In this document: one piece after another, positions 1 through 64,000 of the stretch
How positions within the stretch are numbered: the first letter of the stretch is position 1
How the letters are laid out: each line of letters opens with the position of its first letter
Assembly: GCA_018304425.1 (NCBI GenBank)
Contig: JAGVWE010000005.1
Span: forward strand, 137,145 to 201,144
Origin: Candidatus Iainarchaeum sp.
GTDB taxonomy: Archaea > Iainarchaeota > Iainarchaeia > Iainarchaeales > UBA10219
DNA: 64,000 nt
Direction: 5' to 3'
Program-made: the position numbers and the translations under genes
The notes under the pieces: generated by a model
Seen by the model: the letters and a program-made list of their open reading frames with translations, nothing else
Told to the model about the DNA's origin: nothing
Databases searched by the model: none

Positions 1-2494
1 GCTCCACATGGGGCACGTGAGGAACTACGCGATTGGCGATGCGCTGGCGCGGTTCAAGCGCATGCAGGGCTTCAACGTCTTGTACCCCATGGGGTATGAC
101 TCGTTTGGCTTGCCGGCGGAGAACGCCGCCATCGAGCACAAGGCCAACCCCAGGCTGTGGACGTACGAGAAAATCAACCAGATGCGGGGCCAGCAAATCC
201 AGATGGGGTTCAGCTATGACTGGAGCCGCATGGTGAAGACCTGCGAGCCCGAGTACTACAAGTGGAACCAGTGGATTTTCCTCAAGCTCATGGAAAAAGG
301 CCTGGCCTACCGGAAGAACGCGCCCGTCAACTGGTGTGAGAAGTGCCAGACCGTGCTGGCCAACGAACAGGTCGTCAATGGCAGCTGCTGGCGGTGTGGA
401 ACGGAAGTTTCGGAGAAGGCGCTGGAGCAATGGTTTTTGAAGATCACCGCGTACGCGGACGAGCTACTGGCCGGCATTGACAAGCTCACGGAGTGGCCGG
501 AACGCGTCCGCGTCATGCAGCAGAACTGGATCGGGAAAAGCGAGGGCGTTGAAATCTTCTTCAAGGTCAAGGACTCGCATCACGTCATCAGCACCTATAC
601 CGCCCACTGGAACACGATTTATGGGGTCACTTTCCTGGTGCTGGCCCCGGAGCACCCGCTGGCGCTCGAACTGGTAAAGGGGACGCCGAAGGAGAAGGAC
701 GCGTTGAAGTTCATTTCCGAAATGAAGTGGCTGTCGCACATCGACCGGGTCAACCCGGACAAGGATAAGTTGGGCTTCGATTTGGGCGTCAAAGCCATAA
801 ACCCAGTCACAGGCAGGGAAATCCCGGTCTTCCTGACGAACTTCGTGCTCATGGACTATGGCACGGGCGCCGTGATGGGGACGCCGGCGCACGACCAGCG
901 CGACTTCGAGTTCGCGAAAAAGTATGGCTGCGAAGTCAGGGTCGTTGTCCAGCCCAGGGACCGGAAACTGGCTCCTGAGTGCATGGAACGCGCCTTCGTC
1001 GACGAGGGAATCATGGTCAACTCGGGACCGTTCAACGGCTTATCGAGCGCGGAAGCTATGCCCAAGGTGGCCACGCACCTCGTCAAGGAGCGGCTGGCCA
1101 AGCGCGCGGTCAATTACAAGATACGGGACTGGCTGGTTTCCAGGCAGCGGTTTTGGGGCACGCCGATTCCGGTCGTGTACTGCGATAAATGCGGCGTGGT
1201 CCCGGTTCCCGAGGACAAGCTACCGGTCAGGCTCCCGGATGCAGCGGAATTTGGCTTGGTGGGAAACCCCTTGCAGCACGTGAAGTCCTTCGTCGAAACG
1301 ACTTGTCCGAGGTGCAGGGCCAAGGCGCGGAGGGAAACCGACACCATGGACACCTTTGTGGACAGTGCCTGGTATTTCCTGCGGTATTCTTCTCCCCGGG
1401 AGGCCAAAAAACCGTTTGACGAGAAGAAGGTCTGGCAGTGGATGCCCGTGGACCAGTACATTGGCGGCATCGAGCACGCCATCCTGCACCTCCTCTATGC
1501 GCGGTTCTTCACCAAGGCCTTGCGGGACCTCGGCCTCTTGGAGGTGGACGAGCCCTTCCAGCGGCTGCTGGCCCAGGGCATGGTGTTGAAGGACGGCGCG
1601 AAGATGTCCAAGAGCCTGGGCAACGTAGTGGACCCGGGCGAGATCATCGAAAGGTTTGGGGCCGACACCGCACGCGTGTTCATCTTGTTCGCGGCCCTGC
1701 CGGAAAAGGAATTCGAGTGGAGCGACCAGGGGGTTGAATCCGCACGGAGGTTCCTGGAACGCGTTTACCGCCTGGTGGAAGCCAGCAAGGGCGGCATGGC
1801 CCGGGGCGAGGCGAAGGAGAAAGACCTGGCCCAGTCCGAGCGGCTGCTGTTGTCGAAGGCGCATCGCACCATCCAGCGGGTCACCGAGCACATGGAGAAC
1901 ATGCGGTTCAATTACGCGCTTCAGGCGCTCATGGAGTTCGCCAACGACCTGGGCCGGCTGGAATGCAGGGATAGGAACGTGAAGTGGTTTGCGGTGCGGA
2001 GCCTGGTCCAGATGCTCTCTCCTTTCGCGCCCCACCTGGCCGAGGAACTGTGGCAGTCAACCAAGGAAAAGGGTTTTGTGTCGCTGAGCAAGTGGCCTGC
2101 CTGTGATGCGTCCAGGATTGACGTGGGGGCAGAAACCGCGGAAGCCTTCGTGGAAAGTGTTAAAGCGGACTTGAAGAATGTGTTGGCGCTCTCGAAAATC
2201 CAGAAGCCAAAGGCAGTTTACGTCTTTGTGGCGGCCAAGTGGAAGGCAACCGCCCTTGCCGTGGTACGGGAAGCCTGCAAGGGCAAGCCCGATGTGGGGT
2301 TGGCCATGAAGGCCTTGATGGCCCGGCCTGAGTTCAAGGCCCAGGGCAAGCAAATCGAGGCCTTTGCCCGGGCCGCGGCAAGAAAGGCAGGGGAAACCGG
2401 CAAACCCGTGGCATTGGATGAGTGCCCTTCCCGGGACCCCTTGAACAAGGCCCGGAACGCCTTCCCCTTGAAGCCCGCCATTTACGTGGAGTGA
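1..2494 (+). CDS. leuS: Leucyl-tRNA synthetase, 5'-truncated by the window edge
   Basis: ORF 8..2494 stays open back to nt 2. First residues LHMGHVRNY carry the class-I HIGH motif (HMGH). KMSKS is present ([10 protein letters not shown]). Length and layout fit archaeal-type LeuRS. Confidence 0.95.
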
Positions 2495-2497
2495 AGG

Positions 2498-3400
2498 ATG
2501 CCCATGTTACTGCAAGCAAATGGTGACCTAGCCGCCCAGAATTTGCTGAACTTGTTTGGCTTGAATTCCCTGGGCCAGCTCGCGCTCAACGCGGCTTTCA
2601 TGGTCATGGTGTTGGTGGTGGCCTATCTTTTGCAGGCCGTCCTGGCCTGGTTCATTGACTGGAATTTTTCGGCCAAGTCCTTCATCGGGCGGCGGCGAAA
2701 AATCACGGAGTTTGGCTTGAAAATCGCCAAGCGGTTCACGACGTTTTTCATCTACTTTGTCGCGCTGGCGTTTATCCTGGGCGCCTACAACATCGACTTG
2801 ACTGCCATCATCGCCGTGCTGGGCGTGGGAGGCATTGCCGTGGCCCTCGCCGCCCAGGAAACCCTTTCAAACCTGATTGCGGGCTTCGTGTTGTTGACCG
2901 ACAAGCCGTTCAAGGTGGGCGACCGGATTTCCCTGCGGTCCAGCGCCCAGCAACGCAAGGAAGACGATGCCGACGAGTGGGGGTACGTCATCGACATCGG
3001 CTGGAGGAGCACCCGCATCCGCACCAAGGAAAACATTTACCTCACCATTCCCAACGCGGAGTTGACGAAGCGGGAAATCTATAACTACACCATCAAGGAC
3101 CCGACTTACCGCCTGTGGATGCCCCTGCAGATAAGCTATGAAAGCGATTACGACAAGGCCAAGGCCCTGTTGCTCCAGGCCTGCCGGGAAAGCCCCTTCG
3201 TCATCCAGGGAAAGCGGAACGAGGCCGTCCACAAGGGCTTTGGCGATTCCGGCGTCAAGCTGATGCTGCGGGTGTGGATTAAGAATGCCGAGGAACGCGG
3301 CCAGGCCCGGAGCGACCTCTACGAGCGCATCCAGCGGGCGTTCAAGGAAAACGGCATAGTCATCCCCTATCCGCGCATTCAACTCGTGCAACAAAAATAG
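2498..3400 (+). CDS. MscS-family mechanosensitive channel
   Basis: 300-aa ORF with N-terminal TM helices followed by SNLIAGFVLLTDKPFKVGDRI, the typical MscS pore-helix/beta-domain junction. Starts 4 nt after the leuS stop. Confidence 0.85.
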   Translation: MPMLLQANGDLAAQNLLNLFGLNSLGQLALNAAFMVMVLVVAYLLQAVLAWFIDWNFSAKSFIGRRRKITEFGLKIAKRFTTFFIYFVALAFILGAYNIDLTAIIAVLGVGGIAVALAAQETLSNLIAGFVLLTDKPFKVGDRISLRSSAQQRKEDDADEWGYVIDIGWRSTRIRTKENIYLTIPNAELTKREIYNYTIKDPTYRLWMPLQISYESDYDKAKALLLQACRESPFVIQGKRNEAVHKGFGDSGVKLMLRVWIKNAEERGQARSDLYERIQRAFKENGIVIPYPRIQLVQQK

Positions 3401-3412
3401 CTGGTGTCTGGA

Positions 3413-5134
3413 CTACATCCGTTCCAGGACGTCGATGGCCAGCAGGTGCAAGGCGTTCTGCAAGACGATGGACACGGCTTCCACGAGCGCCAGCCGGGCT
3501 TCCATGGTTTGTGTTTCGGCTTGCAGCACCGGCACCTCATGGTAGTAGGCGTTGAATTCCGAGGCCAATTGCAGGAGGAACTGCGCGATTTTGTGGGTGG
3601 TGACAGCTGCCAGGGAGTCGTGCACGACCTGGGGATAGCCTTCCAGGAGGGCCAGCAGGCGCTTTTCTTTCTCGTGGGAGAGCCGCACATAGTCGACTTT
3701 TTTCGGTAGCTTGCCGGCCTTGGCAAGGATGCTTTTTGCGCGCGCGTACGCGTAGAGGAGGTAGGGCCCGGTTTCGCCGTCAAAGGAAATGCTTTCCGAT
3801 GGGTTGAAGACCATGTCCTTGACCGGGTCGACGCGCACCATGTAGAACTTGAGCGCTGACAAGGCGATGACGTTGGCGCGTTCGTTGAGCTCCTTTTCCT
3901 TGAGGTCAGCGTAGCGCTTGCGCAGTTCCTCCTTGGCCAGAAGCTCGAGTTCGTCGAGGAGGTCGTCGGCGTCAACCACGGTCCCTTCTCGGGACTTCAT
4001 CCTGCCTTCGGGGAGGTTGACCAGGCCATAGCTCAGGTGATAGAGCCGTTCCGCCCACGCGTGGCCGAGGAGCTGGAGGCAGCGGAACAACTGCCGGAAG
4101 TGCAGGTTCTGCTCCGAGGCGACCACGTAAATGGCTTTGTCGAAATGGAATTCGTCATAGCGGGCTTTGGCCAGGTAAAGGTCTTGGGTGATGTAGAGGC
4201 AGGTGCCGTCCGAGCGAAGCAGGTGCTTCTTCCCGAGCCCGTATTCCTCGAGGTCGGCCACGATTCCGCCCTTCTCGTCCCGTTGGAAGACGCCCTTGCC
4301 GAGGCCTTCCTCGACCATCTGCTTGCCCTGGTCGTAGAACTCGCTCTCATGGTATTCCTTGTCAAGCACCACGCCAAGGCGGCCCGTGGTCTCCTTATAG
4401 CCCTCAAGCACCCAGTCCAGCGTCTTTCGCCAGAGGGCGCGCACTCTCTTGTCGCCCTCCTCCCACTTCCGAATCATTTCGATGGCTTGGCTTTCGAGGG
4501 AAGGGTCCTTCGCGGCCTCCTTCACGAACCGCACATACCAGTCGCCCACGAAGTGGTCGGATTTGAGGGCCTCGCTTTCCGGAGTCTTTCCCTCGCCCCA
4601 GCGCTCGTAGGCCAGCATGGCCTTGCAGATGGCCGCGCCCCGGTCATTGTAGATGGTGGTGCGCACCACCTTGAAACCGTGGTTGGCAAAGAGGCGGTTC
4701 ACGGCCAGGCCCAGGCAGATGTTGCGCAAGTGCCCGAGGTGCAGGGGCTTGTTGGTGTTGGGGCCATAGTACTCGTTGACAATGGTCTTGCCCTTGCCCG
4801 CCGAACTTGAACCGAATTTTTCGCGCTCTGACCGCACCTGCTGCAATACTTTTTCGGCGAGCGCCTGCTTTTGCACGAAGAAGTTGAGGTAGGGGCCGAA
4901 GGCCTTGGCCTCGCTGATGTCCGCGGGTTTCACGATTTTCTTGGCGAGCTCCTGGGCGATGACGGGAGGGGCTTTCTTGAAGGCGGCCGCGAGCTTGAAG
5001 CAGGGAAAGGCGTAGTCGCCGAGCTCGGGCTTGGGCGGCGCCTCCAGCAATCCCGCGACTTGGTCGGCCGGGAAATCCGGCAAGGCGATGGCTTTCTCCA
5101 GGGCCCTTGCGACTGCCTGCTTGAAGTCCGTCAT
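3413..5134 (-). CDS. argS: Arginyl-tRNA synthetase
   Basis: 573 aa. N-terminal Arg-tRNA-synthetase add-on domain, class-I motif NKPLHLGHLRN, and a C-terminal anticodon-binding region ending ...LLAIDVLERM, typical of ArgRS. Confidence 0.93.
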   Translation of the reverse strand: MTDFKQAVARALEKAIALPDFPADQVAGLLEAPPKPELGDYAFPCFKLAAAFKKAPPVIAQELAKKIVKPADISEAKAFGPYLNFFVQKQALAEKVLQQVRSEREKFGSSSAGKGKTIVNEYYGPNTNKPLHLGHLRNICLGLAVNRLFANHGFKVVRTTIYNDRGAAICKAMLAYERWGEGKTPESEALKSDHFVGDWYVRFVKEAAKDPSLESQAIEMIRKWEEGDKRVRALWRKTLDWVLEGYKETTGRLGVVLDKEYHESEFYDQGKQMVEEGLGKGVFQRDEKGGIVADLEEYGLGKKHLLRSDGTCLYITQDLYLAKARYDEFHFDKAIYVVASEQNLHFRQLFRCLQLLGHAWAERLYHLSYGLVNLPEGRMKSREGTVVDADDLLDELELLAKEELRKRYADLKEKELNERANVIALSALKFYMVRVDPVKDMVFNPSESISFDGETGPYLLYAYARAKSILAKAGKLPKKVDYVRLSHEKEKRLLALLEGYPQVVHDSLAAVTTHKIAQFLLQLASEFNAYYHEVPVLQAETQTMEARLALVEAVSIVLQNALHLLAIDVLERM

Positions 5135-5170
5135 ACTCCATTCACCCGAGGAAGTTGTTTTAAGGGAAAG

Positions 5171-5245
5171 CGGACGTGGTGGGATTTGAACCCACGACCC
5201 TCAGCTTAGAAGGCTGACGCGCTATCCAGGCTGCGCTACACGTCC
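5171..5245 (-). tRNA. tRNA-Arg (anticodon TCT)
   Basis: Hand-folded cloverleaf. Acceptor GGACGTG/CACGTCC, D arm GCGC-AGCCTGGATA-GCGC, anticodon arm TCAGC-CTTCTAA-GCTGA, T arm GTGGG-TTCAAAT-CCCAC, discriminator G. CCA is not encoded. Confidence 0.9.
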
Positions 5246-5278
5246 CTCCGACCAGTCAAAGAATTGACGCGAACAACC

Positions 5279-5286
5279 TATTTAAA
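5279..5286 (-). promoter_or_regulatory. TATA box (TTTAAATA) for tRNA-Arg
   Basis: Minus-strand TTTAAATA lies 33 nt upstream of the mature tRNA 5' end, directly after the stop of the upstream CDS. Confidence 0.4.
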
Positions 5287-5298
5287 CGTATTTATCGG

Positions 5299-6300
5299 TC
5301 AATGAGGGGTTTTCCCGGTGTTGAAGACCTTGTTGAGTTTGTCTTTCACCGTGAACTGGTGGGTTTTCACGTCAAACAACCAGACCCGGAGTTTGGGGTT
5401 GTTGAACACCGGGGAGAGGGGCGTGCTCCGGTCCTGCTTGTGGAACACTTTCTGGGTGGGGCGCCGGTGGGTGTTGAGGCTCCCGTCCGGCAAGACGAAA
5501 ACGAATTCGTCCACGTCCACGGCATAGGCCAGTTTTTCCTTGAGCTTTCCCTCGCTGGGCCGCGTCAGCACTTCCACGCCCATGCGTTTGCCGTCAAAGG
5601 TCTCCACGAAGAAGTCGAAGCGGCCCTTGCGCGGGGTCTTCGCGCGCTCCTTTCGCAGCACGGTGGCTTTCTCGGCCACGACGTTGACGAGCCTCCGCTC
5701 GAACAAATGCATTTTGTTGAGTTCGTGCCGCGTGTAGAGGTGCATGAGGGGCGTCAAGTGGTTGCCCGGCTCCATGGAGGCCTTCTCGCCCTCCGAGTAA
5801 CTGAACCGCACCGGGGCCTTGCAGAGTTTCTGGAGCAGGCCCTCGAATTGCCTGAGTTTTGGCTGGGTGCCTTCAACTACCACCATGTTGGAGAAGCCGT
5901 CCGCCATGTCCACGAACAAGCCGTTGTCCGCCTTGACGACGATGTCCGCGAAGAAGAGGTCGAACAAGACGTTGTAGTCCTTGAACAACGGGGCCAGGTT
6001 TTTGGCGTCCAGTTCCGCGGCCAGGCTGGTCTTGTCCTGGTAGGCGTCCAGGGAAGCCCTGCGGCGCAGGTGGTGGCTCTGGCAGAACCGGTTGAATATC
6101 TCTTGAATGCGTTCATGGGGGAGGTTCAACCGCGTGTAAATCCGGTTCAAGGGCTCCAAGCGGTTGATTTCGAGGCGGAGTTTCTTGCACCCCGTCTGCT
6201 GGAGGGCCTTCGGCAGGTAGGTCCAGAGAAAGTCGTAGACTTCCGGCCGGCCGTTGGCCGCCAGGGAAAACGTGAGGGTCACGAATTGCTTGGCCTGCAT
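5299..6300 (-). CDS. Hypothetical protein (no family recognised)
   Basis: 333-aa ORF with a balanced, protein-like composition. The overlapping 450-aa plus-strand ORF (5302..6654) is a Gly/Val/His/Glu-rich antisense shadow. Confidence 0.6.
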   Translation of the reverse strand: MQAKQFVTLTFSLAANGRPEVYDFLWTYLPKALQQTGCKKLRLEINRLEPLNRIYTRLNLPHERIQEIFNRFCQSHHLRRRASLDAYQDKTSLAAELDAKNLAPLFKDYNVLFDLFFADIVVKADNGLFVDMADGFSNMVVVEGTQPKLRQFEGLLQKLCKAPVRFSYSEGEKASMEPGNHLTPLMHLYTRHELNKMHLFERRLVNVVAEKATVLRKERAKTPRKGRFDFFVETFDGKRMGVEVLTRPSEGKLKEKLAYAVDVDEFVFVLPDGSLNTHRRPTQKVFHKQDRSTPLSPVFNNPKLRVWLFDVKTHQFTVKDKLNKVFNTGKTPH

Positions 6301-6478
6301 TCAACGCAATGGAATGGCAAAAGGATTTTAATGGGTTTACCCATGATTTTCCGTAAACGCTTCCTTGTCCTGCCTTGCAGGACGATGCCCCCCAATGCAA
6401 GGCATTGGATGGTTGCCAAGGGCAAAAGGGTTTTTATAGGGTTCGTGCCTCAATTTGGGCAATCAAAGGGTTTTCTGC

Positions 6479-7351
6479 ATGAATTCCAGGCTCTGGCTCG
6501 CCATTTTCATGGTGTTGTTGTCTTTCCAGGTGGTGTCTGCCCTCCAGGTGCAGCCCGTCGAGGAGAACCCGATTCCGGGCATGACCAAGGCCGAGGCCCT
6601 CCGGATAACGGAAGTCATGCAGTCCAAGAACGCGGACTGCCGGTGGCGGTATGACAAGGCCATGGTCATCGACTACTTGTTGACCGGCAAGGGTTATACG
6701 TTCAAGACCGGGATTGGCCTCCAGGAATGCGTCCGGATTGCCATGGGCAAGCCCATCGGGCCAGGCTTCACGCGGGGCATGGAAAAGGAGAAGCCGAAAT
6801 TCGAGCGCAAGTCACCCATTGCCAAGCCCTTGACCGAAGAAGAAGTCCTGGCCAAGGAATTGAAGGTCAAGCGCGAGCAAGGCAAGCGCATTGCCAACGT
6901 CGTGCGCCGCTCGGACGCGGTGTGCCGCCGGCTCTACAACGAGGACGTCATGGCTGAATTCTTTGTCTCGGGAAAGGGCACGTCGGCCAAGGAAAGAAGC
7001 CTCGAACAATGCCTTGGTTTGGGCAAGACCCTTTTAGGGTATGAGATGGGAACCCTGACGGCGCCGGCCGCCACGTACGTGCAGAACCGGCCGCCTTCCA
7101 ACAAGCCCGCCATCGAGTTGCCGGGAACCCTGCAAGACTGGCAGGTGTCGAGAATCATTGACGCGGCCATGACCGCCCGCATTTCGGGCAAGGCCTGCCG
7201 CAACTACTACGACCGAGGGGAACTGAAGGCCGCGCTCCTGGATGGCGTGGCGCCCGCCCAGACCGCGGAACTCCTCCGGCAAGGCAACAACCCGGACGTC
7301 TTCGACTGCGTGAGAAACGGGCTGCGCATCTCAAACATCAGGGTACGGTAG
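6479..7351 (+). CDS. Secreted protein with three Cys-pair repeats
   Basis: Start set at MNSRLWLAIFMVLLSFQVVSA (signal-peptide-like). Three internal repeats each carry C-R-x-x-Y-D/N and a second Cys 27-37 aa later. TTTTTATA box at 6431-6438. Confidence 0.65.
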   Translation: MNSRLWLAIFMVLLSFQVVSALQVQPVEENPIPGMTKAEALRITEVMQSKNADCRWRYDKAMVIDYLLTGKGYTFKTGIGLQECVRIAMGKPIGPGFTRGMEKEKPKFERKSPIAKPLTEEEVLAKELKVKREQGKRIANVVRRSDAVCRRLYNEDVMAEFFVSGKGTSAKERSLEQCLGLGKTLLGYEMGTLTAPAATYVQNRPPSNKPAIELPGTLQDWQVSRIIDAAMTARISGKACRNYYDRGELKAALLDGVAPAQTAELLRQGNNPDVFDCVRNGLRISNIRVR

Positions 7352-7976
7352 AAGCCCCGAATCCGCTTGTCTTACGGGAAAACGAGTAGACCAGCCCCGC
7401 ATACAGCAGGTCCCACCCCAGAATGGATGCGAAAAGGAAAGGCAGCAAAATGGATTCCTGGGCAACCGGTTTATACAAATAGAATGCGAGGCTCGCGGCA
7501 GCCGTTCCCAGCAATTTGAGCACCGCAATGGAAGCAGATTGGCCCCTCAAATTGCCGCGGTTCAACAGCATGGCAACGAACAACATGGACATCACCAGGT
7601 TCTGTCCGAAGGCAGCATACACGCCGTCAAAGTCGTGGAATTCTTGGCTGACCAACAACACCAAGCCAAAGGCCGTGAGCAGGACCAGCACAAAGCATGC
7701 ATAAAATTGTTGGGGGGAAAGACGGGGAAACTCGTTTCGCCCGAATTTCAGGAATTCCAATGCGATGAATACATCCAAAAAGAGCCATGCAACGTTGATG
7801 TAAAGCTGGGGGGCGGCCGGCGGGTACAGGAACGAAAAAATGAACTCCCAGGAGAGGTTGGCGCACAAGGCAAACAAGGGCATTCCATAGGTCTGGTCCT
7901 TGAAGCCCCGCCAAATAATTAGCAGGTAGGCAAGCGACCAAAAGAAGCCGCTCGCATTCATCAATGCCTGGAACAT
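7338..7976 (-). CDS. Polytopic membrane protein, unknown function
   Basis: At least 6 hydrophobic helices. Start set at MFQALMNAS (ATG 7976) because the longer ORF runs into the repeat region. Its 3' end overlaps the convergent CDS by 14 nt. Confidence 0.6.
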   Translation of the reverse strand: MFQALMNASGFFWSLAYLLIIWRGFKDQTYGMPLFALCANLSWEFIFSFLYPPAAPQLYINVAWLFLDVFIALEFLKFGRNEFPRLSPQQFYACFVLVLLTAFGLVLLVSQEFHDFDGVYAAFGQNLVMSMLFVAMLLNRGNLRGQSASIAVLKLLGTAAASLAFYLYKPVAQESILLPFLFASILGWDLLYAGLVYSFSRKTSGFGASTVP

Positions 7977-8003
7977 GGTGCAACCACCGGCGCATGACCG
8001 GCT

Positions 8004-8103
8004 GTGCCATACCCTGTATGGCACTTTTTCGCCAGCCTTTTGTAAAAAGGCTGTGGCATGCCTAGTATGCCACTTTTTCGCCAGCCTTTTGTAAAAAGGC
8101 TGG
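8004..8103 (-). repeat. Two tandem 49-nt copies of hairpin element family B
   Basis: Minus-strand unit: CAGCCTTTTTACAAAAGGCTG, then GCGAAAAA, then GTGCCATAC-nnn-GTATGGCAC. Copies at 8053-8103 and 8004-8053 begin 2 nt after the tRNA-Gly 3' end. Confidence 0.8.
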
Positions 8104-8105
8104 AG

Positions 8106-8176
8106 TGCAGCCGCCGGGGGTCGAACCCGGGTCGAAAGCTTGGGAAGCTCTCATCCTGCCACTAGACTACGGCTGC
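8106..8176 (-). tRNA. tRNA-Gly (anticodon CCC)
   Basis: Acceptor GCAGCCG/CGGCTGC, anticodon arm AGAGC-TTCCCAA-GCTTT, T arm CCGGG-TTCGACC-CCCGG, discriminator A. CTTTAAAA box about 35 nt upstream. Confidence 0.88.
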
Positions 8177-8232
8177 GTCCAGGGATTTTGGGCGGGGAAT
8201 GGTTTTAAAGACAACGCCCTTACCCTCCTTGC

Positions 8233-8886
8233 ATGGCGAGGCTCTCCCCCCGAGAAGCGGCGGCCGAGGCCTTCAAGCGGCTCCACAAGGCGTATCCAGA
8301 CGCCAAAGTCGAGTTACGGCATGCGAACCCCTTGGAGTTGCTGGTGGCAACCATGCTCTCCGCGCAGTGCACGGATGCCCGCGTCAACCAGGTCACGCCC
8401 GCGTTGTTCAAGAAGTATGGGTCGGCGGCCGACTACGCGAACGCGGACCTGAAAACACTGGAACGGGAAATCCATTCCACGGGGTTCTACAAGAACAAGG
8501 CCAAAAACATCGTGAACACGTGCAAGATAATCGTGGAAAGGCACGGCGGCCGGGTGCCGGAGTCGATGGCGGAATTGACGGAGTTGCCGGGCGTGGCGCG
8601 GAAGACCGCGAACATCGTGTTGGCGTCAGCCTTTGGAATCGTGGACGGCATTCCCGTGGACACGCACGTATGGCGGGTCTCGCAGCGGCTGGGGTTGACG
8701 AAGTTCGATGACCAGGACAAAATCGAGCGAGCCCTGTGCGCGTTGCTGCCGCGCGGGAAATGGTGGCCCTTTTCGACGCTGCTCATCTGGCACGGTCGCC
8801 ATACCTGCATGGCCCGCAAGCCGGCTTGCAGCCGGTGCCCGTTGAACGACTTCTGCCCGCGCGTGGACGTGAGGGTGAGCGAGTGA
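8233..8886 (+). CDS. nth: Endonuclease III (DNA glycosylase/AP lyase)
   Basis: 217 aa with an HhH-GPD layout (LPGVARKTANIVL) and a C-terminal 4Fe-4S cluster loop C-x6-C-x2-C-x5-C (CMARKPACSRCPLNDFC). Confidence 0.92.
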   Translation: MARLSPREAAAEAFKRLHKAYPDAKVELRHANPLELLVATMLSAQCTDARVNQVTPALFKKYGSAADYANADLKTLEREIHSTGFYKNKAKNIVNTCKIIVERHGGRVPESMAELTELPGVARKTANIVLASAFGIVDGIPVDTHVWRVSQRLGLTKFDDQDKIERALCALLPRGKWWPFSTLLIWHGRHTCMARKPACSRCPLNDFCPRVDVRVSE

Positions 8887-9212
8887 AACCGCCCCTTCGG
8901 GAAATCGAGGCCGAAGAGTTGGTCAAGCAATTGAAGTCCAAGAAGAGGCCGGTGGTGTTGGACGTGCGTTCCGTGGATGAATTCCTCGTGGACCACTTGG
9001 AGGGCGCGGTGCACGTGCCCGTGCAGGAACTGCAGGCCCGTGCCGGGGAGCTGGCGGCCTTCAAGGGCAAGGCCATGGTATGCGTGTGCGAGCACGGCCA
9101 GCGGAGCAGCATGGCGGCCGCCATCCTCTCCTGGATGGGCTTCCAGGGCGTGCAAAGCCTCCAAGGCGGCCTCGCAGAATGGCGGGAAAAGGGGCATAAG
9201 ACGGTTAAATGA
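8883..9212 (+). CDS. Single-domain rhodanese (sulfurtransferase)
   Basis: Rhodanese fold with active-site loop CEHGQRS. Start placed at GTG 8883, overlapping the nth stop (GTGA). The longer ORF from 8736 would lie inside nth. Confidence 0.8.
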   Translation: MKPPLREIEAEELVKQLKSKKRPVVLDVRSVDEFLVDHLEGAVHVPVQELQARAGELAAFKGKAMVCVCEHGQRSSMAAAILSWMGFQGVQSLQGGLAEWREKGHKTVK

Positions 9213-9275
9213 CCCTCCTGACCGGAGTTTTTAAGGCCCAAAAGGTTTAACTGCACCTGAACGCAATTAGTTACT

Positions 9276-10937
9276 ATGCCCGGCCCCCTAGAACCGCGAA
9301 GGTCAAAGTTGTCTCGCTGGCCGCGCCTCCTTCGACCAGCGCTAGGGCCTGCGCCAGTTGAATGGCGCGGAAAAGCAGTGCCCCATACCATTGAATTCAA
9401 TCCTGCCACCCAGCAGCACACGGGAATTAAGTCGGTGACCGTGGAACCTTTACAGGCCAGACACGTTGAAGGCCAGGAGAGCATCGGCTTACATCAAGTT
9501 GACATTCACTTGACTAGTGGGCGAACCTTTAAAGCGAGAATGCTGCCCGGGCTGGCCCGTGCACCGGTTGGAATTGTTTATCTCAAGGGAATGATTCCCC
9601 CTCCCGGCCAAAAAGCCGGTGTTGACCGGACTACATTCAGGGAAATGCGGAAAAGCGAGGAGGGCCAGAAGGCCTTTGCCGCCTTTGCGGAAGCCCAAAA
9701 GCTCAAGGAACAGAATATCCTCAAAGAGCTTTCCTCCAGGGGCCTGCCGGTCATCACTTTTGAATGGACTGGCACCTATGAAAACAAGGAGTTTGGAAGT
9801 TTTACGGAAGCAACCATGAAGGCCGACATCGATCGGGCCATTCAAGCCATGCATTTACTGACCGGCGCGAAAAAAGCGGTGCTGTCAGGGTGGAGTTTGG
9901 GTGCTACTGCCGCGTTATGGTATGGCGCCAAGCATGCAAACCGGCATGAGATCGCCGGCATACTTGGGATGAGCCCCTACCACGTGCAAAGAGAAGCGGG
10001 GCTTAGTGGCAGGCCCATAGGGATTCAACCAGAAGAAACCCGGGGACACGTCATACAAAGAATCGTGTCCCCGCAGTACCGTGACATGGCGGCAGTCCAA
10101 TTTGCTGAAAATTTTGAGGCAGGAAAAATTTTCGGGTTCCTGGGAGACCCATCCATGAGGCGGCTGGCACGCCTTCGAGTACCCATTGTATTGACCCACG
10201 GGGAGAGGGACATTCTTTCCTTTCACGGCCGCACAGAGCGGATTGCTGAAGAAATACGTAGATGGAGACAGGCACGAAACCTGCCAACCGATGACATTTA
10301 TTATGAACGGGTGCCTGGCACCGGCCATGATGCAATTACTGGAAGCCATGGCCGACTCCAGGGCCTGCTGGATTCACTTTTGTCAGACTTGTTTGGATTC
10401 CACCATACATTACACAGTTTCCCCCCTAGCGCAAGAAAGTTTGTACAAGAACTGCCACCTGAAAAGCAGCTTTCGATACTAATCCATCACCTCGAACACC
10501 AGCCTACTGGAAAAAAGCGAATTCCTTTAAGGACATACCATGACGCTGACAGAAAGGCTTGGACCGAGTTTAAACCGGTCATGCCTGGCGTGCCGCCTGT
10601 GATGGTGCATGGTGTGGGGGATAAGGTAATAAGCCAGGAAACGACCAGACGATTGACTGCGTTGCTTAAAACTATGAATGTGCTTCAGAGGGGACAAGAC
10701 CAAGTGATACCCCAGCATTTGGAAATTGTGCGGGAGATGGGTATCCCGATGGATAGGATTCCAGCGAACCAGACGGCGGAGAGAACCGAATTAATTGGAA
10801 GATTGAGAGCCCAGTTCGTTAAGTTATGCTATGAGACGGCCAAACAGGTGGGCGTCACTCCACGGGAATTCCTGGTTTTGGCAAGAATATTCGTTGGGAT
10901 GCCGGTTCGCCGGCTACGTCCACCAGCCGCCCCCTAA
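9276..10937 (+). CDS. Alpha/beta-hydrolase-fold protein with an unknown C-terminal extension of about 200 aa
   Basis: Nucleophile elbow GWSLG (GxSxG). Later THGERD and GTGHD motifs fit a Ser-Asp-His triad. The gene is visibly AT-richer than its neighbours. Confidence 0.7.
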   Translation: MPGPLEPRRSKLSRWPRLLRPALGPAPVEWRGKAVPHTIEFNPATQQHTGIKSVTVEPLQARHVEGQESIGLHQVDIHLTSGRTFKARMLPGLARAPVGIVYLKGMIPPPGQKAGVDRTTFREMRKSEEGQKAFAAFAEAQKLKEQNILKELSSRGLPVITFEWTGTYENKEFGSFTEATMKADIDRAIQAMHLLTGAKKAVLSGWSLGATAALWYGAKHANRHEIAGILGMSPYHVQREAGLSGRPIGIQPEETRGHVIQRIVSPQYRDMAAVQFAENFEAGKIFGFLGDPSMRRLARLRVPIVLTHGERDILSFHGRTERIAEEIRRWRQARNLPTDDIYYERVPGTGHDAITGSHGRLQGLLDSLLSDLFGFHHTLHSFPPSARKFVQELPPEKQLSILIHHLEHQPTGKKRIPLRTYHDADRKAWTEFKPVMPGVPPVMVHGVGDKVISQETTRRLTALLKTMNVLQRGQDQVIPQHLEIVREMGIPMDRIPANQTAERTELIGRLRAQFVKLCYETAKQVGVTPREFLVLARIFVGMPVRRLRPPAAP

Positions 10938-11111
10938 AGGCTATTTCCAGTTTTTAATCGGGTTCTTGTAATCCTGCTATTCCTTGTACGGTTACGGGAA
11001 GGGGAAAGTCGATTGCGGCCCATAATTGCTTTTGCCCTTGTAGGCAAGACAGGGACCTGTGATTAAACAAGGGAAGCAACCTATATTTTCCCGAATGGGC
11101 CATATACTGCC

Positions 11112-11687
11112 ATGTCGGCTCACCAGTATTGTCTAGAGAGCGGAGCGGCAGACGGCAATTGCCGGTTGTGCGTGCCGCTGCCTTCCCCCGGCGAGTTCTT
11201 CAAGGTGCCGGAACGCGAGTTGCTGGAAGGCATTGAAAAGAGAATGACCCTGGCCTCCGCCAAACTGGAACCCATTCTTTCCGTCCTCGTGGGCTTGCTG
11301 GAGGAAAACAAGCTGCGGTGCGCGATTGACTTCAGGGTCAAAAGCCTGGGAAGCATCCACTTCAAGATGCTGATAAAGGCCCGGCCACCGGAAAAGATAT
11401 ACGACTTGCTGGGCATCCGGTTCATCGTTGACTCGGCAGAGGACTGTTACCGGCTCGCCAACCTGCTGCACATGGAATTCGACTTCGTCGCCAGCGAGTT
11501 CGACGACTACATTGCCAAGCCCAAGAACAATTACCGTTCCCTGCACACGGTCCTGAAATGGGACGAGGAAACAGCCTTTGAAGTTCAAATCCGGACCCAG
11601 AAAATGCACGAGGACGCGGAAAGGGGCAGCGTGAGCCACTGGCAGTACAAGATCGGCTTGCTGCAGCACGTCCCGGGCTTCACGTGA
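11112..11687 (+). CDS. RelA/SpoT-domain nucleotide pyrophosphokinase (small alarmone synthetase-like)
   Basis: 191 aa matching the synthetase-domain motifs: FRVKSLGSIHFK, DLLGIRFIV, DDYIAKPKNNYRSLHTV, EVQIRTQKMHEDAE, HWQYK. Confidence 0.85.
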   Translation: MSAHQYCLESGAADGNCRLCVPLPSPGEFFKVPERELLEGIEKRMTLASAKLEPILSVLVGLLEENKLRCAIDFRVKSLGSIHFKMLIKARPPEKIYDLLGIRFIVDSAEDCYRLANLLHMEFDFVASEFDDYIAKPKNNYRSLHTVLKWDEETAFEVQIRTQKMHEDAERGSVSHWQYKIGLLQHVPGFT

Positions 11688-11689
11688 GA

Positions 11690-12202
11690 CTATTTCTCAT
11701 CCAACAACTTTTCGGTGAGGTCGGCAAAATCAAAGCGGCTGAACCGCGTTTCGTCGAGGATGATGAGCGCGCACTTGGGGTCCTCCAGGAGATAGGGGAA
11801 CCCGCCCAGGAACGCCTTCAATTCGGTCAACTTGTTGTGGAACTCCCGGTAGTCCCGGAAATGCGCGAAATGCGTGCTCTCGGTTTCCTCGAAGCTGGCG
11901 ACGATGGGCTTCAAGATTTCCAGGATTTTCGCCTTGGCCGCCTTCCGGTGGGCCGCGGAAGACAAGGGGTTGACCTTGAAGTGAATGGCGCCCAGATACT
12001 TGCATCCAAGGGCCTGCAGGTTCACCCACGCTTTTTGCACGAGATAACCCTCTTCCAGCAACCGGTTTTTGATGGCTGAAACCGTGGAAACACTTAAGCC
12101 CAGCTTGCCGGCAAGGGAACTATTCGTCAATTCAGGAAAGCGAAGCAAGGCCACCATCACCTTTTTCTCGCGATGGGTGAGGGTTTTCTTCATCCGCTTC
12201 AA
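11690..12202 (-). CDS. Winged-helix transcription regulator-like protein (paralogue 1)
   Basis: N-terminal wHTH (EKKVMVALLRFPELTNSSLAGKLGLSVSTVSAIKNRLLEEGYL) plus a C-terminal domain of about 100 aa. Clear paralogue of the upstream gene. Confidence 0.7.
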   Translation of the reverse strand: MKRMKKTLTHREKKVMVALLRFPELTNSSLAGKLGLSVSTVSAIKNRLLEEGYLVQKAWVNLQALGCKYLGAIHFKVNPLSSAAHRKAAKAKILEILKPIVASFEETESTHFAHFRDYREFHNKLTELKAFLGGFPYLLEDPKCALIILDETRFSRFDFADLTEKLLDEK

Positions 12203-12729
12203 GGCAATGCCTCCAACTTGTAAGCAAAGAGCTCCCGGAGTTTGTCGGTGAAATCAAAGAAGCGCTCGGTATGGGCAAGCTTCACGGGGCTCATGACCAG
12301 CGTGGTTTCGGCGAGAAACCCGAGCGCCGTATACCGATCCACCCACAGCTCGTGCAACAACCACTTGACTTCCGCGTAATCCCGCCCCAAAAAAAAACCA
12401 AGGTAATCCGTATCAGTCGTTTTCGCAAAAACAAGGTAAGGCACTCTCGAAATCTTGGCAAAAGCGGCGGTCTGCCGCCGCTTGGTAAACTGGATGCCGG
12501 GCTTGAACGAACCAAAGCAGGCACCCATCACGGTTACGTTCAACCGTTCCAGGTTAGGCAAATAAAAGTTTTTCACCACGCCTTTCCGGGTCAAGCGGTT
12601 GCGGACCGCGGTAAGCGAGGAACGCTTGACTTCCAGCCGCTGCGCCAACTCGACGTCGTTCAGGTCCGGATAGCGGCAGATGCCGTACAAGACCTTCTTC
12701 TCCAAGGACATGAGGCGAACCGGTCGCAT
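12199..12729 (-). CDS. Winged-helix transcription regulator-like protein (paralogue 2)
   Basis: Start trimmed to ATG 12729 (MRPVRLMSLEKK) because the ORF N-terminus overlaps tRNA-Leu and its T-tract terminator. wHTH is EKKVLYGICRYPDLNDVELAQRLEVKRSSLTAVRNRLTRKGVV. 4-nt overlap with the downstream paralogue. Confidence 0.7.
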   Translation of the reverse strand: MRPVRLMSLEKKVLYGICRYPDLNDVELAQRLEVKRSSLTAVRNRLTRKGVVKNFYLPNLERLNVTVMGACFGSFKPGIQFTKRRQTAAFAKISRVPYLVFAKTTDTDYLGFFLGRDYAEVKWLLHELWVDRYTALGFLAETTLVMSPVKLAHTERFFDFTDKLRELFAYKLEALP

Positions 12730-12753
12730 GACCTCTTTTATGCCCCTGAACGA

Positions 12754-12760
12754 ATTTAAT
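12754..12760 (-). promoter_or_regulatory. TATA box (ATTAAAT) for the wHTH pair
   Basis: Lies 24 nt upstream of ATG 12729, consistent with a leaderless or near-leaderless transcript. Confidence 0.4.
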
Positions 12761-12774
12761 GATATCCGTTCGCC

Positions 12775-12816
12775 AAAAAACGCCGGAAAAGCCGGAAAAA
12801 GGCGAAAAAAAAGGAG
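12775..12816 (-). terminator. Oligo-T terminator cluster after tRNA-Leu
   Basis: The minus strand reads T8, T5, T4 and T6 tracts within 42 nt, starting 5 nt after the tRNA 3' end. Oligo-T is the archaeal termination signal. Confidence 0.6.
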
Positions 12817-12899
12817 TGCGGGAGGGCGGATTCGAACCGCCGTAGCCGCTAGGGCGCGGGCCCTCAACCCGGTGTCGTTGGCCGCTTGACTACTCCCGC
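12817..12899 (-). tRNA. tRNA-Leu (anticodon GAG), type II with long variable arm
   Basis: Acceptor GCGGGAG/CTCCCGC, anticodon loop TTGAGGG, long variable arm, T arm GGCGG-TTCGAAT-CCGCC, discriminator A. One C-C mismatch at 27:43. Confidence 0.85.
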
Positions 12900-12961
12900 A
12901 ACTGACGAGGCGTCAGTTGACACCGCATACGTCGTCCCATCTGCGATGGGACATAAATATA
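12900..12961 (-). repeat. Family A element, short form, 5' of tRNA-Leu
   Basis: Minus strand: TATATTTAT, GTCCCATC-GCA-GATGGGAC, GACGTATGCGGTG, AACTGACG-CCT-CGTCAGTT. The last stem abuts tRNA nt +1. Near-identical architecture at 28838-28899. Confidence 0.75.
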
Positions 12962-12988
12962 CCAGTATCAGCCTGACCGCTTTAACTA

Positions 12989-13408
12989 TTACTTCTTGAG
13001 GTGGGCTTTTATTCGTTCGCTTACGGTTTCAAGCCCGGGCATTTCGGCTTTGAAGCGATTGTGCACGAAGTTCAAGCCGTCATCCGCCTTGCGGGGAATC
13101 ACGTGGAAGTGCACGTGGAAAATGACTTGCCCTGCGACCCGGTCGTTGGACTGCAAGATGTTGAAGCCCGGGCTGTCCGTGGCCTTCATGACGGCCGCAC
13201 CCAGCTTCTTGGCGGCCAGGATGGCGGCCGCAAGTTCCTCGTCCCGGGCCTCGGCCACGGTGGGCGCGTGCCGCTTGAGCACGACCAGGCAATGGCCGTC
13301 CGCAGCCGGATAGATGTCCATGAAGGAAACCACGTGCTCGTTTTCAAAGACTTTCACACAAGGCAACTGCCCGGCCACGACCTTGCAGAACACGCAGTCC
13401 GAATTCAT
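12989..13408 (-). CDS. HIT-family nucleotide hydrolase/transferase
   Basis: 139 aa with the histidine-triad motif HVHFHVIPR. Confidence 0.92.
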   Translation of the reverse strand: MNSDCVFCKVVAGQLPCVKVFENEHVVSFMDIYPAADGHCLVVLKRHAPTVAEARDEELAAAILAAKKLGAAVMKATDSPGFNILQSNDRVAGQVIFHVHFHVIPRKADDGLNFVHNRFKAEMPGLETVSERIKAHLKK

Positions 13409-14148
13409 TGAGTGCTTCCCTCTGCTGCTTTCTCGGGCTTGGAGATGTTCTCAATCTTTATCCAGAAGTTGAGGGCCTTGCCCACCATGGGATGGTTGAA
13501 GTCCACGCTCGCATGCGTGGCCGTTACCCCGACCACGGACAAAGGAAAGGGCACGCCCTCCGCGTACAACGTGTCCCCGACTTTTGGCTCGATGCCTTGC
13601 TGCTTCAATTCCGCCAAGGAACCCTCCTTGACCGGTTTGGGGTCGGGCAAGCCATAGGATTCCTCGGCAGACAAGTGAATGGATTTTTCCTCGCCCACTT
13701 TCATGCCGAGCACGGCCGCGTCAAAGCCCAGAATCATCAAGCCCATGCCGGCCACGAATTCCATGGGCCGGTTCCCGTTCTTCTCCGTGGAGTCAAACAC
13801 GGTGCCATCGTCAAAGGTTCCCTTGTAAAACACCCGAATGGTGTCGCCCTTTTCGACGACCAAGCCGTCAACGGGAGGGGTTGCCTCCGCCACCGGGCCA
13901 ACGGCCGGAGCCACTGGAGTCACCGGGGCCGGCGTGGAAAGCGCTTCCGTTGCCGGTGCGGGTGCTTCCACGGACAAGGGCTTTACCGGCTCTCCGCCAG
14001 CCACGGCACTGGGCCTTCCGCTGCCTGCCTGGGTGCTTGTACCCGCCTGGGTGCAACCCAGCACCAACAAGACGCCCATCAACGCCACGAAAACAGTGAA
14101 GTTCAAGTCATTCCCCTCCTCGTCAACGCCAAACAGAAAGCGATTCAA
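13405..14148 (-). CDS. FKBP-type peptidyl-prolyl cis-trans isomerase, membrane-anchored or secreted
   Basis: N-terminal hydrophobic segment ending LVLGCTQ, a Pro/Ala/Thr linker, then the FKBP core (IRVFYKGTFDDGTVFDST) with an inserted flap. 4-nt overlap with the HIT gene. Confidence 0.85.
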   Translation of the reverse strand: MNRFLFGVDEEGNDLNFTVFVALMGVLLVLGCTQAGTSTQAGSGRPSAVAGGEPVKPLSVEAPAPATEALSTPAPVTPVAPAVGPVAEATPPVDGLVVEKGDTIRVFYKGTFDDGTVFDSTEKNGNRPMEFVAGMGLMILGFDAAVLGMKVGEEKSIHLSAEESYGLPDPKPVKEGSLAELKQQGIEPKVGDTLYAEGVPFPLSVVGVTATHASVDFNHPMVGKALNFWIKIENISKPEKAAEGSTQ

Positions 14149-14297
14149 CCCATCAATTAAACTCCTGGAAGGAATTTAAAGGTATTCCCGGAAAAACCCC
14201 CCAAAAACAGGCGACCAAAGGCTTAAATACGAGTTATTTCCTCTTATAGTGGGTTTTTGGAACCCAATCAAGCATTTTCTGAATGGAGGGGTAATGG

Positions 14298-14930
14298 ATG
14301 GGATTCAACTTCGGTGCATTGCCAGGCGTCTTGACTAAGCCCAAGCAGGCTTTCAAGGACCTTGGCCCGCAAACCATGAAAGAAGGAGCAATTCTTGCCG
14401 CCTTGTTTTCAATTGTTGCCAGCGCCATATCTGGCGTGGTCGGCGGTCAAATGAATGTAGTGGGTTGGGTGGTTGGAGCAGTCGTGGCAGCCATCATCTT
14501 GGTAGCCACCGGCTGGCTGGCAGCCATGCTGGCCAAGATGGTATTCCACGGCAGCGGAAACACCCGCAACACCGTGGGCTACCTGGGTTATGGCTCGTTC
14601 CTGGGCGTCGTTTCAGCCATCGTTGGCGCGGTGCTCGGCATGATGGGCCTGGGCATGATGGGCAGCGTGACCCCCGCGAATGCCATGGCCATGGCAGGCG
14701 GCGCCCTCGGCGTTGCCGCCATCGTGGGCCTGGTTTTCTTCCTGTGGTCGCTCTACATCAACGGCGCAGCAGTGGGAACCGCGAACGGCATTCGCCTCAT
14801 TTTCGGTGCGATTTCCTTCTTTGTCGCGGCATTAATCGTGGGCATAGTTGTGGGCACGATTCTCGTCATGGTGCTGGGCATGATTGGCCTGGGCGCCATG
14901 ATGGGCGGCGCAGCCGCGATAGCCGGATGA
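14298..14930 (+). CDS. Gly/Ala-rich polytopic membrane protein (Yip1-like; tentative)
   Basis: 210 aa with 5 hydrophobic helices after a short soluble N-terminus. GGAGGGG Shine-Dalgarno-like motif upstream of the ATG. Confidence 0.6.
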   Translation: MGFNFGALPGVLTKPKQAFKDLGPQTMKEGAILAALFSIVASAISGVVGGQMNVVGWVVGAVVAAIILVATGWLAAMLAKMVFHGSGNTRNTVGYLGYGSFLGVVSAIVGAVLGMMGLGMMGSVTPANAMAMAGGALGVAAIVGLVFFLWSLYINGAAVGTANGIRLIFGAISFFVAALIVGIVVGTILVMVLGMIGLGAMMGGAAAIAG

Positions 14931-14951
14931 TCAAACCAGTCGAGGATTGGC

Positions 14952-14989
14952 GCGGCTGGGAACAGCCGCGGCCCCTGTTTTTTCTTTTT
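14952..14989 (+). terminator. Hairpin plus T-tract terminator
   Basis: GCGGCTG-GGAA-CAGCCGC followed by TGTTTTTTCTTTTT, about 20 nt after the stop of the preceding CDS. Confidence 0.55.
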
Positions 14990-15062
14990 CCCCTTATGTA
15001 GTGAGCCCCGGGAAAAGCATTTTTAAACACGATGGACGCCTATCAGTAAAGTATTGGGAGTT

Positions 15063-15143
15063 AAGGAGGTAAGTCACACTGCTCAATCCCCTTCGGGGGT
15101 GGCGCCTGTAACCGGGTGCTGCAGCTCCCTGGCTTACCTCTTT
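15063..15143 (+). ncRNA. Candidate small structured RNA (unclassified)
   Basis: TTTTTAAA box at 15020-15028. An 11-bp closing stem (AAGGAGGTAAG/CTTACCTCTTT) encloses a CCCC-UUCG-GGGG hairpin and a GGGTGC-TGCA-GCTCCC hairpin. T5 tract at 15156-15160. No plausible CDS here. Confidence 0.25.
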
Positions 15144-15215
15144 TCACTTACTCTGTTTTTCCGGCAAACCCCACCCCTTATTAATCGTTTTCGGATGGAA
15201 TTGGATACCAGCGCC

Positions 15216-15394
15216 GCGGAGGTGGCAGAGTGGTCTAATGCGCCAGCCTGGAAAGGCCTTGAACCCTGTAAGGGTTTACAAAAGGCCTGCGAAAAGGGGT
15301 CATACGTTGTATGGCCCTGCCTGATAAGGCCGCAGGAAGGTTCCAGCGAGCTGGTTTCCGCAAGGAAGCACGAGTTCGAATCTCGTCCTCCGCG
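15216..15394 (+). tRNA. tRNA-Ser (anticodon GGA) with a 95-nt intron at the canonical 37/38 position (about 15254-15348)
   Basis: Exons fold as a type II tRNA: acceptor GCGGAGG/CCTCCGC, anticodon stem CCAGC...GCTGG, loop CTGGAA+A, variable arm TTCC-GCAA-GGAA, T arm ACGAG-TTCGAAT-CTCGT. Intron 3' TTCC pairs with GGAA of the anticodon loop, and AAGG with intron CCTT, giving a bulge-helix-bulge. Confidence 0.85.
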
Positions 15395-15464
15395 CTGCCC
15401 TTTCCTTCTTTTCCTGGATGGGGGACGCGCTTTGCCTTTTAACCTTTTCCCATCCTAACACAGT

Positions 15465-17273
15465 ATGGCAGCGAAAGACCTAATCTTCGTTCTCGATTTC
15501 GGCGGACAATATGCCCACCTCATTGCCAACCGCGTCCGCCGCCTGGGGGTTTACTCGGAGATCAAGGACCCGCTCACGCCCCTGGCCGAGCTCCGCAAAG
15601 CCAAGGGAATCATCCTCAGTGGGGGGCCGGGAAGCGTCTACGACTCCCAGGGCACGCCCTATAACCCCGAACTGTTCAAGACCCGGAAACCCGTCCTCGG
15701 CATCTGCTACGGGCACCAGGTGATGGGCCACGAGTTGGGCGGCAAGGTGGTTCCCGGCACGGTGAAAGAGTACGGCAAGGCCGCGCTCATGGTCAAGAAG
15801 AAAGAGGGCCTCTTTGCCGGCCTCTCGGACCACGAAACCGTGTGGATGAGCCATGGTGACACGGTCGCAAGGCTGCCCCCCGGCTTCGAAATCATCGGCT
15901 CGACGCCTGACTGCCCGCACGCGGCCATCGCGGACTTCAAGCGCAGGATGTTCGGCGTGCAGTTCCACGTCGAGGTAACGCATACCCCGCAAGGCGGGCG
16001 GATGCTGAAGAACTTCCTGTTCAAGGTCTGCAAGTGCAAGAAGAGCTGGAACGTGAAGGGGTTTGCCGCGCAGAAGGTGAAGGAGCTTCGAAGGGAAGTC
16101 GGGAAGAAGAACGTGTTCCTGCTTATCAGCGGCGGCGTTGACTCGGTGGTTTCGCTGGCGCTGCTGAACAAGGCCATTGGCTCCAAGCGCATCTATGCCT
16201 TGCACGTCGACCACGGCTTCATGCGCAAGGAGGAAAGCTTGGCCGTGGAGCGGGCACTGAAGAAGCTCAAGATGTCGCCGCTGCACGTGGTGGACGCGGG
16301 CAAGGAATTCTACGAAGCCCTAAGGGGCGTGGTGGAGCCGGAGCAGAAGCGGAAGGTCATCGGAGGACTCTTCGTGAAGCTTGCCAATCAGGAGCTGCGG
16401 CGGCTGAACCTCAAGCCCGAGGACTGGCTGCTGGGCCAGGGCACGATTTACCCGGACACCATTGAAAGCGCGGGCACGAGGCACGCCTGCCGCATCAAAA
16501 CACATCACAACCGCATTGACTCGCTCAAGGAAATGATGGAAGCCGGTTTGCTGGTGGAGCCCATCAAGGAGTTGTACAAGGACGAGGTCCGGGAACTCGG
16601 CGTCCAGCTCGGCTTGCCCGGGGCAATCGTGAAACGGCATCCCTTTCCCGGGCCGGGGCTCGCCATCCGGGCCCTTTGCTCGAACGGCCAAACCGAACCC
16701 GTGCCGGAGGGCTTGGGGGAACGCGTGAACGCCTTGGCAAGCAAGTTCGGGTTGAAGGCCCAGGTGCTGCCCCTTCGAAGCGTGGGCGTGCAGGGAGACG
16801 AGCGCACCTACCGGTTGGCCGTGGCGTTGCAGGGCCAGGCAAGCTGGACCGCCTTGGAGGAATGCTCGACGCGGCTCACCAACGAGGTCAAGGAAGTCAA
16901 CCGCGTGGTGTGGCTGCTTGAACCGAAGGCCATTGAATCGGTGAGGGTCAGGCCCGGCTATTTGACGCGCAGCCGGCTGGACTCGTTGCGGGAAGCCGAT
17001 GACGTGGTCAACCAGGCAATGGCAAAAACCAGGTGGTATGACCGGATATGGCAGTTTCCCGTGGTGCTCGTGCCCCTCGCGGTCAACGCCGGAGAAGGCG
17101 AGTCCATCGTGTTGAGGCCGGTGTTCTCCACCGAGGCCATGACCGCGAAATTCGCCCCCCTGCCTCCCGCCTTGGTGGAGAAAATGGTGAAGGGCATCCG
17201 GAAACTCAAGGGAATAACGGCCGTGTTCTACGACGTGACGCACAAGCCGCCGGCCACGATTTGCTGGGAGTGA
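15465..17273 (+). CDS. guaA: GMP synthase (glutamine-hydrolysing), fused GATase + ATP-pyrophosphatase
   Basis: GATase nucleophile motif GICYGHQ. PP-loop LISGGVDS. The C-terminal dimerisation region ends ...PPATICWE, as in GuaA. Confidence 0.93.
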   Translation: MAAKDLIFVLDFGGQYAHLIANRVRRLGVYSEIKDPLTPLAELRKAKGIILSGGPGSVYDSQGTPYNPELFKTRKPVLGICYGHQVMGHELGGKVVPGTVKEYGKAALMVKKKEGLFAGLSDHETVWMSHGDTVARLPPGFEIIGSTPDCPHAAIADFKRRMFGVQFHVEVTHTPQGGRMLKNFLFKVCKCKKSWNVKGFAAQKVKELRREVGKKNVFLLISGGVDSVVSLALLNKAIGSKRIYALHVDHGFMRKEESLAVERALKKLKMSPLHVVDAGKEFYEALRGVVEPEQKRKVIGGLFVKLANQELRRLNLKPEDWLLGQGTIYPDTIESAGTRHACRIKTHHNRIDSLKEMMEAGLLVEPIKELYKDEVRELGVQLGLPGAIVKRHPFPGPGLAIRALCSNGQTEPVPEGLGERVNALASKFGLKAQVLPLRSVGVQGDERTYRLAVALQGQASWTALEECSTRLTNEVKEVNRVVWLLEPKAIESVRVRPGYLTRSRLDSLREADDVVNQAMAKTRWYDRIWQFPVVLVPLAVNAGEGESIVLRPVFSTEAMTAKFAPLPPALVEKMVKGIRKLKGITAVFYDVTHKPPATICWE

Positions 17274-17279
17274 AAAACG

Positions 17280-17927
17280 TCAGGGCTTCAAGGCCTTGAG
17301 TTGTTCTACCGCTTCCGCTGGGTTGGCGGACGCGAAGACGGTGGTTCCGGCCACCAAGACGTTGGCTCCTGCCTTGAGGCAGCGCAAGCCGGTTTCCAGG
17401 TCTATTCCGCCGTCGACCTCGACGTCGCAGGCAATCTTTTTCTCTTTGAGGTAGCGCGCGAGTTGCTGGATTTTGTAGACCGCGTTCACGTTAAAGGCTT
17501 GGCCGCCAAAACCTGCTTCGACGGTCATGACTTGTGCCAGGTCGACGTCGGCGAGAAAGGGGAACAGTTTTTCTATGTCCACCCGGGCGTTGGCCGAAAT
17601 GCCTTTGACCAGGTCGTTGACTTGCATGAGTTTGATGGTTTGCAGGGGGTTGGCAACCGTTTCAACGTGGAAAATGGCCCCATTCGCCCCGGCCTCGGCA
17701 AAGGGCTTGATGAACCGGTCCGGGTTTGAAACCATCAAGTGGACTTCAATGGGGAGGTCGGTCACTTTCCGGAGGGCCTTGACGACGGGAACGCCCATGG
17801 AGAGGTTCGGCACGTAGTGGCCGTCCATCACGTCCACGTGGATGAAGTCCGCGTTCTTCACCTTGCCGATTTCCTCGGCCAGGTGCGCGAAGTCCGCGTT
17901 CAAGATGCTGGGACCGACTTTGACCAT
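17280..17927 (-). CDS. rpe: Ribulose-phosphate 3-epimerase
   Basis: MVKVGPSILNADF..., DVMDGHYVPNL and VHLMV motifs. Start placed at ATG 17927, 23 nt downstream of the ATAAATA box. In-frame ATG 17933 and TTG 17945 are alternatives. Confidence 0.9.
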   Translation of the reverse strand: MVKVGPSILNADFAHLAEEIGKVKNADFIHVDVMDGHYVPNLSMGVPVVKALRKVTDLPIEVHLMVSNPDRFIKPFAEAGANGAIFHVETVANPLQTIKLMQVNDLVKGISANARVDIEKLFPFLADVDLAQVMTVEAGFGGQAFNVNAVYKIQQLARYLKEKKIACDVEVDGGIDLETGLRCLKAGANVLVAGTTVFASANPAEAVEQLKALKP

Positions 17928-17949
17928 GACCATTACCTGCAGCAAAGCC

Positions 17950-18023
17950 TATTTATGTCCCATCGAGCCCTTCAGGCGAGATGGGACGACGTATCGTGTG
18001 CAGCCGCCACCTTCAGGCGGCTA
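17950..18023 (+). repeat. Family A element, long form, between the rpe start and the tRNA-Ala 3' end
   Basis: TATTTAT, GTCCCATC-(15-nt loop)-GATGGGAC, GACGTAT, CGTGTG, AGCCGCC-ACCTTCA-GGCGGCT. It ends 1 nt from the tRNA-Ala discriminator. Sister copy at 52389-52466. Confidence 0.75.
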
Positions 18024-18095
18024 TGGACTGGCGGGGAATCGAACCCCGAGTCTCCGCGTTGCGAACGCGGCGTCTTACCATTCGACTACCAGCCC
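18024..18095 (-). tRNA. tRNA-Ala (anticodon CGC)
   Basis: Acceptor GGGCTGG/CCAGTCC with the G3:U70 alanine identity pair, anticodon arm CCGCG-TTCGCAA-CGCGG, T arm CGGGG-TTCGATT-CCCCG, discriminator A. Confidence 0.9.
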
Positions 18096-18097
18096 AA

Positions 18098-18286
18098 GGG
18101 CTTTTTACAAAAGCCCTGCGAAAAGGTGCCATTCTCACGAATGGCACGGCCTTTTTACAAAGGGTTTGCGACCTTGTCTCCCCCTGGGAGACGAGGCCCC
18201 GAAGACAAAGTCTTCGGGGAAATGCCCTGTGCATTGCACAGGGCTGGCTCGGCCTTTCGGCCTCGCATCTGGGCAGCCGTTGCCCA
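18098..18286 (+). other. Array of eight consecutive hairpins; the first units belong to family B
   Basis: Hairpins, in order:
- GGGCTTTT-TACA-AAAGCCC, then linker TGCGAAAAG
- GTGCCATTC-TCAC-GAATGGCAC
- GGCCTTT-TTACA-AAGGGTT, which needs G-U pairs and so folds on the plus strand only
- TTGTCTCCC-CCT-GGGAGACGA
- CCCCGAAGAC-AAA-GTCTTCGGGG
- GCCCTGTGCA/TGCACAGGGC
- GGCC-TTTC-GGCC
- TGGGCA-GCCGT-TGCCCA. Confidence 0.7.
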
Positions 18287-18343
18287 GACTGCAAGATAAC
18301 TGAAACCAAAGGAATTTATTAAGGGTTAACATTAATATAAAGC

Positions 18344-21300
18344 ATGCCGGATGGAGAGGGGAAGGACGCGGTAGCCGCTGGTTCGGGGGAGAAGCCCAGG
18401 CCCTTGGGGGCAGGGGAGCGGGTGGTGAAGCTCAAGGCCGCGCCGAAGACCGACCTCTTTGAAGAGGTCTTGACCGGGAAAAGCCATGAAGAGCAGTCCC
18501 TGGACGAGCTCTCGGAGGCCGAGGAAAAGAGGGCCCAGGAAGCCGAGAAAACCGTGGCCACCAAGCCGGGCAGCGGGGCTGCGCCGGTGGCGGGGGCGGA
18601 AATGCCGGCGCCTGTTCAGGCTCGCCGCGGGAGCCCTCGGAAGGCTGCCCCTAAAATCAGGGTACGCAAGAAGGGGGTTGAAGAAGCCGGGGCCGGCGTT
18701 GCGTCGAGTGAGGGCGGGGACGACGATGACGAGGAAGACGAGCCAGGGGAACCGAAGCCGCCCCTGGACATCGAGGAAGGCGATGACTTAAGTGCCGGCG
18801 ACTGGAATGACTTGTTCAAGGAGGGAGACACCCGGGAGGAAGGCATCAAGGCGGCGCAGGCCCTGCCGGAGGCAGGGGCCGGGGAAGCGGGGTCTTCGGC
18901 GGGCGAAGAAGGACCGGTGGAGGCAAAAACCCCGCAGCCCAGCAAGGAGGAAATCCGCAGGGAGTTGATTGCCAGGACCGTTGCGGCCGGCCAAGGGGAT
19001 TTGACTCCCTTGAAGGAGGGGTTGCCGCTCAAGTTCTTGGAGGACCCGGAGAAGGGCAACGTGTTCATTGGCCGCAAGAAAAACATTTGGAAGAAGTACG
19101 GGTATGAGGGCGCGTTGCTGGTTGGAAAGGTAGTGGAAGAAGAGTTCAAGGAACGGCACGTCTACTTGGACTCGTTGAACCCGCACGTGGTGTTCGTTTG
19201 CGGGGCCCGGGGTTCGGGTAAATCGTATATCATGGGGGTCATGGCCGAGGAACTCGCGCGCAAGAACAAGAACGTGGGAACGGTGGTCATTGACCCGGTT
19301 GGCGTGTTTTGGAGCATGAAGTACCCGAATAAGGAGGAAAAGGAGCTCGCGTTGATGCCGGACTGGGGCTTGCAGCCGGAGGGCCTGGACAGCTTGCGCG
19401 TGTTCATCCCAGAGGGCATCAAGAGCCAGACGCCTAAGGAGACCTATGACGCTACCTTCACCATGCAGCCCAGCCTCTTGACTTCGGATGACTGGTGCCT
19501 GACCTACGGCATTGACCGGTTCAGCCCCACGGGCCTCTTACTGGAAAAGACGCTGAAGAAAGTCGAGTTGGGGTATGAGAACCTGGATGGCAAGAAGTTC
19601 CCAGCCCGCAGGCGGTCTTATTCCCTGGATGACCTCATTGCCTGCCTGGAAACGGATGCGGAATTGAATTCGAGGGACAAGGGGTACAAGCAGGACTCCA
19701 TTCGTGCCCTGGTTTCCCGATTTGAGGCCGCCAAGAACTGGGGGATTTTCAGTGATAGGGGCACGCCCTTGGTGGAAATCAGCAAGGAAGGCCAGTTAAC
19801 GGTCATTGACACGAGTTTCCTGGACGACAATGTCACGGCCCTGGTCATCGGGATACTGGCGAGGAGGCTGTTGGCGGCCAGGAAGCTGTCCACGCGGAAG
19901 GAGGCCGCCAAGAAGTTCCAGGAAGAGGAGGGGGTTGACGTCCTGGAAACGGATATTCCGCCTACCTGGCTGTTCATCGACGAGGCGCACACCCTTATCC
20001 CGAGTGGCAACGTCAAGACCCCGGCCACGCATGCCCTGGTCGAGTACGTGAAGCAGGGGCGTCGACCGGGTTGTTCCCTGGTGTTTGCCACGCAGCAGCC
20101 TTCGGCCATTGACACCAAGGTGTTGAGCCAATTGGATGTGATGGTCACCCACAAGCTGGTGTTCGACGACGACATCAAGGCCATTTACAAGCGCAGCCCG
20201 ACCATCGTGCCCTTTAAGTACAAGAAGCCGAGTTTCGTGAAGACCCTGCCGATTGGCACGGCGCTGGTGGGGGATCGGACGGAGGAAACGAGCCGCGCCT
20301 TCATCATGAAAATCAGGCCCCGGTTGTCCCAGCACGAGGGCCGTGAGGCGGAGACCACGGAGCGTTCCGTGGAGTTGGGGGCCAAGCAGGTGGAGCAGTT
20401 GGCGGTGAGCATGTTGTTGCGCCGCCTGGAAGAAGAGGGCGAGACCAGCATCGAGACCGTGGAGAAGAGCGTGCAGGTGCTTAACCAGAAGTACAAGAGC
20501 ACAGCCGACGCGGAGAACGTGCTCGCGATGCTGAAGCGGCATGGACTTGTAGTGGACGAGGAGTTCGTGCGGTTGAAGGAGTACGTGGAGAAGGAAGAGG
20601 GAACCGGGAAACCGGCGGCAGCCAAAGCCGGCGAGGAAAGCCCCGTGGAAGCGGAAGAAGAAAAGGAGGCCGAGGAAGAGGCCCAGGAAACGGCGGGGGA
20701 GGAAAAACAGGGGAAACCCGTCCCCGAAGCCGTGGAAGCGGGCTTCGGCGGGCAGACCGAGTTGCTGGCCTTGCCTGCCCGCGTGAACCAGCAGGCGGCG
20801 CAGCGCGTGGTGGATGGCCTGCGGCACAGGAAAGTCCTGGGCTTGCTGGGCAGCGAGGAAGTCATCGAGGACCTGCAATTGAAGTATGTCACGATTTGGC
20901 GCGTCAAATACGATGTCTACAACCAGCGCAAGGAATTCATTGCCCGGGAATGCTTCGTTAATTCCATGAGCGGGGAATTCATCCACTTCTTGAAGGACCG
21001 GTTCGTGGAAAGCAAGGGCTTGAAGGAAGTGTACGAGTTGGGCGAGGACGAAATCCAGTTCGTGCGCCTGCTGGGCCGCAAGGAGATGTCCTTACAGGAA
21101 ATCGTGAAGCACACGCTGTTGGACGAGAAAAAAGTCCGCCCCGTCCTCGACAAGCTGCACTTCAAACGGTTGCTGGGCAAGACCAAGAAGAACAACGAAC
21201 TCCATTACTGGCTGTTGAAGGAGTTTGACTTGCCGCCCCATGAAAGGCACGACCTCCTGCAGTCCATCCGGAACCTGCCGTTCGTGCGCGCGGAGGCCCT

Positions 21301-21481
21301 GGCCAAGGAACGCGAAATCTACGGCCGGAAGGAAATCCCCGAGGTCCTGGGCAAGCTATGGAAAAACATTCTGGTGCACAAAATCGAGGAACTCCACTGG
21401 CCCATCTGGCAGGCCACGTTGAAGGAAGGCCAGCGCACCCGCAAGGTCGGCATCGACGCAGTTACCGGGAAAGCGGTTTAG
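18344..21481 (+). CDS. HerA/DUF87-type (FtsK-HerA superfamily) ATPase with an acidic disordered N-terminus and a large C-terminal extension
   Basis: Walker A GARGSGKS, Walker B WLFIDEAHTLIP, ATQQPSAID motif. About 230 aa of Glu/Asp/Gly/Ala-rich N-terminus. About 330 aa C-terminal region with a second acidic linker. TTAATATAAA box just upstream of the ATG. Confidence 0.8.
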   Translation: MPDGEGKDAVAAGSGEKPRPLGAGERVVKLKAAPKTDLFEEVLTGKSHEEQSLDELSEAEEKRAQEAEKTVATKPGSGAAPVAGAEMPAPVQARRGSPRKAAPKIRVRKKGVEEAGAGVASSEGGDDDDEEDEPGEPKPPLDIEEGDDLSAGDWNDLFKEGDTREEGIKAAQALPEAGAGEAGSSAGEEGPVEAKTPQPSKEEIRRELIARTVAAGQGDLTPLKEGLPLKFLEDPEKGNVFIGRKKNIWKKYGYEGALLVGKVVEEEFKERHVYLDSLNPHVVFVCGARGSGKSYIMGVMAEELARKNKNVGTVVIDPVGVFWSMKYPNKEEKELALMPDWGLQPEGLDSLRVFIPEGIKSQTPKETYDATFTMQPSLLTSDDWCLTYGIDRFSPTGLLLEKTLKKVELGYENLDGKKFPARRRSYSLDDLIACLETDAELNSRDKGYKQDSIRALVSRFEAAKNWGIFSDRGTPLVEISKEGQLTVIDTSFLDDNVTALVIGILARRLLAARKLSTRKEAAKKFQEEEGVDVLETDIPPTWLFIDEAHTLIPSGNVKTPATHALVEYVKQGRRPGCSLVFATQQPSAIDTKVLSQLDVMVTHKLVFDDDIKAIYKRSPTIVPFKYKKPSFVKTLPIGTALVGDRTEETSRAFIMKIRPRLSQHEGREAETTERSVELGAKQVEQLAVSMLLRRLEEEGETSIETVEKSVQVLNQKYKSTADAENVLAMLKRHGLVVDEEFVRLKEYVEKEEGTGKPAAAKAGEESPVEAEEEKEAEEEAQETAGEEKQGKPVPEAVEAGFGGQTELLALPARVNQQAAQRVVDGLRHRKVLGLLGSEEVIEDLQLKYVTIWRVKYDVYNQRKEFIARECFVNSMSGEFIHFLKDRFVESKGLKEVYELGEDEIQFVRLLGRKEMSLQEIVKHTLLDEKKVRPVLDKLHFKRLLGKTKKNNELHYWLLKEFDLPPHERHDLLQSIRNLPFVRAEALAKEREIYGRKEIPEVLGKLWKNILVHKIEELHWPIWQATLKEGQRTRKVGIDAVTGKAV

Positions 21482-22206
21482 GCCTTTCCCTTGGCGTCCC
21501 TGGCCTTGAGTTCGACCCTGGCCTTGTCCACTACCTGGGCTTGGGTAACGCCTTTGACGAGCTTGTCCGCGGGCAGGAAGCCCTGGATGCTTTGCGCCGT
21601 GACCCAGGTGTGCGCCCCGACCAGGGTACCGGGAGAGGTAACGACGTTCGCACCGAGCCGGGCGTAGTCGCCGAGAATGCAGCCGAACTTGTCCGAACCC
21701 GTGGAAAGTTTCTCGCCCCTGATTTTCACCTGCACGACCTGCTGGTCAAAGCGCCGGTTGCCAAGGATGGTGCCGGAACCGATACGCGTCCCTTGTCCAA
21801 GGACGCTGTCGCCGACGAAGCAGTTGGTGCCGATTTTCGCGCCGTTGAAGAGGAGGGCGTTCTTCATCTCGACGCCCTTGCCGATGACGCAGCCGTTGCC
21901 GATGACGGTCACGGGCCGAATCCAGACGTGGGGGCGGATGGTGACGTTCTCGCCGATGATGCACGGCCCCTCGATGACGGTGAAGGGCTCGACTACCGTG
22001 CCCTTGCCGATGACGACGTTGCCCTTGATGACGACAGTTGGGTGGACTTCGCCCTCGATGCGGGAAGCGCCAGGGTTGACCAGGGAATTCTTGCCTTCCA
22101 CCATTTCCCAGGGGTGCCTGAATTTCTTCAACTCCTGGAGGGGGCAGGCGGAAAAGTCTTCGAAGTAGTAGTCGAGGCCCCCTTCCTTCAAAACTTTTGG
22201 GTTCAT
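21478..22206 (-). CDS. Left-handed beta-helix (hexapeptide-repeat) acyl/acetyltransferase, GlmU C-terminal-domain-like
   Basis: Runs of hexapeptide repeats (VVIKGNVVIGKGTVVEP, IIGENVTIRPHVWI, VIGNGCVIGKGVEM...). Last gene of the glmS-glmM operon, with 4-nt overlaps at both ends. Confidence 0.8.
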   Translation of the reverse strand: MNPKVLKEGGLDYYFEDFSACPLQELKKFRHPWEMVEGKNSLVNPGASRIEGEVHPTVVIKGNVVIGKGTVVEPFTVIEGPCIIGENVTIRPHVWIRPVTVIGNGCVIGKGVEMKNALLFNGAKIGTNCFVGDSVLGQGTRIGSGTILGNRRFDQQVVQVKIRGEKLSTGSDKFGCILGDYARLGANVVTSPGTLVGAHTWVTAQSIQGFLPADKLVKGVTQAQVVDKARVELKARDAKGKA

Positions 22207-23591
22207 GCACCAATCACCTTCCGGATTTCCGATGCAATGGACTGCGCAAGCTTACTTATTTCGGTTTGGTGCTTGCCTTCAATCATGACGCGCGCCAGGT
22301 TCTCGGTGCCCGAGTAGCGGACCAGTACGCGGCCCTCGGAGCCCAGCTTGCCCTCTACATAATGGATTCTTTCCTGCACGCCCTCCATGGCCTCGAAGGG
22401 CCGTTTTTCCCTGACCTTGAGGTTGACCAGCACCTGGGGATAGGCTTTCATGCACCGTGCCAGCCGGGAGAGGGGCTGCCGCTTTTCGCACAGGAGCCGC
22501 AGCAACTGGAGGCCCGTGATGATGCCGTCCCCGGTGGTCGAGTACTCGTGGAACACGAGGTGCCCGGATTGCTCGCCGCCAAGCACGAAACCGCCCCTGC
22601 GCATCTCGTCAATGACGTACTTGTCTCCCACTTGCGTGACCTTGACCTGGAGGCCTGCCTGCCTCATGGCCTCGTGGAAGCCCAGGTTGGCCATGACGGT
22701 TGAGACCACGGTGTCGCGGGCCAGCTTGCCCTTGGCCTTCAAGTCCAGGGCCATGAGCGCGAGTAAATGATCGCCGTCCACCAGTTTTCCCTTTTCGTCG
22801 CAGACGATGATGCGGTCGGCGTCCCCGTCCAGGGCAATGCCCAAGTCGGCTTTCTGCCTGCGGACTTCCCGTTGCATCTGCTCCGGGTGCAGGGCACCGC
22901 AGTTGAGGTTGATGTTCAGGCCATCTGGCTCGGTGTTCAGGGAAACCACTTGGGCGCCGAGCTCGGAAAAAATGTAGGGCGCGATGTGGTAGGCCGCGCC
23001 ATTGGCGCAGTCCAGGACCACTTTGAGGCCCTGCAGGCTGAGATTGTCAATCGAGGACTTGCAGAACTCGATGTAGCGGCCCCGGGCGTCATCGATGCGG
23101 AAGGCCTTGCCGATGTCGTTGCCCGTGACCTCTCCCGAGTCAAAGCCGTTGGAGTTGACGAGCTGTTCGATCCGGTCTTCGAGGTCCTCGCCCAGCTTGT
23201 AGCCGGCGTGGTCGAACACCTTGATGCCGTTGTCGTGCGCGGGGTTGTGGGAAGCCGAAATCACGATGCCCGCGTCCGCGTTCATGGACTTGGTCAGGTG
23301 CGCGATGGCGGGCGTTGGCATCGGGCCCACCAGGAAGACGTGCGCGCCCTGGGAGACGATGCCGGAAGTCAACGCGGTCTCAAGCATGTAGCCGGACAAG
23401 CGCGTGTCCTTGCCGATGACGATTTTGGGCTTGCCTTGCCGTTTCTTGTCCGCGCGCTGGAGGACGGTTGCAACGGCTTTGCCCACGCGCAACGCGATTT
23501 CCGGCGTCATGGGGTAGACGTTCGCTTTTCCCCGGATGCCGTCGGTGCCGAAGATTTTCCCGTTCCCGTTGTCGTTCAAGGAGGACATCAT
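22203..23591 (-). CDS. glmM: Phosphoglucosamine mutase / phosphohexomutase
   Basis: Active-site phosphoserine loop SASHNPAHDNGIK, Mg loop DGDADR, sugar-binding GEQSGH. Confidence 0.92.
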   Translation of the reverse strand: MMSSLNDNGNGKIFGTDGIRGKANVYPMTPEIALRVGKAVATVLQRADKKRQGKPKIVIGKDTRLSGYMLETALTSGIVSQGAHVFLVGPMPTPAIAHLTKSMNADAGIVISASHNPAHDNGIKVFDHAGYKLGEDLEDRIEQLVNSNGFDSGEVTGNDIGKAFRIDDARGRYIEFCKSSIDNLSLQGLKVVLDCANGAAYHIAPYIFSELGAQVVSLNTEPDGLNINLNCGALHPEQMQREVRRQKADLGIALDGDADRIIVCDEKGKLVDGDHLLALMALDLKAKGKLARDTVVSTVMANLGFHEAMRQAGLQVKVTQVGDKYVIDEMRRGGFVLGGEQSGHLVFHEYSTTGDGIITGLQLLRLLCEKRQPLSRLARCMKAYPQVLVNLKVREKRPFEAMEGVQERIHYVEGKLGSEGRVLVRYSGTENLARVMIEGKHQTEISKLAQSIASEIRKVIGA

Positions 23592-25354
23592 TTCACCGTC
23601 ACGCTTTTCGCGAGGTTGCGCGGCTTGTCCGGGTCATTCCCACGCAACACCGCGAGATAGTAGGCAAGCAATTGCACGGGCACGAGTTCCGCGATAGCGG
23701 AAGCGATGCCAAGGTCGGGCACGGGGAGGTGGAGGTCGAAGACCTCGTTGTCCTGGGGTGCCAGGCCGATGATGTAAGCCCCTCGCGACTTGACCTCCAT
23801 GGCGTTGCTCAGGACTTCTGCCTGGGTCTCATCGCAGGCAGCCAGGACGATGCAGGGGGTTCTCTTCTCGATGAGGGCTATGGGGCCATGCTTCAATTCC
23901 CCGCCGGCAAAGCCTTCGGCATGGATGTAGGAAACCTCCTGCAGCTTGATGGCGGATTCGAGGGCGATGGGATAGTGCAGGCCGCGGCCGATGATGTACA
24001 AGTTTTCCTTGGCCTTTATTTTCTGCGCAAGGGCCTTGAGCCGCTTGCACTGCGCATCATCCAGCGTCCGGGCCAGGGCGGCGCTTGCTATTTGAAGGGC
24101 TTTCCGGCCCTCGGCCAGGCGTCCGGCCGTGGCATAGGCCAGCAGGGCCAGCACGGCCAATTGGCCGGTGGCAGCCTTGGTGGAGGCCACGGCCTTCTCA
24201 GGGCCGGCGTTGATGAGCAGGTTGTAATCGGACTGGCGCATCATGGTGCTTCCGTACACGTTGAGGAGGGAGACCACTTTCGCGCCGCGTTTCTTGGCGA
24301 TGGAAAGGGCCTCGAGGGTGTCCGCCGTCTCCCCGCTTTGGGAGACGGCAATCACCAACGTGTCAGGCCCGACGAAGGGGGCGAAGTTCGGGAATTCCGA
24401 GCCCACGCAAAAGTGCGTCTGCCTGCCCGCGATCTTCGCGAACAGGTAGGTTCCCGCGAGGCACATCTTTCCGGCGGTGCCGCAGCCGACCAGCACCGTT
24501 TGCTTGGCACGGGTGATTAGTTGCGCGATTTTTTCGAGCTGCTCGTCGTCCTGCACCAGGGCACGAGAAACGGATTCGCGCTGCTCGAGGATTTCCTTGA
24601 GCATGAAGTGCGGGAACTTTCCCTTCTCTGCCTGTTCGGGCGTCCAGGAAATCTTCTGCGGCTTCACGGGCAGCTGCTTTCCGGAGCGAAGGTCAAATAA
24701 CCGGAGCGCGGAATCGATGAGGACAAGCTGCTGGTCGTCGAGGAACACGACCTGGTTGGTGTGGGGGAGGAAAGCCGGGATGTCGGAAGCGAGGAAGAAT
24801 TCGTCTTTGCCGAGGCCGGCCAGGAGCGGGGAACCATTTCGGGCGCCGATGAGCTGCCCGGAATCCGCGTCGAGGACGATAAAGGAATACCGGCCTTCGA
24901 GCAGCAGGCAGGTGTGCCGCACCGCGGTGGGGAAGTCGTCGCCTTTTTTCAGGAAGTCTTCGACGAGCAGGGGGATGGTCTCGGTGTCGGTCTGGGAGTG
25001 GAACGTGTAACCCGCGGCCTGCAGGCGCTTGCGCAGGGCCTGGTAGTTTTCCACGATGCCGTTGTGGGCCACGGCAATGCGCTTATTGTTGGACAAGTGG
25101 GGGTGGGCATTGGACTGGGTTACCCCCCCGTGGGTGGCCCATCTCGTGTGGCCCAGGGCCAGGTTTGCCTCAGGCAACGCCTTAAACCCCTTGAAATTGC
25201 CTATCTTGCCCACGTTTTTCTTTACTTGGAGGCCCGTTCCATCGAGAAAAGCGATGCCCCAGGAATCATATCCACGGTATTCGAGGGTTTTAAGGCCTTC
25301 CAAGACGATGGATACAGCCTGGTCTCCGCCTTTATAGCCAATGATTCCACACAT
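23588..25354 (-). CDS. glmS: Glutamine--fructose-6-phosphate aminotransferase
   Basis: N-terminal nucleophile MCGIIGY, two SIS domains, C-terminus ...LAKSVTVK. Confidence 0.95.
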   Translation of the reverse strand: MCGIIGYKGGDQAVSIVLEGLKTLEYRGYDSWGIAFLDGTGLQVKKNVGKIGNFKGFKALPEANLALGHTRWATHGGVTQSNAHPHLSNNKRIAVAHNGIVENYQALRKRLQAAGYTFHSQTDTETIPLLVEDFLKKGDDFPTAVRHTCLLLEGRYSFIVLDADSGQLIGARNGSPLLAGLGKDEFFLASDIPAFLPHTNQVVFLDDQQLVLIDSALRLFDLRSGKQLPVKPQKISWTPEQAEKGKFPHFMLKEILEQRESVSRALVQDDEQLEKIAQLITRAKQTVLVGCGTAGKMCLAGTYLFAKIAGRQTHFCVGSEFPNFAPFVGPDTLVIAVSQSGETADTLEALSIAKKRGAKVVSLLNVYGSTMMRQSDYNLLINAGPEKAVASTKAATGQLAVLALLAYATAGRLAEGRKALQIASAALARTLDDAQCKRLKALAQKIKAKENLYIIGRGLHYPIALESAIKLQEVSYIHAEGFAGGELKHGPIALIEKRTPCIVLAACDETQAEVLSNAMEVKSRGAYIIGLAPQDNEVFDLHLPVPDLGIASAIAELVPVQLLAYYLAVLRGNDPDKPRNLAKSVTVK

Positions 25355-25544
25355 GGGGGTTGCACCGCAAAATAAGAAGCAATGGAACTATTCTGGGGCA
25401 TTAGAGTTTAAATACCCCGTTGAAAGCCCATTACAGCCAGTATAAGCCTGGGCATAACGGAAACCCCAAGGCTTTTAAAGACTAACTACACTAATACTAA
25501 CTAACCCATAATAGTAGTATAACAAAACTTGTAATGGTGAATGC

Positions 25545-26501
25545 GTGGCGGATTTCCTGTTGTTGGATGGCGAGAAGCGCGTGCCCACCAAGCGCGTGGA
25601 CTCCGTGGAAGCCTTGAAGCCCCTGCTGAACGAGTCGGCCTGGCAAATCGTGAAACTCCTGCGCAGGCAGGAATCCTATCCCGCGGAAATCGCGAAAAAA
25701 CTGGGCCTCAACGAGCAAACCGTTTACTACTATGTCAAGCAGCTGAAAGCCAGCGGCTTGATTGAGGTGTCACGCACCGAGGAAAAGCAGGGCGCGCTCG
25801 CGAAATTCTTCCGCTGCAACTATGACTCGTTTTCCCTCGTGGCCTCGGCCGAGAACGCGAGAAAAGCGGAGTTCACGTCCTCGCCTGGCACGGCCAAGCA
25901 ACTCGAACCCGCGCTCAAGGAATTCCTGGAGCCCTTCATCACCGAGGGCGGGCGGTTCGACGCCAAAATCGTGGTCGGCAGCCCTGACCCGCATGGGGAG
26001 TTGAAGGCGCGGGCGCGCGACGGCCACCTGGCCGTTGAACTCGCGGCCTTCCTGGGCTCGCTCTGCAACGAAATAAACTATCCCCTCATCTACTTGGACA
26101 CGCAGATTCCCTCGGTCGAGAAAGAGAACTCGAACCTGATCCTCCTCGGCGGCCCCATCACGAACCGGTTGGCCGAGGAACTCAACGAGCATTTGAGCAT
26201 CCGGTTTGCCTCCAGCGGCGGCCAGTGGCTCGTGAAATCCAAGGCCAGCGACAAGGAGTATGCCGAGGACGCGACCGGCTTCATCGAGAAAATCAGGCAC
26301 CCCTCCTATCCCAACCGCGCCATCCTCGTCATCGCCGGCAAACGCAATGCGGGCACGCGGGCCGCCATCATCGGGTTAATCAAGCAAACCCATGAAATGG
26401 CGAAACCCAACAAATTCGACGAGCGCCTGCACGCCCGCATAGTGGAGGGCCTGGACCTGGATGGAGACGGCATCATCGACGACGTCGAAATAAAGGAGTA
26501 G
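25545..26501 (+). CDS. ArsR/TrmB-like wHTH protein with an unknown C-terminal domain of about 220 aa
   Basis: wHTH is QIVKLLRRQESYPAEIAKKLGLNEQTVYYYVKQLKASGLIE. GTG start at 25545. Confidence 0.7.
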   Translation: MADFLLLDGEKRVPTKRVDSVEALKPLLNESAWQIVKLLRRQESYPAEIAKKLGLNEQTVYYYVKQLKASGLIEVSRTEEKQGALAKFFRCNYDSFSLVASAENARKAEFTSSPGTAKQLEPALKEFLEPFITEGGRFDAKIVVGSPDPHGELKARARDGHLAVELAAFLGSLCNEINYPLIYLDTQIPSVEKENSNLILLGGPITNRLAEELNEHLSIRFASSGGQWLVKSKASDKEYAEDATGFIEKIRHPSYPNRAILVIAGKRNAGTRAAIIGLIKQTHEMAKPNKFDERLHARIVEGLDLDGDGIIDDVEIKE

Positions 26502-26527
26502 AAACGACCCAGGCGCCTTCAGCTGGC

Positions 26528-27265
26528 TTAGTCCAGCAGGTTCTTCCAGCTCTTGCCCTTCCGCTTCTTGAGGTTGACGGCTCCGACCAAGGCATCGAAC
26601 ATGTCCTGGTTGGCGAGCGCGGCGCGCTCGATGGGGGCCTTGAAGCCCAAGCCAATTGCCAGTCCCACGCCCAAGCCGACCGCGATGACGATGGTGATCA
26701 TGGCGAGGCGCAGGATGTCCAACAAAATCGTGGTCTCGGCTGCCGGCAGGATGATGGGCAAGGCAATGATGATGCCCACGTAAATGACGAATATCTCCAC
26801 GAAGCTCGCGACCTGGTCCTTGAAGGCGAAGATGCCGCGCCTCCGGATCTTCTCGGAAATGAAGTCCCCGAGGAACAGGGTGCCGACCAGCACGGCAATG
26901 CCCTCGATGAGGTTCGGCACGTAGTTCATGATGGAGGCCACGATGTTGCTGAAGTAAGCCAATCCAACCAGGTCGGTGGCCGTGCCGAAGAACAGCAACG
27001 CGATGTAGAGTTCAACGAGGATCGTGATTATTTCCGTGAGCCTGAAGCCCAGCAGGGCGTCTCCGAGGCCGTGCCCGGCAATGGTTTCCTCGAGCTTGAT
27101 GGCCCGCGAAATCCGGCGGATGAGGATGGTCGTGTACTTGCCCACGATTTTGCTGACCAGGAAAAAAGCGACTAAAACGATTAAGGCAATGATGGAGTTC
27201 TGCGCGTACCCAATGACCTGCGAAGTCATGGCCCCAAAATCCAAGTTAGTCAACCCAACAGCCAT
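26528..27265 (-). CDS. Membrane protein with repeated TM-helix units (possibly mechanosensitive-channel related)
   Basis: 245 aa, about 6 hydrophobic helices in a repeated pattern. The function call is tentative. Confidence 0.55.
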   Translation of the reverse strand: MAVGLTNLDFGAMTSQVIGYAQNSIIALIVLVAFFLVSKIVGKYTTILIRRISRAIKLEETIAGHGLGDALLGFRLTEIITILVELYIALLFFGTATDLVGLAYFSNIVASIMNYVPNLIEGIAVLVGTLFLGDFISEKIRRRGIFAFKDQVASFVEIFVIYVGIIIALPIILPAAETTILLDILRLAMITIVIAVGLGVGLAIGLGFKAPIERAALANQDMFDALVGAVNLKKRKGKSWKNLLD

Positions 27266-27336
27266 AGTAAACCCATCTAATCAAGTCATTTAATAGGATT
27301 TAACCGCTTAAAAACATATCGTCCGGGTGTTTTGGC

Positions 27337-27609
27337 GTGGAATGGAGTGAATTCGGGATGCGGCCCTGCAAGAACCGCCTGGCATTCGACGTGGTGCCCA
27401 GGCAAAGGCTTTCCCTGGACTGGCAGACAACCTGCCAGCGGCTGCGCGCCAATGGCCTGGAAGTGGAAGCCGAAACCCCCCGGTTGGTTCTGGTGCGGGT
27501 GCAAGGCAAACCGGTTTGCCTCTACCCGGACGGCCGGTTCCAGGTGCGGCAGGCCCGGGATGCCGTGGAAGCGAAAGCCGTCGCCGTCGCGGTTATCGGC
27601 TGCCTTTAA
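27337..27609 (+). CDS. Small hypothetical protein
   Basis: 90-aa ORF with a GTG start 22 nt after a TTAAAAAC box. The competing 480-aa minus ORF (27286..28728) is antisense to the M50 protease gene and looks like a shadow. Confidence 0.4.
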   Translation: MEWSEFGMRPCKNRLAFDVVPRQRLSLDWQTTCQRLRANGLEVEAETPRLVLVRVQGKPVCLYPDGRFQVRQARDAVEAKAVAVAVIGCL

Positions 27610-27648
27610 GGCAATGGAATTAAAAAGCGCTGCCACCCCAGCCATGGT

Positions 27649-28767
27649 ATGGCTGGCCTGAAACTGGGAAGCGTTTTCGGCATTGGCGTCGAACTGCACC
27701 CCACCTTCGTGTGGCTGTTTGCAGCGCTCGCCGTGTTCCTGCTGGTCTTTGACGCCGCGAGTTTCGTGCCCAGCATGGTCATGCTGGTCTTCCTCTTCGT
27801 CAGCGTGTTCGTCCACGAGTTGTTCCACTCCCTGGTCGCCTTGTCCAAGCACGTGCGCGTGGAAAAAATCGTGTTGCTGCCGATTGGCGGCATCTCCATG
27901 GCCGAGGAAATGCCTGAAAAGCCGTTGGACGAGTTCCTGGTGGCCATCGCCGGGCCGTTGTTCAATTTCCTGGTCGTGTTCCTCATCCTCTTCCTGGTAG
28001 CAGTGGTGCCCGGCCTGCCGTGGCCGCACGCGTTGTTCTCCGGCCAAGCCGATTACGCCCTGGTCGAGGAAGCCATGCTGGCCTATCCCCTCTTCGCCTT
28101 GCTGTGGGTGAACCTGATGCTGGGCGCGTTCAATCTCTTCGTGCCCGCGCTGCCCATGGACGGGGGAAGGGTGTTGCGCGCGCTCCTCTCCATGGTCATG
28201 GGCCACGCCAAGGCCACCGCGCTTGCCTCCAAGATTAGCCTGGGCTTTGCTTTCCTGATGGCGTTGCTGGGCTTGCTGGGCGGCAGCCTCATGCTGGTCG
28301 TCATCGCGGTGTTCCTCTACTTTGGCGCCACCTATGAACGCGACCTCACGGCCATGAAGGAAACCATTCGCGGCGCGGACTACGGGAAAATCGTGTCGAA
28401 AAAGTTTTCCGCCGTGGACGAGGGCATGCGGTTCGAGGACGCGCTCAAGGCCATGGCCGAAAAAAACACGGGCCTGCTCCTCGTGAAAGGCGGCACGGGC
28501 ATTGGCTACCTCTCGACCGATGACTTGCTGGCCGTGGAGAAATCCAAGCGCCTGGGCGCCTTGACCGTTGGCCAACTGGCAAAGCGGCTGCCGGTCTTCG
28601 AAGCCGGAACCCCGGCCGAGAAGCTCATGGGCTTCTTCGCCTCCAAGGGCGTGCCCGTGGTCGGCATTTCCAGGGGCAAAAAGCTGTCCGGCCTCCTCTT
28701 CCAAGCCGATTTGGACGCCCTCTACCAATTGACAAAGTTGAAAAAGAAGTTCGATTTACAGTATTGA
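27649..28767 (+). CDS. Site-2 protease family (M50) zinc metalloprotease with a C-terminal CBS pair
   Basis: HELFHSLVA (HExxH) in a TM helix, NLFVPALPMDGGRVLRA (the second metal-ligand motif), then two CBS-like repeats. Confidence 0.88.
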   Translation: MAGLKLGSVFGIGVELHPTFVWLFAALAVFLLVFDAASFVPSMVMLVFLFVSVFVHELFHSLVALSKHVRVEKIVLLPIGGISMAEEMPEKPLDEFLVAIAGPLFNFLVVFLILFLVAVVPGLPWPHALFSGQADYALVEEAMLAYPLFALLWVNLMLGAFNLFVPALPMDGGRVLRALLSMVMGHAKATALASKISLGFAFLMALLGLLGGSLMLVVIAVFLYFGATYERDLTAMKETIRGADYGKIVSKKFSAVDEGMRFEDALKAMAEKNTGLLLVKGGTGIGYLSTDDLLAVEKSKRLGALTVGQLAKRLPVFEAGTPAEKLMGFFASKGVPVVGISRGKKLSGLLFQADLDALYQLTKLKKKFDLQY

Positions 28768-28837
28768 CGGCGACGGCCGGTGAAAGCTGGCCTTTTCCCC
28801 GGAGCAAGAGCGAAGGGGCAGGAAGCGTGGTTGGCGG

Positions 28838-28899
28838 CATATTTATGTCCCGCCGCAGGCGGGACGACGTATGCGGTGCCGGCTGACGCCTCGTCAGCC
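28838..28899 (+). repeat. Family A element, short form, 5' of tRNA-Ser(CGA)
   Basis: CATATTTAT, GTCCCGCC-GCA-GGCGGGAC, GACGTATGCGGTG, CGGCTGACG-CCT-CGTCAGCC(G). The final G of the second stem is tRNA nt +1. Confidence 0.75.
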
Positions 28900-28984
28900 G
28901 CGGAGATGGCGGAATCTGGTAAACGCACTCGCCTCGAGAGCGAGAGCCCGCAAGGGCGCGTGGGTTCAAATCCCACTCTCCGCG
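28900..28984 (+). tRNA. tRNA-Ser (anticodon CGA), type II
   Basis: Acceptor GCGGAGA/TCTCCGC, anticodon arm CTCGC-CTCGAGA-GCGAG, long variable arm, T arm GTGGG-TTCAAAT-CCCAC, discriminator G, followed by CTTTTT. Confidence 0.9.
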
Positions 28985-29041
28985 CTTTTTCCTGCCTTTG
29001 GCTGGAAACAATTAAATAGTTTGAGAGGCATAGGTAAATAC

Positions 29042-29266
29042 ATGCGGCAAAAGACTAGAGCCTTTACGGCTGTTGTGGTAAAGGAAGACGACCTGTTTGT
29101 TGCCGAGTGTCCCGAGGTTGGCACGGCCAGCCAAGGGCACACGATTGCGGAAGCAGTCAAGAACCTGAAGCTGGCCACCGAACTCTATCTGGAGGAATTT
29201 CCCGAAAAGGGGAAAGCTCACTCCGTGCTGACGAAGTTCGAGGTGGCCGCGGTTGCCAAGACTTAA
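29042..29266 (+). CDS. hicB: HicB-family antitoxin (UPF0150-like)
   Basis: 74 aa: FTAVVVKEDDLFVAECPEVGTASQGHTIAEAVKNLKLATELYLEE, the typical HicB N-terminal fold. Start trimmed to ATG 29042 because the ORF upstream overlaps the tRNA. Confidence 0.8.
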   Translation: MRQKTRAFTAVVVKEDDLFVAECPEVGTASQGHTIAEAVKNLKLATELYLEEFPEKGKAHSVLTKFEVAAVAKT

Positions 29267-29483
29267 ACCTGTTTCTGGCTTCGAGTGCCTGAAGATTTTG
29301 TGCAACAAGTTTGGCTTTGGCGTCGCGCGACAGAGCGGTGACCACGTCGTGCTCAAAAAGGAGACGCCTCAAGGCAGAATCGGCACGGTCATCCCCCTGC
29401 ATCGCGAACTCAAAAGGAGAACCCTCCGGCGGGCATTGCAACTCGCCAAAGTCACGGAAGAGGAATTTGCGAAATATCTCTGA
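29253..29483 (+). CDS. hicA: HicA-family mRNA interferase toxin
   Basis: 76 aa: KPVSGFECLKILCNKFGFGVARQSGDHVVLKK...GTVIPLHRELKRRTLRRALQ, a YcfA/HicA-like dsRBD fold with the conserved His. Overlaps hicB by 14 nt. Confidence 0.8.
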   Translation: MPRLKPVSGFECLKILCNKFGFGVARQSGDHVVLKKETPQGRIGTVIPLHRELKRRTLRRALQLAKVTEEEFAKYL

Positions 29484-29524
29484 AGTCCGCTGCCGTTAAC
29501 CATTTAACCCCTTCCGGCTTTGGG

Positions 29525-30946
29525 TTGGACATGAAGTATGCCCGTGAGCTCTTGATGGTCTTGTTGATGGGGGCCGTGCTCCGGTTTGCGCCCGTGCTGT
29601 TCTACGGCGTGCCCTTGAGCTATGATGCTCCCTTTCATTTGACGCGGGCCTGGGAAACCATTTACTCGGGTTCCCTGAACCGAGCCGAATTCTATCCCCC
29701 CCTGTACCGCCTGCTGTTGGCCGGCATCCAGATGGCCACCGGCTTTGACCTGGTGTGGGTGGGCGCGGTGCTGTTGCCCTTGTTTTCCACGCTCACGGTT
29801 TTGAGCGTGTTCGCCTTCGTGCGCGCCCTGGCTGGCCCGAGAATGGCCTTACTGGCCTCGCTCCTGATTGCATGGGGCGCGCCCCTCCTCGCGGCCGCCT
29901 ACGACAGCCCCGAAAACATCGTCCTCTTCCTCCTGCCCGCCGGCTTCCTCCTCTACCGGCACGACCGAAAGGCACTAGCCCCCCTCGTGATTGCCTCGGC
30001 CATCCTCTGGAACCAGTTGGCGGCCCTCGTCGTGGTGGCGTCCTTTACCGCCGCCTACTACCGGCACTGGCGCAGCATGCGCCACTTCGCCGTGGCCGCC
30101 CTGGCCTTCCTCGGCGTATACCTTTTCTCCGTGGACTGGAAGCTGGTCGCCGGGCAAAGCATTTCCGCTGGCATGGCCTTCATCCAATTCAACCTACGCG
30201 AGGCTTTGCCGGTCATGGCCCTGGCCTCCCTGGCCTTCGCGGTGCCCCTCCTCTACGCGTGCCAGGCCAAGCGCGCCATCGCGGGCTGGACGCGGTTCTG
30301 GTTCTACTGGTTCACGCTTTCAACCCTGGGCGTGGCCTCCTACGCCGCCAGCACCTTCCTCCGCCCCTGGGAGCACGTGAAGTTCCTGTTCTATTCGGGC
30401 GCAGTGCTGCTCTCCCTGGTGCGGGGCGAGCAGAAGTTCAGGGCCTTCGCCTACATCTTGACGGCCTTCCTCTTCCTTTCCGCGGTCATCGTTTCCTTTC
30501 AACTGGTCTACCCCAAGATGCAGCAACACGACTTTCCCGCCATCGAGTTCCTGGAATTCCGGGCCCGGCAAAACCAGGGCCTCATTTTGGCCGAGCCCAG
30601 CCTCAGCCAATGGATTGCGTTTGCCACGGGCCTCGACGACCGGCTGCTGACTTCCCTCCACTTCGAGGCCGCCAAGACAGGCAGCCGCTTCCAAGAGGGC
30701 CTGGGCTTCCTGCAATCCCAGGGAACCGGCTCTGAACGCTCCCTGCAGGAACTGGGCGTGAAGTACGTGGTGCTGAACTTCGAAGACGAAAGACTGCGGG
30801 GCGTGAACGGCATCGAGTCCAAGCCCTACCTCAACAAAGTGTATTCCGTGGAATACTTTTCGGGCTGCCCCTTTGGCTTCCTGCCCAGGCTATGGGGCCT
30901 GGCCTGCGGTTGGAACCAGGCGGAAGTCCTGGAAACCAGGGAGTGA
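29525..30946 (+). CDS. Polytopic membrane protein, GT-C-type glycosyltransferase-like (tentative)
   Basis: At least 10 TM helices over about 330 aa, followed by a soluble C-terminal domain. The architecture resembles ArnT/PMT-like enzymes. ATG 29531 is an alternative start. Confidence 0.55.
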   Translation: MDMKYARELLMVLLMGAVLRFAPVLFYGVPLSYDAPFHLTRAWETIYSGSLNRAEFYPPLYRLLLAGIQMATGFDLVWVGAVLLPLFSTLTVLSVFAFVRALAGPRMALLASLLIAWGAPLLAAAYDSPENIVLFLLPAGFLLYRHDRKALAPLVIASAILWNQLAALVVVASFTAAYYRHWRSMRHFAVAALAFLGVYLFSVDWKLVAGQSISAGMAFIQFNLREALPVMALASLAFAVPLLYACQAKRAIAGWTRFWFYWFTLSTLGVASYAASTFLRPWEHVKFLFYSGAVLLSLVRGEQKFRAFAYILTAFLFLSAVIVSFQLVYPKMQQHDFPAIEFLEFRARQNQGLILAEPSLSQWIAFATGLDDRLLTSLHFEAAKTGSRFQEGLGFLQSQGTGSERSLQELGVKYVVLNFEDERLRGVNGIESKPYLNKVYSVEYFSGCPFGFLPRLWGLACGWNQAEVLETRE

Positions 30947-30952
30947 AAGGAA

Positions 30953-32128
30953 ATGACGGAACCCTTCGCGGAACGCGTGTCAAAAGCGGAAGCCAACCCC
31001 ATCTTCGAAGTAATCAAGAAAGCCAGGGACTTGAAGGCGCAAGGCAAACCCGTGCTCCGCTTCGACGTCGGCGAAACCGATTTTCCCACTCCTGAAAACG
31101 TGAAGGCCGCGGCCAAGAAGGCGCTCGACGAGAACTTCACGTATTACACGCCGGCCGAGGGCATCAAGGAATTGCGGCAGGCGATTGCGGAAAAACTGGG
31201 AAAGGCGAATGACATCCCGGCTTCCTGGGAAGAAGTCATGGCCACGGTCGGCGGCAAGCAGGCCCTCTTCAACGCCACTCAGGCCCTGCTCCAGGAAGGC
31301 GACGAATGCGTGCTGGGCCTGCCTTACTGGGTTTCGCACCTCGAGCAAATCAAGCTGGCCTCCGCCACCCCAGTCCTCGTGCAAACCGACGAGCGATTCA
31401 AGTTGCGCGCGGAGGACATGGAGGAGGCGTTGACACCGCGCACCAAGATGGTGATTCTCTCCAGCCCCTCCAATCCAACCGGAGCCGTGATGGACGAAAA
31501 GGACTTGAAGCGGGTGGCGGCGCTCGCGGTCGAAAGAAATTTCTGGCTGGTCTCCGACGAAGTGTACGAGCCCTTCGTGTTCGACGGGAAAAAGCATTTC
31601 TCGCCTGCCTCGTTCGGCGCCGAGGTGCGCGCGCACACGATTACCGTGAACGCGTTCTCGAAGACCTATGCCATGACCGGCTGGAGGCTGGGCTATGCCC
31701 ATGCCCCCAAAGAAGTCATCAAGCGGATGGCGTACGTGCAAGGCCATTCAACCAGTCACCCGGACAGCCTGGCTCAAAAGGCCGGCCTCGAAGCCCTGCG
31801 CGGGCCCCAGGACTCGGTCAAGGAAATGGTGCGCGTCTTCGAGGAACGACGGAACGCCTTGGTGGCCAGGCTCAAGAAGCTCCCTGGCTTCAAGGTCGTG
31901 AACCCCGAAGGGGCTTTCTACGCCTTCCCCGACGTGCGCGGCTGCTTCGGCGGAAAAGTGCGTTCAGGGCTTGAACTGGCCAATTACCTGGTGGACCAGG
32001 CCCTGGTCACGGTGGTGCCAGGCGAGGCCTGCGGCAGCAAGAACCACGTGCGCTTGTGCTATGCCACGCCCGTTTCCGTCATCCACGAGGCCATGGACCG
32101 GGTTGAAAAGGCGTTGAAGGAACTGTGA
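30953..32128 (+). CDS. aspC: Aspartate/aromatic aminotransferase (class I PLP enzyme)
   Basis: PSNPTG and the PLP-lysine motif FSKTYAMTGWRLGY. Confidence 0.9.
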   Translation: MTEPFAERVSKAEANPIFEVIKKARDLKAQGKPVLRFDVGETDFPTPENVKAAAKKALDENFTYYTPAEGIKELRQAIAEKLGKANDIPASWEEVMATVGGKQALFNATQALLQEGDECVLGLPYWVSHLEQIKLASATPVLVQTDERFKLRAEDMEEALTPRTKMVILSSPSNPTGAVMDEKDLKRVAALAVERNFWLVSDEVYEPFVFDGKKHFSPASFGAEVRAHTITVNAFSKTYAMTGWRLGYAHAPKEVIKRMAYVQGHSTSHPDSLAQKAGLEALRGPQDSVKEMVRVFEERRNALVARLKKLPGFKVVNPEGAFYAFPDVRGCFGGKVRSGLELANYLVDQALVTVVPGEACGSKNHVRLCYATPVSVIHEAMDRVEKALKEL

Positions 32129-32146
32129 ACCCGTTTCCGGTGCCAA

Positions 32147-33070
32147 TCAGATGCCTGTTTCCTTGACGGCTTTCCGGGTTTCCTCTGCTGACTTGCGGAG
32201 CAAGGCCAGCTCTTCGCTGGATAACTTTAATTCGGTGATTTTTTCAAGGCCTTTTTTGCCTAAAACGCAGGGAACCCCGACAAACACGCCGTGCAAACCG
32301 TATTCTCCTTCGAGGTAGGCCGAACAGGGGAGGGTTTTCTTTTTGTTTTTCACGATGGCTTCCACCATTTCCGTGATGGCTGCCGCGGGAGCGAAAAAAG
32401 CCGAGCCCGTTTTTAGGTGAGCCACGATTTCGGCTCCGGCCTGCTGGGTGTGTTCAATGATTTCAGCCAGCTTCCGCTTGGACAAGAGTTTTTCAACGGG
32501 TTTCCCTCCAACCCTTGTATGCCGGGTCAAGGGCACCATGTTGTCGCCGTGGCTGCCCAACACCGTCGAGTAAACGTGTTTGGCGGGAATGCCCAGCTCT
32601 TTGCCGATAAAGTAACTCATCCGGGAGGAGTCCAGCAATCCGGACATGCCGATGAGCCTCTGCCTTGGAAAGCCCAGCGCCTTTTTTGCCACCATGCACA
32701 GGACGTCCAAGGGGTTGGTCACCACGATGACGATGCAGTTCTTGGCAGCGGATTTTTTGATGTGCCTGCATACTTCTTCGACGATCCGCTTGTTGGTGTT
32801 CAGCAGGTCCAGCCTCGACATGCCGGGCTTCCTCGGCACACCGGCTGTAATGACGGCGATTTCCGCGCCGGCCATGCATCGGAAGTCATTGCAGCCGAGA
32901 ACGGAGTGCTCGAAACCCAGCAGGGGCGAGGCCTCCATCAAGTCCAGGGCATGCCCTTGCGGCAGGCCCTCCACCAGGTCAACGAGAATGATGTCTCCCA
33001 GGTTCTTGAATGCCATCAGGAAGGCGGCCGTGGAACCGACCTTTCCCGCCCCAATAATGGCTATCTTCAA
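32147..33070 (-). CDS. mdh: Malate (LDH-like) dehydrogenase
   Basis: Rossmann motif MKIAIIGAGKVGS. Catalytic region GSHGDNMVP. Length 307 aa. Confidence 0.88.
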   Translation of the reverse strand: MKIAIIGAGKVGSTAAFLMAFKNLGDIILVDLVEGLPQGHALDLMEASPLLGFEHSVLGCNDFRCMAGAEIAVITAGVPRKPGMSRLDLLNTNKRIVEEVCRHIKKSAAKNCIVIVVTNPLDVLCMVAKKALGFPRQRLIGMSGLLDSSRMSYFIGKELGIPAKHVYSTVLGSHGDNMVPLTRHTRVGGKPVEKLLSKRKLAEIIEHTQQAGAEIVAHLKTGSAFFAPAAAITEMVEAIVKNKKKTLPCSAYLEGEYGLHGVFVGVPCVLGKKGLEKITELKLSSEELALLRKSAEETRKAVKETGI

Positions 33071-33088
33071 GCAAAACCCTCAAGCAAT

Positions 33089-34288
33089 TCATTTACTGTG
33101 CCCTAATAGGGTTTTTAATTGTGAGAGGTGCCTGGACCGGGCGAGCACCGCGTAGTTGGCCACCAGCCTTCGCTTGATGTCGGCCAGGGTCTCCGGCAAG
33201 TCGAAGGCTGGCTTTCTCCGCTTTTCCTCTGCTTCGATGATTTCGTTTATTTTTTTGAGGATGGCCTTGTTGTCGGGCTGGATGTTGGCCGCGTCCAGGG
33301 CCTGCCGGTAAAAGTCGAGGTTGCGGAAGAAGAGCGAGAGGTTTTCCCTGGAGGCATGCTCGTACAATTCGCCGAAGCCCAGGTTTTGGGCGAGCAGGCC
33401 GTTGAAATAGCGTTCGAAGAAGTCGGGTTTGGTGAAGACGTAGACGGGTTTCTTGAAGACCACGATTTCGTAGAGAATCGAGGTCCCCCCGTGGCATAGC
33501 ACGGCCTGCGCGGACAGCAGGTCTTTGGCGAATCCTTTTTCGGAGAACACCTTGAACTGCAGGTTGCGGTCCTTGCGTGCAACGTTTTTTCCGTAGACGA
33601 TGAATTTCTTGTCCGGGAAGAGGGGCAGGAGTTTAAGCACGGGGTCAATCTGCTCATCCGAGCCGTACACGAGCACGTGCTTTCCTTCGACAGGGGGGAC
33701 AGCGGCCAGCAGGCTCTCGCGGACGATGGGGTGGAAGAAGTGGACGTTTTTCTCCCTGGGCTCGGGCTTGATGAGCGAGGGGATGATGAAGTACTTGGAG
33801 GCGATGAAGGCGTTGAGCACCGGTTTTTCCGTCAAATAGTATTCCACCATCTGGTTGAATTTTAGGTGGGGTTTCACGTAGTTCATGAGGTGCATGTTGG
33901 AAATCGTGATGACCGGGATGCGGAACAAGTGCCCGACGTAGAGGCCGTTGACGTCGAAGTCCGAGATGATGAGGTCGGGCTTGAAGTCGCGCACCAGCTG
34001 CACCATTTTCTGGAAGTTGGTGGCAGCAACCCTCGGCAGGAGGGGCAGGCTCTGGAAGAACGTGCGGGCCTTGAGGTATTGGCTGCCCTTGAAGACCAGT
34101 TCAAACCAGTGGAGTTTGGCCCCATTGCGGGCCATTTCCTCCCTGAACTCGCGGCCGAGGTATTCATACCCCGAACCGTAGCTGGCGATGAAGACCTGGT
34201 GGCGCTTGAAGAGGCTTCGGATGAGCACCGAGCTCCGGGTCGCGTGGCCGAGGCCGAGGCCGCAGACCGTGAAGAGGATGCGGGCCAT
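33089..34288 (-). CDS. Glycosyltransferase, MJ1255 / UDP-glycosyltransferase-like (GT-B fold)
   Basis: N-terminal CGLGLGHATRS motif and C-terminal CHGGTSILYE motif, typical of this GT1/GT28-related family. Confidence 0.75.
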   Translation of the reverse strand: MARILFTVCGLGLGHATRSSVLIRSLFKRHQVFIASYGSGYEYLGREFREEMARNGAKLHWFELVFKGSQYLKARTFFQSLPLLPRVAATNFQKMVQLVRDFKPDLIISDFDVNGLYVGHLFRIPVITISNMHLMNYVKPHLKFNQMVEYYLTEKPVLNAFIASKYFIIPSLIKPEPREKNVHFFHPIVRESLLAAVPPVEGKHVLVYGSDEQIDPVLKLLPLFPDKKFIVYGKNVARKDRNLQFKVFSEKGFAKDLLSAQAVLCHGGTSILYEIVVFKKPVYVFTKPDFFERYFNGLLAQNLGFGELYEHASRENLSLFFRNLDFYRQALDAANIQPDNKAILKKINEIIEAEEKRRKPAFDLPETLADIKRRLVANYAVLARSRHLSQLKTLLGHSK

Positions 34289-34289
34289 T

Positions 34290-35114
34290 TCATTCCCCCA
34301 GCAGGCCGTTCAGCTTCGAAAAGGGGCCGATGAATTCCAGGCCGTTGACGTCCAGCAAGGCCTTGATCCCGGGAAAGTAGAAGCTGAGCCAGAGCTTCTT
34401 CCCCTCCCTTGCGTGGGTGGAAAGCAGGGACACGAGGCCCGGCATTTCCTTGAGTTCCACGAGGAGGTTGTTGGCCTTCGGCTTTGAGGCCGTGACGGTG
34501 GACAGTTGTTCCAGGAGCAGGGCGTCATCCGATTCAACGGTTATTTTTTCCGCGTTCAACTTGTTGGCGGCCTCGACCAGCAGGCCCAACGTCACCGGGT
34601 TGAGGTCCATCCGCCTGGAATCGTTGAAGTCAAAGGCCTTTAAGGCATTGATTTGCTCGGAAAACACTTTGGAGACCTTGCTGAGCTGCTCGACCTGGGT
34701 GAGGATGCGCTGGTTGATGCGGGCGAGTTCCGAGACCGTGAACTCCGTGGAGCCCTTGGCTGCCTTCAACAGGTCGGCATCCGTCTTCGAGCGCTCGATG
34801 AGGGCGTGCAGCAGTTCGACGATGGGGTTGATGCCCAGGTGCGGGTTCTTGGCGCGCACCAACTGGTTCAAGCGGATGAGGAGCTTGGACTTCATCTCGG
34901 AACTGATTTCCGTGGACGCCTTGTCGGTGATGAAGAGATTGCTGCCCTGCTTGGTGACCAAGCCGAAGGCGCGGAGGTCTTTGAGGGTGCGGGACAAGGC
35001 TGCGCGCGCGGAGTTCAGCGTGGAATAGTTGGCCGCGATTTTGTTGAGCAGGGCATGGTATTCCATGCCCTGGTTCTGCTTGATGATTAACAGGACGGCG
35101 TTGCGCGCAGTCAT
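34290..35114 (-). CDS. Hypothetical protein with an N-terminal wHTH-like segment
   Basis: 274 aa. N-terminus is LLIIKQNQGMEYHALLNKIAANYSTLNSARAALSRTLKDLRAFGLV. The rest is helical. Ends 2 nt before the glycosyltransferase start. Confidence 0.6.
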   Translation of the reverse strand: MTARNAVLLIIKQNQGMEYHALLNKIAANYSTLNSARAALSRTLKDLRAFGLVTKQGSNLFITDKASTEISSEMKSKLLIRLNQLVRAKNPHLGINPIVELLHALIERSKTDADLLKAAKGSTEFTVSELARINQRILTQVEQLSKVSKVFSEQINALKAFDFNDSRRMDLNPVTLGLLVEAANKLNAEKITVESDDALLLEQLSTVTASKPKANNLLVELKEMPGLVSLLSTHAREGKKLWLSFYFPGIKALLDVNGLEFIGPFSKLNGLLGE

Positions 35115-35195
35115 GTTAAGGCAGAAAGAGTTAACTGGTTAAAAAGGAGACGGACGGCTGTTAAGCGACCTGCCCTCTTCGAGGACGCGCGGCCT

Positions 35196-35480
35196 TTAGG
35201 CCGCTTGGAGTTCGACTTTCTTCATCCGCTTGGGGATGACGCGGTAGTGCTTGCGGCCGCACGCCGAGCATTCGGCGACGAAGGCCGGCTTCTTGGTTTG
35301 TTTTTTGACGATCGCCGTGAACTCGGCTTTTCCGCCATAGCCTTTCTTGTGCTTGCGGACGTTCTGCCGCACGCCCCAGGCCATGGCCCGCGCCGTGCCA
35401 GCCTTGAAGAGTTTGAGCTTGTGCGGGGTGTGCGCATTGCACTTGGGACAATAGTCCTTGACTTCCTTGGGAACGTTCAT
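35196..35480 (-). CDS. rpl44e: Ribosomal protein L44e (eL42)
   Basis: MNVPKEVKDYCPKCNAHTPHKL...AECSACGRKH, a zinc-ribbon C-x2-C...C-x2-C. Start trimmed to the conserved MNVPK. Confidence 0.9.
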   Translation of the reverse strand: MNVPKEVKDYCPKCNAHTPHKLKLFKAGTARAMAWGVRQNVRKHKKGYGGKAEFTAIVKKQTKKPAFVAECSACGRKHYRVIPKRMKKVELQAA

Positions 35481-35687
35481 GCAAACCACGAAAAAGCCGC
35501 TAAAAACAGCTTCAATTGACTCCATTGTCCTGGCAAGGGTTTAAAACCGTTGCGGTAAAGCCGGCCAGGAAAACACGGGTTTTGCCCAAACCAACCAAAA
35601 TAATAATTTTTCGTCAATAGACGTAATACATGCGCGGGCTTTCGATTACCGTCAAACGGCCAAGCAGGCTTTTATTCTAGAGCGTCT

Positions 35688-35912
35688 ATGGTGCTGGAAG
35701 CAGAAGTCAAGCTCAAAAAGTGGGGGAGTTCCATTGGAATGGTCCTGCCGAAGAAGGCCGTGGAAAAGGAGGGGCTCAAGGAGGGCGAGACCGTACGGGT
35801 GATGATCTTCAAGAAGAGAAACCCGTGGATTGAAAGCTTCGGCACCATGAAATTCTCCAAATCAACCGAGGAAATACTCAAAGAAGTGGATGAAGAGGGA
35901 TGGGATGAGTGA
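35688..35912 (+). CDS. vapB: AbrB/SpoVT-fold antitoxin (VapB-like)
   Basis: 74 aa: VKLKKWGSSIGMVLPKKAVEKEGLKEGETVRV, a swapped-hairpin AbrB motif. Confidence 0.75.
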   Translation: MVLEAEVKLKKWGSSIGMVLPKKAVEKEGLKEGETVRVMIFKKRNPWIESFGTMKFSKSTEEILKEVDEEGWDE

Positions 35913-36267
35913 AGGCCGGTATTTCTATGACACGAACGCCATTTGCGAGATACTCAAGGGAAACCCGGCCTATAAGGAGCGTTCGAAAGCCGGTGGTTCG
36001 ACCACCCTTTTCAATCTCGCTGAATTGAATTATTCGTTAAAACGCCAGGGCAAGGAGCGAGCTGACGAACAAACAACGGACTATGCTTCCTGTCTCGTCG
36101 ATGTCACGGTTGCCGATGTCTTAGAAGCCATGAGCCTCCGCGTCATGCGCCGCGCGTTTTCCGTCCCGGATGCCATCGGCTACGTGGTCGCCAAGCGGTT
36201 AGGCCTCAAGTTCCTCACCGGCGACAAGGAATTCCAGGGCATGGACAACGTGGAATTCGTCAAGTGA
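35905..36267 (+). CDS. vapC: PIN-domain toxin (VapC-like)
   Basis: YFYDTNAI (first acidic residue), ...AELNY..., DAIGYVVAKRLGLKFLTGDKEF (distal acidic residues). Overlaps vapB by 8 nt. Confidence 0.75.
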   Translation: MSEGRYFYDTNAICEILKGNPAYKERSKAGGSTTLFNLAELNYSLKRQGKERADEQTTDYASCLVDVTVADVLEAMSLRVMRRAFSVPDAIGYVVAKRLGLKFLTGDKEFQGMDNVEFVK

Positions 36268-36271
36268 AGCC

Positions 36272-36278
36272 TTAAATA
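36272..36278 (+). promoter_or_regulatory. TATA box TTAAATA
   Basis: Lies 22 nt upstream of ATG 36301, preceded by a purine-rich GAAGCC (BRE-like). Same box type as at 36600-36606 and 14222-14228. Confidence 0.45.
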
Positions 36279-36300
36279 CAAGTTGAGACACGGTTTTTTC

Positions 36301-36591
36301 ATGGCATACAAACTGCCTGGCAAACCCTGGGGCCACGCCCCCTGGAAGCAGCGCAAGAACCAGGGCATGGAAGGCCGGCGAGTACGCAAGTTGGAGGACA
36401 ACGAAGCCCGCGCCGCCAGGGATTCGGCGGAAAGGCGGAGGGCCCAGCAGAGCCTCCTCCACGGGCTGTCGCCCGAGCATAAACGCGCGCTCCTCGCCGA
36501 ATTGTTTGCGAACGGCCTCAAGCCCAGGGACCAGCGCAGGCCCCAAACCGAAATCGTGGCCGCCTATAAAGCAAGTCACGGGCTCCGCTAA
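36301..36591 (+). CDS. Small basic hypothetical protein
   Basis: 96 aa, Arg/Lys-rich. ATG sits at leaderless distance from a TATA box. The overlapping minus ORF (36199..36996) has an implausible Gln/Gly/His/Pro-rich composition. Confidence 0.4.
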   Translation: MAYKLPGKPWGHAPWKQRKNQGMEGRRVRKLEDNEARAARDSAERRRAQQSLLHGLSPEHKRALLAELFANGLKPRDQRRPQTEIVAAYKASHGLR

Positions 36592-36599
36592 AGAAACCC

Positions 36600-36606
36600 T
36601 TAAATA
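36600..36606 (+). promoter_or_regulatory. TATA box TTAAATA
   Basis: Lies 27 nt upstream of ATG 36634. Confidence 0.45.
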
Positions 36607-36633
36607 GCCCTTTCGCCTAATGATTGCGGGGTA

Positions 36634-37428
36634 ATGGGTTTGATTGTCAGCCTGATGGCCGGAGTTTTCGAGTTGGTGAAGCGGCCGACCGCGGTGTTGC
36701 CGGCCCTGGTGGCGGCCTTGTTCCAGACCGGGCTCTTCCTGCTGGCCTGGGAGCCCCTGTTCTCGTTGTTGTTCGAGTTGGGGCCCGGCGCAGGCATGCC
36801 GCGGGGCAGCCTCCTGGAATTGCCTTTCCTGTTGCTGGTTCGGTTCCCCAACGAAATCTCGGTGGCCGTGCTGCTTGCCTTTTTCTCCCTGGCCGCAGGC
36901 AACTGGCTGGTGTTCTCCTACAGCTACCTGTTCCGGAAAGAAAAGCCCCTGGGAACCCTGAAAGCCATGGCCGCTGCCTTGAAGGACTTCAAGCAAATCC
37001 TGGGCCTCACGGTTTTCCTGTTCGCGCTCGGCGTGGTGTTCCTGGCGTTCACCCTCGTCCTGGCCCTGGCCCTGAAACCGCTCGCCGAAATCGGCGCAAT
37101 CCTGTTGCTGGCCTGGCTGGTGCTCGGCTACTACGCTTACCTCAAGCTGTCGTTCACGCCCATCGCCATGCCCTTTGAAGGCGTGAAACTCAGGGAAGCC
37201 CTGAAGCGGAGCTGGCGCTTTACCCGCGGAAAAATCCCCGCCCTCCTCCTGCTCGGCATCGTGTTGTCGCTGGTTACCTCGCTTTTGTCCAACGCCGGCA
37301 GCCTGGCCTCCGACTTCGTCGAAGAAGAAACCGCCAGCTTCCTCGCCCTCGCCTTCTTCCTCGCCCTGGGAACCGCCTACGCCAACATTGTGCTCGTCAA
37401 GTACTGGCTGGTGGGGCGGGAAAAATAG
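36634..37428 (+). CDS. Polytopic membrane protein, unknown function
   Basis: 264 aa, about 6 TM helices. No family recognised. Confidence 0.6.
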   Translation: MGLIVSLMAGVFELVKRPTAVLPALVAALFQTGLFLLAWEPLFSLLFELGPGAGMPRGSLLELPFLLLVRFPNEISVAVLLAFFSLAAGNWLVFSYSYLFRKEKPLGTLKAMAAALKDFKQILGLTVFLFALGVVFLAFTLVLALALKPLAEIGAILLLAWLVLGYYAYLKLSFTPIAMPFEGVKLREALKRSWRFTRGKIPALLLLGIVLSLVTSLLSNAGSLASDFVEEETASFLALAFFLALGTAYANIVLVKYWLVGREK

Positions 37429-37650
37429 ATGCCTGAAAAACCGGTCCCACGCAGGAAAAGCGCCTGGAAACTCATCCGCCGAGCCACTTACAAAGGGCCA
37501 GCCACGGACTGCGTGAGGGAAGTGGACACAACCCTATAAGCGGCTCGCACCGTTTGCAAGCCCCTGTGCGCGGCTGAAAGGCCTTGGAAAAGGGTTTATT
37601 AATCCCTTCAGCGTTAATCCATTGAATTCTGTTTAGGCAAGGGGACTGGG

Positions 37651-40600
37651 TTGGAAATGATTCGCATCGCGCGCCTCCGTTTGAAGAACTTCAAGAGCTT
37701 CCGCAAGGCCAACATCCCCTTTCACGAGGGCTTCACCTGCATTGCGGGCAGCAATGCCAGCGGCAAGTGCGTGGTGGGGGACACGAAAGTCTACCTGTCG
37801 GACGGCTCCGCCAAACGCATCGACGAGTTGGTTGAAGCGGCGCTCGCGAAGTCGCAGCAGCCAGAGAAAATGGAGGACGGGTGCTTCACCCTCGCCAACC
37901 CGGAAAACGTCGAGGTCGCATGCCTTAACACGTGCTCGCTGAAAATGGAGCCCATGCCCGTGCGCTCGTTCATCAAGCGCACGAGCCCCGCCACGCTCCT
38001 GAAACTCACGACGAAAAGCGGGCGCAGCGTCACGGCCACGGCCTACCACCCGGTCTACTCGCTGCAGGACGGAAAGCTCAAGGCATTGCAGGCCGGCGAA
38101 CTGAAGGCCGGCACGCGCATCGCGGTGCCGCGGCGCCTCGTCAAGGAAACGCCGGACGGTTTTTTCCGGGAGCTGATTGAAGCGGTCGCCGAGGAAGACA
38201 ACCTGTATGCGCCGAATTACGGAGAGTACCGCGAGATTGCGCGCAAGTGGCTGAAGGAAAACGGCCTGACGCAGAAAGCGGGGGCGGCGCGCACCGGCAT
38301 CCCTTACCTGGCCTTGAAGTCGTTGCTGGACGGCCAGGCCATGAAGCTGGCATACTTGTTCAGGTTGCTGAAGGCCGCAGGCCACGAAGCAAAAGAAATA
38401 GCCTGCCTGGTTCCGATGGCAAAGGGCAAGACCGGCGCGAAGGAAGTGGTCATTCCCTGGCATAACTCCAAGAAATTCGCGCGGCTGCTGGGGTACTTGT
38501 TCGCGGAAGGCCGGAACTCGACGAACAACCAGGTGTGGTTCACCAACGGCACGCCAGAAATCGTGGAAGACTATGCGAGCCTGTGCCGGCAGACCCTGGG
38601 CATCGAACCATTCGTGAAAAAATACAAGCCGAACGCCTGGGACGCCATCCTGTTCTCGAACCCCGCCAGCCTGTTCCTGGACAAGTTCGGGTTATGCAGG
38701 GGCAAACGCACGAAGCACAAGCGGTTGAACGAATTTTTCATCAGGCACGCGTCGCCTGAAGAGCTGGCGGAGTTCCTGAACGGCTTGTATTGCGGCGACG
38801 GTTACGTGACTGGCAACACCGTTGAGCTGACCAGCGCGAGCCGGGAGCTGGCTTTAAGCGTGCAACGCCTCCTGCTGATGCTGGACATTCCGGGGCGCCT
38901 CAAGCAGCGCACCAAGCATGCGACCAACACGGGCCGGAGCGGCATCTATTGGAGTGTGAGCGTATTCGGCCAGGAAAACCTCCGGAAATTCAACGAGAAA
39001 ATCCGGCTCGTGCACGAGGCGAAGCGACGAACGCTGGAAAGCGCGGTTGCCGAGCCGCGACGGATCCATTCCAATGTGGACCTCATTCCGGGGTTGCAAG
39101 GCGTTATCCGAGAAACCTGCCAGGTGCTGGGTTCGCACCCCATGCGCAAAACCGACCGCTATCCGAAGCTCCAAGCCTATGCGAGGAACCTGTGCGAGGT
39201 CAGCCGGCACGGCCTGCAGGAGGTCATCGAAAGGGAGTTCGCTCCCTTGGCGGTCGCGTCCCCGGAGAAGCTGGCCGGCCTCCGGCTGCTGGCGGAATCG
39301 GATGTTCTGTGGGACGAAATCGTGTCCATTGAAGCCTTGGAATCGGCGGAAGAATGGGTGTACGACCTGTGCATCGACGAGCACCACAACTTCGTGGCCG
39401 ACAATGTGTTCGTGCACAACAGCAACATCCTGGACTCCATCCTGTTCGCCTTGGGCGCCACGAGCCTCAAGATGCTGCGGGCCTCGCGGTTGACCGACCT
39501 GGTGAACCATGACGCGGACGAGGACTATGCGAAGGCCGAGCTGGTGCTGAATGAGAACGGCCAGGAAATCGAGGTCAAGCGGCTGATTGACAAGAAGGGG
39601 CGCGGCGCGGTCAAGCTGAACGGGAAGAAGAAGAGCCTGGATGAGGTCACGGCCTACCTCGAGGAGCTGGGCCTACGGGCCAGCGGCCACAACATCGTTG
39701 TCCAGGGAGACATAACCAAAATCATCGAGATGAACCCCAAGGAGCGGCGACAAATCATTGACCGGGTCGCGGGCCTCCAGGAGTTCGAGGAAAAAAAGGA
39801 GGAAGCGCTCAAGAAGCTGGAGAAGGTCGAGCAGAAGGTGCGCGAGGTCGGCATCGTCTTGAAGGAACGCGAGCTGTACCTGGGGGAACTGGAAAAAGAG
39901 CGGGCGCTGGCCCTGAAGTTCGAGCAACTCAACACCGAGTTGAAGCAGTCGAAGGCCACGATTTTGGCGCTGGAGATAAAGAAGGTCAAGGCCGAGTTGG
40001 CGAGCGCGGAAAAAAAGCGGGAGAGCCTGCAGAAGCAGATTGACCGCCTGGCCAGGGAAAAAGAGGGGTTGGCCGAGGAGGGCCGCAAGGCAGGGGAAAA
40101 ATTGGAGGAACTGACCCGGAAACTCTTGGAGGCCAGCCAGAAGACCTATTCCGGCATCGGCCGCGAAATCGAGGAAAAAAAGGCGGAAGCCCGCGTCCTC
40201 CGCGAGCGACTGGCGGGTTTGAACCAGCGCCTGCAACAGGATTCCCTGGCCCTCCAGCAACGGGTGGACCAGGCCAAGAACCTGGCCAAGACCGCGGGCG
40301 AGCGGGAGCGGGAACTGCACACCGCGCGGGACAAGCTTCAGGGACTCAGCGAGTCGCTCAAGCAATTGCAGGGCCTGATTGAAGCCAAGTCCAAGACGGT
40401 TTCCGCCAAGAGCGGGGCGTTGAAGGCCAAGGAAGGCCAGATCGAGGGGTTGAAGGCGAGGGCCTTGGAGCACAAGGAGGCCTTGATGGGCACGCACGGC
40501 GAAATCGCGTGGGCCGAGAACCTCCTGGCCTCGCGGGAGCACTCCATTGAGGCCGTGGAAAAGGAGAACGCGGCGTTGCACAAGAAGCTGGAGGAGAAGG

Positions 40601-42348
40601 GCGAGCTGTTGAAGCGGCTCCGGGAACTCGAGAAACGCAAGGACCACGAGCAGGCCTTGTTGAAGAAGGAAGCCGAGCTGGAGAAGGCCTTGGAGGACAT
40701 CAGTTACTCGAAGAACCGCATCGAGGGCCTCCACGAGGAGATGGCGGCCCTGCAGAAGGCGAAAACCTCTTGCCCGGTCTGCGAGAACGAGTTGACCGGG
40801 GAGCGGAAGGACAAGTTGCGCGCGAAAAAGGAGCGCGAGAAGGACGAGTTCGAGGCCCGCATCCAGGAAAAGCACGCCTTGCGCGTGGAAATCGCGCGCG
40901 AGAAGGACGAGTTGCGGCACACCCTCAACGAGATAATCAAGTTGCGCGCCCAGCTCGAGGACGTGGACGAGCTGAAGAAGAAGCTGGAGGACAACCGCAA
41001 GCGCGTGCTGGAGTTGACCGCGGAATTGAAGAAGGTGGACTTGCCGGGCCTCAAGGCCAGGGAAAAAGAGCAGCAGCACGAGCTCGAGCGCGTGGAACGC
41101 GAGTGCTCGCTGGCCGTGAAGGGCCTGGAGAACATGCAGGAATCCGCGGAGAACCTGGCGTTCAACCAGTTGATGGAGAAATTCAACGAAGCCAACGCCG
41201 AGCACGCGGAGCGGCAGGAGCGGTTGCTCAAGCTGGAAAGCGAGTTGAACAATGCCAGGGAGGCCAGGGAGCGGCTGGGCGGCGAGGCCAAGGCCCTGGA
41301 AGGCCAGGTAAAGGGGTTCGGCGAGCAGCGGATGGAGAACGAGCGCGCCCTCCAAGGCATTGAAGGGGAACTGGCGGAGAAGCAGCTGGAAATGGAGAAG
41401 TCCCGGCAGGAAACCGGGTTGATGGAGCAGGAAAAGCAGCGGGTGTCCGCGCGGGTGCACGCGGTGGCCGGCGAGAAAGGCGAACTAGAGGGAAGGATTT
41501 CCGGGCTGGAACGGGAACTCAACGAGTTCAATCTCGAGCAGTCGCGGAACGAGGTCCGAATCGTCGACCTGGAAGAGGAATTCAAGCCCTTCGCGTCCAT
41601 CGAATTGCTGAAGGAAGCCGAGCTGCCCGCCCTGCGGAGCCGCCTGCCGAAAATCGAGGCCGAACTCGACAAAATCGGGGCGGTCAACATGAAGGCCATC
41701 CAGAGCTATGAAGACTACAAGAAGGAAGTCGAGGACGTGCGTGGCAAGGCGGCCGTGCTCGAAGGGGAGCGGAAGGCCGTGCTGGAAATGATTGACAAGA
41801 TCGAGGTCAAGAAACTCAACGTGTTCATGGAGTGCTTCAACAAGGTCAGCTATTTCTTCGGCGAACTCTACAAGAGCGTCTTCCAGAAGGAGGGAAGGCT
41901 GGGCTTGTCCGATGCCGTGAACCCCTTGGCAGGCGGCCTCCTGATCCAGGCCAAGTACAAGGAAGACAAGATGAAGAGCCTGGACGAGATGTCGGGCGGG
42001 GAAAAGTCGTTGACGGCGTTGGCGTTCCTGTTCGCCATCCAGCAATACCAGCCCTCGCCCTTCTATATCTTTGACGAGATTGACGCGGCCCTGGACAAGG
42101 AGAACTCGGTGCGTGTGGGCCTGATGATCCAGCAGGTGGCCCGGAAAAGCCAGGTCATCAGCATCACGCACAATGATGCAGTCATCAAGCTGGCCGACCA
42201 GCTCATCGGCGTGGCCCTGAACAAGCAGAAGAGCAGCGTGGTGGGGTTGAAGCTCAAGGGCGTGCTTTCGGCCGGTGGGGTCTTGGGCGGCGGGGAGAAA
42301 CCCGACGAGGTCAGCGACGAGGAAGGCGCGGAAGAGCTCTCCGCGTAG
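37651..42348 (+). CDS. smc: SMC chromosome-segregation ATPase, interrupted by an intein
   Basis: N-extein IARLRLKNFKSFRKANIPFHEGFTCIAGSNASGK joins SNILDSILFALG to restore the Walker A motif GSNASGKS. Long coiled coils and hinge. C-terminal signature LSGGEKSLTALAFLFAI and Walker B FYIFDEIDAALD. Confidence 0.93.
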   Translation: MEMIRIARLRLKNFKSFRKANIPFHEGFTCIAGSNASGKCVVGDTKVYLSDGSAKRIDELVEAALAKSQQPEKMEDGCFTLANPENVEVACLNTCSLKMEPMPVRSFIKRTSPATLLKLTTKSGRSVTATAYHPVYSLQDGKLKALQAGELKAGTRIAVPRRLVKETPDGFFRELIEAVAEEDNLYAPNYGEYREIARKWLKENGLTQKAGAARTGIPYLALKSLLDGQAMKLAYLFRLLKAAGHEAKEIACLVPMAKGKTGAKEVVIPWHNSKKFARLLGYLFAEGRNSTNNQVWFTNGTPEIVEDYASLCRQTLGIEPFVKKYKPNAWDAILFSNPASLFLDKFGLCRGKRTKHKRLNEFFIRHASPEELAEFLNGLYCGDGYVTGNTVELTSASRELALSVQRLLLMLDIPGRLKQRTKHATNTGRSGIYWSVSVFGQENLRKFNEKIRLVHEAKRRTLESAVAEPRRIHSNVDLIPGLQGVIRETCQVLGSHPMRKTDRYPKLQAYARNLCEVSRHGLQEVIEREFAPLAVASPEKLAGLRLLAESDVLWDEIVSIEALESAEEWVYDLCIDEHHNFVADNVFVHNSNILDSILFALGATSLKMLRASRLTDLVNHDADEDYAKAELVLNENGQEIEVKRLIDKKGRGAVKLNGKKKSLDEVTAYLEELGLRASGHNIVVQGDITKIIEMNPKERRQIIDRVAGLQEFEEKKEEALKKLEKVEQKVREVGIVLKERELYLGELEKERALALKFEQLNTELKQSKATILALEIKKVKAELASAEKKRESLQKQIDRLAREKEGLAEEGRKAGEKLEELTRKLLEASQKTYSGIGREIEEKKAEARVLRERLAGLNQRLQQDSLALQQRVDQAKNLAKTAGERERELHTARDKLQGLSESLKQLQGLIEAKSKTVSAKSGALKAKEGQIEGLKARALEHKEALMGTHGEIAWAENLLASREHSIEAVEKENAALHKKLEEKGELLKRLRELEKRKDHEQALLKKEAELEKALEDISYSKNRIEGLHEEMAALQKAKTSCPVCENELTGERKDKLRAKKEREKDEFEARIQEKHALRVEIAREKDELRHTLNEIIKLRAQLEDVDELKKKLEDNRKRVLELTAELKKVDLPGLKAREKEQQHELERVERECSLAVKGLENMQESAENLAFNQLMEKFNEANAEHAERQERLLKLESELNNAREARERLGGEAKALEGQVKGFGEQRMENERALQGIEGELAEKQLEMEKSRQETGLMEQEKQRVSARVHAVAGEKGELEGRISGLERELNEFNLEQSRNEVRIVDLEEEFKPFASIELLKEAELPALRSRLPKIEAELDKIGAVNMKAIQSYEDYKKEVEDVRGKAAVLEGERKAVLEMIDKIEVKKLNVFMECFNKVSYFFGELYKSVFQKEGRLGLSDAVNPLAGGLLIQAKYKEDKMKSLDEMSGGEKSLTALAFLFAIQQYQPSPFYIFDEIDAALDKENSVRVGLMIQQVARKSQVISITHNDAVIKLADQLIGVALNKQKSSVVGLKLKGVLSAGGVLGGGEKPDEVSDEEGAEELSA
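37768..39420 (+). mobile_element. Intein (551 aa) with a LAGLIDADG homing-endonuclease domain, inserted in the SMC P-loop
   Basis: Starts with Cys (CVVGDTKVYLSDG, block A). Block B is TATAYHPV. LAGLIDADG motifs are LLGYLFAEGRN and FLNGLYCGDGYV. Ends ...NVFVHN, followed by +1 Ser. 1653 nt, in frame. Confidence 0.9.
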
Positions 42349-42438
42349 GCCAGGCACAAGGTATAAATACCTTTCCCAAGTCAATTTTGGAATGAATGGC
42401 CCGATTTGGGTCGTTAAAGCTATTTTGGAGGGGTTGGA

Positions 42439-44487
42439 TTGGAATTGATTTTGCTCGTGTTCGCAATCAGCGTGCTATCCGTCGGGTTCGCGGGGTATCT
42501 CGCCAATTACGTCCTGAAGAAGGACACGGGGACCCCGAAAATGCGGGAAATCAGCAACGCCATCATGGAGGGCGCGAACGCCTTCCTCAAAAGGCAGTAC
42601 AAGACCATCGCGGTCATCTGCGTGGTGCTTGCGGTCCTGATCATGGGCGCCTATGCCTTGACCGGCAAGGTCGACTTCGGCCTCAAGACCGCGGTTGCCT
42701 TCGTGTTCGGGGCCTTTTGCTCCGCGCTGTCGGGTTACATCGGCATGTGGATTTCCATCCGCGCCAACATCCGCGCGGCCTCCGGCGCGCAGCGCAGCCT
42801 CAACGAGGCGTTGACCATTGCCTTGCGCGGCGGAGCGGTGTCCGGCATCATCATCGTGGCCTTGTCCTTGCTGGGCGTGAGCGCACTCTATTACTTCTAC
42901 GGGCTCTCCGCGCCCCTCACGGAAGTGCCTTTCCTGATCGTGGGCTTTGGATTTGGGGCCAGCTTCGTGGCCTTGTTCGCGCAACTCGGCGGCGGCATTT
43001 ACACGAAAGCGGCTGACGTCGGCGCGGACCTGGTCGGAAAAGTCGAAGCCGGCATCCCGGAAGACGACCCCAGGAACCCCGCCGTCATCGCGGACCTCGT
43101 CGGAGACAACGTCGGCGACTGCGCGGGAAGGGGGGCCGACTTGTTTGAAAGCACGGCCGCCGAAAACATCGGGGCCATGATCCTTGGAGTGGCCTTGTTT
43201 CCCGTGTTCGGCGTGAACGGCATCGTGTTCCCCCTAGTGGCAAGGGCCTTCGGCTTGATCGCCTCCATTATCGGGATCATGGCCGTGAAGGCCAGGGAAG
43301 ACGAGGACCCCATGAACGCCTTGAACCGCGGCTATCTGATTACCTCGGTGCTGGCCGCCATTGCCTTCTACATCGCCACCCAGTGGCTGTTGGGCAACAT
43401 CCTGTTCTTCTACGCCGGCCTCGTAGGCATCCTGGCCAGCATTGCCTTCGTCTACATCACCATCTACTACACGGACCAAAAGTATGGGCCCGTTAAGTCG
43501 ATTGCGGAGGCCTCGAAGACCGGGCACGCGACCAACATCATCGCGGGATTTGGGGTGGGACTCGAATGCGTGGCGGCACCGGTCATCGTCTTGAGCGCGG
43601 CCCTCATGGGCTCGTTCATGATTGGCGAGCTGTCCGGGTATGCGAACGGCGGCTTATACGGAACGGCCATCGCGACCATGGGCATGCTTTCAACGGCTGC
43701 CTTCGTCTTGGCCATGGACACTTTCGGCCCCATCACGGACAACGCCGGGGGAATCGTGGAGATGAGCAAGAGCCCGGAAAAAGTCCGGAAGATCACGGAC
43801 CGGCTGGACGCGGTCGGCAACACCACCAAGGCCCTGACGAAGGGCTACGCGGTGGGCTCGGCCGGCCTCGCGGCGTTCCTGTTGTTCACGGCCTACATGG
43901 ATGAAGTCACGAAACTGGTGGGGCACCCCATGACGGTGAATCTCGCCAAAGTGGACGTGTTCGTGGGCGGGTTGCTGGGCGCCATGCTGGTGTTCCTGTT
44001 CAGCAGCTACGCCATCAAGGCCGTTGGAAAGACCGCGGGCAGCGTCATCGAGGAAGTCCGGAGGCAGTTCAGGGAAATCCCCGGCCTCATGAAGGGAAAA
44101 GCCAAGCCCGACTACGCGAAATGCGTGGACATCTGCACCACGGCCGCCTTGAAGGAAATGGTGTTGCCAGGGCTTCTCGTGGTTTTCATGACCCTGGCCG
44201 TAGGCTATGTCCTCAAAGCCGAGGCCGCGGCGGCTTTCCTGATGGTGGGAACCATGAGCGGAATCCTCATGGCCTTGCTGCTCAACACGGGTGGAGGCGC
44301 CTGGGACAACGCCAAGAAATACATTGAAACCGGTGCCTTTGGCGGCAAGGGAAGCGAAGCCCACAAGGCCGCCGTAACCGGGGACACGGTGGGGGATCCC
44401 TTCAAGGACACGGCAGGCCCGAGCCTGCACGTGTTAATCAAGCTCTTGGGAACCCTTACCCTGGTGCTCGCGCCCCTATTCATATAG
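42439..44487 (+). CDS. hppA: Membrane-bound proton/sodium-translocating pyrophosphatase
   Basis: GGIYTKAADVGADLVGKVE, DPRNPAVIADLVGDNVGDCAGRGADLFES and GDTVGDPFKDTAGPSL motifs. TTG start preceded by GGAGGGG. Confidence 0.95.
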   Translation: MELILLVFAISVLSVGFAGYLANYVLKKDTGTPKMREISNAIMEGANAFLKRQYKTIAVICVVLAVLIMGAYALTGKVDFGLKTAVAFVFGAFCSALSGYIGMWISIRANIRAASGAQRSLNEALTIALRGGAVSGIIIVALSLLGVSALYYFYGLSAPLTEVPFLIVGFGFGASFVALFAQLGGGIYTKAADVGADLVGKVEAGIPEDDPRNPAVIADLVGDNVGDCAGRGADLFESTAAENIGAMILGVALFPVFGVNGIVFPLVARAFGLIASIIGIMAVKAREDEDPMNALNRGYLITSVLAAIAFYIATQWLLGNILFFYAGLVGILASIAFVYITIYYTDQKYGPVKSIAEASKTGHATNIIAGFGVGLECVAAPVIVLSAALMGSFMIGELSGYANGGLYGTAIATMGMLSTAAFVLAMDTFGPITDNAGGIVEMSKSPEKVRKITDRLDAVGNTTKALTKGYAVGSAGLAAFLLFTAYMDEVTKLVGHPMTVNLAKVDVFVGGLLGAMLVFLFSSYAIKAVGKTAGSVIEEVRRQFREIPGLMKGKAKPDYAKCVDICTTAALKEMVLPGLLVVFMTLAVGYVLKAEAAAAFLMVGTMSGILMALLLNTGGGAWDNAKKYIETGAFGGKGSEAHKAAVTGDTVGDPFKDTAGPSLHVLIKLLGTLTLVLAPLFI

Positions 44488-44562
44488 TGGCGCGCACCCC
44501 CTCCTTTTTCCCTCTTCTTTTTATTTCTTTGGCCCCCCCTACAATTACGTCGGTGCAGCTTC

Positions 44563-45333
44563 ATGGAAGAAAAACAACGCTCCTTGCTCGTCATCCTGAT
44601 TGCGGCCCTGATTTTCGGGTTGGGCGCCTTCTCCGGCCCCACGTTCTTGGGCCTCTTGTCGGGCGAAAACGGTTTGGGGAGTCCGGGCCTGCCAGCCATC
44701 CAGTCCAGCGGGCAGACCGCCAGCATCAACATCGTGGCGGTAACCAGCCAGGGCGGCGGAGAGGTGTCCAAGGGAGTCGTCGAGTTGGTGCCGGGAAAGG
44801 GCCGCGTGTTAATCAACACCAACCCCTTTGTGGAACCGGACACGCAGTACTCGTTTGAGACCGCTGCCCAGGTAGCCGAAGGGGTCACGGGAAAGAGCTT
44901 GAAGAACGTGGACATCATTTTCACGGTCGAAGAATCCAAGGCCAAGCTGGTGGGCGGTCCCTCCGCAGGCGCGGCCTTCACCGTGGCCACCATCGCGGCC
45001 GTGGAAGGCCGGAAAGTGCGGACCGATGCCGCCATCACGGGAACCATGGACAAGACCGGCCGGATCGGCCCCATCGGCGGCGTGCTCGAGAAAATGGTGG
45101 CCTTCGGCGAACTCGGCGGCAAACTCTTCCTGGTACCCAAGGGACAGGGCACCGTCAACTACCTGGTCGAGGAACCGGCCGGCGAGGGAAGGCAGGGGCC
45201 CTACCTCATCAAGCGGTTCCGCATGACGCAAAAGGCCCTGAAACTCGATGACTACGCCAAGGAACATTTCGAGGGAATGAAGGTAGTGGAAGTAGCGCAC
45301 GTCGATGAAGCCCTGGCGCTGCTGGTACAATAG
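44563..45333 (+). CDS. Lon protease proteolytic-domain-only (S16) protein with an N-terminal TM anchor
   Basis: TM helix SLLVILIAALIFGLGAF, then an S16 core with the catalytic Ser in GGPSAGAAF and Lys in GGVLEKMVA. No AAA+ module. Confidence 0.8.
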   Translation: MEEKQRSLLVILIAALIFGLGAFSGPTFLGLLSGENGLGSPGLPAIQSSGQTASINIVAVTSQGGGEVSKGVVELVPGKGRVLINTNPFVEPDTQYSFETAAQVAEGVTGKSLKNVDIIFTVEESKAKLVGGPSAGAAFTVATIAAVEGRKVRTDAAITGTMDKTGRIGPIGGVLEKMVAFGELGGKLFLVPKGQGTVNYLVEEPAGEGRQGPYLIKRFRMTQKALKLDDYAKEHFEGMKVVEVAHVDEALALLVQ

Positions 45334-45341
45334 GTCACGCG

Positions 45342-47792
45342 TTATTTTTTCGGCTCTGGCTTCTTTTTGGGGAGTGGCTTGACCTGCTTCCGCACCGAGC
45401 GCTGGACTTCCGACCAATCGCTTTCAACTCTCCCTACTGCCTGCCTTGCCTGGTCGGCTGCCACAACCTGGTCAATGGACTCCTCTTCGGCCAGGGCCTC
45501 GTACAACTGCTTGACCTTGGCATTGTATTCGTTGGTGAGTTTCCGGAAGTCCTCGGGGGAGATGCTGCGCTGCTTGAGGCTCCGCCGCAGGTCCCTGGAC
45601 TTCATGTCAAACAACAAGAGGTCGGCGCGCAGCTTGTCCGAGGCAAAGGACTCCTCGGTCTTGGCTTCCCGCATGCGGAGCAGCCTCCGCAGTTGCTCGG
45701 ACAACCGGCCTGACTCGGAGAGGTACTCGTCCTGGGAGAGCCTGCCCCTTGAAAGCCTTTCCTCGATTTCCCGCTGCTTTTGCTTGACCCCCTTTATTTC
45801 CTCGTACACCGAGTACTTGACGTCCGACTTCCGGGCTTTCAGTATCTTGAGCAGCAACACCAGCAGCACGATGAACAACACGGTGGGCAGGAGGAAAAAC
45901 ATGAGGTACCACTTGGTCTGATCGGTTTTCACGACCTCGTCGACGGCCGACTCCGAGCCCGTGTAGGGCTTGGCGGCGTTCTTTTCATAGAACTCGCTGA
46001 CCTCTTCCACGGTCTTGAAGAGGCTCTCCGCCAACATGGCCAGGCTCAACCCGTTCTTCAGGGAGGAAAGGGCATCGCTTTTGTGGTTCAATTCCTTGTA
46101 GTAAACGGCTTCCTCCAGGTAATAGCGGGCGTGGTCGAGGTAGAGGTTGGCCCAGACATGCCGGTACTTGGAGTTGGCAATGGCCGAGCCCAAGTCGGCC
46201 AGTTTCTTGCGGAGGCTGGCCTCGAGCTTGACGGCATCGTCTTCCTTGGCCAGGCGCTTGCCCTCGATCAAGGCCTGCGCCGAGGCCGCGTTGAACAGGG
46301 CCGAGAGGCTCCAGCCACGCTTGAGTTCCTCCCGCGCCGAGGCAATCCGCCGCTCAATGTCCTCGATGTCCTCGCCCTTGAAAACCGTCAACCCGTTTTC
46401 CGCCTTCACCAGCAGGTCCTGCACGCGTTCCACGAAGTCAGGCAAGGGCTTCACCTTCTTCTGGGAGACCTTGGCCGCCTCGAAGAATTCCCGGGCCACC
46501 AGCAGCCAGGCCCTTGCGGACTCGAACTTGTAGAGGGCGTCGATGACGGCTTCCTTCTTGTCGGCCGAGCCCCCCGCCGAGACCACGATGGTCTGGCCGC
46601 GGGACAACTCGTTCAAGGTGGTTTCGGCCCAGCCCAGCCGCTGCTGCGCGGAAACCATCCACTCCAGGCGGTCAACGGGCATGAACTCGGACAATTGCTT
46701 CTTCAAGTCCACGAGTTCCTGCTTGAGCAAATCCACTTTCAGGTCGAAAACCGTGGAATCGTCGGACAACAGCGAGGGGTTTTCCGCGATGTCCTTGATG
46801 AGCATGGCGTTGACCCTTGCCAGGAATGCGAAGTTCGCGCTGCTGTACAGGTAGCCCTGGTCCAGGAGGATATCGGCCGTTTTGAGGTTCTTTTCCGCGT
46901 TGTTGAGGCTAGCCACCATCCGGCCGATGATGGAAACGTCTTCAATCAGGGTCGAGGAAAGCGCGTTCCGCGCCTCCTTCATGAGCTGCTTGGTTTCCTT
47001 CAAGTGCTTCCGGGTAATCTCCTTCATGGGCAGCAGTTCCTCTGCCGGCGTGGTCGGCTTTGGGACGAATTCGGGGGGCTCCTTTTCCGCCAACTCCTTG
47101 ATGTCAATCTGCGATACATCCGTGTATGCGTACTTCAGGACGTCGTCCAGGGTGGAGGCCTCGACCACGTAGAGCCCCCACTTGTCCTTCGCGTACTGAA
47201 TGAGGTTGATGGATTCGACGCCCGACTCGAGTTTCTCGATGCGGCGGGCTTCCCCCGAGGGAATCATGAACAGCTTCATGCCCCCGTCCTTCGCTGCCCT
47301 GGCCTTTTCGAAGACCCCTCCCACCGTGCCCACGATTCCGTCCTCGGAAATCGTGCCCGTGATGCTCACGTCTCGGGGAACGGTTTTTCCCTGCAGCAGG
47401 GCCGCCACCATGTAAGCCATGGCCGCTCCCGCCGAGGGCCCCTCGACCACGGCAGCGGTTGAACCAATCGAGAACTTGTAGTCGAACTTCTCCCATTCAG
47501 GAGAATACTTTTTTGCGGCCTGGACCGCGGCCTTTTCAGCGCTCTGCGTGGTCGTGCCCACCAGGGGGTTGACGGAAGTCCAGACCTTTCCGGTGCCGGG
47601 AACCAGTTCCAGGTAGAGGTCGGCTGAAAGCCCCTCGCCGTCGCCCGTGACGGCAAAAATCTTCATGGCCCCGCTGCGCACCTCGCCCTGGGACGCGGGC
47701 ACGGCTTCCACGGCCCAGGCAAGCTGGCCAAGGCTGAACAGGAACAGGAAAACCAGTGCCACCTGCTTATTGAAAGCCAACCATTCACCCAA
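45342..47792 (-). CDS. Large S16 (Lon proteolytic domain) exoprotein with a helical domain, one TM helix and a coiled-coil cytoplasmic tail
   Basis: Signal-like N-terminus VALVFLFLFSLGQLAWAVEA. S16 core EGPSAGAAM...GGVFEKARAA. About 400 aa helical region. TM helix WYLMFFLLPTVLFIVLLVLLL. Charged tail. The start codon is uncertain (TTG). Confidence 0.75.
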   Translation of the reverse strand: MGEWLAFNKQVALVFLFLFSLGQLAWAVEAVPASQGEVRSGAMKIFAVTGDGEGLSADLYLELVPGTGKVWTSVNPLVGTTTQSAEKAAVQAAKKYSPEWEKFDYKFSIGSTAAVVEGPSAGAAMAYMVAALLQGKTVPRDVSITGTISEDGIVGTVGGVFEKARAAKDGGMKLFMIPSGEARRIEKLESGVESINLIQYAKDKWGLYVVEASTLDDVLKYAYTDVSQIDIKELAEKEPPEFVPKPTTPAEELLPMKEITRKHLKETKQLMKEARNALSSTLIEDVSIIGRMVASLNNAEKNLKTADILLDQGYLYSSANFAFLARVNAMLIKDIAENPSLLSDDSTVFDLKVDLLKQELVDLKKQLSEFMPVDRLEWMVSAQQRLGWAETTLNELSRGQTIVVSAGGSADKKEAVIDALYKFESARAWLLVAREFFEAAKVSQKKVKPLPDFVERVQDLLVKAENGLTVFKGEDIEDIERRIASAREELKRGWSLSALFNAASAQALIEGKRLAKEDDAVKLEASLRKKLADLGSAIANSKYRHVWANLYLDHARYYLEEAVYYKELNHKSDALSSLKNGLSLAMLAESLFKTVEEVSEFYEKNAAKPYTGSESAVDEVVKTDQTKWYLMFFLLPTVLFIVLLVLLLKILKARKSDVKYSVYEEIKGVKQKQREIEERLSRGRLSQDEYLSESGRLSEQLRRLLRMREAKTEESFASDKLRADLLLFDMKSRDLRRSLKQRSISPEDFRKLTNEYNAKVKQLYEALAEEESIDQVVAADQARQAVGRVESDWSEVQRSVRKQVKPLPKKKPEPKK

Positions 47793-47869
47793 TCGAATTC
47801 ATATAATTAAGGGGCCGGGATTTAAATAGTTTTCCCGGTGGCTGGCAACGCCTTAAACGTGGATAAACA

Positions 47870-47888
47870 GGGGCATGCCCCGAAAAAA
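47870..47888 (-). terminator. T6 tract plus GC palindrome downstream of the r-protein cluster
   Basis: The minus strand reads CTTTTTTCGGGGCATGCCCC about 50 nt after the P1 stop. Confidence 0.35.
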
Positions 47889-47936
47889 GAGGGAAACGGA
47901 TTGCTGGTTTCGGCCCTGGCCCTTCGGCCATTGGCC

Positions 47937-48245
47937 TCAGCCGAACAATCCTGCGAGTCCTTCCGCTGCTTCCGCTTCCGATTTGCCGGCATCTTCCTTC
48001 TTCTCTTCCTTCTTGGCTTCGCCGGCGTGGCCTGCTGCGGCTGCTGGTGCGGCGGCTGCGGCTGGCGCGAAGGCTGCCTGCTTGATTGCGTCGTCGATGT
48101 TCACGTCCTTGAGGGACGCGACCAGCGCCTTCACCTGCGCTGAATCAGCCTTGACTCCGGCTGCTTCCAGCACCTTGGTTACGTGCGCTTCGTCGACTGG
48201 CTGCTTTACGGAATGCAAGAGCATTGCAGTGTAGACGTACTCCAT
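47937..48245 (-). CDS. rpl12: Ribosomal stalk protein P1 (aL12)
   Basis: MEYVYTAMLLH...; Ala-rich hinge; acidic tail ending EAEAAEGLAGLFG. GAGGTGA Shine-Dalgarno-like motif 6 nt upstream of the ATG. Confidence 0.93.
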   Translation of the reverse strand: MEYVYTAMLLHSVKQPVDEAHVTKVLEAAGVKADSAQVKALVASLKDVNIDDAIKQAAFAPAAAAAPAAAAGHAGEAKKEEKKEDAGKSEAEAAEGLAGLFG

Positions 48246-48285
48246 TTTTTCACCTCGCAAGATTTTTTTGTAAGCCTTACTCCCT

Positions 48286-49179
48286 TCACTCCTTCTTCTC
48301 CGGTGCCTCGGCCTTCGAGGCCTCGGCCGCCGCCGCTGGTCCCTTGACCAGGCCCTTCAACGCGCCTGCCTGGGCGCTGGCCTTGGCCAGCAACAGGGGC
48401 GTGGTCTCGGCCGTGAAAATGCCGGCCTCCAGGGCCAATGCCCTGGCTTCCCTCGCCGCCTTGCCGATAAGCAGGGGCGTGGTCTGCACCGTCAAGTACG
48501 CGATGTTGAACGCCAAGTTGAAGGCCTGGGTGTGGGCGACGACGAAGTCGTTGAACACCTGGTCCAAGTCGATGTCAAGGACGTCGGCCTTGTAAATCAG
48601 GCCCTTCTCCAGGGCAGCTGAAACCCGCATCGCGATTTTGATGGGCTTGATGTTGAGCTTGGAAAGCGTGGATGCAACGGGCTTGGTGATGGGCTGGCCC
48701 TTCTTCGTGACCACCTTGTCTTCGACGACGTGAATGGTTGCACCCATCGGCCGGACGTTCAAGCCGGCTGCCTTGAGGTCGGACAGGGCCGGGCCAGGCG
48801 GCAGGCCCGTGTCCCCCGCCGGCACCGTGATGTCTTCAGGGGCCAGTTGGCCTTCCTTGGCAAAGGCAGCGCCCTTGTTCTTCTTGATAAACCCATACAA
48901 TTCAAAGGGGTTCATCTTGCTGAAAATGATGCCCACGCTGCCCTTGACGTTCTCGGTGAGGCCCGCTCCCTTGAGCCTGGATTCCTCGATGGCCTTCTGC
49001 ACCACCCTCGCCTTGGACACCCTGACCACGGCATTGGGGTAGAGTTTCTTCCGCAACTGCGCGAAGAGGTTGGCCGGGAACCTTTCCAGGTCGGCCACGG
49101 CGATGACCGGGTAACTGTTCAGCAAATCCTTGATCTCGGCCAGCTGCTGCTTCTTCCACTTGAGGGTGTGGGACTTCAT
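48286..49179 (-). CDS. rpl10: Ribosomal protein P0 (uL10)
   Basis: 297 aa with the uL10 N-terminal domain and the P1-binding helical region. Gene order is L1-P0-P1. 4-nt overlap with the L1 gene. Confidence 0.9.
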   Translation of the reverse strand: MKSHTLKWKKQQLAEIKDLLNSYPVIAVADLERFPANLFAQLRKKLYPNAVVRVSKARVVQKAIEESRLKGAGLTENVKGSVGIIFSKMNPFELYGFIKKNKGAAFAKEGQLAPEDITVPAGDTGLPPGPALSDLKAAGLNVRPMGATIHVVEDKVVTKKGQPITKPVASTLSKLNIKPIKIAMRVSAALEKGLIYKADVLDIDLDQVFNDFVVAHTQAFNLAFNIAYLTVQTTPLLIGKAAREARALALEAGIFTAETTPLLLAKASAQAGALKGLVKGPAAAAEASKAEAPEKKE

Positions 49180-50009
49180 TGCGCGTCGCCTCCCTCGGCG
49201 GGTTCAGCAGCGGTTGCTGGCGCAGCGGCTTTGGCTGCTTTCTTGGCTTTCGACTTTTTGGCGGCCTTGGCTTTCGCCTCGACGGGTTCCGATGCCTTCT
49301 TGGTTTCGGCCGCCGCCTTCCGGGCCAGCTTTTCCTTGTCAAGCTTGCGGTAGAACGCGCCAATCTTGACGCAGGGCCCCATGGTCAGCTTCACGAACGC
49401 GTTCTTGATGTTGTGCTTCTTCTTTTCGAGCACGGGCAGCACCGCGTTGTAGACTGCCAAGGCATTGGCGACGAGTTGCTGGTCCTCGCTTTTCTCGCTG
49501 CCGATGAGTAGTTGGACCACGGGCATGAACTTGCCCTTGTTGTTGGACACCTTCACGCTGGACGCCATGCCGGCCACGAACTTCTCGTACTCGGCGACGC
49601 TGGGCTGCATGGGCTTGGGCATCTTCCGCTTGGGGGCCAGAGTCTGGCCCAGGCATTTCGCGACCACCAGCATGACCGCTCCCTCGGCGAGAAAACCATC
49701 ATAGTCGTTGGCGAGTTTCTCGCCTTCCTTCTTGCCGAGCTTTTCGAGGTCCGCCTCCAACAGGAAGGGAATGCCTTTTTCCTTCAATTGTTCGGCGAAG
49801 TTCCGGTCCTTGACGAACACGAGGACTTTTGCCTGCGCGGCCTGACCCGTCCCAAACGGCAGGGTCACGTCCACGCTGACGCGGTTCGTGGCCTTCTTGA
49901 AGTCAACTCCCTTGAAGTTGATGCCGAACTCGACGGACTGCGTGAACTTCCTCGGAGGCGAGGACTCGCGCATCAGCTTGACGGCTTCCAGTATTTCCCT
50001 TTCTTCCAC
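49176..50009 (-). CDS. rpl1: Ribosomal protein uL1 with a Lys/Ala-rich C-terminal tail
   Basis: Core is EEREILEAVKLMRESSPPRKFTQSVEF.... Start placed at GTG 50009 by analogy with archaeal uL1 N-termini; the ORF extends to 50099. Confidence 0.88.
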   Translation of the reverse strand: MEEREILEAVKLMRESSPPRKFTQSVEFGINFKGVDFKKATNRVSVDVTLPFGTGQAAQAKVLVFVKDRNFAEQLKEKGIPFLLEADLEKLGKKEGEKLANDYDGFLAEGAVMLVVAKCLGQTLAPKRKMPKPMQPSVAEYEKFVAGMASSVKVSNNKGKFMPVVQLLIGSEKSEDQQLVANALAVYNAVLPVLEKKKHNIKNAFVKLTMGPCVKIGAFYRKLDKEKLARKAAAETKKASEPVEAKAKAAKKSKAKKAAKAAAPATAAEPAEGGDAQ

Positions 50010-50139
50010 GTTGAACGACCTCCCAATATCAGTCCCGAAGGGCTGGATTGGTGAAACGGTGCTAACCACCCGGAGGCGAAAAATAGCACGTAAACGCACT
50101 AATTGGCTGCGGCAAGGTTTTTAAAGCTATTCCCGGCGG

Positions 50140-50697
50140 CTATTGCTCAAACAACGGAAGCTGGCGAGCCCGTCCAGTAGGCTCCTGGCGGATTTCCAAG
50201 GCCCGATGAAAAACCAGCAGGGCCTCCCGCTCGGTGCTTCCCTTTTTTAACCGGTTTTTTGCCTGTTCAACCGCATCCAAAACGAGTTTCCGGTTCTGGG
50301 GGCTAACTGTGTCCGACAAATAGCTTTGGGCATAGGCGCGGATGCTGAAGTTCTCGTGCAATAACGCGTTGGCCACGGCCCGGATGGCAAAACGGTTGCC
50401 GTGGGAGGCCAGCAAACCCAACTTGAGCAAGGCATGGGCTTGGATTCCATGGGATTCCTTGCTATAAAGGACTCGGTTGATTTGGTTCACGGCGGCCATG
50501 GAAGCCCGGGTGTTGCCGTTCAGAGCCAAGCGAGTGAAGCGCTCCAATGCCGCCTCGAGCTCTTCCTGCGAAGGAGCGCGCCAGCGTTTTTTGACTCTGC
50601 CTTCCTTGGTTCGCACAAAAGAGGACACCGTCCGAACCCGGCCTCTCCGGTCCACTTCAAGGCGGCCGACACGGTTCAAGCGACTGGGTACCGACAT
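50140..50697 (-). CDS. HEAT-repeat-like hypothetical protein
   Basis: 185 aa. The basic N-terminus is followed by repeats of the R..A..AL type (NRFAIRAVANALLHENFSIRAYAQSYL). Confidence 0.55.
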   Translation of the reverse strand: MSVPSRLNRVGRLEVDRRGRVRTVSSFVRTKEGRVKKRWRAPSQEELEAALERFTRLALNGNTRASMAAVNQINRVLYSKESHGIQAHALLKLGLLASHGNRFAIRAVANALLHENFSIRAYAQSYLSDTVSPQNRKLVLDAVEQAKNRLKKGSTEREALLVFHRALEIRQEPTGRARQLPLFEQ

Positions 50698-50759
50698 TCA
50701 TTCCACGCACTAATTAGGGGAGCAGGTTATATAAAAAAAGCGAGCCCAAAAAAAGCGCT

Positions 50760-51662
50760 TCACTTCTTTTTCTTGGGCCGGATGATGAGCGTGTTCCTAT
50801 CCTCGGCCATGATATGGGTCATGGCAGTACTGGCCGAGGGCTTGGGCTTGGCTGTGCCGCGCTGCATTTCCTGGATGGCGCTCAACGGCCGGGCCGGAGC
50901 TTTGGGGACCTCGACCTTAGGGGCCTCGGCGGCCTTGGGTGTCTCGGCGGCCTTGGGAGTTACGTGCACAGGCACGGGTTCCTGCACCTTGGACGCGCCC
51001 GAAGGGTGGGGCACCGCGGGTTTCTCCATGACCGGCTCGGCCTTGGGTTCAATGTGCTTGGGCTCGTGTTTTGGCTCCTCCTTGGGAGCGGCAACGGCCT
51101 TGGGGGGCTCGTGCTTGGGCAAAGCCTTGGGTTCTTCCGGGGCTTTCTTGGGCGCTTCTTCGACGGCGTACTCCTTTTTTTCGGCGGGGGCGCCGAAGAC
51201 GTCCGAGAACTCTCCCGCGTCAAAGCGTTTCTGCATGTCCTTGCCGCGCAGGCCCTCCACTTGGACGCCCATGGAATCGCAGACGCCGATGACTTCGCGG
51301 GCCGCGCTGCGCAGGCTATAGGAGTTCATCTTGCCCATCTTCATTTCCGCGACCTTCTTGACCTGGTCGAGGGTCGCGTTGCCCACGACTTCCGTCTTGG
51401 GGTTGGCGGCGCCGCGCTCGATGCCCAGCTCTTTCTTGATGAGTGCGCTCGTGGGCGGGCTGCCCACTTCGATGTCGAAGGACTTGGTCTTCGCGTCCAC
51501 CAAAACCTTGACCGGCACCTTCATGCCGACAAAGGCCTTCGTCTTCTCGTTGATCGCGGAAACGACTTCGCCGATGTTCACGCCCATGGGACCCAATGCC
51601 GGGCCGAGGGGCGCGCCGGCGCTTGCTTTTCCGCCGTCCACCATGACGCTGAGTTCGGGCAT
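50760..51662 (-). CDS. rpl11: Ribosomal protein uL11 with a low-complexity C-terminal extension of about 140 aa
   Basis: Core is VMVDGGKASAGAPLGPALGPMGVNIGEVV...SPPTSALIKKELG. After about residue 160 comes a Pro/Lys/Glu/Ala-rich in-frame extension ending IIRPKKKK. Confidence 0.88.
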   Translation of the reverse strand: MPELSVMVDGGKASAGAPLGPALGPMGVNIGEVVSAINEKTKAFVGMKVPVKVLVDAKTKSFDIEVGSPPTSALIKKELGIERGAANPKTEVVGNATLDQVKKVAEMKMGKMNSYSLRSAAREVIGVCDSMGVQVEGLRGKDMQKRFDAGEFSDVFGAPAEKKEYAVEEAPKKAPEEPKALPKHEPPKAVAAPKEEPKHEPKHIEPKAEPVMEKPAVPHPSGASKVQEPVPVHVTPKAAETPKAAEAPKVEVPKAPARPLSAIQEMQRGTAKPKPSASTAMTHIMAEDRNTLIIRPKKKK

Positions 51663-51672
51663 TGGGTTTCAT

Positions 51673-52113
51673 TCACTCCTTCAAAATCCGGATGTGCTCG
51701 GCCTTGATGGTAACCGGGATCTTGACCGCGGCTTCGAGCAATTCAACCGTGACCTCTTCCTTAGTGTCGTTCACCCTAATAACCCTTGCCTTTTCGCCCT
51801 TGAAGGGCCCGGTGATGAGTTCGACCTTCTGGCCGGCCTTGATGGACTTCATGAGGGGCTTGGCCTCCAAGAGGCTGGATAGCTCGTCAATCTTGACTTC
51901 CCCGCCGACGATGCCCCGGCCCTTGATGTGGGGCGTGTTGGCGATGCCTCGCCTCACCGTCATCTCGTTGTCGGCCTCGACCAGGATATAACCCTTCAAG
52001 CCGGGAATCACGCAAAACGAGTAAATGTTCAGGTCCTCTTTCCTAATCTTGTTGGCGAGAATGTCGACTACGAGGGACTCCTGTCCGACCGTGGTCCGCA
52101 CCGTGAAAATCAT
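51673..52113 (-). CDS. spt5: Transcription elongation factor Spt5 (NusG)
   Basis: NGN domain (MIFTVRTTVGQE...GYILVEA) and KOW motif GQKVELITGPFKGEKARVIRV. Confidence 0.92.
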   Translation of the reverse strand: MIFTVRTTVGQESLVVDILANKIRKEDLNIYSFCVIPGLKGYILVEADNEMTVRRGIANTPHIKGRGIVGGEVKIDELSSLLEAKPLMKSIKAGQKVELITGPFKGEKARVIRVNDTKEEVTVELLEAAVKIPVTIKAEHIRILKE

Positions 52114-52185
52114 GGAAAAACCCTTTCCTTCAACGAAACGCTATTGGATTAAAGTAATAACAATTATAAAAGCGTGCCTACGTGC

Positions 52186-52368
52186 CTACGCCTTCAAGCC
52201 CAGGAACAGGAAGACCAGGCTGATGAGGAAGCCAATGATGCCGATGAGGATGATGCCAATGCCCGTGACCTTCACCATGGTCGCGTACTCCTTGGCGTCG
52301 GGCTTCTTGGAGACCATGAGAATCCTCTTCGAGGCCTCCAAGAACTCCTGCAACGACATTCCAAACAT
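52186..52368 (-). CDS. secE: Preprotein translocase subunit SecE (Sec61-gamma)
   Basis: 60 aa: RILMVSKKPDAKEYATMVKVTGIGIILIGIIGFLISLVF, a single C-terminal TM helix. Conserved secE-spt5-L11 order. Confidence 0.85.
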   Translation of the reverse strand: MFGMSLQEFLEASKRILMVSKKPDAKEYATMVKVTGIGIILIGIIGFLISLVFLFLGLKA

Positions 52369-52388
52369 GCTGATTCAGCCTCTTCCGA

Positions 52389-52466
52389 CAAATATTACCG
52401 CCCCATCGAACCCCTTTGGGGCAAGATGGGGCACGTATAGCGCGCAGCCGCCGCTTTCGTGCGGCT
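52389..52466 (+). repeat. Family A element, long form, between the ftsZ stop and the secE start
   Basis: AAATATTAC, GCCCCATC-(17-nt loop containing CCCC-TTT-GGGG)-GATGGGGC, ACGTAT, AGCGCG, AGCCGC-CGCTTTCGT-GCGGCT. The last stem overlaps the ftsZ stop codon. The AT box lies 20 nt from the secE ATG on the other strand. Confidence 0.7.
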
Positions 52467-53658
52467 ACCCGGTGAACTCAATGCCCAGGTCAAGCGGTCC
52501 CTTGGGGACCTTCAACTCGCCTTTCTCGGCGTCGAATTCCTCGACGTTGTCCAGGTAGGGAAACCTTCCCCCGGCGATGACGACCATGGCCTGGATCTGG
52601 TTCCTGGGAATGTTTTCGTCGATCATGGCGCCCCAGATGATGTGCGCGTTGGGGTTGATTTTGGCCGAGACCGCTTCCACGATCATTTCGGCCTCGCGCA
52701 GGGTCATGTCGGTTCCGCCCACCACGTTGACCAGGGCCCGGTTGGCGCCGGAAATGTCGACGTCCAACAGGGGTGAGGTCAACGCGTTTTCAACGGCTTC
52801 CAAAGCCCTTGAATCCGAGGCCTTCTCGCTCCTGGACTCGCCCAAGCCAATCATGGCCGCTCCCCCGTTGTGGAGGATGGTGCGCAGGTCCGCGAAGTCG
52901 AGGTTGATGAGGCCTGGCTTGGTGACCATTTCGGTGATGCCCTTGACGGCGTTGGTCAGCACCTCGTCCGCGACCTTGAACGCGGTGTTCAACGGCAGGT
53001 CCGGCGCAATCTCGAGTATCTTGTCGTTGGGAATGACGATGACCGTGTCCGCGTTCTTGCGGAGCCTGGCCAGTCCCTGGAGGGCGTGCTCCATGCGAGT
53101 CCTGCCTTCCACCGTGAACGGCAGGGTGACGACTCCAATTGTGAGCGCCTTGACTTCGGACGCGATTTCCGCGATGATGGGTGCAGCCCCGGTTCCCGTG
53201 CCGCCGCCCATTCCACACGTTATGAAGATGAGGTCGGAGTCCGCGAAGGTCTCGATGAGTTCGTCCAGCGATTCCCGCGCCGCGGCTTCTCCAACCGTTG
53301 GGTCGGAGCCCGAGCCCAGACCTCTGGTCAGCTTGCGGCCGATGAGGACTTTCCGGTCAGCGGCCACCTTCAACAGGTCCTGGGCGTCCGTGTTAATGGC
53401 GTAGGTTTCCGCGCCAATGATGCCGACTTCGCTCATGCGGTTAATCGTGTTGCAGCCGCCTCCCCCGCAGCCCACCACTCTAATGCGGGCCTGGGCTTTT
53501 TCCAGCAACTCGATGAGGTCCTCTTCCTTGTAATTGGTCTTGGCCTTGGGCTTGCCCTTGACCGCGTCGATTTTGTCCTTCAATTTGTCCATTTTCTTCT
53601 CAGCCTCGATGCGTTTAACGGCCTTGTTCACCAGCGAAGTGTCCTTGTCCAGTATCAC
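52465..53658 (-). CDS. ftsZ: Cell division GTPase FtsZ
   Basis: Tubulin signature GGGTGTGAAP; NTDAQDL; the T7 loop region. Confidence 0.95.
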   Translation of the reverse strand: MILDKDTSLVNKAVKRIEAEKKMDKLKDKIDAVKGKPKAKTNYKEEDLIELLEKAQARIRVVGCGGGGCNTINRMSEVGIIGAETYAINTDAQDLLKVAADRKVLIGRKLTRGLGSGSDPTVGEAAARESLDELIETFADSDLIFITCGMGGGTGTGAAPIIAEIASEVKALTIGVVTLPFTVEGRTRMEHALQGLARLRKNADTVIVIPNDKILEIAPDLPLNTAFKVADEVLTNAVKGITEMVTKPGLINLDFADLRTILHNGGAAMIGLGESRSEKASDSRALEAVENALTSPLLDVDISGANRALVNVVGGTDMTLREAEMIVEAVSAKINPNAHIIWGAMIDENIPRNQIQAMVVIAGGRFPYLDNVEEFDAEKGELKVPKGPLDLGIEFTG

Positions 53659-53835
53659 AATCTTGACCCCCTAAGTTGCACCCGTTGCCCGGCTTTCGGG
53701 CGATTTGGGCAATATATTACTCCCGTCTGAAAGGCTTTTAAAGGGTGCCCCCACAAGAAGCCCCTAAAACCCCTCAAACCGGCTGATTCAGGCTTAAAAA
53801 TAATAAGCAAGCAGGCGTAATAGGGTAAGAGGGTT

Positions 53836-54792
53836 ATGCCAGGCAACCGGTTTAAATCCATTGTACGGGACATTAAGTGCCTTAAAATCCAGGGCGCCAG
53901 CCAGGTCCGCAAGTGGGCCATGAAGGCCCTGCGCTGGAGCGTCCGGGACAGCAGGGCCCGCTCCCTGGAAGCCTTTCGCCGGGAATTGAAGGGGAACGCG
54001 GTAACCCTGTTGAGGACGCGGCCCACGGAACCCGAGCTGCGCACCAGCCTCCGCATCTTCTTGCAGCAGGCCAACACCGGGTCTCCCACGGTTCCGGCCT
54101 TGAAGCGGCTCCTGTTGAAGGCCTTGGACGGCTATGAAGGGGAACGCGTGCAGGCCTTGAAGGACGTGGCCGAAAACGGGTTGAAGGTCTTCTTCGACAA
54201 CGCGGTTGTTTTCACGCACTGCCACTCGCACACCGTGGAAGCCGTTTTGTTGAAGGCCTGGAAGGCCGGCAAACTGAAAAGGGTTTACTGCACGGAGACG
54301 AGGCCGCTCTTCCAAGGCAGAATCACCGCGGCCAACCTCGCGAAGCACGGCGTGCCCGTGACCCTCATGGTTGACGGCGCCGCCGCCACCTACATGAAGG
54401 AAGCCGACTTCTTCTTGTCCGGGGCCGATGCCGTGCTCGAAGACGGGAGCGTGGTGAACAAGGTGGGCACCAAGGCATTGTCCCTGATTGCGGCCCGTGA
54501 AGGCAAGCCCCACTTCGTGGCCTGTTCGACGAAAAAGTTCGACCCCATCACGTACTTTGGCGTCGAAGAAAAAATCGAGATGCGGAACCCGCGCGAGGTC
54601 TGGCCCGATAAACCCGGGCGCGTGCAGGTCCTGAACCCGGCCTTCGACTTGACCGAGGCAAGGTACGTGAAAGGCATCCTCACCGAGAAAGGCGTGCTCA
54701 AGCCCGAGCTCTTCGCCCTGCACATGATCAAGGAACTGGAACTCGACAAAAACAAGCGCGAGTGGTTCAGCCTGATCAGGTTGATGAAATAG
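53836..54792 (+). CDS. eIF-2B alpha/beta/delta-family protein (ribose-1,5-bisphosphate isomerase-like)
   Basis: 318 aa with N-terminal IKCLKIQGASQVRKWAMKAL, the THCHS..V segment, ETRPLFQGR and GADAVLEDGSVVNKVGT motifs typical of the family. Confidence 0.85.
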   Translation: MPGNRFKSIVRDIKCLKIQGASQVRKWAMKALRWSVRDSRARSLEAFRRELKGNAVTLLRTRPTEPELRTSLRIFLQQANTGSPTVPALKRLLLKALDGYEGERVQALKDVAENGLKVFFDNAVVFTHCHSHTVEAVLLKAWKAGKLKRVYCTETRPLFQGRITAANLAKHGVPVTLMVDGAAATYMKEADFFLSGADAVLEDGSVVNKVGTKALSLIAAREGKPHFVACSTKKFDPITYFGVEEKIEMRNPREVWPDKPGRVQVLNPAFDLTEARYVKGILTEKGVLKPELFALHMIKELELDKNKREWFSLIRLMK

Positions 54793-54803
54793 GGGGCAAA
54801 CAA

Positions 54804-55580
54804 ATGAAACCAGGAGCAAAGCCGCGCACGCCATTCAGGCAACGGCTGGGCCGCCTGGCCGGGCGCGTGGGCCGCTCGCTGGCGTTGTCGGCGGCGCTTG
54901 CGGCTGCCGCGTGTGCGACCCTACCGGAATCAACGCTGCCGCGCGCGCCCAAGCCCCAACGGCCAACCGCGGCGGATTACGAGCCGGCGAGGCGGGCCGT
55001 GCGGGAGATGCGGAGCGTGCGAAGAAACCCGGCACGCATGCAAGCCATTGAAGACAGCGTCCGGGCGCGCGCCCTCGAAGCCTGGAACCGGATGAACTTG
55101 GAGCTCATCGAGGAAACGCGGAAGGCCGTGGCCGAGAGCCGTTCGCCGGTTGCAGGCCTTTCCATGAAATTGCAGGGGTATCCTCCTGTCTTGCGCAGTG
55201 CCCTCATTGAAAACTTCCGCACCCACCACGGGCTTTTCGTGGAGGCCAACAACGTGGCCGGCGAGATTTTGAACCGGGCCGGCAACCGGGCGCGCGTCCA
55301 GGAAATGCTGGAAACCGGCCGGCCGATTGCGGTTTATGAAGGCGGAAAAGGGTTCACGCTGGACCTGGAACGGGGAACGCCCCTGGAAACGGTAACAAGC
55401 ATTGAACGGGCCTTGAAGCCGATTGCGGCGCGCATGGCGGAGGCCGATGCCCGCGTCAACCAGCGCGTGGAAGCATTCATTCGGAAAACCATTGACCACG
55501 AAGTCGAGCTGGCGGACACGAAGGCCGAGCTGGAGCGCACGAACGAGGAGCTGCGCAAAAAACTGCACGGCCCAAAATAG
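54804..55580 (+). CDS. Secreted or lipoprotein-like hypothetical protein with a C-terminal coiled coil
   Basis: Start at MKPGAKPR.... Arg-rich n-region, hydrophobic SLALSAALAAAAC ending in Cys. No family recognised. Confidence 0.55.
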   Translation: MKPGAKPRTPFRQRLGRLAGRVGRSLALSAALAAAACATLPESTLPRAPKPQRPTAADYEPARRAVREMRSVRRNPARMQAIEDSVRARALEAWNRMNLELIEETRKAVAESRSPVAGLSMKLQGYPPVLRSALIENFRTHHGLFVEANNVAGEILNRAGNRARVQEMLETGRPIAVYEGGKGFTLDLERGTPLETVTSIERALKPIAARMAEADARVNQRVEAFIRKTIDHEVELADTKAELERTNEELRKKLHGPK

Positions 55581-55581
55581 T

Positions 55582-58500
55582 TCAAACGTACTCATCCCAG
55601 GCCTTGATTTCGAGGTCGTCTTTCTTGAGCTTGATGATGGAGTCCAGGAAGAGTTTCGAGACCTGGAGGTTGGTCAAGAGCGTAATCGAGTGGTCAACGG
55701 CGTTGCGGCGCAGCTCGTATTCTTCGTCGATGCCGGCCTGGAGTTCCGTGTCCGGGATGCAGATGACCAGGTCGAGTCTCCGTTGCCGCATGTAGGAGAG
55801 GATGTTGGGCTCCCCCTTTTCCTGGAGCTTGAACAACCGCGCCATTTTCACGCCGTGTCCGTTGAAGAACGCGGCCGTGTGCTCCGTACCATACAAGTGG
55901 AAACCGCGCTTTTGCACCCGCCGGAGGACGGGCAACAGCTTGAACCGACCCTTGTCGCCGTGCACGGAGACCAGGATGTTTTTTTCGGGGATTTTCACCC
56001 CGACGGAGAGCATGGCCTTGAGGAAGGCGTCCTCCAGCGTGTCGCCAATGCAGGCCACTTCCCCCGTGGAAGCCATTTCCACGCCCAGAACCGGGTCCGC
56101 GCCCCGCAGCCGGCCGAAGCTGAACTGGGGCACCTTGACCCCGACATGGCCCAGTTCCAACGTCGACGACTTGAGGGGCTCCGGGTTCTGGCCGAGGATG
56201 GCCTTCGTGGCCAGTTCGATGAAGTTGTGCCCGGAGACCTTGGAAACGAAGGGAAACGACCGGGAGGCGCGGAGGTTGCATTCGATGACGCTGACCTTGT
56301 TGTCCTTGGCGATGAACTGGATGTTGAAGGGCCCGCTGATTTCGAGGGCGGCCGCGATTTTGGAGGCGATGGCCTTTATTTCGCGGACCGTCTGGAGGTA
56401 GAGTTTCTGGGGCGGCAACACCATGGTGGCATCTCCTGAGTGGACGCCCGCGTTCTCCACGTGCTCGGTGATGGCCGAAATCACCAGCTTGCCCTTGTTG
56501 GCCACGGCGTCGATCTCGACTTCCTTGGCGTTCGCGATGAACTTGCTGACCACAACAGGGTATTCTTCTGACACGGTGGTTGCTTTCTCGAGGTAGGTCT
56601 TGAGGTCGGCGGGAGTGAAGGCGATGTTCATGGCCGCGCCGCTCAAGACATAGCTGGGCCGGATGAGCACGGGAAAGCCGACGCGTTCCGCGAACTTCGC
56701 GGCCTGCTTTTCGCTCTTGGCTTCCGCCCACTCGGGCTGGTCGATGCCCAAGGAATCGCAGAGCTTGGAGAACTTGTGCCGGTCCTCGGCCTGGTCGATG
56801 TGCTCGGGCTTGGTGCCCAGCACGGTGACCCCGGCGTTCGCGCACTTGAGGGCGAGGTTGTTCGCTATTTGCCCGCCCGTGGAAAGGATGACGCCCTTCG
56901 GCTTTTCCAGGCCATAAATGTCCAGCACCCGTTCGAGGCTCAGTTCCTCGAAGTACAGGCGGTCGCACAAGTCATAGTCGGTGGAAACCGTTTCCGGGTT
57001 GAAGTTGACCATGATGGCCTGGAAGCCGAGCTTCCGGGCGGCCAACGCCGCGTTGACCCCGCACCAGTCGAATTCCACGCTGGAACCAATGTGGTAGGCC
57101 CCGGACCCCAGCACCAGGACCGCGTTCGAGGCAGGGAAGGCCACGTCGTGCTCGCTCCCATTATAAGTCATATATAAGTAGTTGGTTTGCGCCGGGAACT
57201 CCGCGGCCAGGGTGTCAATCTGCTTGACCACTGGCAGGATTCCATGGCGTTTCCGGAGTTCCCGCACGACCAGTTCGCTCTGGTGGTTCAAGAGCATGGC
57301 CAGCTGCTTGTCGGAAAACCCGAGTTCCTTGGCGCGGCGCAAGAGTCCAGGCGAAACGGTTTTCACGTCATGGCAGCGGATTTCCCGCTCCAGGTCCACC
57401 ACGTTCTTGAGCTTGTGCAGGAACCAGGAATCGATGCCGGACAAGCCGTGCAGTTTCTTGACAGAATGACCTGCCTTCAAGGAGTCCACGACGGCGAACA
57501 ACCGCTTGTCGGTCGGGTTCTTCACCGTGTGCAGGACCTTCTTGAACTCGATTTTGTTGCAGACCAAACCGTACATGCCGATGTTCAGCATGCGGATGGC
57601 CTTCTGGAGGGCTTCCTCGAACTTCCTCCCAATCGCCATGACTTCCCCGACGGACTTCATTTCGCTGCCGATTTGCGTGCTGACCTTCCGGAACTTCTGC
57701 AAATCCCATCGCGGGATTTTCACCACGCAATAGTCCAGCGCGGGCTCGAAACAGGCCATGGTCTTTTTCGTGATGGAGTTCGGCAACTCGTGCAAGGCAT
57801 GCCCCAAGGCCAGCTTGGCGGCAATGAACGCAAGGGGGTAGCCGGTCGCCTTCGAGGCCAATGCCGAGGAACGGGAGAGGCGGGCGTTGACCTCGATGAC
57901 CCGGTAGTCCTCGGACTTCGGGTCCAACGCGAACTGGATGTTGCACTCGCCCACGATTTTCAGGTGCCGGATGACGCGGATGGAGAGCTCACGCAACTTG
58001 TGGTACTCGTGGTTTGAAAGCGTCTGCGAGGGCGCAACCACGATGCTTTCCCCGGTGTGAATGCCCATGGGGTCGAAGTTCTCCATGTTGCAGACCGTGA
58101 TGCAGTTGTCGAACTGGTCGCGCACGACCTCGTACTCGATTTCCTTCCAGTGGTGCAGGTATTCCTCGACCAGGACCTGGGGCGCGTGCGTGAACGCGCT
58201 CTCCAGAATGCTTTCCAGCTCGCGCGCGTTGCGCGCGACCCCGGAACCCTTGCCGCCCAAGGCAAAGGCCGCGCGGACAATGACCGGGAACCCCAGCTCC
58301 TGGGCTGCCTTCAAACCGGCTTTCGCCAAGGTAACGGAGAGGCTGCTCGGCGTCTGGACGCCAATCTTGGCCAGTTCCTTCTTGAAGAGCTCCCGGTCCT
58401 CGGTGTCGCGGATGGCCTTGACGGGCGTGCCCAGTACCCGGACTTTGTGCCGCTCGAAGACCTTCTTTTCGGCCAGGGCCAGGCCGCAGTTCAACGCCGT

Positions 58501-58776
58501 CTGGCCGCCGAAGCCGAGGAGGATGCCGTCCGGCTTCTCGCGGGCGATGACTTTTTCGACGAAGAAGGGGTTGACCGGGAGGAAGTACACGCGGTCCGCC
58601 AGGTCCCAGGAGGTCTGCACCGTGGCAATGTTGGGGTTGACGATGATGACTTCACAGCCCTCTTCCTTCAAGGCCTTGATGGCTTGGGAGCCGGAATAAT
58701 CGAATTCCCCGGCCTGCCCGATTTTCAAGGCGCCCGAGCCCAGCACCAAGACCTTCTTGGCTTCCACGCGCTTCAT
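55582..58776 (-). CDS. carB: Carbamoyl-phosphate synthase large subunit
   Basis: Start trimmed to MKRVEAKKVLVLGSGALKIGQAGEFDYSGSQA (ATG 58776, ATGA overlap with the carA stop). Duplicated ATP-grasp halves. 1064 aa. Confidence 0.95.
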   Translation of the reverse strand: MKRVEAKKVLVLGSGALKIGQAGEFDYSGSQAIKALKEEGCEVIIVNPNIATVQTSWDLADRVYFLPVNPFFVEKVIAREKPDGILLGFGGQTALNCGLALAEKKVFERHKVRVLGTPVKAIRDTEDRELFKKELAKIGVQTPSSLSVTLAKAGLKAAQELGFPVIVRAAFALGGKGSGVARNARELESILESAFTHAPQVLVEEYLHHWKEIEYEVVRDQFDNCITVCNMENFDPMGIHTGESIVVAPSQTLSNHEYHKLRELSIRVIRHLKIVGECNIQFALDPKSEDYRVIEVNARLSRSSALASKATGYPLAFIAAKLALGHALHELPNSITKKTMACFEPALDYCVVKIPRWDLQKFRKVSTQIGSEMKSVGEVMAIGRKFEEALQKAIRMLNIGMYGLVCNKIEFKKVLHTVKNPTDKRLFAVVDSLKAGHSVKKLHGLSGIDSWFLHKLKNVVDLEREIRCHDVKTVSPGLLRRAKELGFSDKQLAMLLNHQSELVVRELRKRHGILPVVKQIDTLAAEFPAQTNYLYMTYNGSEHDVAFPASNAVLVLGSGAYHIGSSVEFDWCGVNAALAARKLGFQAIMVNFNPETVSTDYDLCDRLYFEELSLERVLDIYGLEKPKGVILSTGGQIANNLALKCANAGVTVLGTKPEHIDQAEDRHKFSKLCDSLGIDQPEWAEAKSEKQAAKFAERVGFPVLIRPSYVLSGAAMNIAFTPADLKTYLEKATTVSEEYPVVVSKFIANAKEVEIDAVANKGKLVISAITEHVENAGVHSGDATMVLPPQKLYLQTVREIKAIASKIAAALEISGPFNIQFIAKDNKVSVIECNLRASRSFPFVSKVSGHNFIELATKAILGQNPEPLKSSTLELGHVGVKVPQFSFGRLRGADPVLGVEMASTGEVACIGDTLEDAFLKAMLSVGVKIPEKNILVSVHGDKGRFKLLPVLRRVQKRGFHLYGTEHTAAFFNGHGVKMARLFKLQEKGEPNILSYMRQRRLDLVICIPDTELQAGIDEEYELRRNAVDHSITLLTNLQVSKLFLDSIIKLKKDDLEIKAWDEYV

Positions 58777-59861
58777 TTCCGGTACACCTTCTTGAGGAAC
58801 TCGTCGAACAAAAAACCCGTGTCCACCGGGCCAGGCGTGGCTTCCGGGTGGAACTGGGAACTGAAAAACGGCTTGCGCTGGTGGCGGATGCCTTCGTTGG
58901 TGCCGTCGTTGGCGTTCGTGAAAAGCGGTTCCCAGTCGGCCGGCAGCGAGTGGACGTCCACGGCAAAGCCATGGTTTTGGGAGGTGATGAAGCACTTTTG
59001 CGTGCCCTCCATCGTGCATGGCTGGTTCTGGCTCCGGTGGCCATACTTGAGCTTGTAGGTGTTGCCGCCAGCGGCCAACGCGAGCAACTGGTTGCCGAGG
59101 CAGATGCCAAAAGTGGGGATTTCCTTTTCGAGCAGGGCCGCGACGTTGGAGATGGTCTGCTTGCACTGCTTGGGGTCGCCGGGGCCGTTTGAAATCATGA
59201 CCCCGTCGAAGTCGAATTTTCCGTTGAGTAGGTCATAGTCCCAGGGCACGCGCAGGACGGATACCCTCCGGGCGCGCAGGCTGCGGATGATGTTGTACTT
59301 CGCCCCGCAGTCGATTAAGGCAATGGTCTTCCGCTCACTTCCATAGCGGACGGGTTTCCGGACGCTGACGTCGGCCACGATGTTGAACGCGTTGGGGTCG
59401 AAGGGCCTGGCCTGTTTTCCGTTGACCTCGATGCGGCCCATCATGACCCCCTTTTCGCGGAGCTTCTTGGTGAGCGCGCGGGTGTCAATCCCGGAAACGG
59501 CGGGAATCTTTTCCCTCCTGAGCCATTGGGCAAGGGTCTGGTCGCAGTCCCAGTGGCTGGGCTGCTCGCAGTACTCGGAAACGATGAGGCCGCGGAGGTG
59601 GATTTTGTCCGACTCAAAGCGCGCAGGCAAGCCCTCCTTCCGGGCCCTGCCCGGAACCCCGTAGTTGCCGATAAGGGGATAGGTGAGGCACAGGATTTGC
59701 CCGGCATAGCTGGGGTCGGTGAAGGACTCGGGATAGCCGGTCATGCCCGTATTGAACACGACTTCGCCTGCAACCGAGTGGGGGTAGCCAAAGGACTGGC
59801 ATGGAAACCGCGAACCGTCTTCGAGGACGAGCTCGGCTTTCACGGGCTTCACGGCTTGCAC
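58773..59861 (-). CDS. carA: Carbamoyl-phosphate synthase small (glutaminase) subunit
   Basis: LVLEDGSRFPCQSFG N-domain; GATase with GICLGNQ and FSSQFHPE motifs. GTG start. Confidence 0.93.
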   Translation of the reverse strand: MQAVKPVKAELVLEDGSRFPCQSFGYPHSVAGEVVFNTGMTGYPESFTDPSYAGQILCLTYPLIGNYGVPGRARKEGLPARFESDKIHLRGLIVSEYCEQPSHWDCDQTLAQWLRREKIPAVSGIDTRALTKKLREKGVMMGRIEVNGKQARPFDPNAFNIVADVSVRKPVRYGSERKTIALIDCGAKYNIIRSLRARRVSVLRVPWDYDLLNGKFDFDGVMISNGPGDPKQCKQTISNVAALLEKEIPTFGICLGNQLLALAAGGNTYKLKYGHRSQNQPCTMEGTQKCFITSQNHGFAVDVHSLPADWEPLFTNANDGTNEGIRHQRKPFFSSQFHPEATPGPVDTGFLFDEFLKKVYRK

Positions 59862-60013
59862 CCCCCGACGGGGCGGGAAACAGGGAAAAACGAAAGCACG
59901 GAGTCAAGCAAAAAAACAGGGTTTTTGAGGGGGCAAAAAATGCTCATCCTAAAAAAGAAATAATGCCTGGGAAGGAATTTAAAGGGATGCCCCCCATAAT
60001 CTAGAGGGTTGTA

Positions 60014-60985
60014 GTGCCTTCGACTTCAACCGGGAAAAAAACCGCGCATTCTCTTTTCAACCGTTCCCTGGTCTCCATCTACGACCTCAGCAAACAGCAG
60101 ATCCTGGACGTGCTGACAACAGCCTCCAAAATGGAGCGGTTGAAGCCCGAAGCCAAGGCCAAAATCCTGGCCCATAAAACCGTTGCCTCGCTGTTCTTCG
60201 AGCCCAGCACGCGCACGCGCCTCTCCTTCGAAGCCGCCATCCAGAACCTGGGAGCCAACGTCATTGGCTTCTCCGACGAAAACGTGACCTCGCTCAAAAA
60301 GGGGGAGAGCTTCTCGGACACCATCAAGATGGTGTGCAATTACGCGCACGCCATCGTCATGCGGCACCCCATCACCGGCCACGCCCGGATTGCGGCCGGC
60401 GAAGCCAGCGTTCCCGTCATCAACGCCGGCGACGGAACGAACGAGCACCCCACGCAAAACCTCCTGGACCTGTACACGATTAAGAAACGGTTCGGCAGAC
60501 TCAATGGCCTCAAAATCGGCTTCCTGGGAGACTTGAAGTTCAGCCGCACCATCAAGGGATTGGTGCACGCGCTCAACAAGCTCGGCGACAACGAGTACTA
60601 CTTCATCGCCCCCCACCAGCTGCGCATGGAGGAAGGCATCACGCAGACCCTGAAAGGCGAGGGCTGCAAAATCCTGGAAGGCGAGCACCTCGAAAACTTC
60701 ATCGGCCTGCTGGACATCCTCTACGTCACGCGCATCCAAAGGGAGCGGTTTGACTCGCACGCGGAATACGAGCGGCTGCGCGGCAGCTACCAGATTGACA
60801 AGGGAACGCTGGCCCGGGCCAAGAAAACCCTGGCCCTCATGCACCCCCTGCCCCGCATTGACGAGATTTCCAGGGACGTCGACGAACTCCCGCAGGCCAC
60901 GTACTTCCAGCAAGCCCACCATGGGCTCCCAGTACGCGAAGCCATCTTGAGCCTCATCCTGGGAGGCAAGCATGGCAAGAATTGA
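60014..60985 (+). CDS. pyrB: Aspartate carbamoyltransferase catalytic chain
   Basis: STRTRLSFE, NEHPTQ and HPLPR motifs. Confidence 0.94.
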   Translation: MPSTSTGKKTAHSLFNRSLVSIYDLSKQQILDVLTTASKMERLKPEAKAKILAHKTVASLFFEPSTRTRLSFEAAIQNLGANVIGFSDENVTSLKKGESFSDTIKMVCNYAHAIVMRHPITGHARIAAGEASVPVINAGDGTNEHPTQNLLDLYTIKKRFGRLNGLKIGFLGDLKFSRTIKGLVHALNKLGDNEYYFIAPHQLRMEEGITQTLKGEGCKILEGEHLENFIGLLDILYVTRIQRERFDSHAEYERLRGSYQIDKGTLARAKKTLALMHPLPRIDEISRDVDELPQATYFQQAHHGLPVREAILSLILGGKHGKN

Positions 60986-61892
60986 CTTGAGCCTTTCGCT
61001 TTGCGGCGTCAAGCTCGCGAACCCCACCATCCTTGCCTCCGGCTTTTTGGGCGTTTCCCCGTTCACCCTGGAACGCGTGGGCCGCTGCGGCGTGGGCGCG
61101 GTGACCATGAAAAGCGTGGGCCCCAGGCCCTGGCCGGGTTACCCGAACCCCACCGTGGTCGCGAACGAGGAATTCATGTTGAACGCGGTGGGCCTGCCGA
61201 CGGCGGGCTATAAGAACATCGAACCAGAGTGGGAGGGCATGCGCAAGCTCAAAATCCCGTTCATTGCCAGCCTGTATGGCACGAGCCTGGAAGAGTATGC
61301 CGAGGTGGCCGCGGACTTCGCCGCGCGCAAGCCGCCCCTGATTGAGTTGGATTTGTCCTGCCCGCACGCCAAGAAAGGCGGCCACCAGTTCGCGACCAAC
61401 CTGGACCTGGCACGCAAGCTGGTCGAAAAAGTCAAGGCCGTTACCGGCCGAAGGGTGCCGGTGTTCGCCAAGCTCTCGCCGAATTGCCCGAACATCGGGG
61501 AAATCGCGGCCGCGTGCGAGGCGGCGGGCGCGGACGGGATTACGGCCATCAACACGGCTTCGGCCATGGCGATTGACATCGAGGCAAAGTGCCCCGTGCT
61601 GTACAACAAGCGCGGCGGCTTGAGCGGCCCGGCCCTGAAACCGATTGCCGTGAAGTGCGTCTACGACGTCTACGAGAAGGTCCACATCCCCATCATTGCC
61701 ACGGGCGGCATTTCGACTGGCAGGGACGCGGTCGAGTTGCTGATGGCGGGCGGCACCGGGCTCGGCATTGGCACCGCCATCTACTTGCGGGGCATCGATT
61801 GTTTCGAGAAGATTTGCGGCGAGATGGAGGCCTGGATGAAGGAGAACGGCTACACGAAAGTCAAACAGCTCACGGGGGCCGCGCATGAGTGA
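60972..61892 (+). CDS. pyrD: Dihydroorotate dehydrogenase, class 1B catalytic subunit
   Basis: LANPTILASG, NAVGLP, LSCPH, GGLSGPALKP and ATGGI motifs. Overlaps pyrB by 14 nt and pyrK by 8 nt. Confidence 0.93.
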   Translation: MARIDLSLSLCGVKLANPTILASGFLGVSPFTLERVGRCGVGAVTMKSVGPRPWPGYPNPTVVANEEFMLNAVGLPTAGYKNIEPEWEGMRKLKIPFIASLYGTSLEEYAEVAADFAARKPPLIELDLSCPHAKKGGHQFATNLDLARKLVEKVKAVTGRRVPVFAKLSPNCPNIGEIAAACEAAGADGITAINTASAMAIDIEAKCPVLYNKRGGLSGPALKPIAVKCVYDVYEKVHIPIIATGGISTGRDAVELLMAGGTGLGIGTAIYLRGIDCFEKICGEMEAWMKENGYTKVKQLTGAAHE

Positions 61893-62703
61893 ACGCAATG
61901 ACTTCCCAAGGATGGTGAGGGTCGCAAAGGTCGTGTGGGAGAACCCAAGCACCTGCACCATCCTGTTCGACGAGCGCATGGACGTCAAGCCCGGCCAGTA
62001 CGTCATGGTTTGGCTGCCCCGCGTGGACGAGAAGCCCATGAGCGTGACCTATGCCGGTGGAAAGGGGCTTGGGTTCACGGCCCTGGTCCACGGCGAGACC
62101 ACGCGGAAGATGGGCGCGCTGAAGAAAGGCGACCTCGTGGGCGTCCGCGGGCCCTATGGGAACTGGTTCGACTTCGCGAAGGCGAAAAAGGCGCTGCTGG
62201 TGGGTGGAGGCGTGGGAGTGCCACCGCTGGCGTTCCTGGCCGAGGAAATGGCTAAAAAGGGGATGCGCTCCATGTTTATCATGGGCGCGCGGTCGAAGGA
62301 CGGGTTGATGTTCGAGCAGCGGATTGGGAAAGCAGCCGAACTGCGGGTGTGCACGGATGACGGCTCCAAGGGGCGGAAGGCGCGCACCCCGGAACTGGTC
62401 GCGGAAGCCCTGGCCGGGGAACGGTTTGACTGCGTGTACACTTGTGGCCCGGAAATCATGATGAAAAAGGTGTTCGACGAATGCGAGAAGCGGGGAGTCG
62501 AGTGCCAGGCCTCGCTGGAACGCTACTTCAAGTGCGCGTTCGGGGCCTGCGGGCAATGCTGTTTGGACGACAAACTGGTGTGCGCGGATGGCACGGTGTT
62601 CGGCAGCGCGTTCCTGCGGAAGTCCAGTGAGTTCGGCCGGTACTCGTATGCGCGCACGGGTGCCAGGATCACGCTCGAGGAGTGGATGAAGCATGGAATG
62701 TGA
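61885..62703 (+). CDS. pyrK: Dihydroorotate dehydrogenase electron-transfer subunit (FAD / 2Fe-2S)
   Basis: Flavoreductase fold (KPGQYVMVWLP, GGGVGVPPL) and C-terminal cluster motif CAFGACGQCC...C. Confidence 0.9.
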   Translation: MSERNDFPRMVRVAKVVWENPSTCTILFDERMDVKPGQYVMVWLPRVDEKPMSVTYAGGKGLGFTALVHGETTRKMGALKKGDLVGVRGPYGNWFDFAKAKKALLVGGGVGVPPLAFLAEEMAKKGMRSMFIMGARSKDGLMFEQRIGKAAELRVCTDDGSKGRKARTPELVAEALAGERFDCVYTCGPEIMMKKVFDECEKRGVECQASLERYFKCAFGACGQCCLDDKLVCADGTVFGSAFLRKSSEFGRYSYARTGARITLEEWMKHGM

Positions 62704-64000
62704 GGTGGTCTTGAAGGGCGGGCGGGTGTTCACCGGAAAGAAGTTCGAGGCCGTGAACGTTGGGGTCAGCAAGGGCAGGATTACAGCCGTTGGGAAAGGG
62801 GTTCGAGGAAAAAAGTCAATCGATTGCAGGGGCCGGTGGGTGCTGCCCGCGGCCCTGGACGTCCACGTCCATGCCCGCGACTTCAAGGAGGCCGCGAAGG
62901 AGACCTGGCGCTCGGCCTCCAGCGCGGCCGCGCATGGGGGAGTGGGTTGTTTCTTCGACATGCCCAACAACCAGGGATTTGCCATGAATTCCCTGGCAAG
63001 GCTCCGGCAAAAGGAGTCAAGGGCCTTGAGGGACTCCCTGGTCGACTTTGGCTTGTATGCGGCCTTGGACGAGGCCTCCGTCGAAAACGCCCGGGCCCTG
63101 GCAAAGGACTGCGTGGGCTTCAAGCTCTACATGGCCGAGTCCACGAATGCCCGGGGGGCTAAGGGCCAGGAATTCCTGGAACGCGCGTTCCAGGCCGTGG
63201 CCAAGACCGGAAAAATTCTGGTAGTCCACGCCGAGGATCCCGAAACGATTGAACGCTTTGCCCGGCACGCCGGCAAGCGCACCGACCCCTACGCGCACTA
63301 TGACGCGCGCCCCAACCTCTCGGAGGCCGTGGCCGTGCACAAGGCCCTGTCATTGGCGGAACGGTTTGGCACGCGGCTCCACGTCACGCATGTCTCCACG
63401 CATGAGGCCCTGCCATTGATTGCGTTGGCCAAGAAAAAGAAGGTGGATGTCTCGGCTGACTGCTCGTTCACGCACCTCACGTTCAGCTTGTCCGACCATG
63501 AGCGGCACGCGCACTGCATCAAGGTCAACCCCCCGGTGAGAACGGAGGCCGACCGAGAAGCCCTGTGGATTGCCTTGCGGAAGGGCGTCATCGACTTCAT
63601 TGCCTCCGACCATGCACCCCACCCGAAGAAGGAAAAACTCGGCCCCAAGGGAAAGAACGTGCCCTCGGGCCTGCCGTGGCTCGATTTCTTCTTGCCACGC
63701 CTGCTGGCCCTTGCCAAGAAGCGGAAGGTACCGGTGGAAGAGGCGCTGGCCTGGGTCACGGAGAAGCCGGCCAAGCGGTTCAAGGTAAAGGACAAGGGGA
63801 GAATCGCGCGGGGCTTTGACGCGGACCTGGTGGTGTTCGACCCGCGCGCGGGGAGCCGCGTGACCGCGAAAGCCATGCACTCCAAGTCCAAGTGGCATCC
63901 CCTGGAAGGCGAGAAACTGCCTGGAAAGGTCGAAACAACCCTTATAAGGGGTTGCGTGGTGTTCGACAAAGGCAAGCCCTTAAGAAGGGGCTTCAAGGCC
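62693..64000 (+). CDS. pyrC: Dihydroorotase (amidohydrolase superfamily), 3'-truncated by the window edge
   Basis: Not in the supplied ORF track because there is no in-window stop. Hand translation from ATG 62693 is open for 436 codons: MECEVVLKGGRVF..., DVHVHARD (HxH), GFKLYM (carbamylated Lys), VVHAED, HVTHVST, IASDHAPH. Overlaps pyrK by 11 nt. Confidence 0.88.
   Translation, partial: MECEVVLKGGRVFTGKKFEAVNVGVSKGRITAVGKGVRGKKSIDCRGRWVLPAALDVHVHARDFKEAAKETWRSASSAAAHGGVGCFFDMPNNQGFAMNSLARLRQKESRALRDSLVDFGLYAALDEASVENARALAKDCVGFKLYMAESTNARGAKGQEFLERAFQAVAKTGKILVVHAEDPETIERFARHAGKRTDPYAHYDARPNLSEAVAVHKALSLAERFGTRLHVTHVSTHEALPLIALAKKKKVDVSADCSFTHLTFSLSDHERHAHCIKVNPPVRTEADREALWIALRKGVIDFIASDHAPHPKKEKLGPKGKNVPSGLPWLDFFLPRLLALAKKRKVPVEEALAWVTEKPAKRFKVKDKGRIARGFDADLVVFDPRAGSRVTAKAMHSKSKWHPLEGEKLPGKVETTLIRGCVVFDKGKPLRRGFKA

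Follow-up and report, generated by a model that had tools for sequence, protein, structure and literature searches.

A dispersed two-hairpin repeat with a TATA-like box beside tRNA genes and in short gene gaps of Iainarchaeota

Directly 5' of the tRNA-Leu(GAG) gene in the window (the whole 64,000-nt stretch of Candidatus Iainarchaeum DNA analysed here), two small hairpins are wedged between an AT-rich box and the first base of the tRNA, which raises the question of whether such a unit is a part of the tRNA gene, as a leader that serves its processing, or an element in its own right. The layout common to 12900-12961(-) and 28838-28899(+) consists of an AT box, hairpin H1, the linker GACGTATGCGGTG, hairpin H2, and tRNA +1 (Table 1). 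This arrangement, its repetition in front of a second tRNA, and the paired compensatory substitutions in the stems were already pointed out in the initial annotation, and all three are borne out by reading the sequence: AT box, loops, linker, and spacing are identical in copies 1 and 2, and the differences between their stems are compensatory. In copy 1 the dinucleotide TC separates the linker from H2 (minus strand), and copy 2 begins 70 nt past the stop of the M50 protease gene. The 13-mer linker and the 12-mer GGGACGACGTAT have exact occurrences only at element copies. The G+1 of the tRNA can also join the closing pair of H2.

Table 1. Copies of the two-hairpin unit in the window and the tRNA genes adjoining them.
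Feature	Position	Strand	Sequence or remark
Copy 1, AT box	12953..12961	(-)	TATATTTAT, putative TATA box; resembles AT-rich boxes 21-23 nt 5' of window ATGs
Copy 1, H1	12934..12952	(-)	GTCCCATC-GCA-GATGGGAC
Copy 1, conserved linker	12921..12933	(-)	GACGTATGCGGTG; holds ATGC 24 nt past AT box
Copy 1, H2	12900..12918	(-)	AACTGACG-CCT-CGTCAGTT; last base is tRNA -1
tRNA-Leu(GAG)	12816..12899	(-)	starts at the base right after copy 1; oligo-T runs 3'
Copy 2, whole	28838..28899	(+)	same orientation as its tRNA, tRNA-Ser(CGA)
Copy 2, AT box	28838-28846	(+)	CATATTTAT
Copy 2, H1	28847-28865	(+)	GTCCCGCC-GCA-GGCGGGAC
Copy 2, linker	28866-28878	(+)	identical to copy 1 linker
Copy 2, H2	28880-28899	(+)	CGGCTGACG-CCT-CGTCAGCC(G)
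tRNA-Ser(CGA)	28900-28985	(+)	directly 3' of copy 2
Copy 3, whole	17948..18022	(+)	long H1; inverted relative to neighbouring genes
Copy 3, AT box	17948-17956	(+)	minus-strand reading is ATAAATAG
Copy 3, H1	17957-17987	(+)	outer stem, GA/GA, inner stem-loop
Copy 3, linker	17988-18000	(+)	GACGTATCGTGTG
Copy 3, H2	18002-18022	(+)	1-2 nt from 3' end of tRNA-Ala(CGC)
tRNA-Ala(CGC)	18024-18096	(-)	
Copy 4, whole	52390..52466	(+)	diverged, long H1, inverted; between ftsZ and secE, no tRNA nearby
Copy 4, AT box	52390-52399	(+)	AAATATTACC
Copy 4, H1	52400-52432	(+)	GCCCCATC...GATGGGGC
Copy 4, linker	52433-52444	(+)	ACGTATAGCGCG
Copy 4, H2	52445-52466	(+)	overlaps ftsZ stop codon TAG (52465-52467, minus strand)

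According to the searches, the unit is a repeat family. Covariance model R1, which comprises the AT box, H1, and the linker, scores copies 1 and 2 with E about 1e-12 and, with filters off, adds two copies in the window, 17948-18000(+) (E 1e-6) and 52391-52444(+), the latter a weak hit (8.7 bits, E 9.4) accepted on its visible full layout. The 64 kb thus contain four copies in all, and about 25 further copies are present in Iainarchaeota MAGs and metagenomes. An exact-pattern scan of species-representative genomes reports 6 real matches, all of them in Candidatus Iainarchaeum MAGs, together with two chance bacterial matches, and the scan of metagenome contigs reports 16 further loci (retrieved loci are denoted by L and a number below). 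The retrieval pattern fixed TTATGTCCC and GGGACGACGTAT, so that the conservation of these blocks is partly ascertainment. Applied to the window and the retrieved loci, R1 yields 26 distinct strong copies. Further copies, which the initial annotation had proposed to seek with a covariance model, are thus present in the window, in MAGs, and at metagenome loci.

The best matches of the window's M50 protease, FtsZ, and HIT proteins are Diapherotrites/Iainarchaeota proteins, which assigns the window to a DPANN archaeon of this phylum. Viral contigs contain 0 matches to the exact pattern and no sign of a viral attachment site. Rfam scans at gathering thresholds over the window and 22 loci report tRNAs only, E-value scans around copies 1 and 4 give nothing credible, and the literature on Iainarchaeota tRNAs, DPANN split tRNAs, and DPANN RNase P yielded no description of the element. 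These results agree with the earlier statement that it is not recognisable as a described archaeal pre-tRNA leader, C/D, or H/ACA RNA. A C/D box RNA was also considered by inspection and rejected, as CUGA is present in H2 but the UGAUGA C box is absent. The two-hairpin element is thus a real, previously undescribed family of covarying repeats. Its best reading is a lineage-specific repeat of Iainarchaeota (Diapherotrites, DPANN), with a unit of 60-75 nt that comprises the AT box, H1, the GACGTAT(GCGG) core, and H2.

Regarding structure, the RNA fold z-scores of the four window copies range from -3.0 to -4.3 relative to shuffled sequence, and for the short copies 1 and 2 the opposite strand also folds far better than shuffled. 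Across the 26 copies, 97.1% of the H1 cells are paired. The number of double-change cells in H1 equals 21, compared with 6.8 +/- 2.4 in shuffles (0 of 500 shuffles reach 21), and slid registers contain only 0-2 such cells. The outer five pairs, GTCCC/GGGAC, are invariant in the 26 copies, which is partly forced by the search pattern, and the three inner pairs covary. Positions 6-8 show eight distinct fully complementary variants and three G.T wobbles, all on the AT-box-first strand, with no A.C. The length of H1 varies from 18 to 33 nt. As for H2, it appears as more than ten unrelated complementary stems, and H1 and H2 are mutually unrelated in sequence. These values support the view that both hairpins are maintained as structure, through many compensatory changes within and between genomes, and they uphold the earlier claim that the pairing is kept by selection and not by chance.

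Long forms of H1 contain an extra inner stem-loop flanked by 5'-GA...GA-3' (or GA...GAA). Since the GA...GA pair is non-palindromic, a tandem G.A motif within one strand is the only reading that makes sense of it, and its strand specificity speaks for the AT-box-first strand in single-stranded form. A K-turn was tried for the long H1 and rejected, because GA/GA occurs without the 3-nt bulge; a tandem G.A internal loop is assigned instead. In addition, base pairing is possible between ATAT in the AT box and GTAT in the core, and is extensive in L026; the whole unit may thus be one folded structure.

The copies occupy gaps between same-strand genes, in either orientation. About eleven sense copies immediately precede tRNA genes of many different identities, at a distance of 18-21 nt from the linker to +1 (window copies 1 and 2, the copies in L001, L022, L023, L024, L025, and L026, the tRNA-proximal copies in L008 and L018, and a partial second copy in L021), and in about ten copies H2 ends exactly at tRNA -1/+1. 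Among inverted copies, window copy 3, those in L016 and L009/L014, and one L008 copy have H2 1-2 nt past the 3' end of a tRNA, a third L008 copy adjoins a degenerate duplicate of the tRNA-Met 3' end, and window copy 4 and the second L018 copy lie on stop codons. Partial duplicates of tRNA 3' ends are found beside inserted sequence in L008 and L018. The flank of the L003 copy (TTCAAATCCGCC...) was also considered as a duplicated tRNA 3' end and discarded, being the reverse complement of a protein N-terminus.

Two retrieved loci combine several copies around or within one tRNA gene. In L008, tRNA-Met has a sense copy on the 5' side and an inverted copy on the 3' side, which in the predicted fold join in a long helix extending the acceptor stem, and its intron holds a diverged inverted copy. 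In L004, the 135-nt intron of tRNA-Cys is made up of a full copy in inverted orientation and, after it, a partial copy in sense orientation, and these two are predicted to pair; the partial copy keeps the AT box, the spacing, the linker, and H2, and has no H1 palindrome. Copies 5' of protein genes are found in L003/L005, L011, L012/L017, and L013, and the downstream protein genes in L011 and L012/L017 have a TATA box of their own. In the window, 2 of the 6 tRNAs have the element on the 5' side; tRNA-Leu and tRNA-Ser are followed by oligo-T terminators and lack a trailer copy, and tRNA-Ala has a trailer copy only. As no oligo-T stands between the upstream gene and the element, both hairpins would be present in RNA that reads through.

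Comparison of orthologous loci shows that the element is present in some relatives and absent from others. In the window, where the element is present, ftsZ and secE are 94 nt apart; without it, the gap measures 20, 21, and 55 nt in L032, L033, and L034, respectively. FtsZ of L032 is 92% identical to that of the window. The 20 nt before the secE ATG are still alignable, and the 73-nt element lies exactly between the stop codon and that spacer. Copy 4 adds an AT box to this gap, the L032 gap having none, and its insertion left no target duplication, including no TA duplication. At the HIT-tRNA-Leu(GAG) locus of two sister assemblies (L035 and L036) the tRNA is identical to that of the window and is preceded by 30 nt without the element; copy 1 is therefore dispensable for that tRNA. 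L025, L032, and L035 belong to one assembly.

The M50 protease-tRNA-Ser(CGA) locus contains both retained and element-free versions. In L025, H1 (GCCCCATC...GATGGGGC), the linker, and H2 are kept, the AT box is lost, and H2 is interrupted. L026, with 48% protein identity and an AT-rich genome, has the element layout TATATTAATA, ACCTATTTC-GAACACAGTGA-GAAATAGGT, TGATGTATACCGG, ..., tRNA-Ser, in which the H1 stem sequence differs, and the pairing and GA/GA are kept; as R1 alone is weak here (11.9 bits), the homology of L026 rests on synteny and layout. That the element persists at this locus down to 48% identity suggests selection at the site rather than spread that is purely selfish. L028 and L030 have a tRNA-Ser orthologue but no element, and the L030 tRNA begins 5 nt past the stop codon.

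Signs of rearrangement are also present. L016 fuses the left flank of copy 2 (the end of the M50 gene) to the right flank of copy 3 (tRNA-Ala), which places a rearrangement breakpoint inside the element. In L003, the sole such case, a 32-bp direct repeat flanks the copy. Copies resemble their genome-mates more than their orthologues, copy 2 being nearer to copy 1 than to the L025 copy, which indicates recent spread or gene conversion. No conserved target tetranucleotide or sequence was found beside the AT box, and there are no terminal inverted repeats, the two ends (AT box and H2) being unrelated. In sum, the two-hairpin unit behaves as a dispersed, insertion-prone repeat carrying a TATA box, and the label 'mobile' refers only to its presence/absence and dispersal.

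What such a unit could bring to its neighbours is suggested by the spacing of the AT box. In many window genes an AT-rich box lies 21-23 nt before ATG and Shine-Dalgarno spacing is absent, so that the mRNAs of these genes are probably leaderless. The AT box of the element, (A/T)ATTTAT, resembles the box of nfo in L017 (CTATTTATGG-23 nt-ATG) and the boxes TATATTTT, ATTAAATT, and TATTAAAT 5' of window genes. In short tRNA-proximal copies 24 nt separate the AT box from the A of ATGC, and the ATGC in the linker of copy 1 is the predicted transcription start; in methanogens, TTTATATA-N-ATGC is classically found in stable-RNA promoters as the box A/box B pattern. In inverted copies, the box lies 15 or 21 nt 5' of two candidate rpe ATGs (copy 3; 17933 and 17927, minus strand) and 21 nt 5' of the secE ATG (copy 4; 52368, minus strand), and in L003/L005 and L013 it lies 16-19 nt before gene starts. 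Long-H1 copies 5' of tRNAs (L018, L022, and L023) have 33-36 nt from the AT box to ATGC, and the GACGTAT core therefore cannot simply be the initiator. Ordinary boxes precede the other window tRNAs, whose leaders would accordingly be about 5-12 nt long. A search for a purine-rich BRE found no clear one on either side of the AT box.

The reading that we favour, with somewhat better than even confidence, is that of a dispersed Iainarchaeota repeat, mobile or duplicating, that supplies its neighbours, in many cases tRNAs, with a promoter and a hairpin leader. The unit would insert or duplicate into very short same-strand gene gaps, in either orientation, bringing its TATA box along. A sense copy whose H2 abuts tRNA +1 would most likely be the tRNA's own promoter, with the AT box as TATA box and transcription starting in GACGT-ATGC about 24 nt past it. 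The resulting leader of roughly 30 nt, AUGCGGUG plus H2, would then be removed by RNase P, whose RNP form is reported to be near-universal in Archaea (PMC6380272). The short-form H1 fills the interval from TATA box to predicted start, in line with the overlap with the TATA-to-TSS interval that had been proposed before. In an inverted copy, an AT box about 21 nt 5' of the ATG of a leaderless gene (rpe, secE) would serve that gene, and the two hairpins would constitute the 3'-terminal region of the gene or tRNA upstream, where they may affect the stability of the upstream RNA. Transcripts that read through from the gene upstream would contain the complete unit.

Some observations stand apart from this scheme. 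The L025 copy 5' of tRNA-Ser has no AT box, which runs counter to a promoter. A promoter further upstream, which would place H1 in the RNA, was considered and rejected: the flanking sequences are unrelated and for the most part coding or GC-rich, and only read-through could do so. The covariation of H1 and the GA/GA pair, kept even in L026, suggest a function in single-stranded form, for which a promoter in double-stranded DNA gives no explanation, and such a role of H1 implies either RNA from read-through or single-stranded DNA.

A bolder extension, which we regard as unlikely, is that the cassette seeks tRNA ends, given that H2 lies within 0-2 nt of mature termini, possibly via RNA or single-stranded DNA. 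It would in this way build long introns, leader-trailer stems, and incipient split tRNAs, with each fragment receiving a promoter and a universal 'zipper' (GACGTATGCGG).

Among the alternatives, a dedicated pre-tRNA 5' leader, in which H1 and H2 as RNA structures guide or modulate cleavage by RNase P or give rise to a stable small RNA from the leader, accounts well for the uniform spacing and the end of H2 at tRNA -1/+1 in about ten copies, for the covarying stems, and for the G.U wobbles and the GA/GA motif on the tRNA-sense strand. The layout kept at the M50-tRNA-Ser locus in L025 and L026 also fits it, as does the lack of oligo-T upstream, owing to which read-through RNA would hold both hairpins. 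However, the identical tRNA-Leu(GAG) of a close relative and the tRNA-Ser orthologues in L028 and L030 do without the element, the 5' element is present at only 2 of 6 window tRNAs, and roughly half of the copies are inverted, intronic, or away from tRNA. Moreover, H1 would be outside the RNA if the AT box drives transcription. We therefore consider such a leader quite improbable, and the tRNA-specific leader or RNase P determinant envisaged in the initial annotation is not supported, given the inverted, intronic, non-tRNA, and protein-gene copies together with the element-free tRNA-Leu(GAG).

Equally improbable is a leader/trailer 'zipper', in which a 5' copy and an inverted 3' copy pair via the linker and H2 for tRNA maturation or for split tRNAs, forming a processing stem around the whole tRNA or joining a 5' half to a 3' half, after the manner of the split tRNAs of Nanoarchaeum and of 'recently split' tRNAs. 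The flanked tRNA-Met of L008 with its predicted long helix is what this explanation would produce, and the invariant linker gives any trailer a partner in any leader. The tRNA-Cys intron of L004, with pairing inverted and sense copies and an AT box of its own at promoter spacing, parallels the promoter within the long intron of Aeropyrum pernix tRNA-Asp (PMC3218864). However, minimum-energy folds of L004 and L008 have no canonical bulge-helix-bulge at the junctions, and no separate tRNA half genes are seen. In the window, tRNA-Leu and tRNA-Ser have no trailer copy and tRNA-Ala has only that, and no tRNA is near copy 4 and several copies in the retrieved loci.

Movement as single-stranded DNA, i.e., a non-autonomous element akin to those derived from IS200/IS605 or to REP sequences mobilised by a RAYT, whose H1 and H2 are recognised by an HUH/Y1 transposase encoded elsewhere, appears less probable still. 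The lack of terminal inverted repeats with two hairpins near the ends, copy 4 without target duplication, and the insertion polymorphism are all consistent with it, and the strand-specific non-Watson-Crick features follow the polarity of the element whatever the direction of its neighbours. On the other hand, H1 and H2 are unrelated, in contrast to the mutually similar end hairpins of IS200/IS605, no conserved target tetranucleotide stands beside the AT box, and the 32-bp flanking repeat in L003 does not fit. Finally, an operator, GTCCC-N9-GGGAC between TATA box and start, bound by a dimeric repressor that co-regulates stable-RNA and housekeeping promoters, is very unlikely: the invariant outer 5 bp of H1 in 26 copies and the position of the short-copy palindrome at about -22 to -4 of the predicted start, a region that archaeal repressors commonly bind, speak for it, but that invariance is partly forced by the search pattern, the inner stem covaries even within one genome (ATC/GAT vs GCC/GGC), H1 ranges in length between 18 and 33 nt, GA...GA is not a palindrome, and in inverted copies the palindrome is upstream of the TATA box.

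If the favoured reading of a promoter-carrying repeat is true, a small repeat brings a working TATA box, along with transcript-end hairpins, into gene gaps that measure only some 20 nt, and pairs such as ftsZ-secE, or the HIT gene and tRNA-Leu, would be rewired from co-transcribed to separate units. To our knowledge, dispersed promoter-carrying repeats have hardly been described in archaea. The repeat could also mark strain-level rearrangements and explain assembly breaks in Iainarchaeota MAGs. The copies in tRNA introns and the complementary leader and trailer bear on the origin of intron-containing and split tRNA genes, and the cassette, if it truly sought tRNA ends, would show the origin of fragmented tRNA genes in progress. 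As for annotation, 'tRNA-processing motif' is the wrong name for the element.

Several known systems share a part of these properties. In archaeal stable-RNA promoters (Methanococcus tRNA/rRNA), box A (TATA) lies at about -26 and box B (ATGC) at the start, and the tRNA promoters of Nanoarchaeum equitans are placed at a fixed distance. Similarly, the element in its short form has a TATA-like box 21-24 nt from ATGC, the customary distance in this genome, and its sequence is near-identical before unrelated tRNAs. In contrast to these promoters, its spacer is a covarying hairpin of variable length, and the element is also found inverted, intronic, and away from RNA genes, and comes and goes between close relatives.

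Like bacterial REP/BIME sequences, the element is short, GC-rich, hairpin-forming, and extragenic, occurs in either orientation and often past stop codons, and could cap upstream transcripts. Unlike them, it is archaeal, carries a TATA box, a conserved single-stranded core, and two different hairpins with no GTAG head, and is strongly associated with tRNA ends and introns. With MITEs and palindrome-associated elements of the IS200/IS605 type it shares small size, lack of coding sequence, multiple copies, insertion polymorphism, and subterminal hairpins, but it differs in having no terminal inverted repeats or consistent target duplication and two dissimilar hairpins.

Regarding split and 'recently split' archaeal tRNAs, such as the Nanoarchaeum halves and A. 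pernix tRNA-Asp, the promoter-like box and GC-rich leader in the long 'intron' of L004, the complementary leader and trailer in L008, and the partial tRNA 3' end duplicates of L008 and L018 are similar. However, here one repeat family serves many tRNAs as well as protein genes, and no separated halves were found. Mobile-element-driven disruption of tRNA genes is reported for Caldiarchaeum, where the unit is 1.8 kb long and encodes a recombinase (PMC3293823), in contrast to the 60-nt repeat of Iainarchaeota. The family is best filed with dispersed intergenic hairpin repeats or 'mobile promoters', among which it has an unusual affinity for tRNA ends and introns.

The arrangement of genes around the two-hairpin element differs between L016, a related locus carrying a copy, and the window. 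In L016 the end of the M50 protease gene is followed by the element and then by an inverted tRNA-Ala, whereas in the window the order is M50, element, and tRNA-Ser, with tRNA-Ala at another place (compared regions are 28767-28899 and 17948-18096). A genome rearrangement breakpoint thus coincides with the repeat. Several copies also lie 50-500 nt from contig ends (L009, L023, L016, and L004), which is consistent with the repeat breaking metagenome assemblies; copy number per MAG is therefore probably underestimated. A motif, GCGGTAAT(A/G)CT(G/T)A..., recurs in the flanks of several copies (L009, L014, L019, L024, L004, and L022), and is also found within a tRNA intron of L022.

A second repeat family is present besides the two-hairpin element, namely the near-palindrome GCCTTTTGTAAAAAGGC, often followed by TGCGAAAAGG. 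It has 6 matches versus 0.35 expected by chance, and it is also present in L013, L016, and L018, 3 loci outside the window. The contexts are 3′ of tRNA-Gly (twice), 5′ of tRNA-Ala (twice), and within the intron of tRNA-Ser(GGA). Like the two-hairpin element, this family is tied to tRNA genes. As for tRNA detection in the window, tRNA-Ser(GGA) is detected by Rfam, but not called by ARAGORN, while tRNA-Leu(GAG) is not recovered in the whole-window Rfam gathering scan and reaches 45.5 bits in a local scan.

Coordinates of tRNA-associated features in the window and in related loci
Feature	Sequence	Positions	Strand	Details
GCCTTTTGTAAAAAGGC near-palindrome	window	8035-8051		
GCCTTTTGTAAAAAGGC near-palindrome	window	8084-8100		
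GCCTTTTGTAAAAAGGC near-palindrome	window	about 15270-15300		
GCCTTTTGTAAAAAGGC near-palindrome	window	18099-18115		
GCCTTTTGTAAAAAGGC near-palindrome	window	18149-18165		
tRNA-Ser(GGA)	window	15216-15394	+	intron about 100 nt; Rfam 44.9 bits
tRNA and 3′-end duplicate region	L018	9118-9290		tRNA itself 9118-9201
tRNA tight behind protein gene	L030	11164-11260		
tRNA tight behind protein gene	L035	1937-2050		

In 2 relatives lacking the element at the orthologous tRNA (L030 for tRNA-Ser, L035 for tRNA-Leu(GAG)), the protein gene ahead of the tRNA has its stop codon 5-30 nt before the tRNA start, and the gap contains no promoter box. Such short, boxless gaps imply mRNA-tRNA co-transcripts cut by tRNA-processing enzymes. 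Regarding protein genes of the window, most have an AT-rich box 21-23 nt before the ATG (e.g., starts 11112, 12729, 15465, 27265, and 35114), and a ribosome-binding site would not fit; for this reason, mRNAs of this genome generally seem to lack a leader.

Duplicated tRNA 3′ ends occur beside both repeat families. At about 1085-1110 of L008, a degenerate duplicate of a tRNA-Met 3′ end adjoins an inverted two-hairpin copy. In L018, a 21-nt near-exact duplicate of the 3′ end of a tRNA (GTTCGGATCCTGCCCCGTGCA) lies 60 nt downstream of that same tRNA and flanks one GCCTTTTGTAAAAAGGC copy, an arrangement that resembles an integration footprint.

Follow-up and report, generated by a model that had tools for sequence, protein, structure and literature searches.

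A palindromic repeat shared between a long tRNA-Ser(GGA) intron and the flanks of other tRNA genes in a DPANN archaeon

Introduction

The tRNA-Ser(GGA) gene of an uncultured groundwater archaeon of the DPANN lineage is interrupted by a 95-nt intron whose interior resembles sequences lying beside other tRNA genes. How did this intron become so long, and what is the sequence that it shares? Archaeal tRNA introns range from 11 to 129 nt, with medians of 12–25 nt (PMC4090602), so that an initial annotation of the locus was right in calling 95 nt long. The gain and growth of these introns constitute an open question in the field. Transposed tRNA introns have been reported in Thermoproteales (Fujishima et al., 2010, cited through PMC4090602), leaders and trailers of split tRNAs in Nanoarchaeum equitans (PMC4090602), and a model in which tRNA genes are disrupted by mobile elements in Caldiarchaeum subterraneum (PMC3293823). 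Both the transposition of introns in Thermoproteales and the mobile-element models rest mostly on similarity between one intron and another. In the present work, the serine locus was analysed within a stretch of 64 kb (hereafter, the window) and compared with sequences of related genomes and metagenomes; the contigs originate from groundwater sites (SRR1658344/PRJNA268031 and the ANAN16 samples). The features described are collected in Table 1.

Table 1. Position of the features of the serine tRNA locus and of the family B units in the window
Feature	Position	Strand	Details
tRNA-Ser(GGA) gene	15216-15394	+	Rfam RF00005
tRNA-Ser(GGA) exons	5' 15216-15253; 3' 15349-15394	+	
Intron of tRNA-Ser(GGA)	15254-15348	+	95 nt; site 37/38, from Rfam alignment and hand count
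TATA-like box TTATTAAT	15178-15185	+	~34 nt 5' of the tRNA-Ser start; putative promoter
BHB, 5' side overall	15248-15260	+	
BHB, 3' side overall	15337-15349	+	
BHB central helix H	15248-51 : 15343-46		C32-U33-G34-G35 : CCAG; constrained folds
BHB 5' bulge	15252-54		A36 and A37, then A15254; cut after 15253
BHB 3' bulge	15347-49		C15347 and G15348, then A38; cut after 15348
BHB inner helix h'	15255-60 : 15337-42		GGCCUU : AAGGUU, 6 bp
BHB conformer stem	15286-91 : 15331-36		CCUGCG : CGCAGG; surrounds H2 and a small hairpin H3 (15319-30)
Region of BHB-conformer stem with H2 and H3	15286-15336	+	
Family B unit in the Ser intron	15254-15317	+	R2 45.4 bits, R1 66.3 bits, alignment A2
Intron unit, H1 outer stem	15254-60 : 15282-88		
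Intron unit, inserted inner hairpin	15261-77		14 nt; splits the T5 run of H1
Intron unit, linker GCGAAAAG	15289-96		
Intron unit, H2	15297-305 : 15309-17		
Two tandem family B units	8054-8103 and 8004-8053	-	R1 59.8 and 75.4 bits
Family B unit at the tRNA-Ala(CGC) 5' end	18097-18147	+	R1 72.2 bits
Rest of the eight-hairpin array	18148-18300	+	partial R1 matches, 22.2 and 17.1 bits

The serine tRNA gene and its splice motif

The Rfam tRNA model matches the gene with 44.9 bits over model positions 1-71, leaving a 97-nt insertion in the anticodon loop. Counting by hand, the anticodon GGA occupies 15250-52, A37 is 15253 and A38 is 15349, which agrees with the 37/38 site given in the initial annotation. 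Once joined, the exons yield a complete cloverleaf with a class II variable arm and a 7-nt anticodon loop, CUGGAAA. The gene was overlooked by ARAGORN, being one of three intron-containing tRNAs in its input (window, L130/L131 and L140), all of which escaped it. The intron begins with AAGGCCUU and ends with AAGGUUCCAGCG, and no T run on its sense strand exceeds three. Its bounds had been described as ambiguous by 1 nt, and from the sequence alone they are, because an intron at 15255-15349 yields an identical mature tRNA; the geometry of the bulge-helix-bulge (BHB) settles them at 37/38. By analogy with other TATA-like boxes of the window, TTATTAAT may serve as the promoter of the gene.

Folds of the pre-tRNA-Ser were compared with the cloverleaf enforced. 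The canonical hBHBh' register, with two 3-nt bulges and a 4-bp helix into which anticodon bases 34-35 fall, has the lowest energy (-79.7 kcal/mol) and leaves nearly the whole intron paired; a conformer with the full H1 stem reaches -78.4 kcal/mol. The initial annotation had recognised a BHB, and the motif is indeed canonical; however, the pairing that it proposed (GGAA with TTCC) reaches only -76.2 kcal/mol and departs from the canonical motif, in which the first two anticodon bases lie inside the 4-bp helix (PMC4090602). That register also contradicts the bounds stated in the same annotation, because the anticodon loop would then be 11 nt. Taken alone, the intron folds with -43.3 kcal/mol, and the z-score of the whole pre-tRNA is -4.8.

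The two Ser exons are contiguous in one gene and are not the separate halves of a split tRNA. The intron contains no UGAUGA (C box, RUGAUGA) and a single CUGA (15321-24), and a scan of the locus against Rfam at E<=1 returned the tRNA alone and no snoRNA; with neither a C box nor an Rfam match, a C/D box RNA or another known RNA in the intron was ruled out. The tRNA-Trp intron carries a box C/D sRNA. Like it, the serine intron is long for an archaeal tRNA and carries structured cargo, but its cargo has no C box or snoRNA match, and the repeat that forms that cargo is also found outside introns and in both orientations. tRNA-Ser(GGA) is an ordinary gene with a canonical BHB intron, and removal of the intron by the archaeal splicing endonuclease is to be expected. 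Site, hBHBh' geometry and the full cloverleaf obtained from the exons are those of canonical archaeal BHB introns (PMC4090602), which are usually of 12-25 nt, whereas this one is much longer and its interior is a repeat common to tRNA flanks.

A two-hairpin unit common to the intron and tRNA flanks

The repeat, named here family B, consists of a hairpin H1, a linker GCGAAAA(A)G and a second hairpin H2, in 45-50 nt. A covariance model (R2) made from five flank copies only, with the intron copy left out, finds the intron copy in the window with 45.4 bits (E ~6e-11); its best match outside the three tRNA loci of the window reaches 12.3 bits, and the background in 743 kb of unrelated loci is at most ~14 bits away from pre-selected pattern sites. 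Both the presence of the unit in the intron and its sharing with tRNA flanks, which had been read from the letters by the initial annotation, are thereby borne out; only the inner hairpin had been written down with two bases dropped, a minor error. Comparison of the sequences likewise agrees with what had been said of the linker, since that of the intron copy, TGCGAAAAG, is the same as at 18117-18125 and has one A fewer than those of the tandem copies at 8004-8103; leader copies read GCGAAAAG at this point, and the trailer copies of tRNA-Gly read GCGAAAAAG. In the alignment, intron copy included, the 8-nt linker and a 10-nt core of H1 are identical, and the primary sequence of the unit is conserved mainly in A/T tracts. 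Pairing is kept in 98.4% of the cells, with 7 of 18 pairs changed on both sides among seven copies; both stems covary, to a level reached by none of 500 shuffles. The unit is, therefore, a short non-coding, multi-copy hairpin unit with its pairing kept, as REP, MITE and RPE repeats are.

Four full copies are found in ~80 kb of genome, all adjoining or inside tRNA genes. They sit at three of the six tRNA loci of the window and nowhere else in it, and an extension of ~16 kb (~8 kb on each side) contained no more tRNAs or family B units. Two of the copies form a tandem repeat (D20) that begins 4 nt beyond the 3' end of tRNA-Gly(CCC) (8105-8176). On the tRNA-sense strand, each H1 of this trailer has a T5, that of the tRNA-proximal H1 near 8093-8097, and TTTTTCGC comes after each H2 when the opposite strand is read; a scan for terminator-like sites found 5 against 0.7 expected. 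Another copy, on the strand opposite to that of tRNA-Ala(CGC) (18023-18096, - strand), adjoins the 5' end of this gene, whose leader accordingly reads H2-CUUUUCGC-H1-tRNA. This copy is part of an array of eight hairpins, the rest of which opens with a second H1 (18148-18170). The array lies between a conserved bidirectional TATA (18310-18318) and the tRNA, and its fold has a z-score of -9.3. Units occur in both orientations with respect to tRNA transcription, the leader copies being antisense to the intron copy. In the tRNA-adjoining units H1 is always on the tRNA side, and every tRNA-linked copy starts 0-5 nt from a processing site, that is, a cut by RNase P, RNase Z or the splicing endonuclease. 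Short hairpins are common in the spacers of this genome, and family A, a second cassette linked to tRNAs, is built along parallel lines, with TATA, hairpin, linker, hairpin and tRNA in this order.

No Rfam family matches the family B unit, and a literature search found no description of this tRNA-linked repeat. Searches of phages, plasmids and viral contigs gave no match, and a phage or plasmid origin was rejected on that basis. Among the window genes checked there is no transposase or integrase; terminal inverted repeats were not found, nor was a consistent target-site duplication at five tRNA junctions.

Copies and an empty site in relatives

In metagenomic relatives, copies are found at tRNA-Ser(GCU) (L128), at tRNA-Pro(UGG) (L130/L131) and in a tRNA-Ala trailer (L140). 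The orthologous tRNA-Ala leader of L125 (78% GuaA identity) is devoid of the ~195-nt hairpin array, with promoter and tRNA conserved. In L130, about 150 nt of the array, with many matching positions, precede tRNA-Pro(UGG), and one hairpin unit sits elsewhere. In L140 (56% HerA identity), diverged units lie 3' of tRNA-Ala. Finally, a 45-nt unit is placed in frame inside glmM in L142, a distantly related genome, adding 15 residues that are absent from three orthologues; a possible repeat, GCCAC, at this insertion overlaps an arm of H2. The family B repeat thus has an empty orthologous site (L125) and several contexts (tRNA-Pro in L130, glmM in L142), as is the case for REP, MITE and RPE repeats. 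The tandem duplication at tRNA-Gly was counted together with the evidence on mobility and dispensability.

The serine intron and the 50-nt intron of tRNA-Pro(UGG) in L130 are alike at their ends only (AAGSCUU ... AAGG..UUCCAGCG), and R1 gives the latter only 9.8 bits. A loose scan of genome contigs with TTTACAAAAGNNNNGCGAAAA returned, among the matches listed, chance matches in AT-rich bacteria, none of them with H2. With a tighter pattern, eight loci were obtained in metagenomes, of which L128-L131 are real and L127 and L132-L134 are due to chance, and no match in viral contigs. Three tRNA-free related contigs (L141, L143 and L144, ~47 kb) contain no match above 15 bits. Orthologues of the tRNA-Ser(GGA) gene were sought in relatives and not found: the contigs of the GuaA relatives (78-80% identity) end 87-145 nt upstream of guaA, and this interval contains no tRNA; among HerA relatives, identity does not exceed 59%, and the Yip1 neighbour is almost without homologues. 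The distance from the distal H1 to the tRNA is 61 nt in the window and 81 nt in L130, and L128 has no distal H1; H1 as a TATA box at a fixed distance from tRNAs was accordingly rejected as a general rule.

T runs and strain variation

A run of five T is an archaeal transcription termination signal. In the leaders, the longest T run is four on the tRNA-sense strand versus five on the opposite strand (three of three cases), and in both trailers the tRNA-sense strand has a run of at least five. The T5 of H1 is interrupted only in the Ser intron copy. In these few cases, then, no T5 is found on the sense strand 5' of the tRNA 3' end; the exception is the tRNA-Pro intron of L130, with a T6, in a gene whose BHB is imperfect and whose twin lacks an intron. 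For three of the window's six tRNAs, the 150 nt downstream contain no T5, and the main terminator here may therefore be something else.

Five differences between strains were found in 21.8 kb, two of them inside the stems of the intron, and both exchange a Watson-Crick pair for a G.U pair, or the reverse, on the sense strand. The intron copy is the only family B copy varying between strains, and evolves faster than the flank copies. In H2, the wobble pairs of the intron and of the L128 leader are on the tRNA-sense strand, and those of the two trailer cases are on the opposite one. The asymmetry between G.U and A.C as a test of the folding strand was discarded, H1 being mixed and the cases too few.

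Origin of the intron sequence

With moderate confidence, we favour the explanation that family B is a lineage-specific palindromic repeat, REP/RPE-like, which settles in tRNA transcription units, in the portions that are discarded. A single family B copy makes up about two thirds of the serine intron and would explain its length; the intron probably grew through a repeat spreading as DNA and did not form around an RNA with a function. Whether through insertion or through recombination of tRNA loci with one another, copies of the repeat DNA would reach leaders, trailers and the serine intron, and occasionally other places, and may persist where they are harmless; in the intron the repeat would be a passenger. 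Against this explanation stand the lack of a transposase or integrase among the window genes checked, the lack of terminal inverted repeats or a clear target-site duplication, and the fact that the glmM insertion is one case only, in a distant genome. Cloverleaf and BHB would be left intact because the hairpins fold on their own. Copies 5' of the tRNA 3' end would be oriented or modified in such a way that there is no T5 on the sense strand, and in the serine intron the extra hairpin would split the T5 of H1. The unit directly 3' of a tRNA is probably a two-way terminator, in which the T5 is kept and H2 plus a T run act on the other strand. Exchange or transposition of introns and flanks, one of the possibilities raised by the initial annotation, gains support from the array missing in L125 and found at tRNA-Pro in L130, from the unit in glmM of L142 and the trailer units of L140, and from the intron ends that resemble those of the tRNA-Pro(UGG) intron in L130.

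Instead of a repeat of this kind, family B could be an element dedicated to the tRNA genes of this lineage and acting on them in cis, whether as terminator or insulator, as promoter-leader cassette or as platform for processing enzymes. Its sharing would then be due to common descent and gene conversion between tRNA loci and not to mobility, the intron copy having arrived through recombination of a trailer with the serine gene. This explanation accounts for units that adjoin tRNA ends exactly with H1 always towards the tRNA, for the likeness of the opposite-strand H2 and T run to an intrinsic terminator, for the T5 immediately 3' of tRNA-Gly, for the parallel layout of the family A cassette, and for the persistence of units at tRNA-Ala trailers in a relative as distant as L140. 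However, such an element should not be missing from the orthologous leader of L125 or from half of the window tRNAs, its distal H1 has a spacing that misfits a fixed promoter, one copy lies within a protein-coding gene, and in the serine intron it cannot be a terminator on the sense strand. In our judgement it is rather unlikely.

A functional RNA, also suggested by the initial annotation, is improbable. The 95-nt intron, freed by the splicing endonuclease and probably circular, would act in trans or bind a protein, and the leader and trailer copies would be freed by RNase P or RNase Z. The strength of the fold, the covariation of both stems and the start of every tRNA-linked copy at a processing site can be reconciled with such an RNA, and stable circular RNAs from archaeal and animal tRNA introns are known (compare PMC4536317). 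The strain differences, in which G.U pairing is kept on the sense strand, also fit a selected RNA structure. On the other side, leader copies are transcribed in the opposite sense and differ in linker and loops (CUUUUCGC versus GCGAAAAG), conservation of primary sequence is mainly in A/T tracts, no C/D or H/ACA box and no Rfam match exist, the unit is dispensable in L125, and it is precisely the intron copy that has an interrupted H1 and, alone among the copies, varies between strains.

A precision of 0-5 nt at processing sites is unexpected for harmless passengers and hints at targeting or function. It is conceivable, and quite improbable, that the unit is targeted to these sites, either through RNA intermediates cut and ligated by the tRNA machinery and copied back into DNA, or, equally well, as a hairpin RNA, perhaps circular, which is set free and acts on this same machinery. 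Very unlikely is the idea of a split-gene fossil, in which a 5' half with its trailer/terminator unit was fused to a leader plus 3' half and the T5 was inactivated later. The order of 5' exon, H1, linker and H2 is certainly that of tRNA-Gly and its trailer, the T5 is interrupted in the serine intron only, and N. equitans, also a DPANN archaeon, has split tRNAs with complementary trailer and leader (PMC4090602); against this, split halves turned up nowhere, promoter-like elements at a usable distance are missing from the intron's 3' part, and the unit also occurs at the ends of full-length tRNAs and in an ORF, which makes a split intermediate unnecessary. Chance resemblance or convergence between unrelated GC-stem hairpins, to which the abundance of short hairpins in the spacers might point, is refuted at the level of the 64-kb window by the R2 scores (a copy unseen by the model versus the best unrelated match) and by the identical linker and H1 core, and deserves practically no credence.

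Comparison with known systems

The colonising repeat proposed here has counterparts in several systems. As in the transposed introns of Thermoproteales, related intron sequence is found in different tRNAs (the ends shared with tRNA-Pro(UGG) of L130), which implies spread between tRNA genes at the DNA level; here, by contrast, the sharing is mainly between an intron and leaders or trailers, in DPANN, and the one likeness between introns is confined to their ends. Split tRNAs and the mobile-element models also link intron sequence with tRNA flanks and involve mobile DNA in gene disruption, but the serine gene is continuous, and no recombinase-bearing element or tRNA fragments were found. In form, family B resembles the REP/BIME, Correia and RPE repeats, which are short, non-coding, multi-copy hairpins in tandem or mosaic arrays, present or absent at orthologous sites and terminator-like. 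In Rickettsia bellii, 53 of 526 RPEs lie in protein genes, in frame, and one in tmRNA (PMC1458961), and the family B copy in glmM is an in-frame insertion of the same sort. Those repeats are bacterial, whereas family B is archaeal, 45-50 nt long and, in the sequence seen, nearly exclusively associated with tRNAs; it starts at tRNA processing sites and is without a known cognate transposase.

Biological significance

One small repeat is thus found in an intron, in tRNA leaders and trailers and once in a protein gene, and an orthologous site is empty of it. It represents a tRNA-linked repeat family of DPANN archaea without an Rfam match, and would offer a concrete case in which repeat DNA enlarges a canonical intron and leaves the splice motif untouched. 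A testable constraint is also suggested, namely the avoidance of oligo-T on the sense strand. If targeting to processing sites were true, it would provide a direct, observable mechanism for the creation and enlargement of archaeal tRNA introns.

The intron of tRNA-Ser(GGA)

The host is a GC-rich archaeon (window GC content about 59%). The named relatives closest to its GMP synthase and HerA-like proteins, at 55–61% identity, are in MAGs labelled Candidatus Diapherotrites (DPANN), and contigs almost identical to the window have been found in groundwater metagenomes. TATA-like boxes lie about 27 nt upstream of the ATG of guaA and herA (15440-15467 and 18310-18346), a distance which suggests leaderless mRNAs. 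The gene at 15216-15394 (+) is matched by the whole Rfam tRNA model (44.9 bits), with 97 extra nt in the anticodon loop, and its serine identity is consistent with the long variable arm. ARAGORN did not call this gene in the window; in fact, all three intron-containing tRNAs (this one and, on related contigs, L130:10049-10171 and L140:7787-7942) were missed by that program and recovered with the Rfam model.

The initial annotation had placed an intron at 37/38, closed by a GGAA:UUCC pairing, and had described it as long. Its boundaries are correct, and constrained folds give the bulge-helix-bulge (BHB) geometry. The central 4-bp helix of this splice motif includes the first two anticodon bases (PMC4090602), and in agreement with this rule CCAG (15343-46) is the perfect complement of C32-U33-G34-G35 (15248-51); A36 A37/A15254 and C15347 G15348/A38 form the bulges, and the inner helix h' is formed by GGCCUU (15255-60) and AAGGUU (15337-42). 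With cloverleaf and central helix enforced, the ViennaRNA optimum is this canonical structure (−79.7 kcal/mol), compared with −78.4 kcal/mol when the full first hairpin stem (H1) of the repeat described below is forced, and −76.2 kcal/mol for the GGAA:UUCC register, which would leave an 11-nt anticodon loop and is wrong. In the splicing-competent conformer, the constrained fold pairs nearly the entire intron, with CCUGCG (15286-91; H1 3' arm and linker start) bound to CGCAGG (15331-36) and enclosing the second hairpin (H2) and a small third one. In every respect that can be tested, this is a canonical archaeal BHB intron. Archaeal tRNA introns span 11–129 nt with medians of 12–25 nt (PMC4090602), so that 95 nt is indeed long, yet inside the known range. 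A C/D-box reading of the intron was rejected (no C box, no Rfam match), as was a split-tRNA reading of the gene.

Coordinates of the intron, the repeat units and associated hairpin features
Feature	Position	Strand	Remark
Anticodon GGA	15250-52	+	read directly from sequence
A37	15253	+	read directly from sequence
Ser intron, 95 nt	15254-15348	+	read directly from sequence
A38	15349	+	read directly from sequence
Two tandem units	8004-8103	-	begin 4 nt past tRNA-Gly(CCC) 3' end
One unit in Ser intron	within 15254-15348	+	
One unit	18097-18147	+	abuts 5' end of tRNA-Ala(CGC) (- strand); then second H1 and more hairpins
Eight-hairpin array	18097-18300; L130 counterpart 9880-10048		eight consecutive hairpins in the window, fold z = -9.3
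Family A cassette	12900-12960	-	
Family A cassette	28841-28899	+	
Family A cassette	17950-18022	+	
Family A cassette	L125:2630-2706		

A repeat shared with tRNA flanks

The intron interior is the same module that flanks other tRNAs, as had been proposed; of the initial observation, intron, boundaries and shared module stand, and the BHB register falls. Each family B unit consists of H1 (stem N5-7, CTTTTTACAAAAG core), the linker GCGAAAA(A)G and H2 (GTGCCATAC, loop, GTATGGCAC). When a covariance model was made from five flank copies alone, and was thus blind to the intron copy, that copy scored 45.4 bits (E ~6e-11, unfiltered window scan), against 12.3 bits at best outside the three tRNA loci of the window; away from pre-selected pattern sites, the background in unrelated bacterial loci (743 kb) did not exceed ~14 bits. 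In an alignment of seven copies, pairing is kept in 98.4% of stem cells and both sides have changed in 7 of 18 pairs, values reached in none of 500 shuffles, and sliding the partners lowers pairing to 27–51%.

The window holds exactly four full copies, and extending the genome by ~8 kb on each side added neither tRNA nor unit. The extension contains an archaeal RNase P RNA (L136:1347-1561; 107 bits, just 215 nt long where the model has 288 positions) and a stand-alone 5S rRNA gene (L138:20064-20181), with no family B unit near either. A tighter pattern scan of metagenomes yielded four real loci: the Ser intron with its unit recurs in L129, a strain variant; in L128 a unit abuts the 5' end of tRNA-Ser(GCU); and in both L130 and L131 unit plus array abut the 5' end of a tRNA-Pro(UGG) gene that has an intron. 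In L140, from a relative with a 56% identical HerA, two diverged units (28.2 and 18.2 bits) lie directly in the 3' trailer of the syntenic tRNA-Ala(CGC) (- strand), which has an 83-nt intron with a relaxed BHB, whereas the window tRNA-Ala has none. Three related contigs without tRNAs (~47 kb in all) gave nothing above 15 bits. A loose pattern scan also returned three near-identical hairpins with TTTACAAAAG....GCGAAAA in a Eubacteriales MAG (L002:5872-5912, L002:6139-6179, L074:4953-4993), which look like an unrelated bacterial repeat.

Another tRNA-linked cassette, family A, comprises TATTTAT, a hairpin GTCCCATC..GATGGGAC, GACGTATGCGGTG and a variable hairpin. It lies immediately 5' of tRNA-Leu(GAG) and tRNA-Ser(CGA); the tRNA-Ala copy faces the 3' end of that tRNA and is conserved in L125 (GuaA 78% identical) with compensatory changes. 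At this gene, the opposite strand carries ATAAATA ~22-27 nt upstream of the rpe start, and may double as its TATA box. Elsewhere in the window, a 1565-aa SMC/Rad50-like ORF (37651-42348, +) harbors an intein with a LAGLIDADG homing-endonuclease domain.

Signs of copying between loci

Exchange or transposition of the module, also suggested initially, is supported. L125 retains tRNA-Ala, the hairpin cassette on its 3' side and the bidirectional TATA that it shares with herA, and lacks the ~195-nt hairpin array between TATA and tRNA-Ala. In the window, this array lies between the conserved TTAATAAAT (18310-18318) and tRNA-Ala; this one TATA appears to serve both tRNA-Ala and the apparently leaderless herA in opposite directions. 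In L130, ~150 nt of the array, matching at many positions and with one hairpin unit relocated, stand upstream of tRNA-Pro(UGG). Another example is a 45-nt family B-like unit, AAACCTTTTAGAAAAAGGTTT GCGAAAAAAG GTGGCTTTCGCCAC (L142:6234-6278, -; 30.1 bits with R1, another covariance model of the unit), placed exactly in frame inside glmM of a relative as 15 extra residues in a loop, and missing from three orthologues. On the other hand, the window genes and unit junctions yielded no transposase or integrase, no terminal inverted repeat and no clear target duplication.

In L130, tRNA-Pro(UGG) is encoded twice, 1.6 kb apart and with exons that are identical; one gene is intron-less (8375-8447), and the other, which has a 50-nt intron (10049-10171), may have acquired it recently or may be decaying. 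This intron contains T6, and its central BHB helix would have a U.C mismatch. At its ends (AAAGCCUU ... AAGGGCUUCCAGCG) it is similar to the Ser intron (AAGGCCUU ... AAGGUUCCAGCG), and its CCAG is a better match to the anticodon loop of tRNA-Ser (CUGG) than to that of its own gene (UUUG), which argues for shared origin over convergence.

Strand orientation and T runs

H1 is near-palindromic and asymmetric: one strand reads T5-AC-A4, its complement T4-GT-A5. In leaders (3/3 cases) the tRNA-sense strand carries at most T4 and the opposite strand T5; in trailers (2/2) T5 or more lies on the tRNA-sense strand immediately past the tRNA. The linker of leader copies, GCGAAAAG, has T4 on the transcribed strand; that of the tRNA-Gly trailer copies is GCGAAAAAG, so that the opposite strand reads H2 then TTTTTCGC, a shape flagged by the terminator scan at 5 sites against 0.7 expected. 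The Ser intron copy has the T5 orientation, but its T5 is interrupted by a 14-nt hairpin and its longest sense-strand T run is 3. Archaeal RNA polymerase terminates at oligo-T. The pattern, drawn from few cases (three leaders, two trailers and the Ser intron), fits such termination, and selection would then account for the orientation rule. The exception is T6 in the L130 Pro intron; the BHB of that gene is imperfect, and its twin is intact. Of the window tRNAs, three have no T5 in the 150 nt downstream.

Interpretation

Bacterial palindromic repeats (REP/BIME, Correia, RPE) are closest in behaviour, RPEs being known from tmRNA and, in frame, from protein-coding genes (PMC1458961); the unit differs from them in its archaeal host, its much shorter length and its link to tRNA processing sites. 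Of similarity between introns as in Thermoproteales there is a hint. No phage, plasmid or viral-contig match to the unit was obtained, and literature searches turned up no account of tRNA-linked repeats of this kind in DPANN archaea.

In all tRNA-linked copies, H1 is proximal to the tRNA or exon and H2 distal; that the unit is a dedicated cis-element of tRNA genes is nevertheless considered unlikely. The window and strain L118 differ at five positions in 21.8 kb, two of them in the Ser intron (15287 C/T, H1 3' arm; 15300 T/C, H2 5' arm), both exchanging Watson-Crick and G.U pairs on the sense strand, and the flank copies are invariant; the intron copy therefore evolves faster than its surroundings, with pairing kept. 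Such variation would be compatible with a tolerated passenger barred from disturbing pre-tRNA folding and, weakly, with an RNA structure under selection; that the unit is a released functional RNA seems distinctly improbable. None of these readings, nor that of a passenger repeat, accounts for units starting every time within a few nt of RNase P, RNase Z or splice sites. With somewhat better than even confidence, the unit is regarded as a lineage-specific two-hairpin repeat that would spread as DNA into discarded segments of tRNA transcription units: behind a tRNA it would probably act as a two-way terminator, and in the Ser intron it would be a harmless passenger, its T5 disabled, taken out by ordinary splicing.
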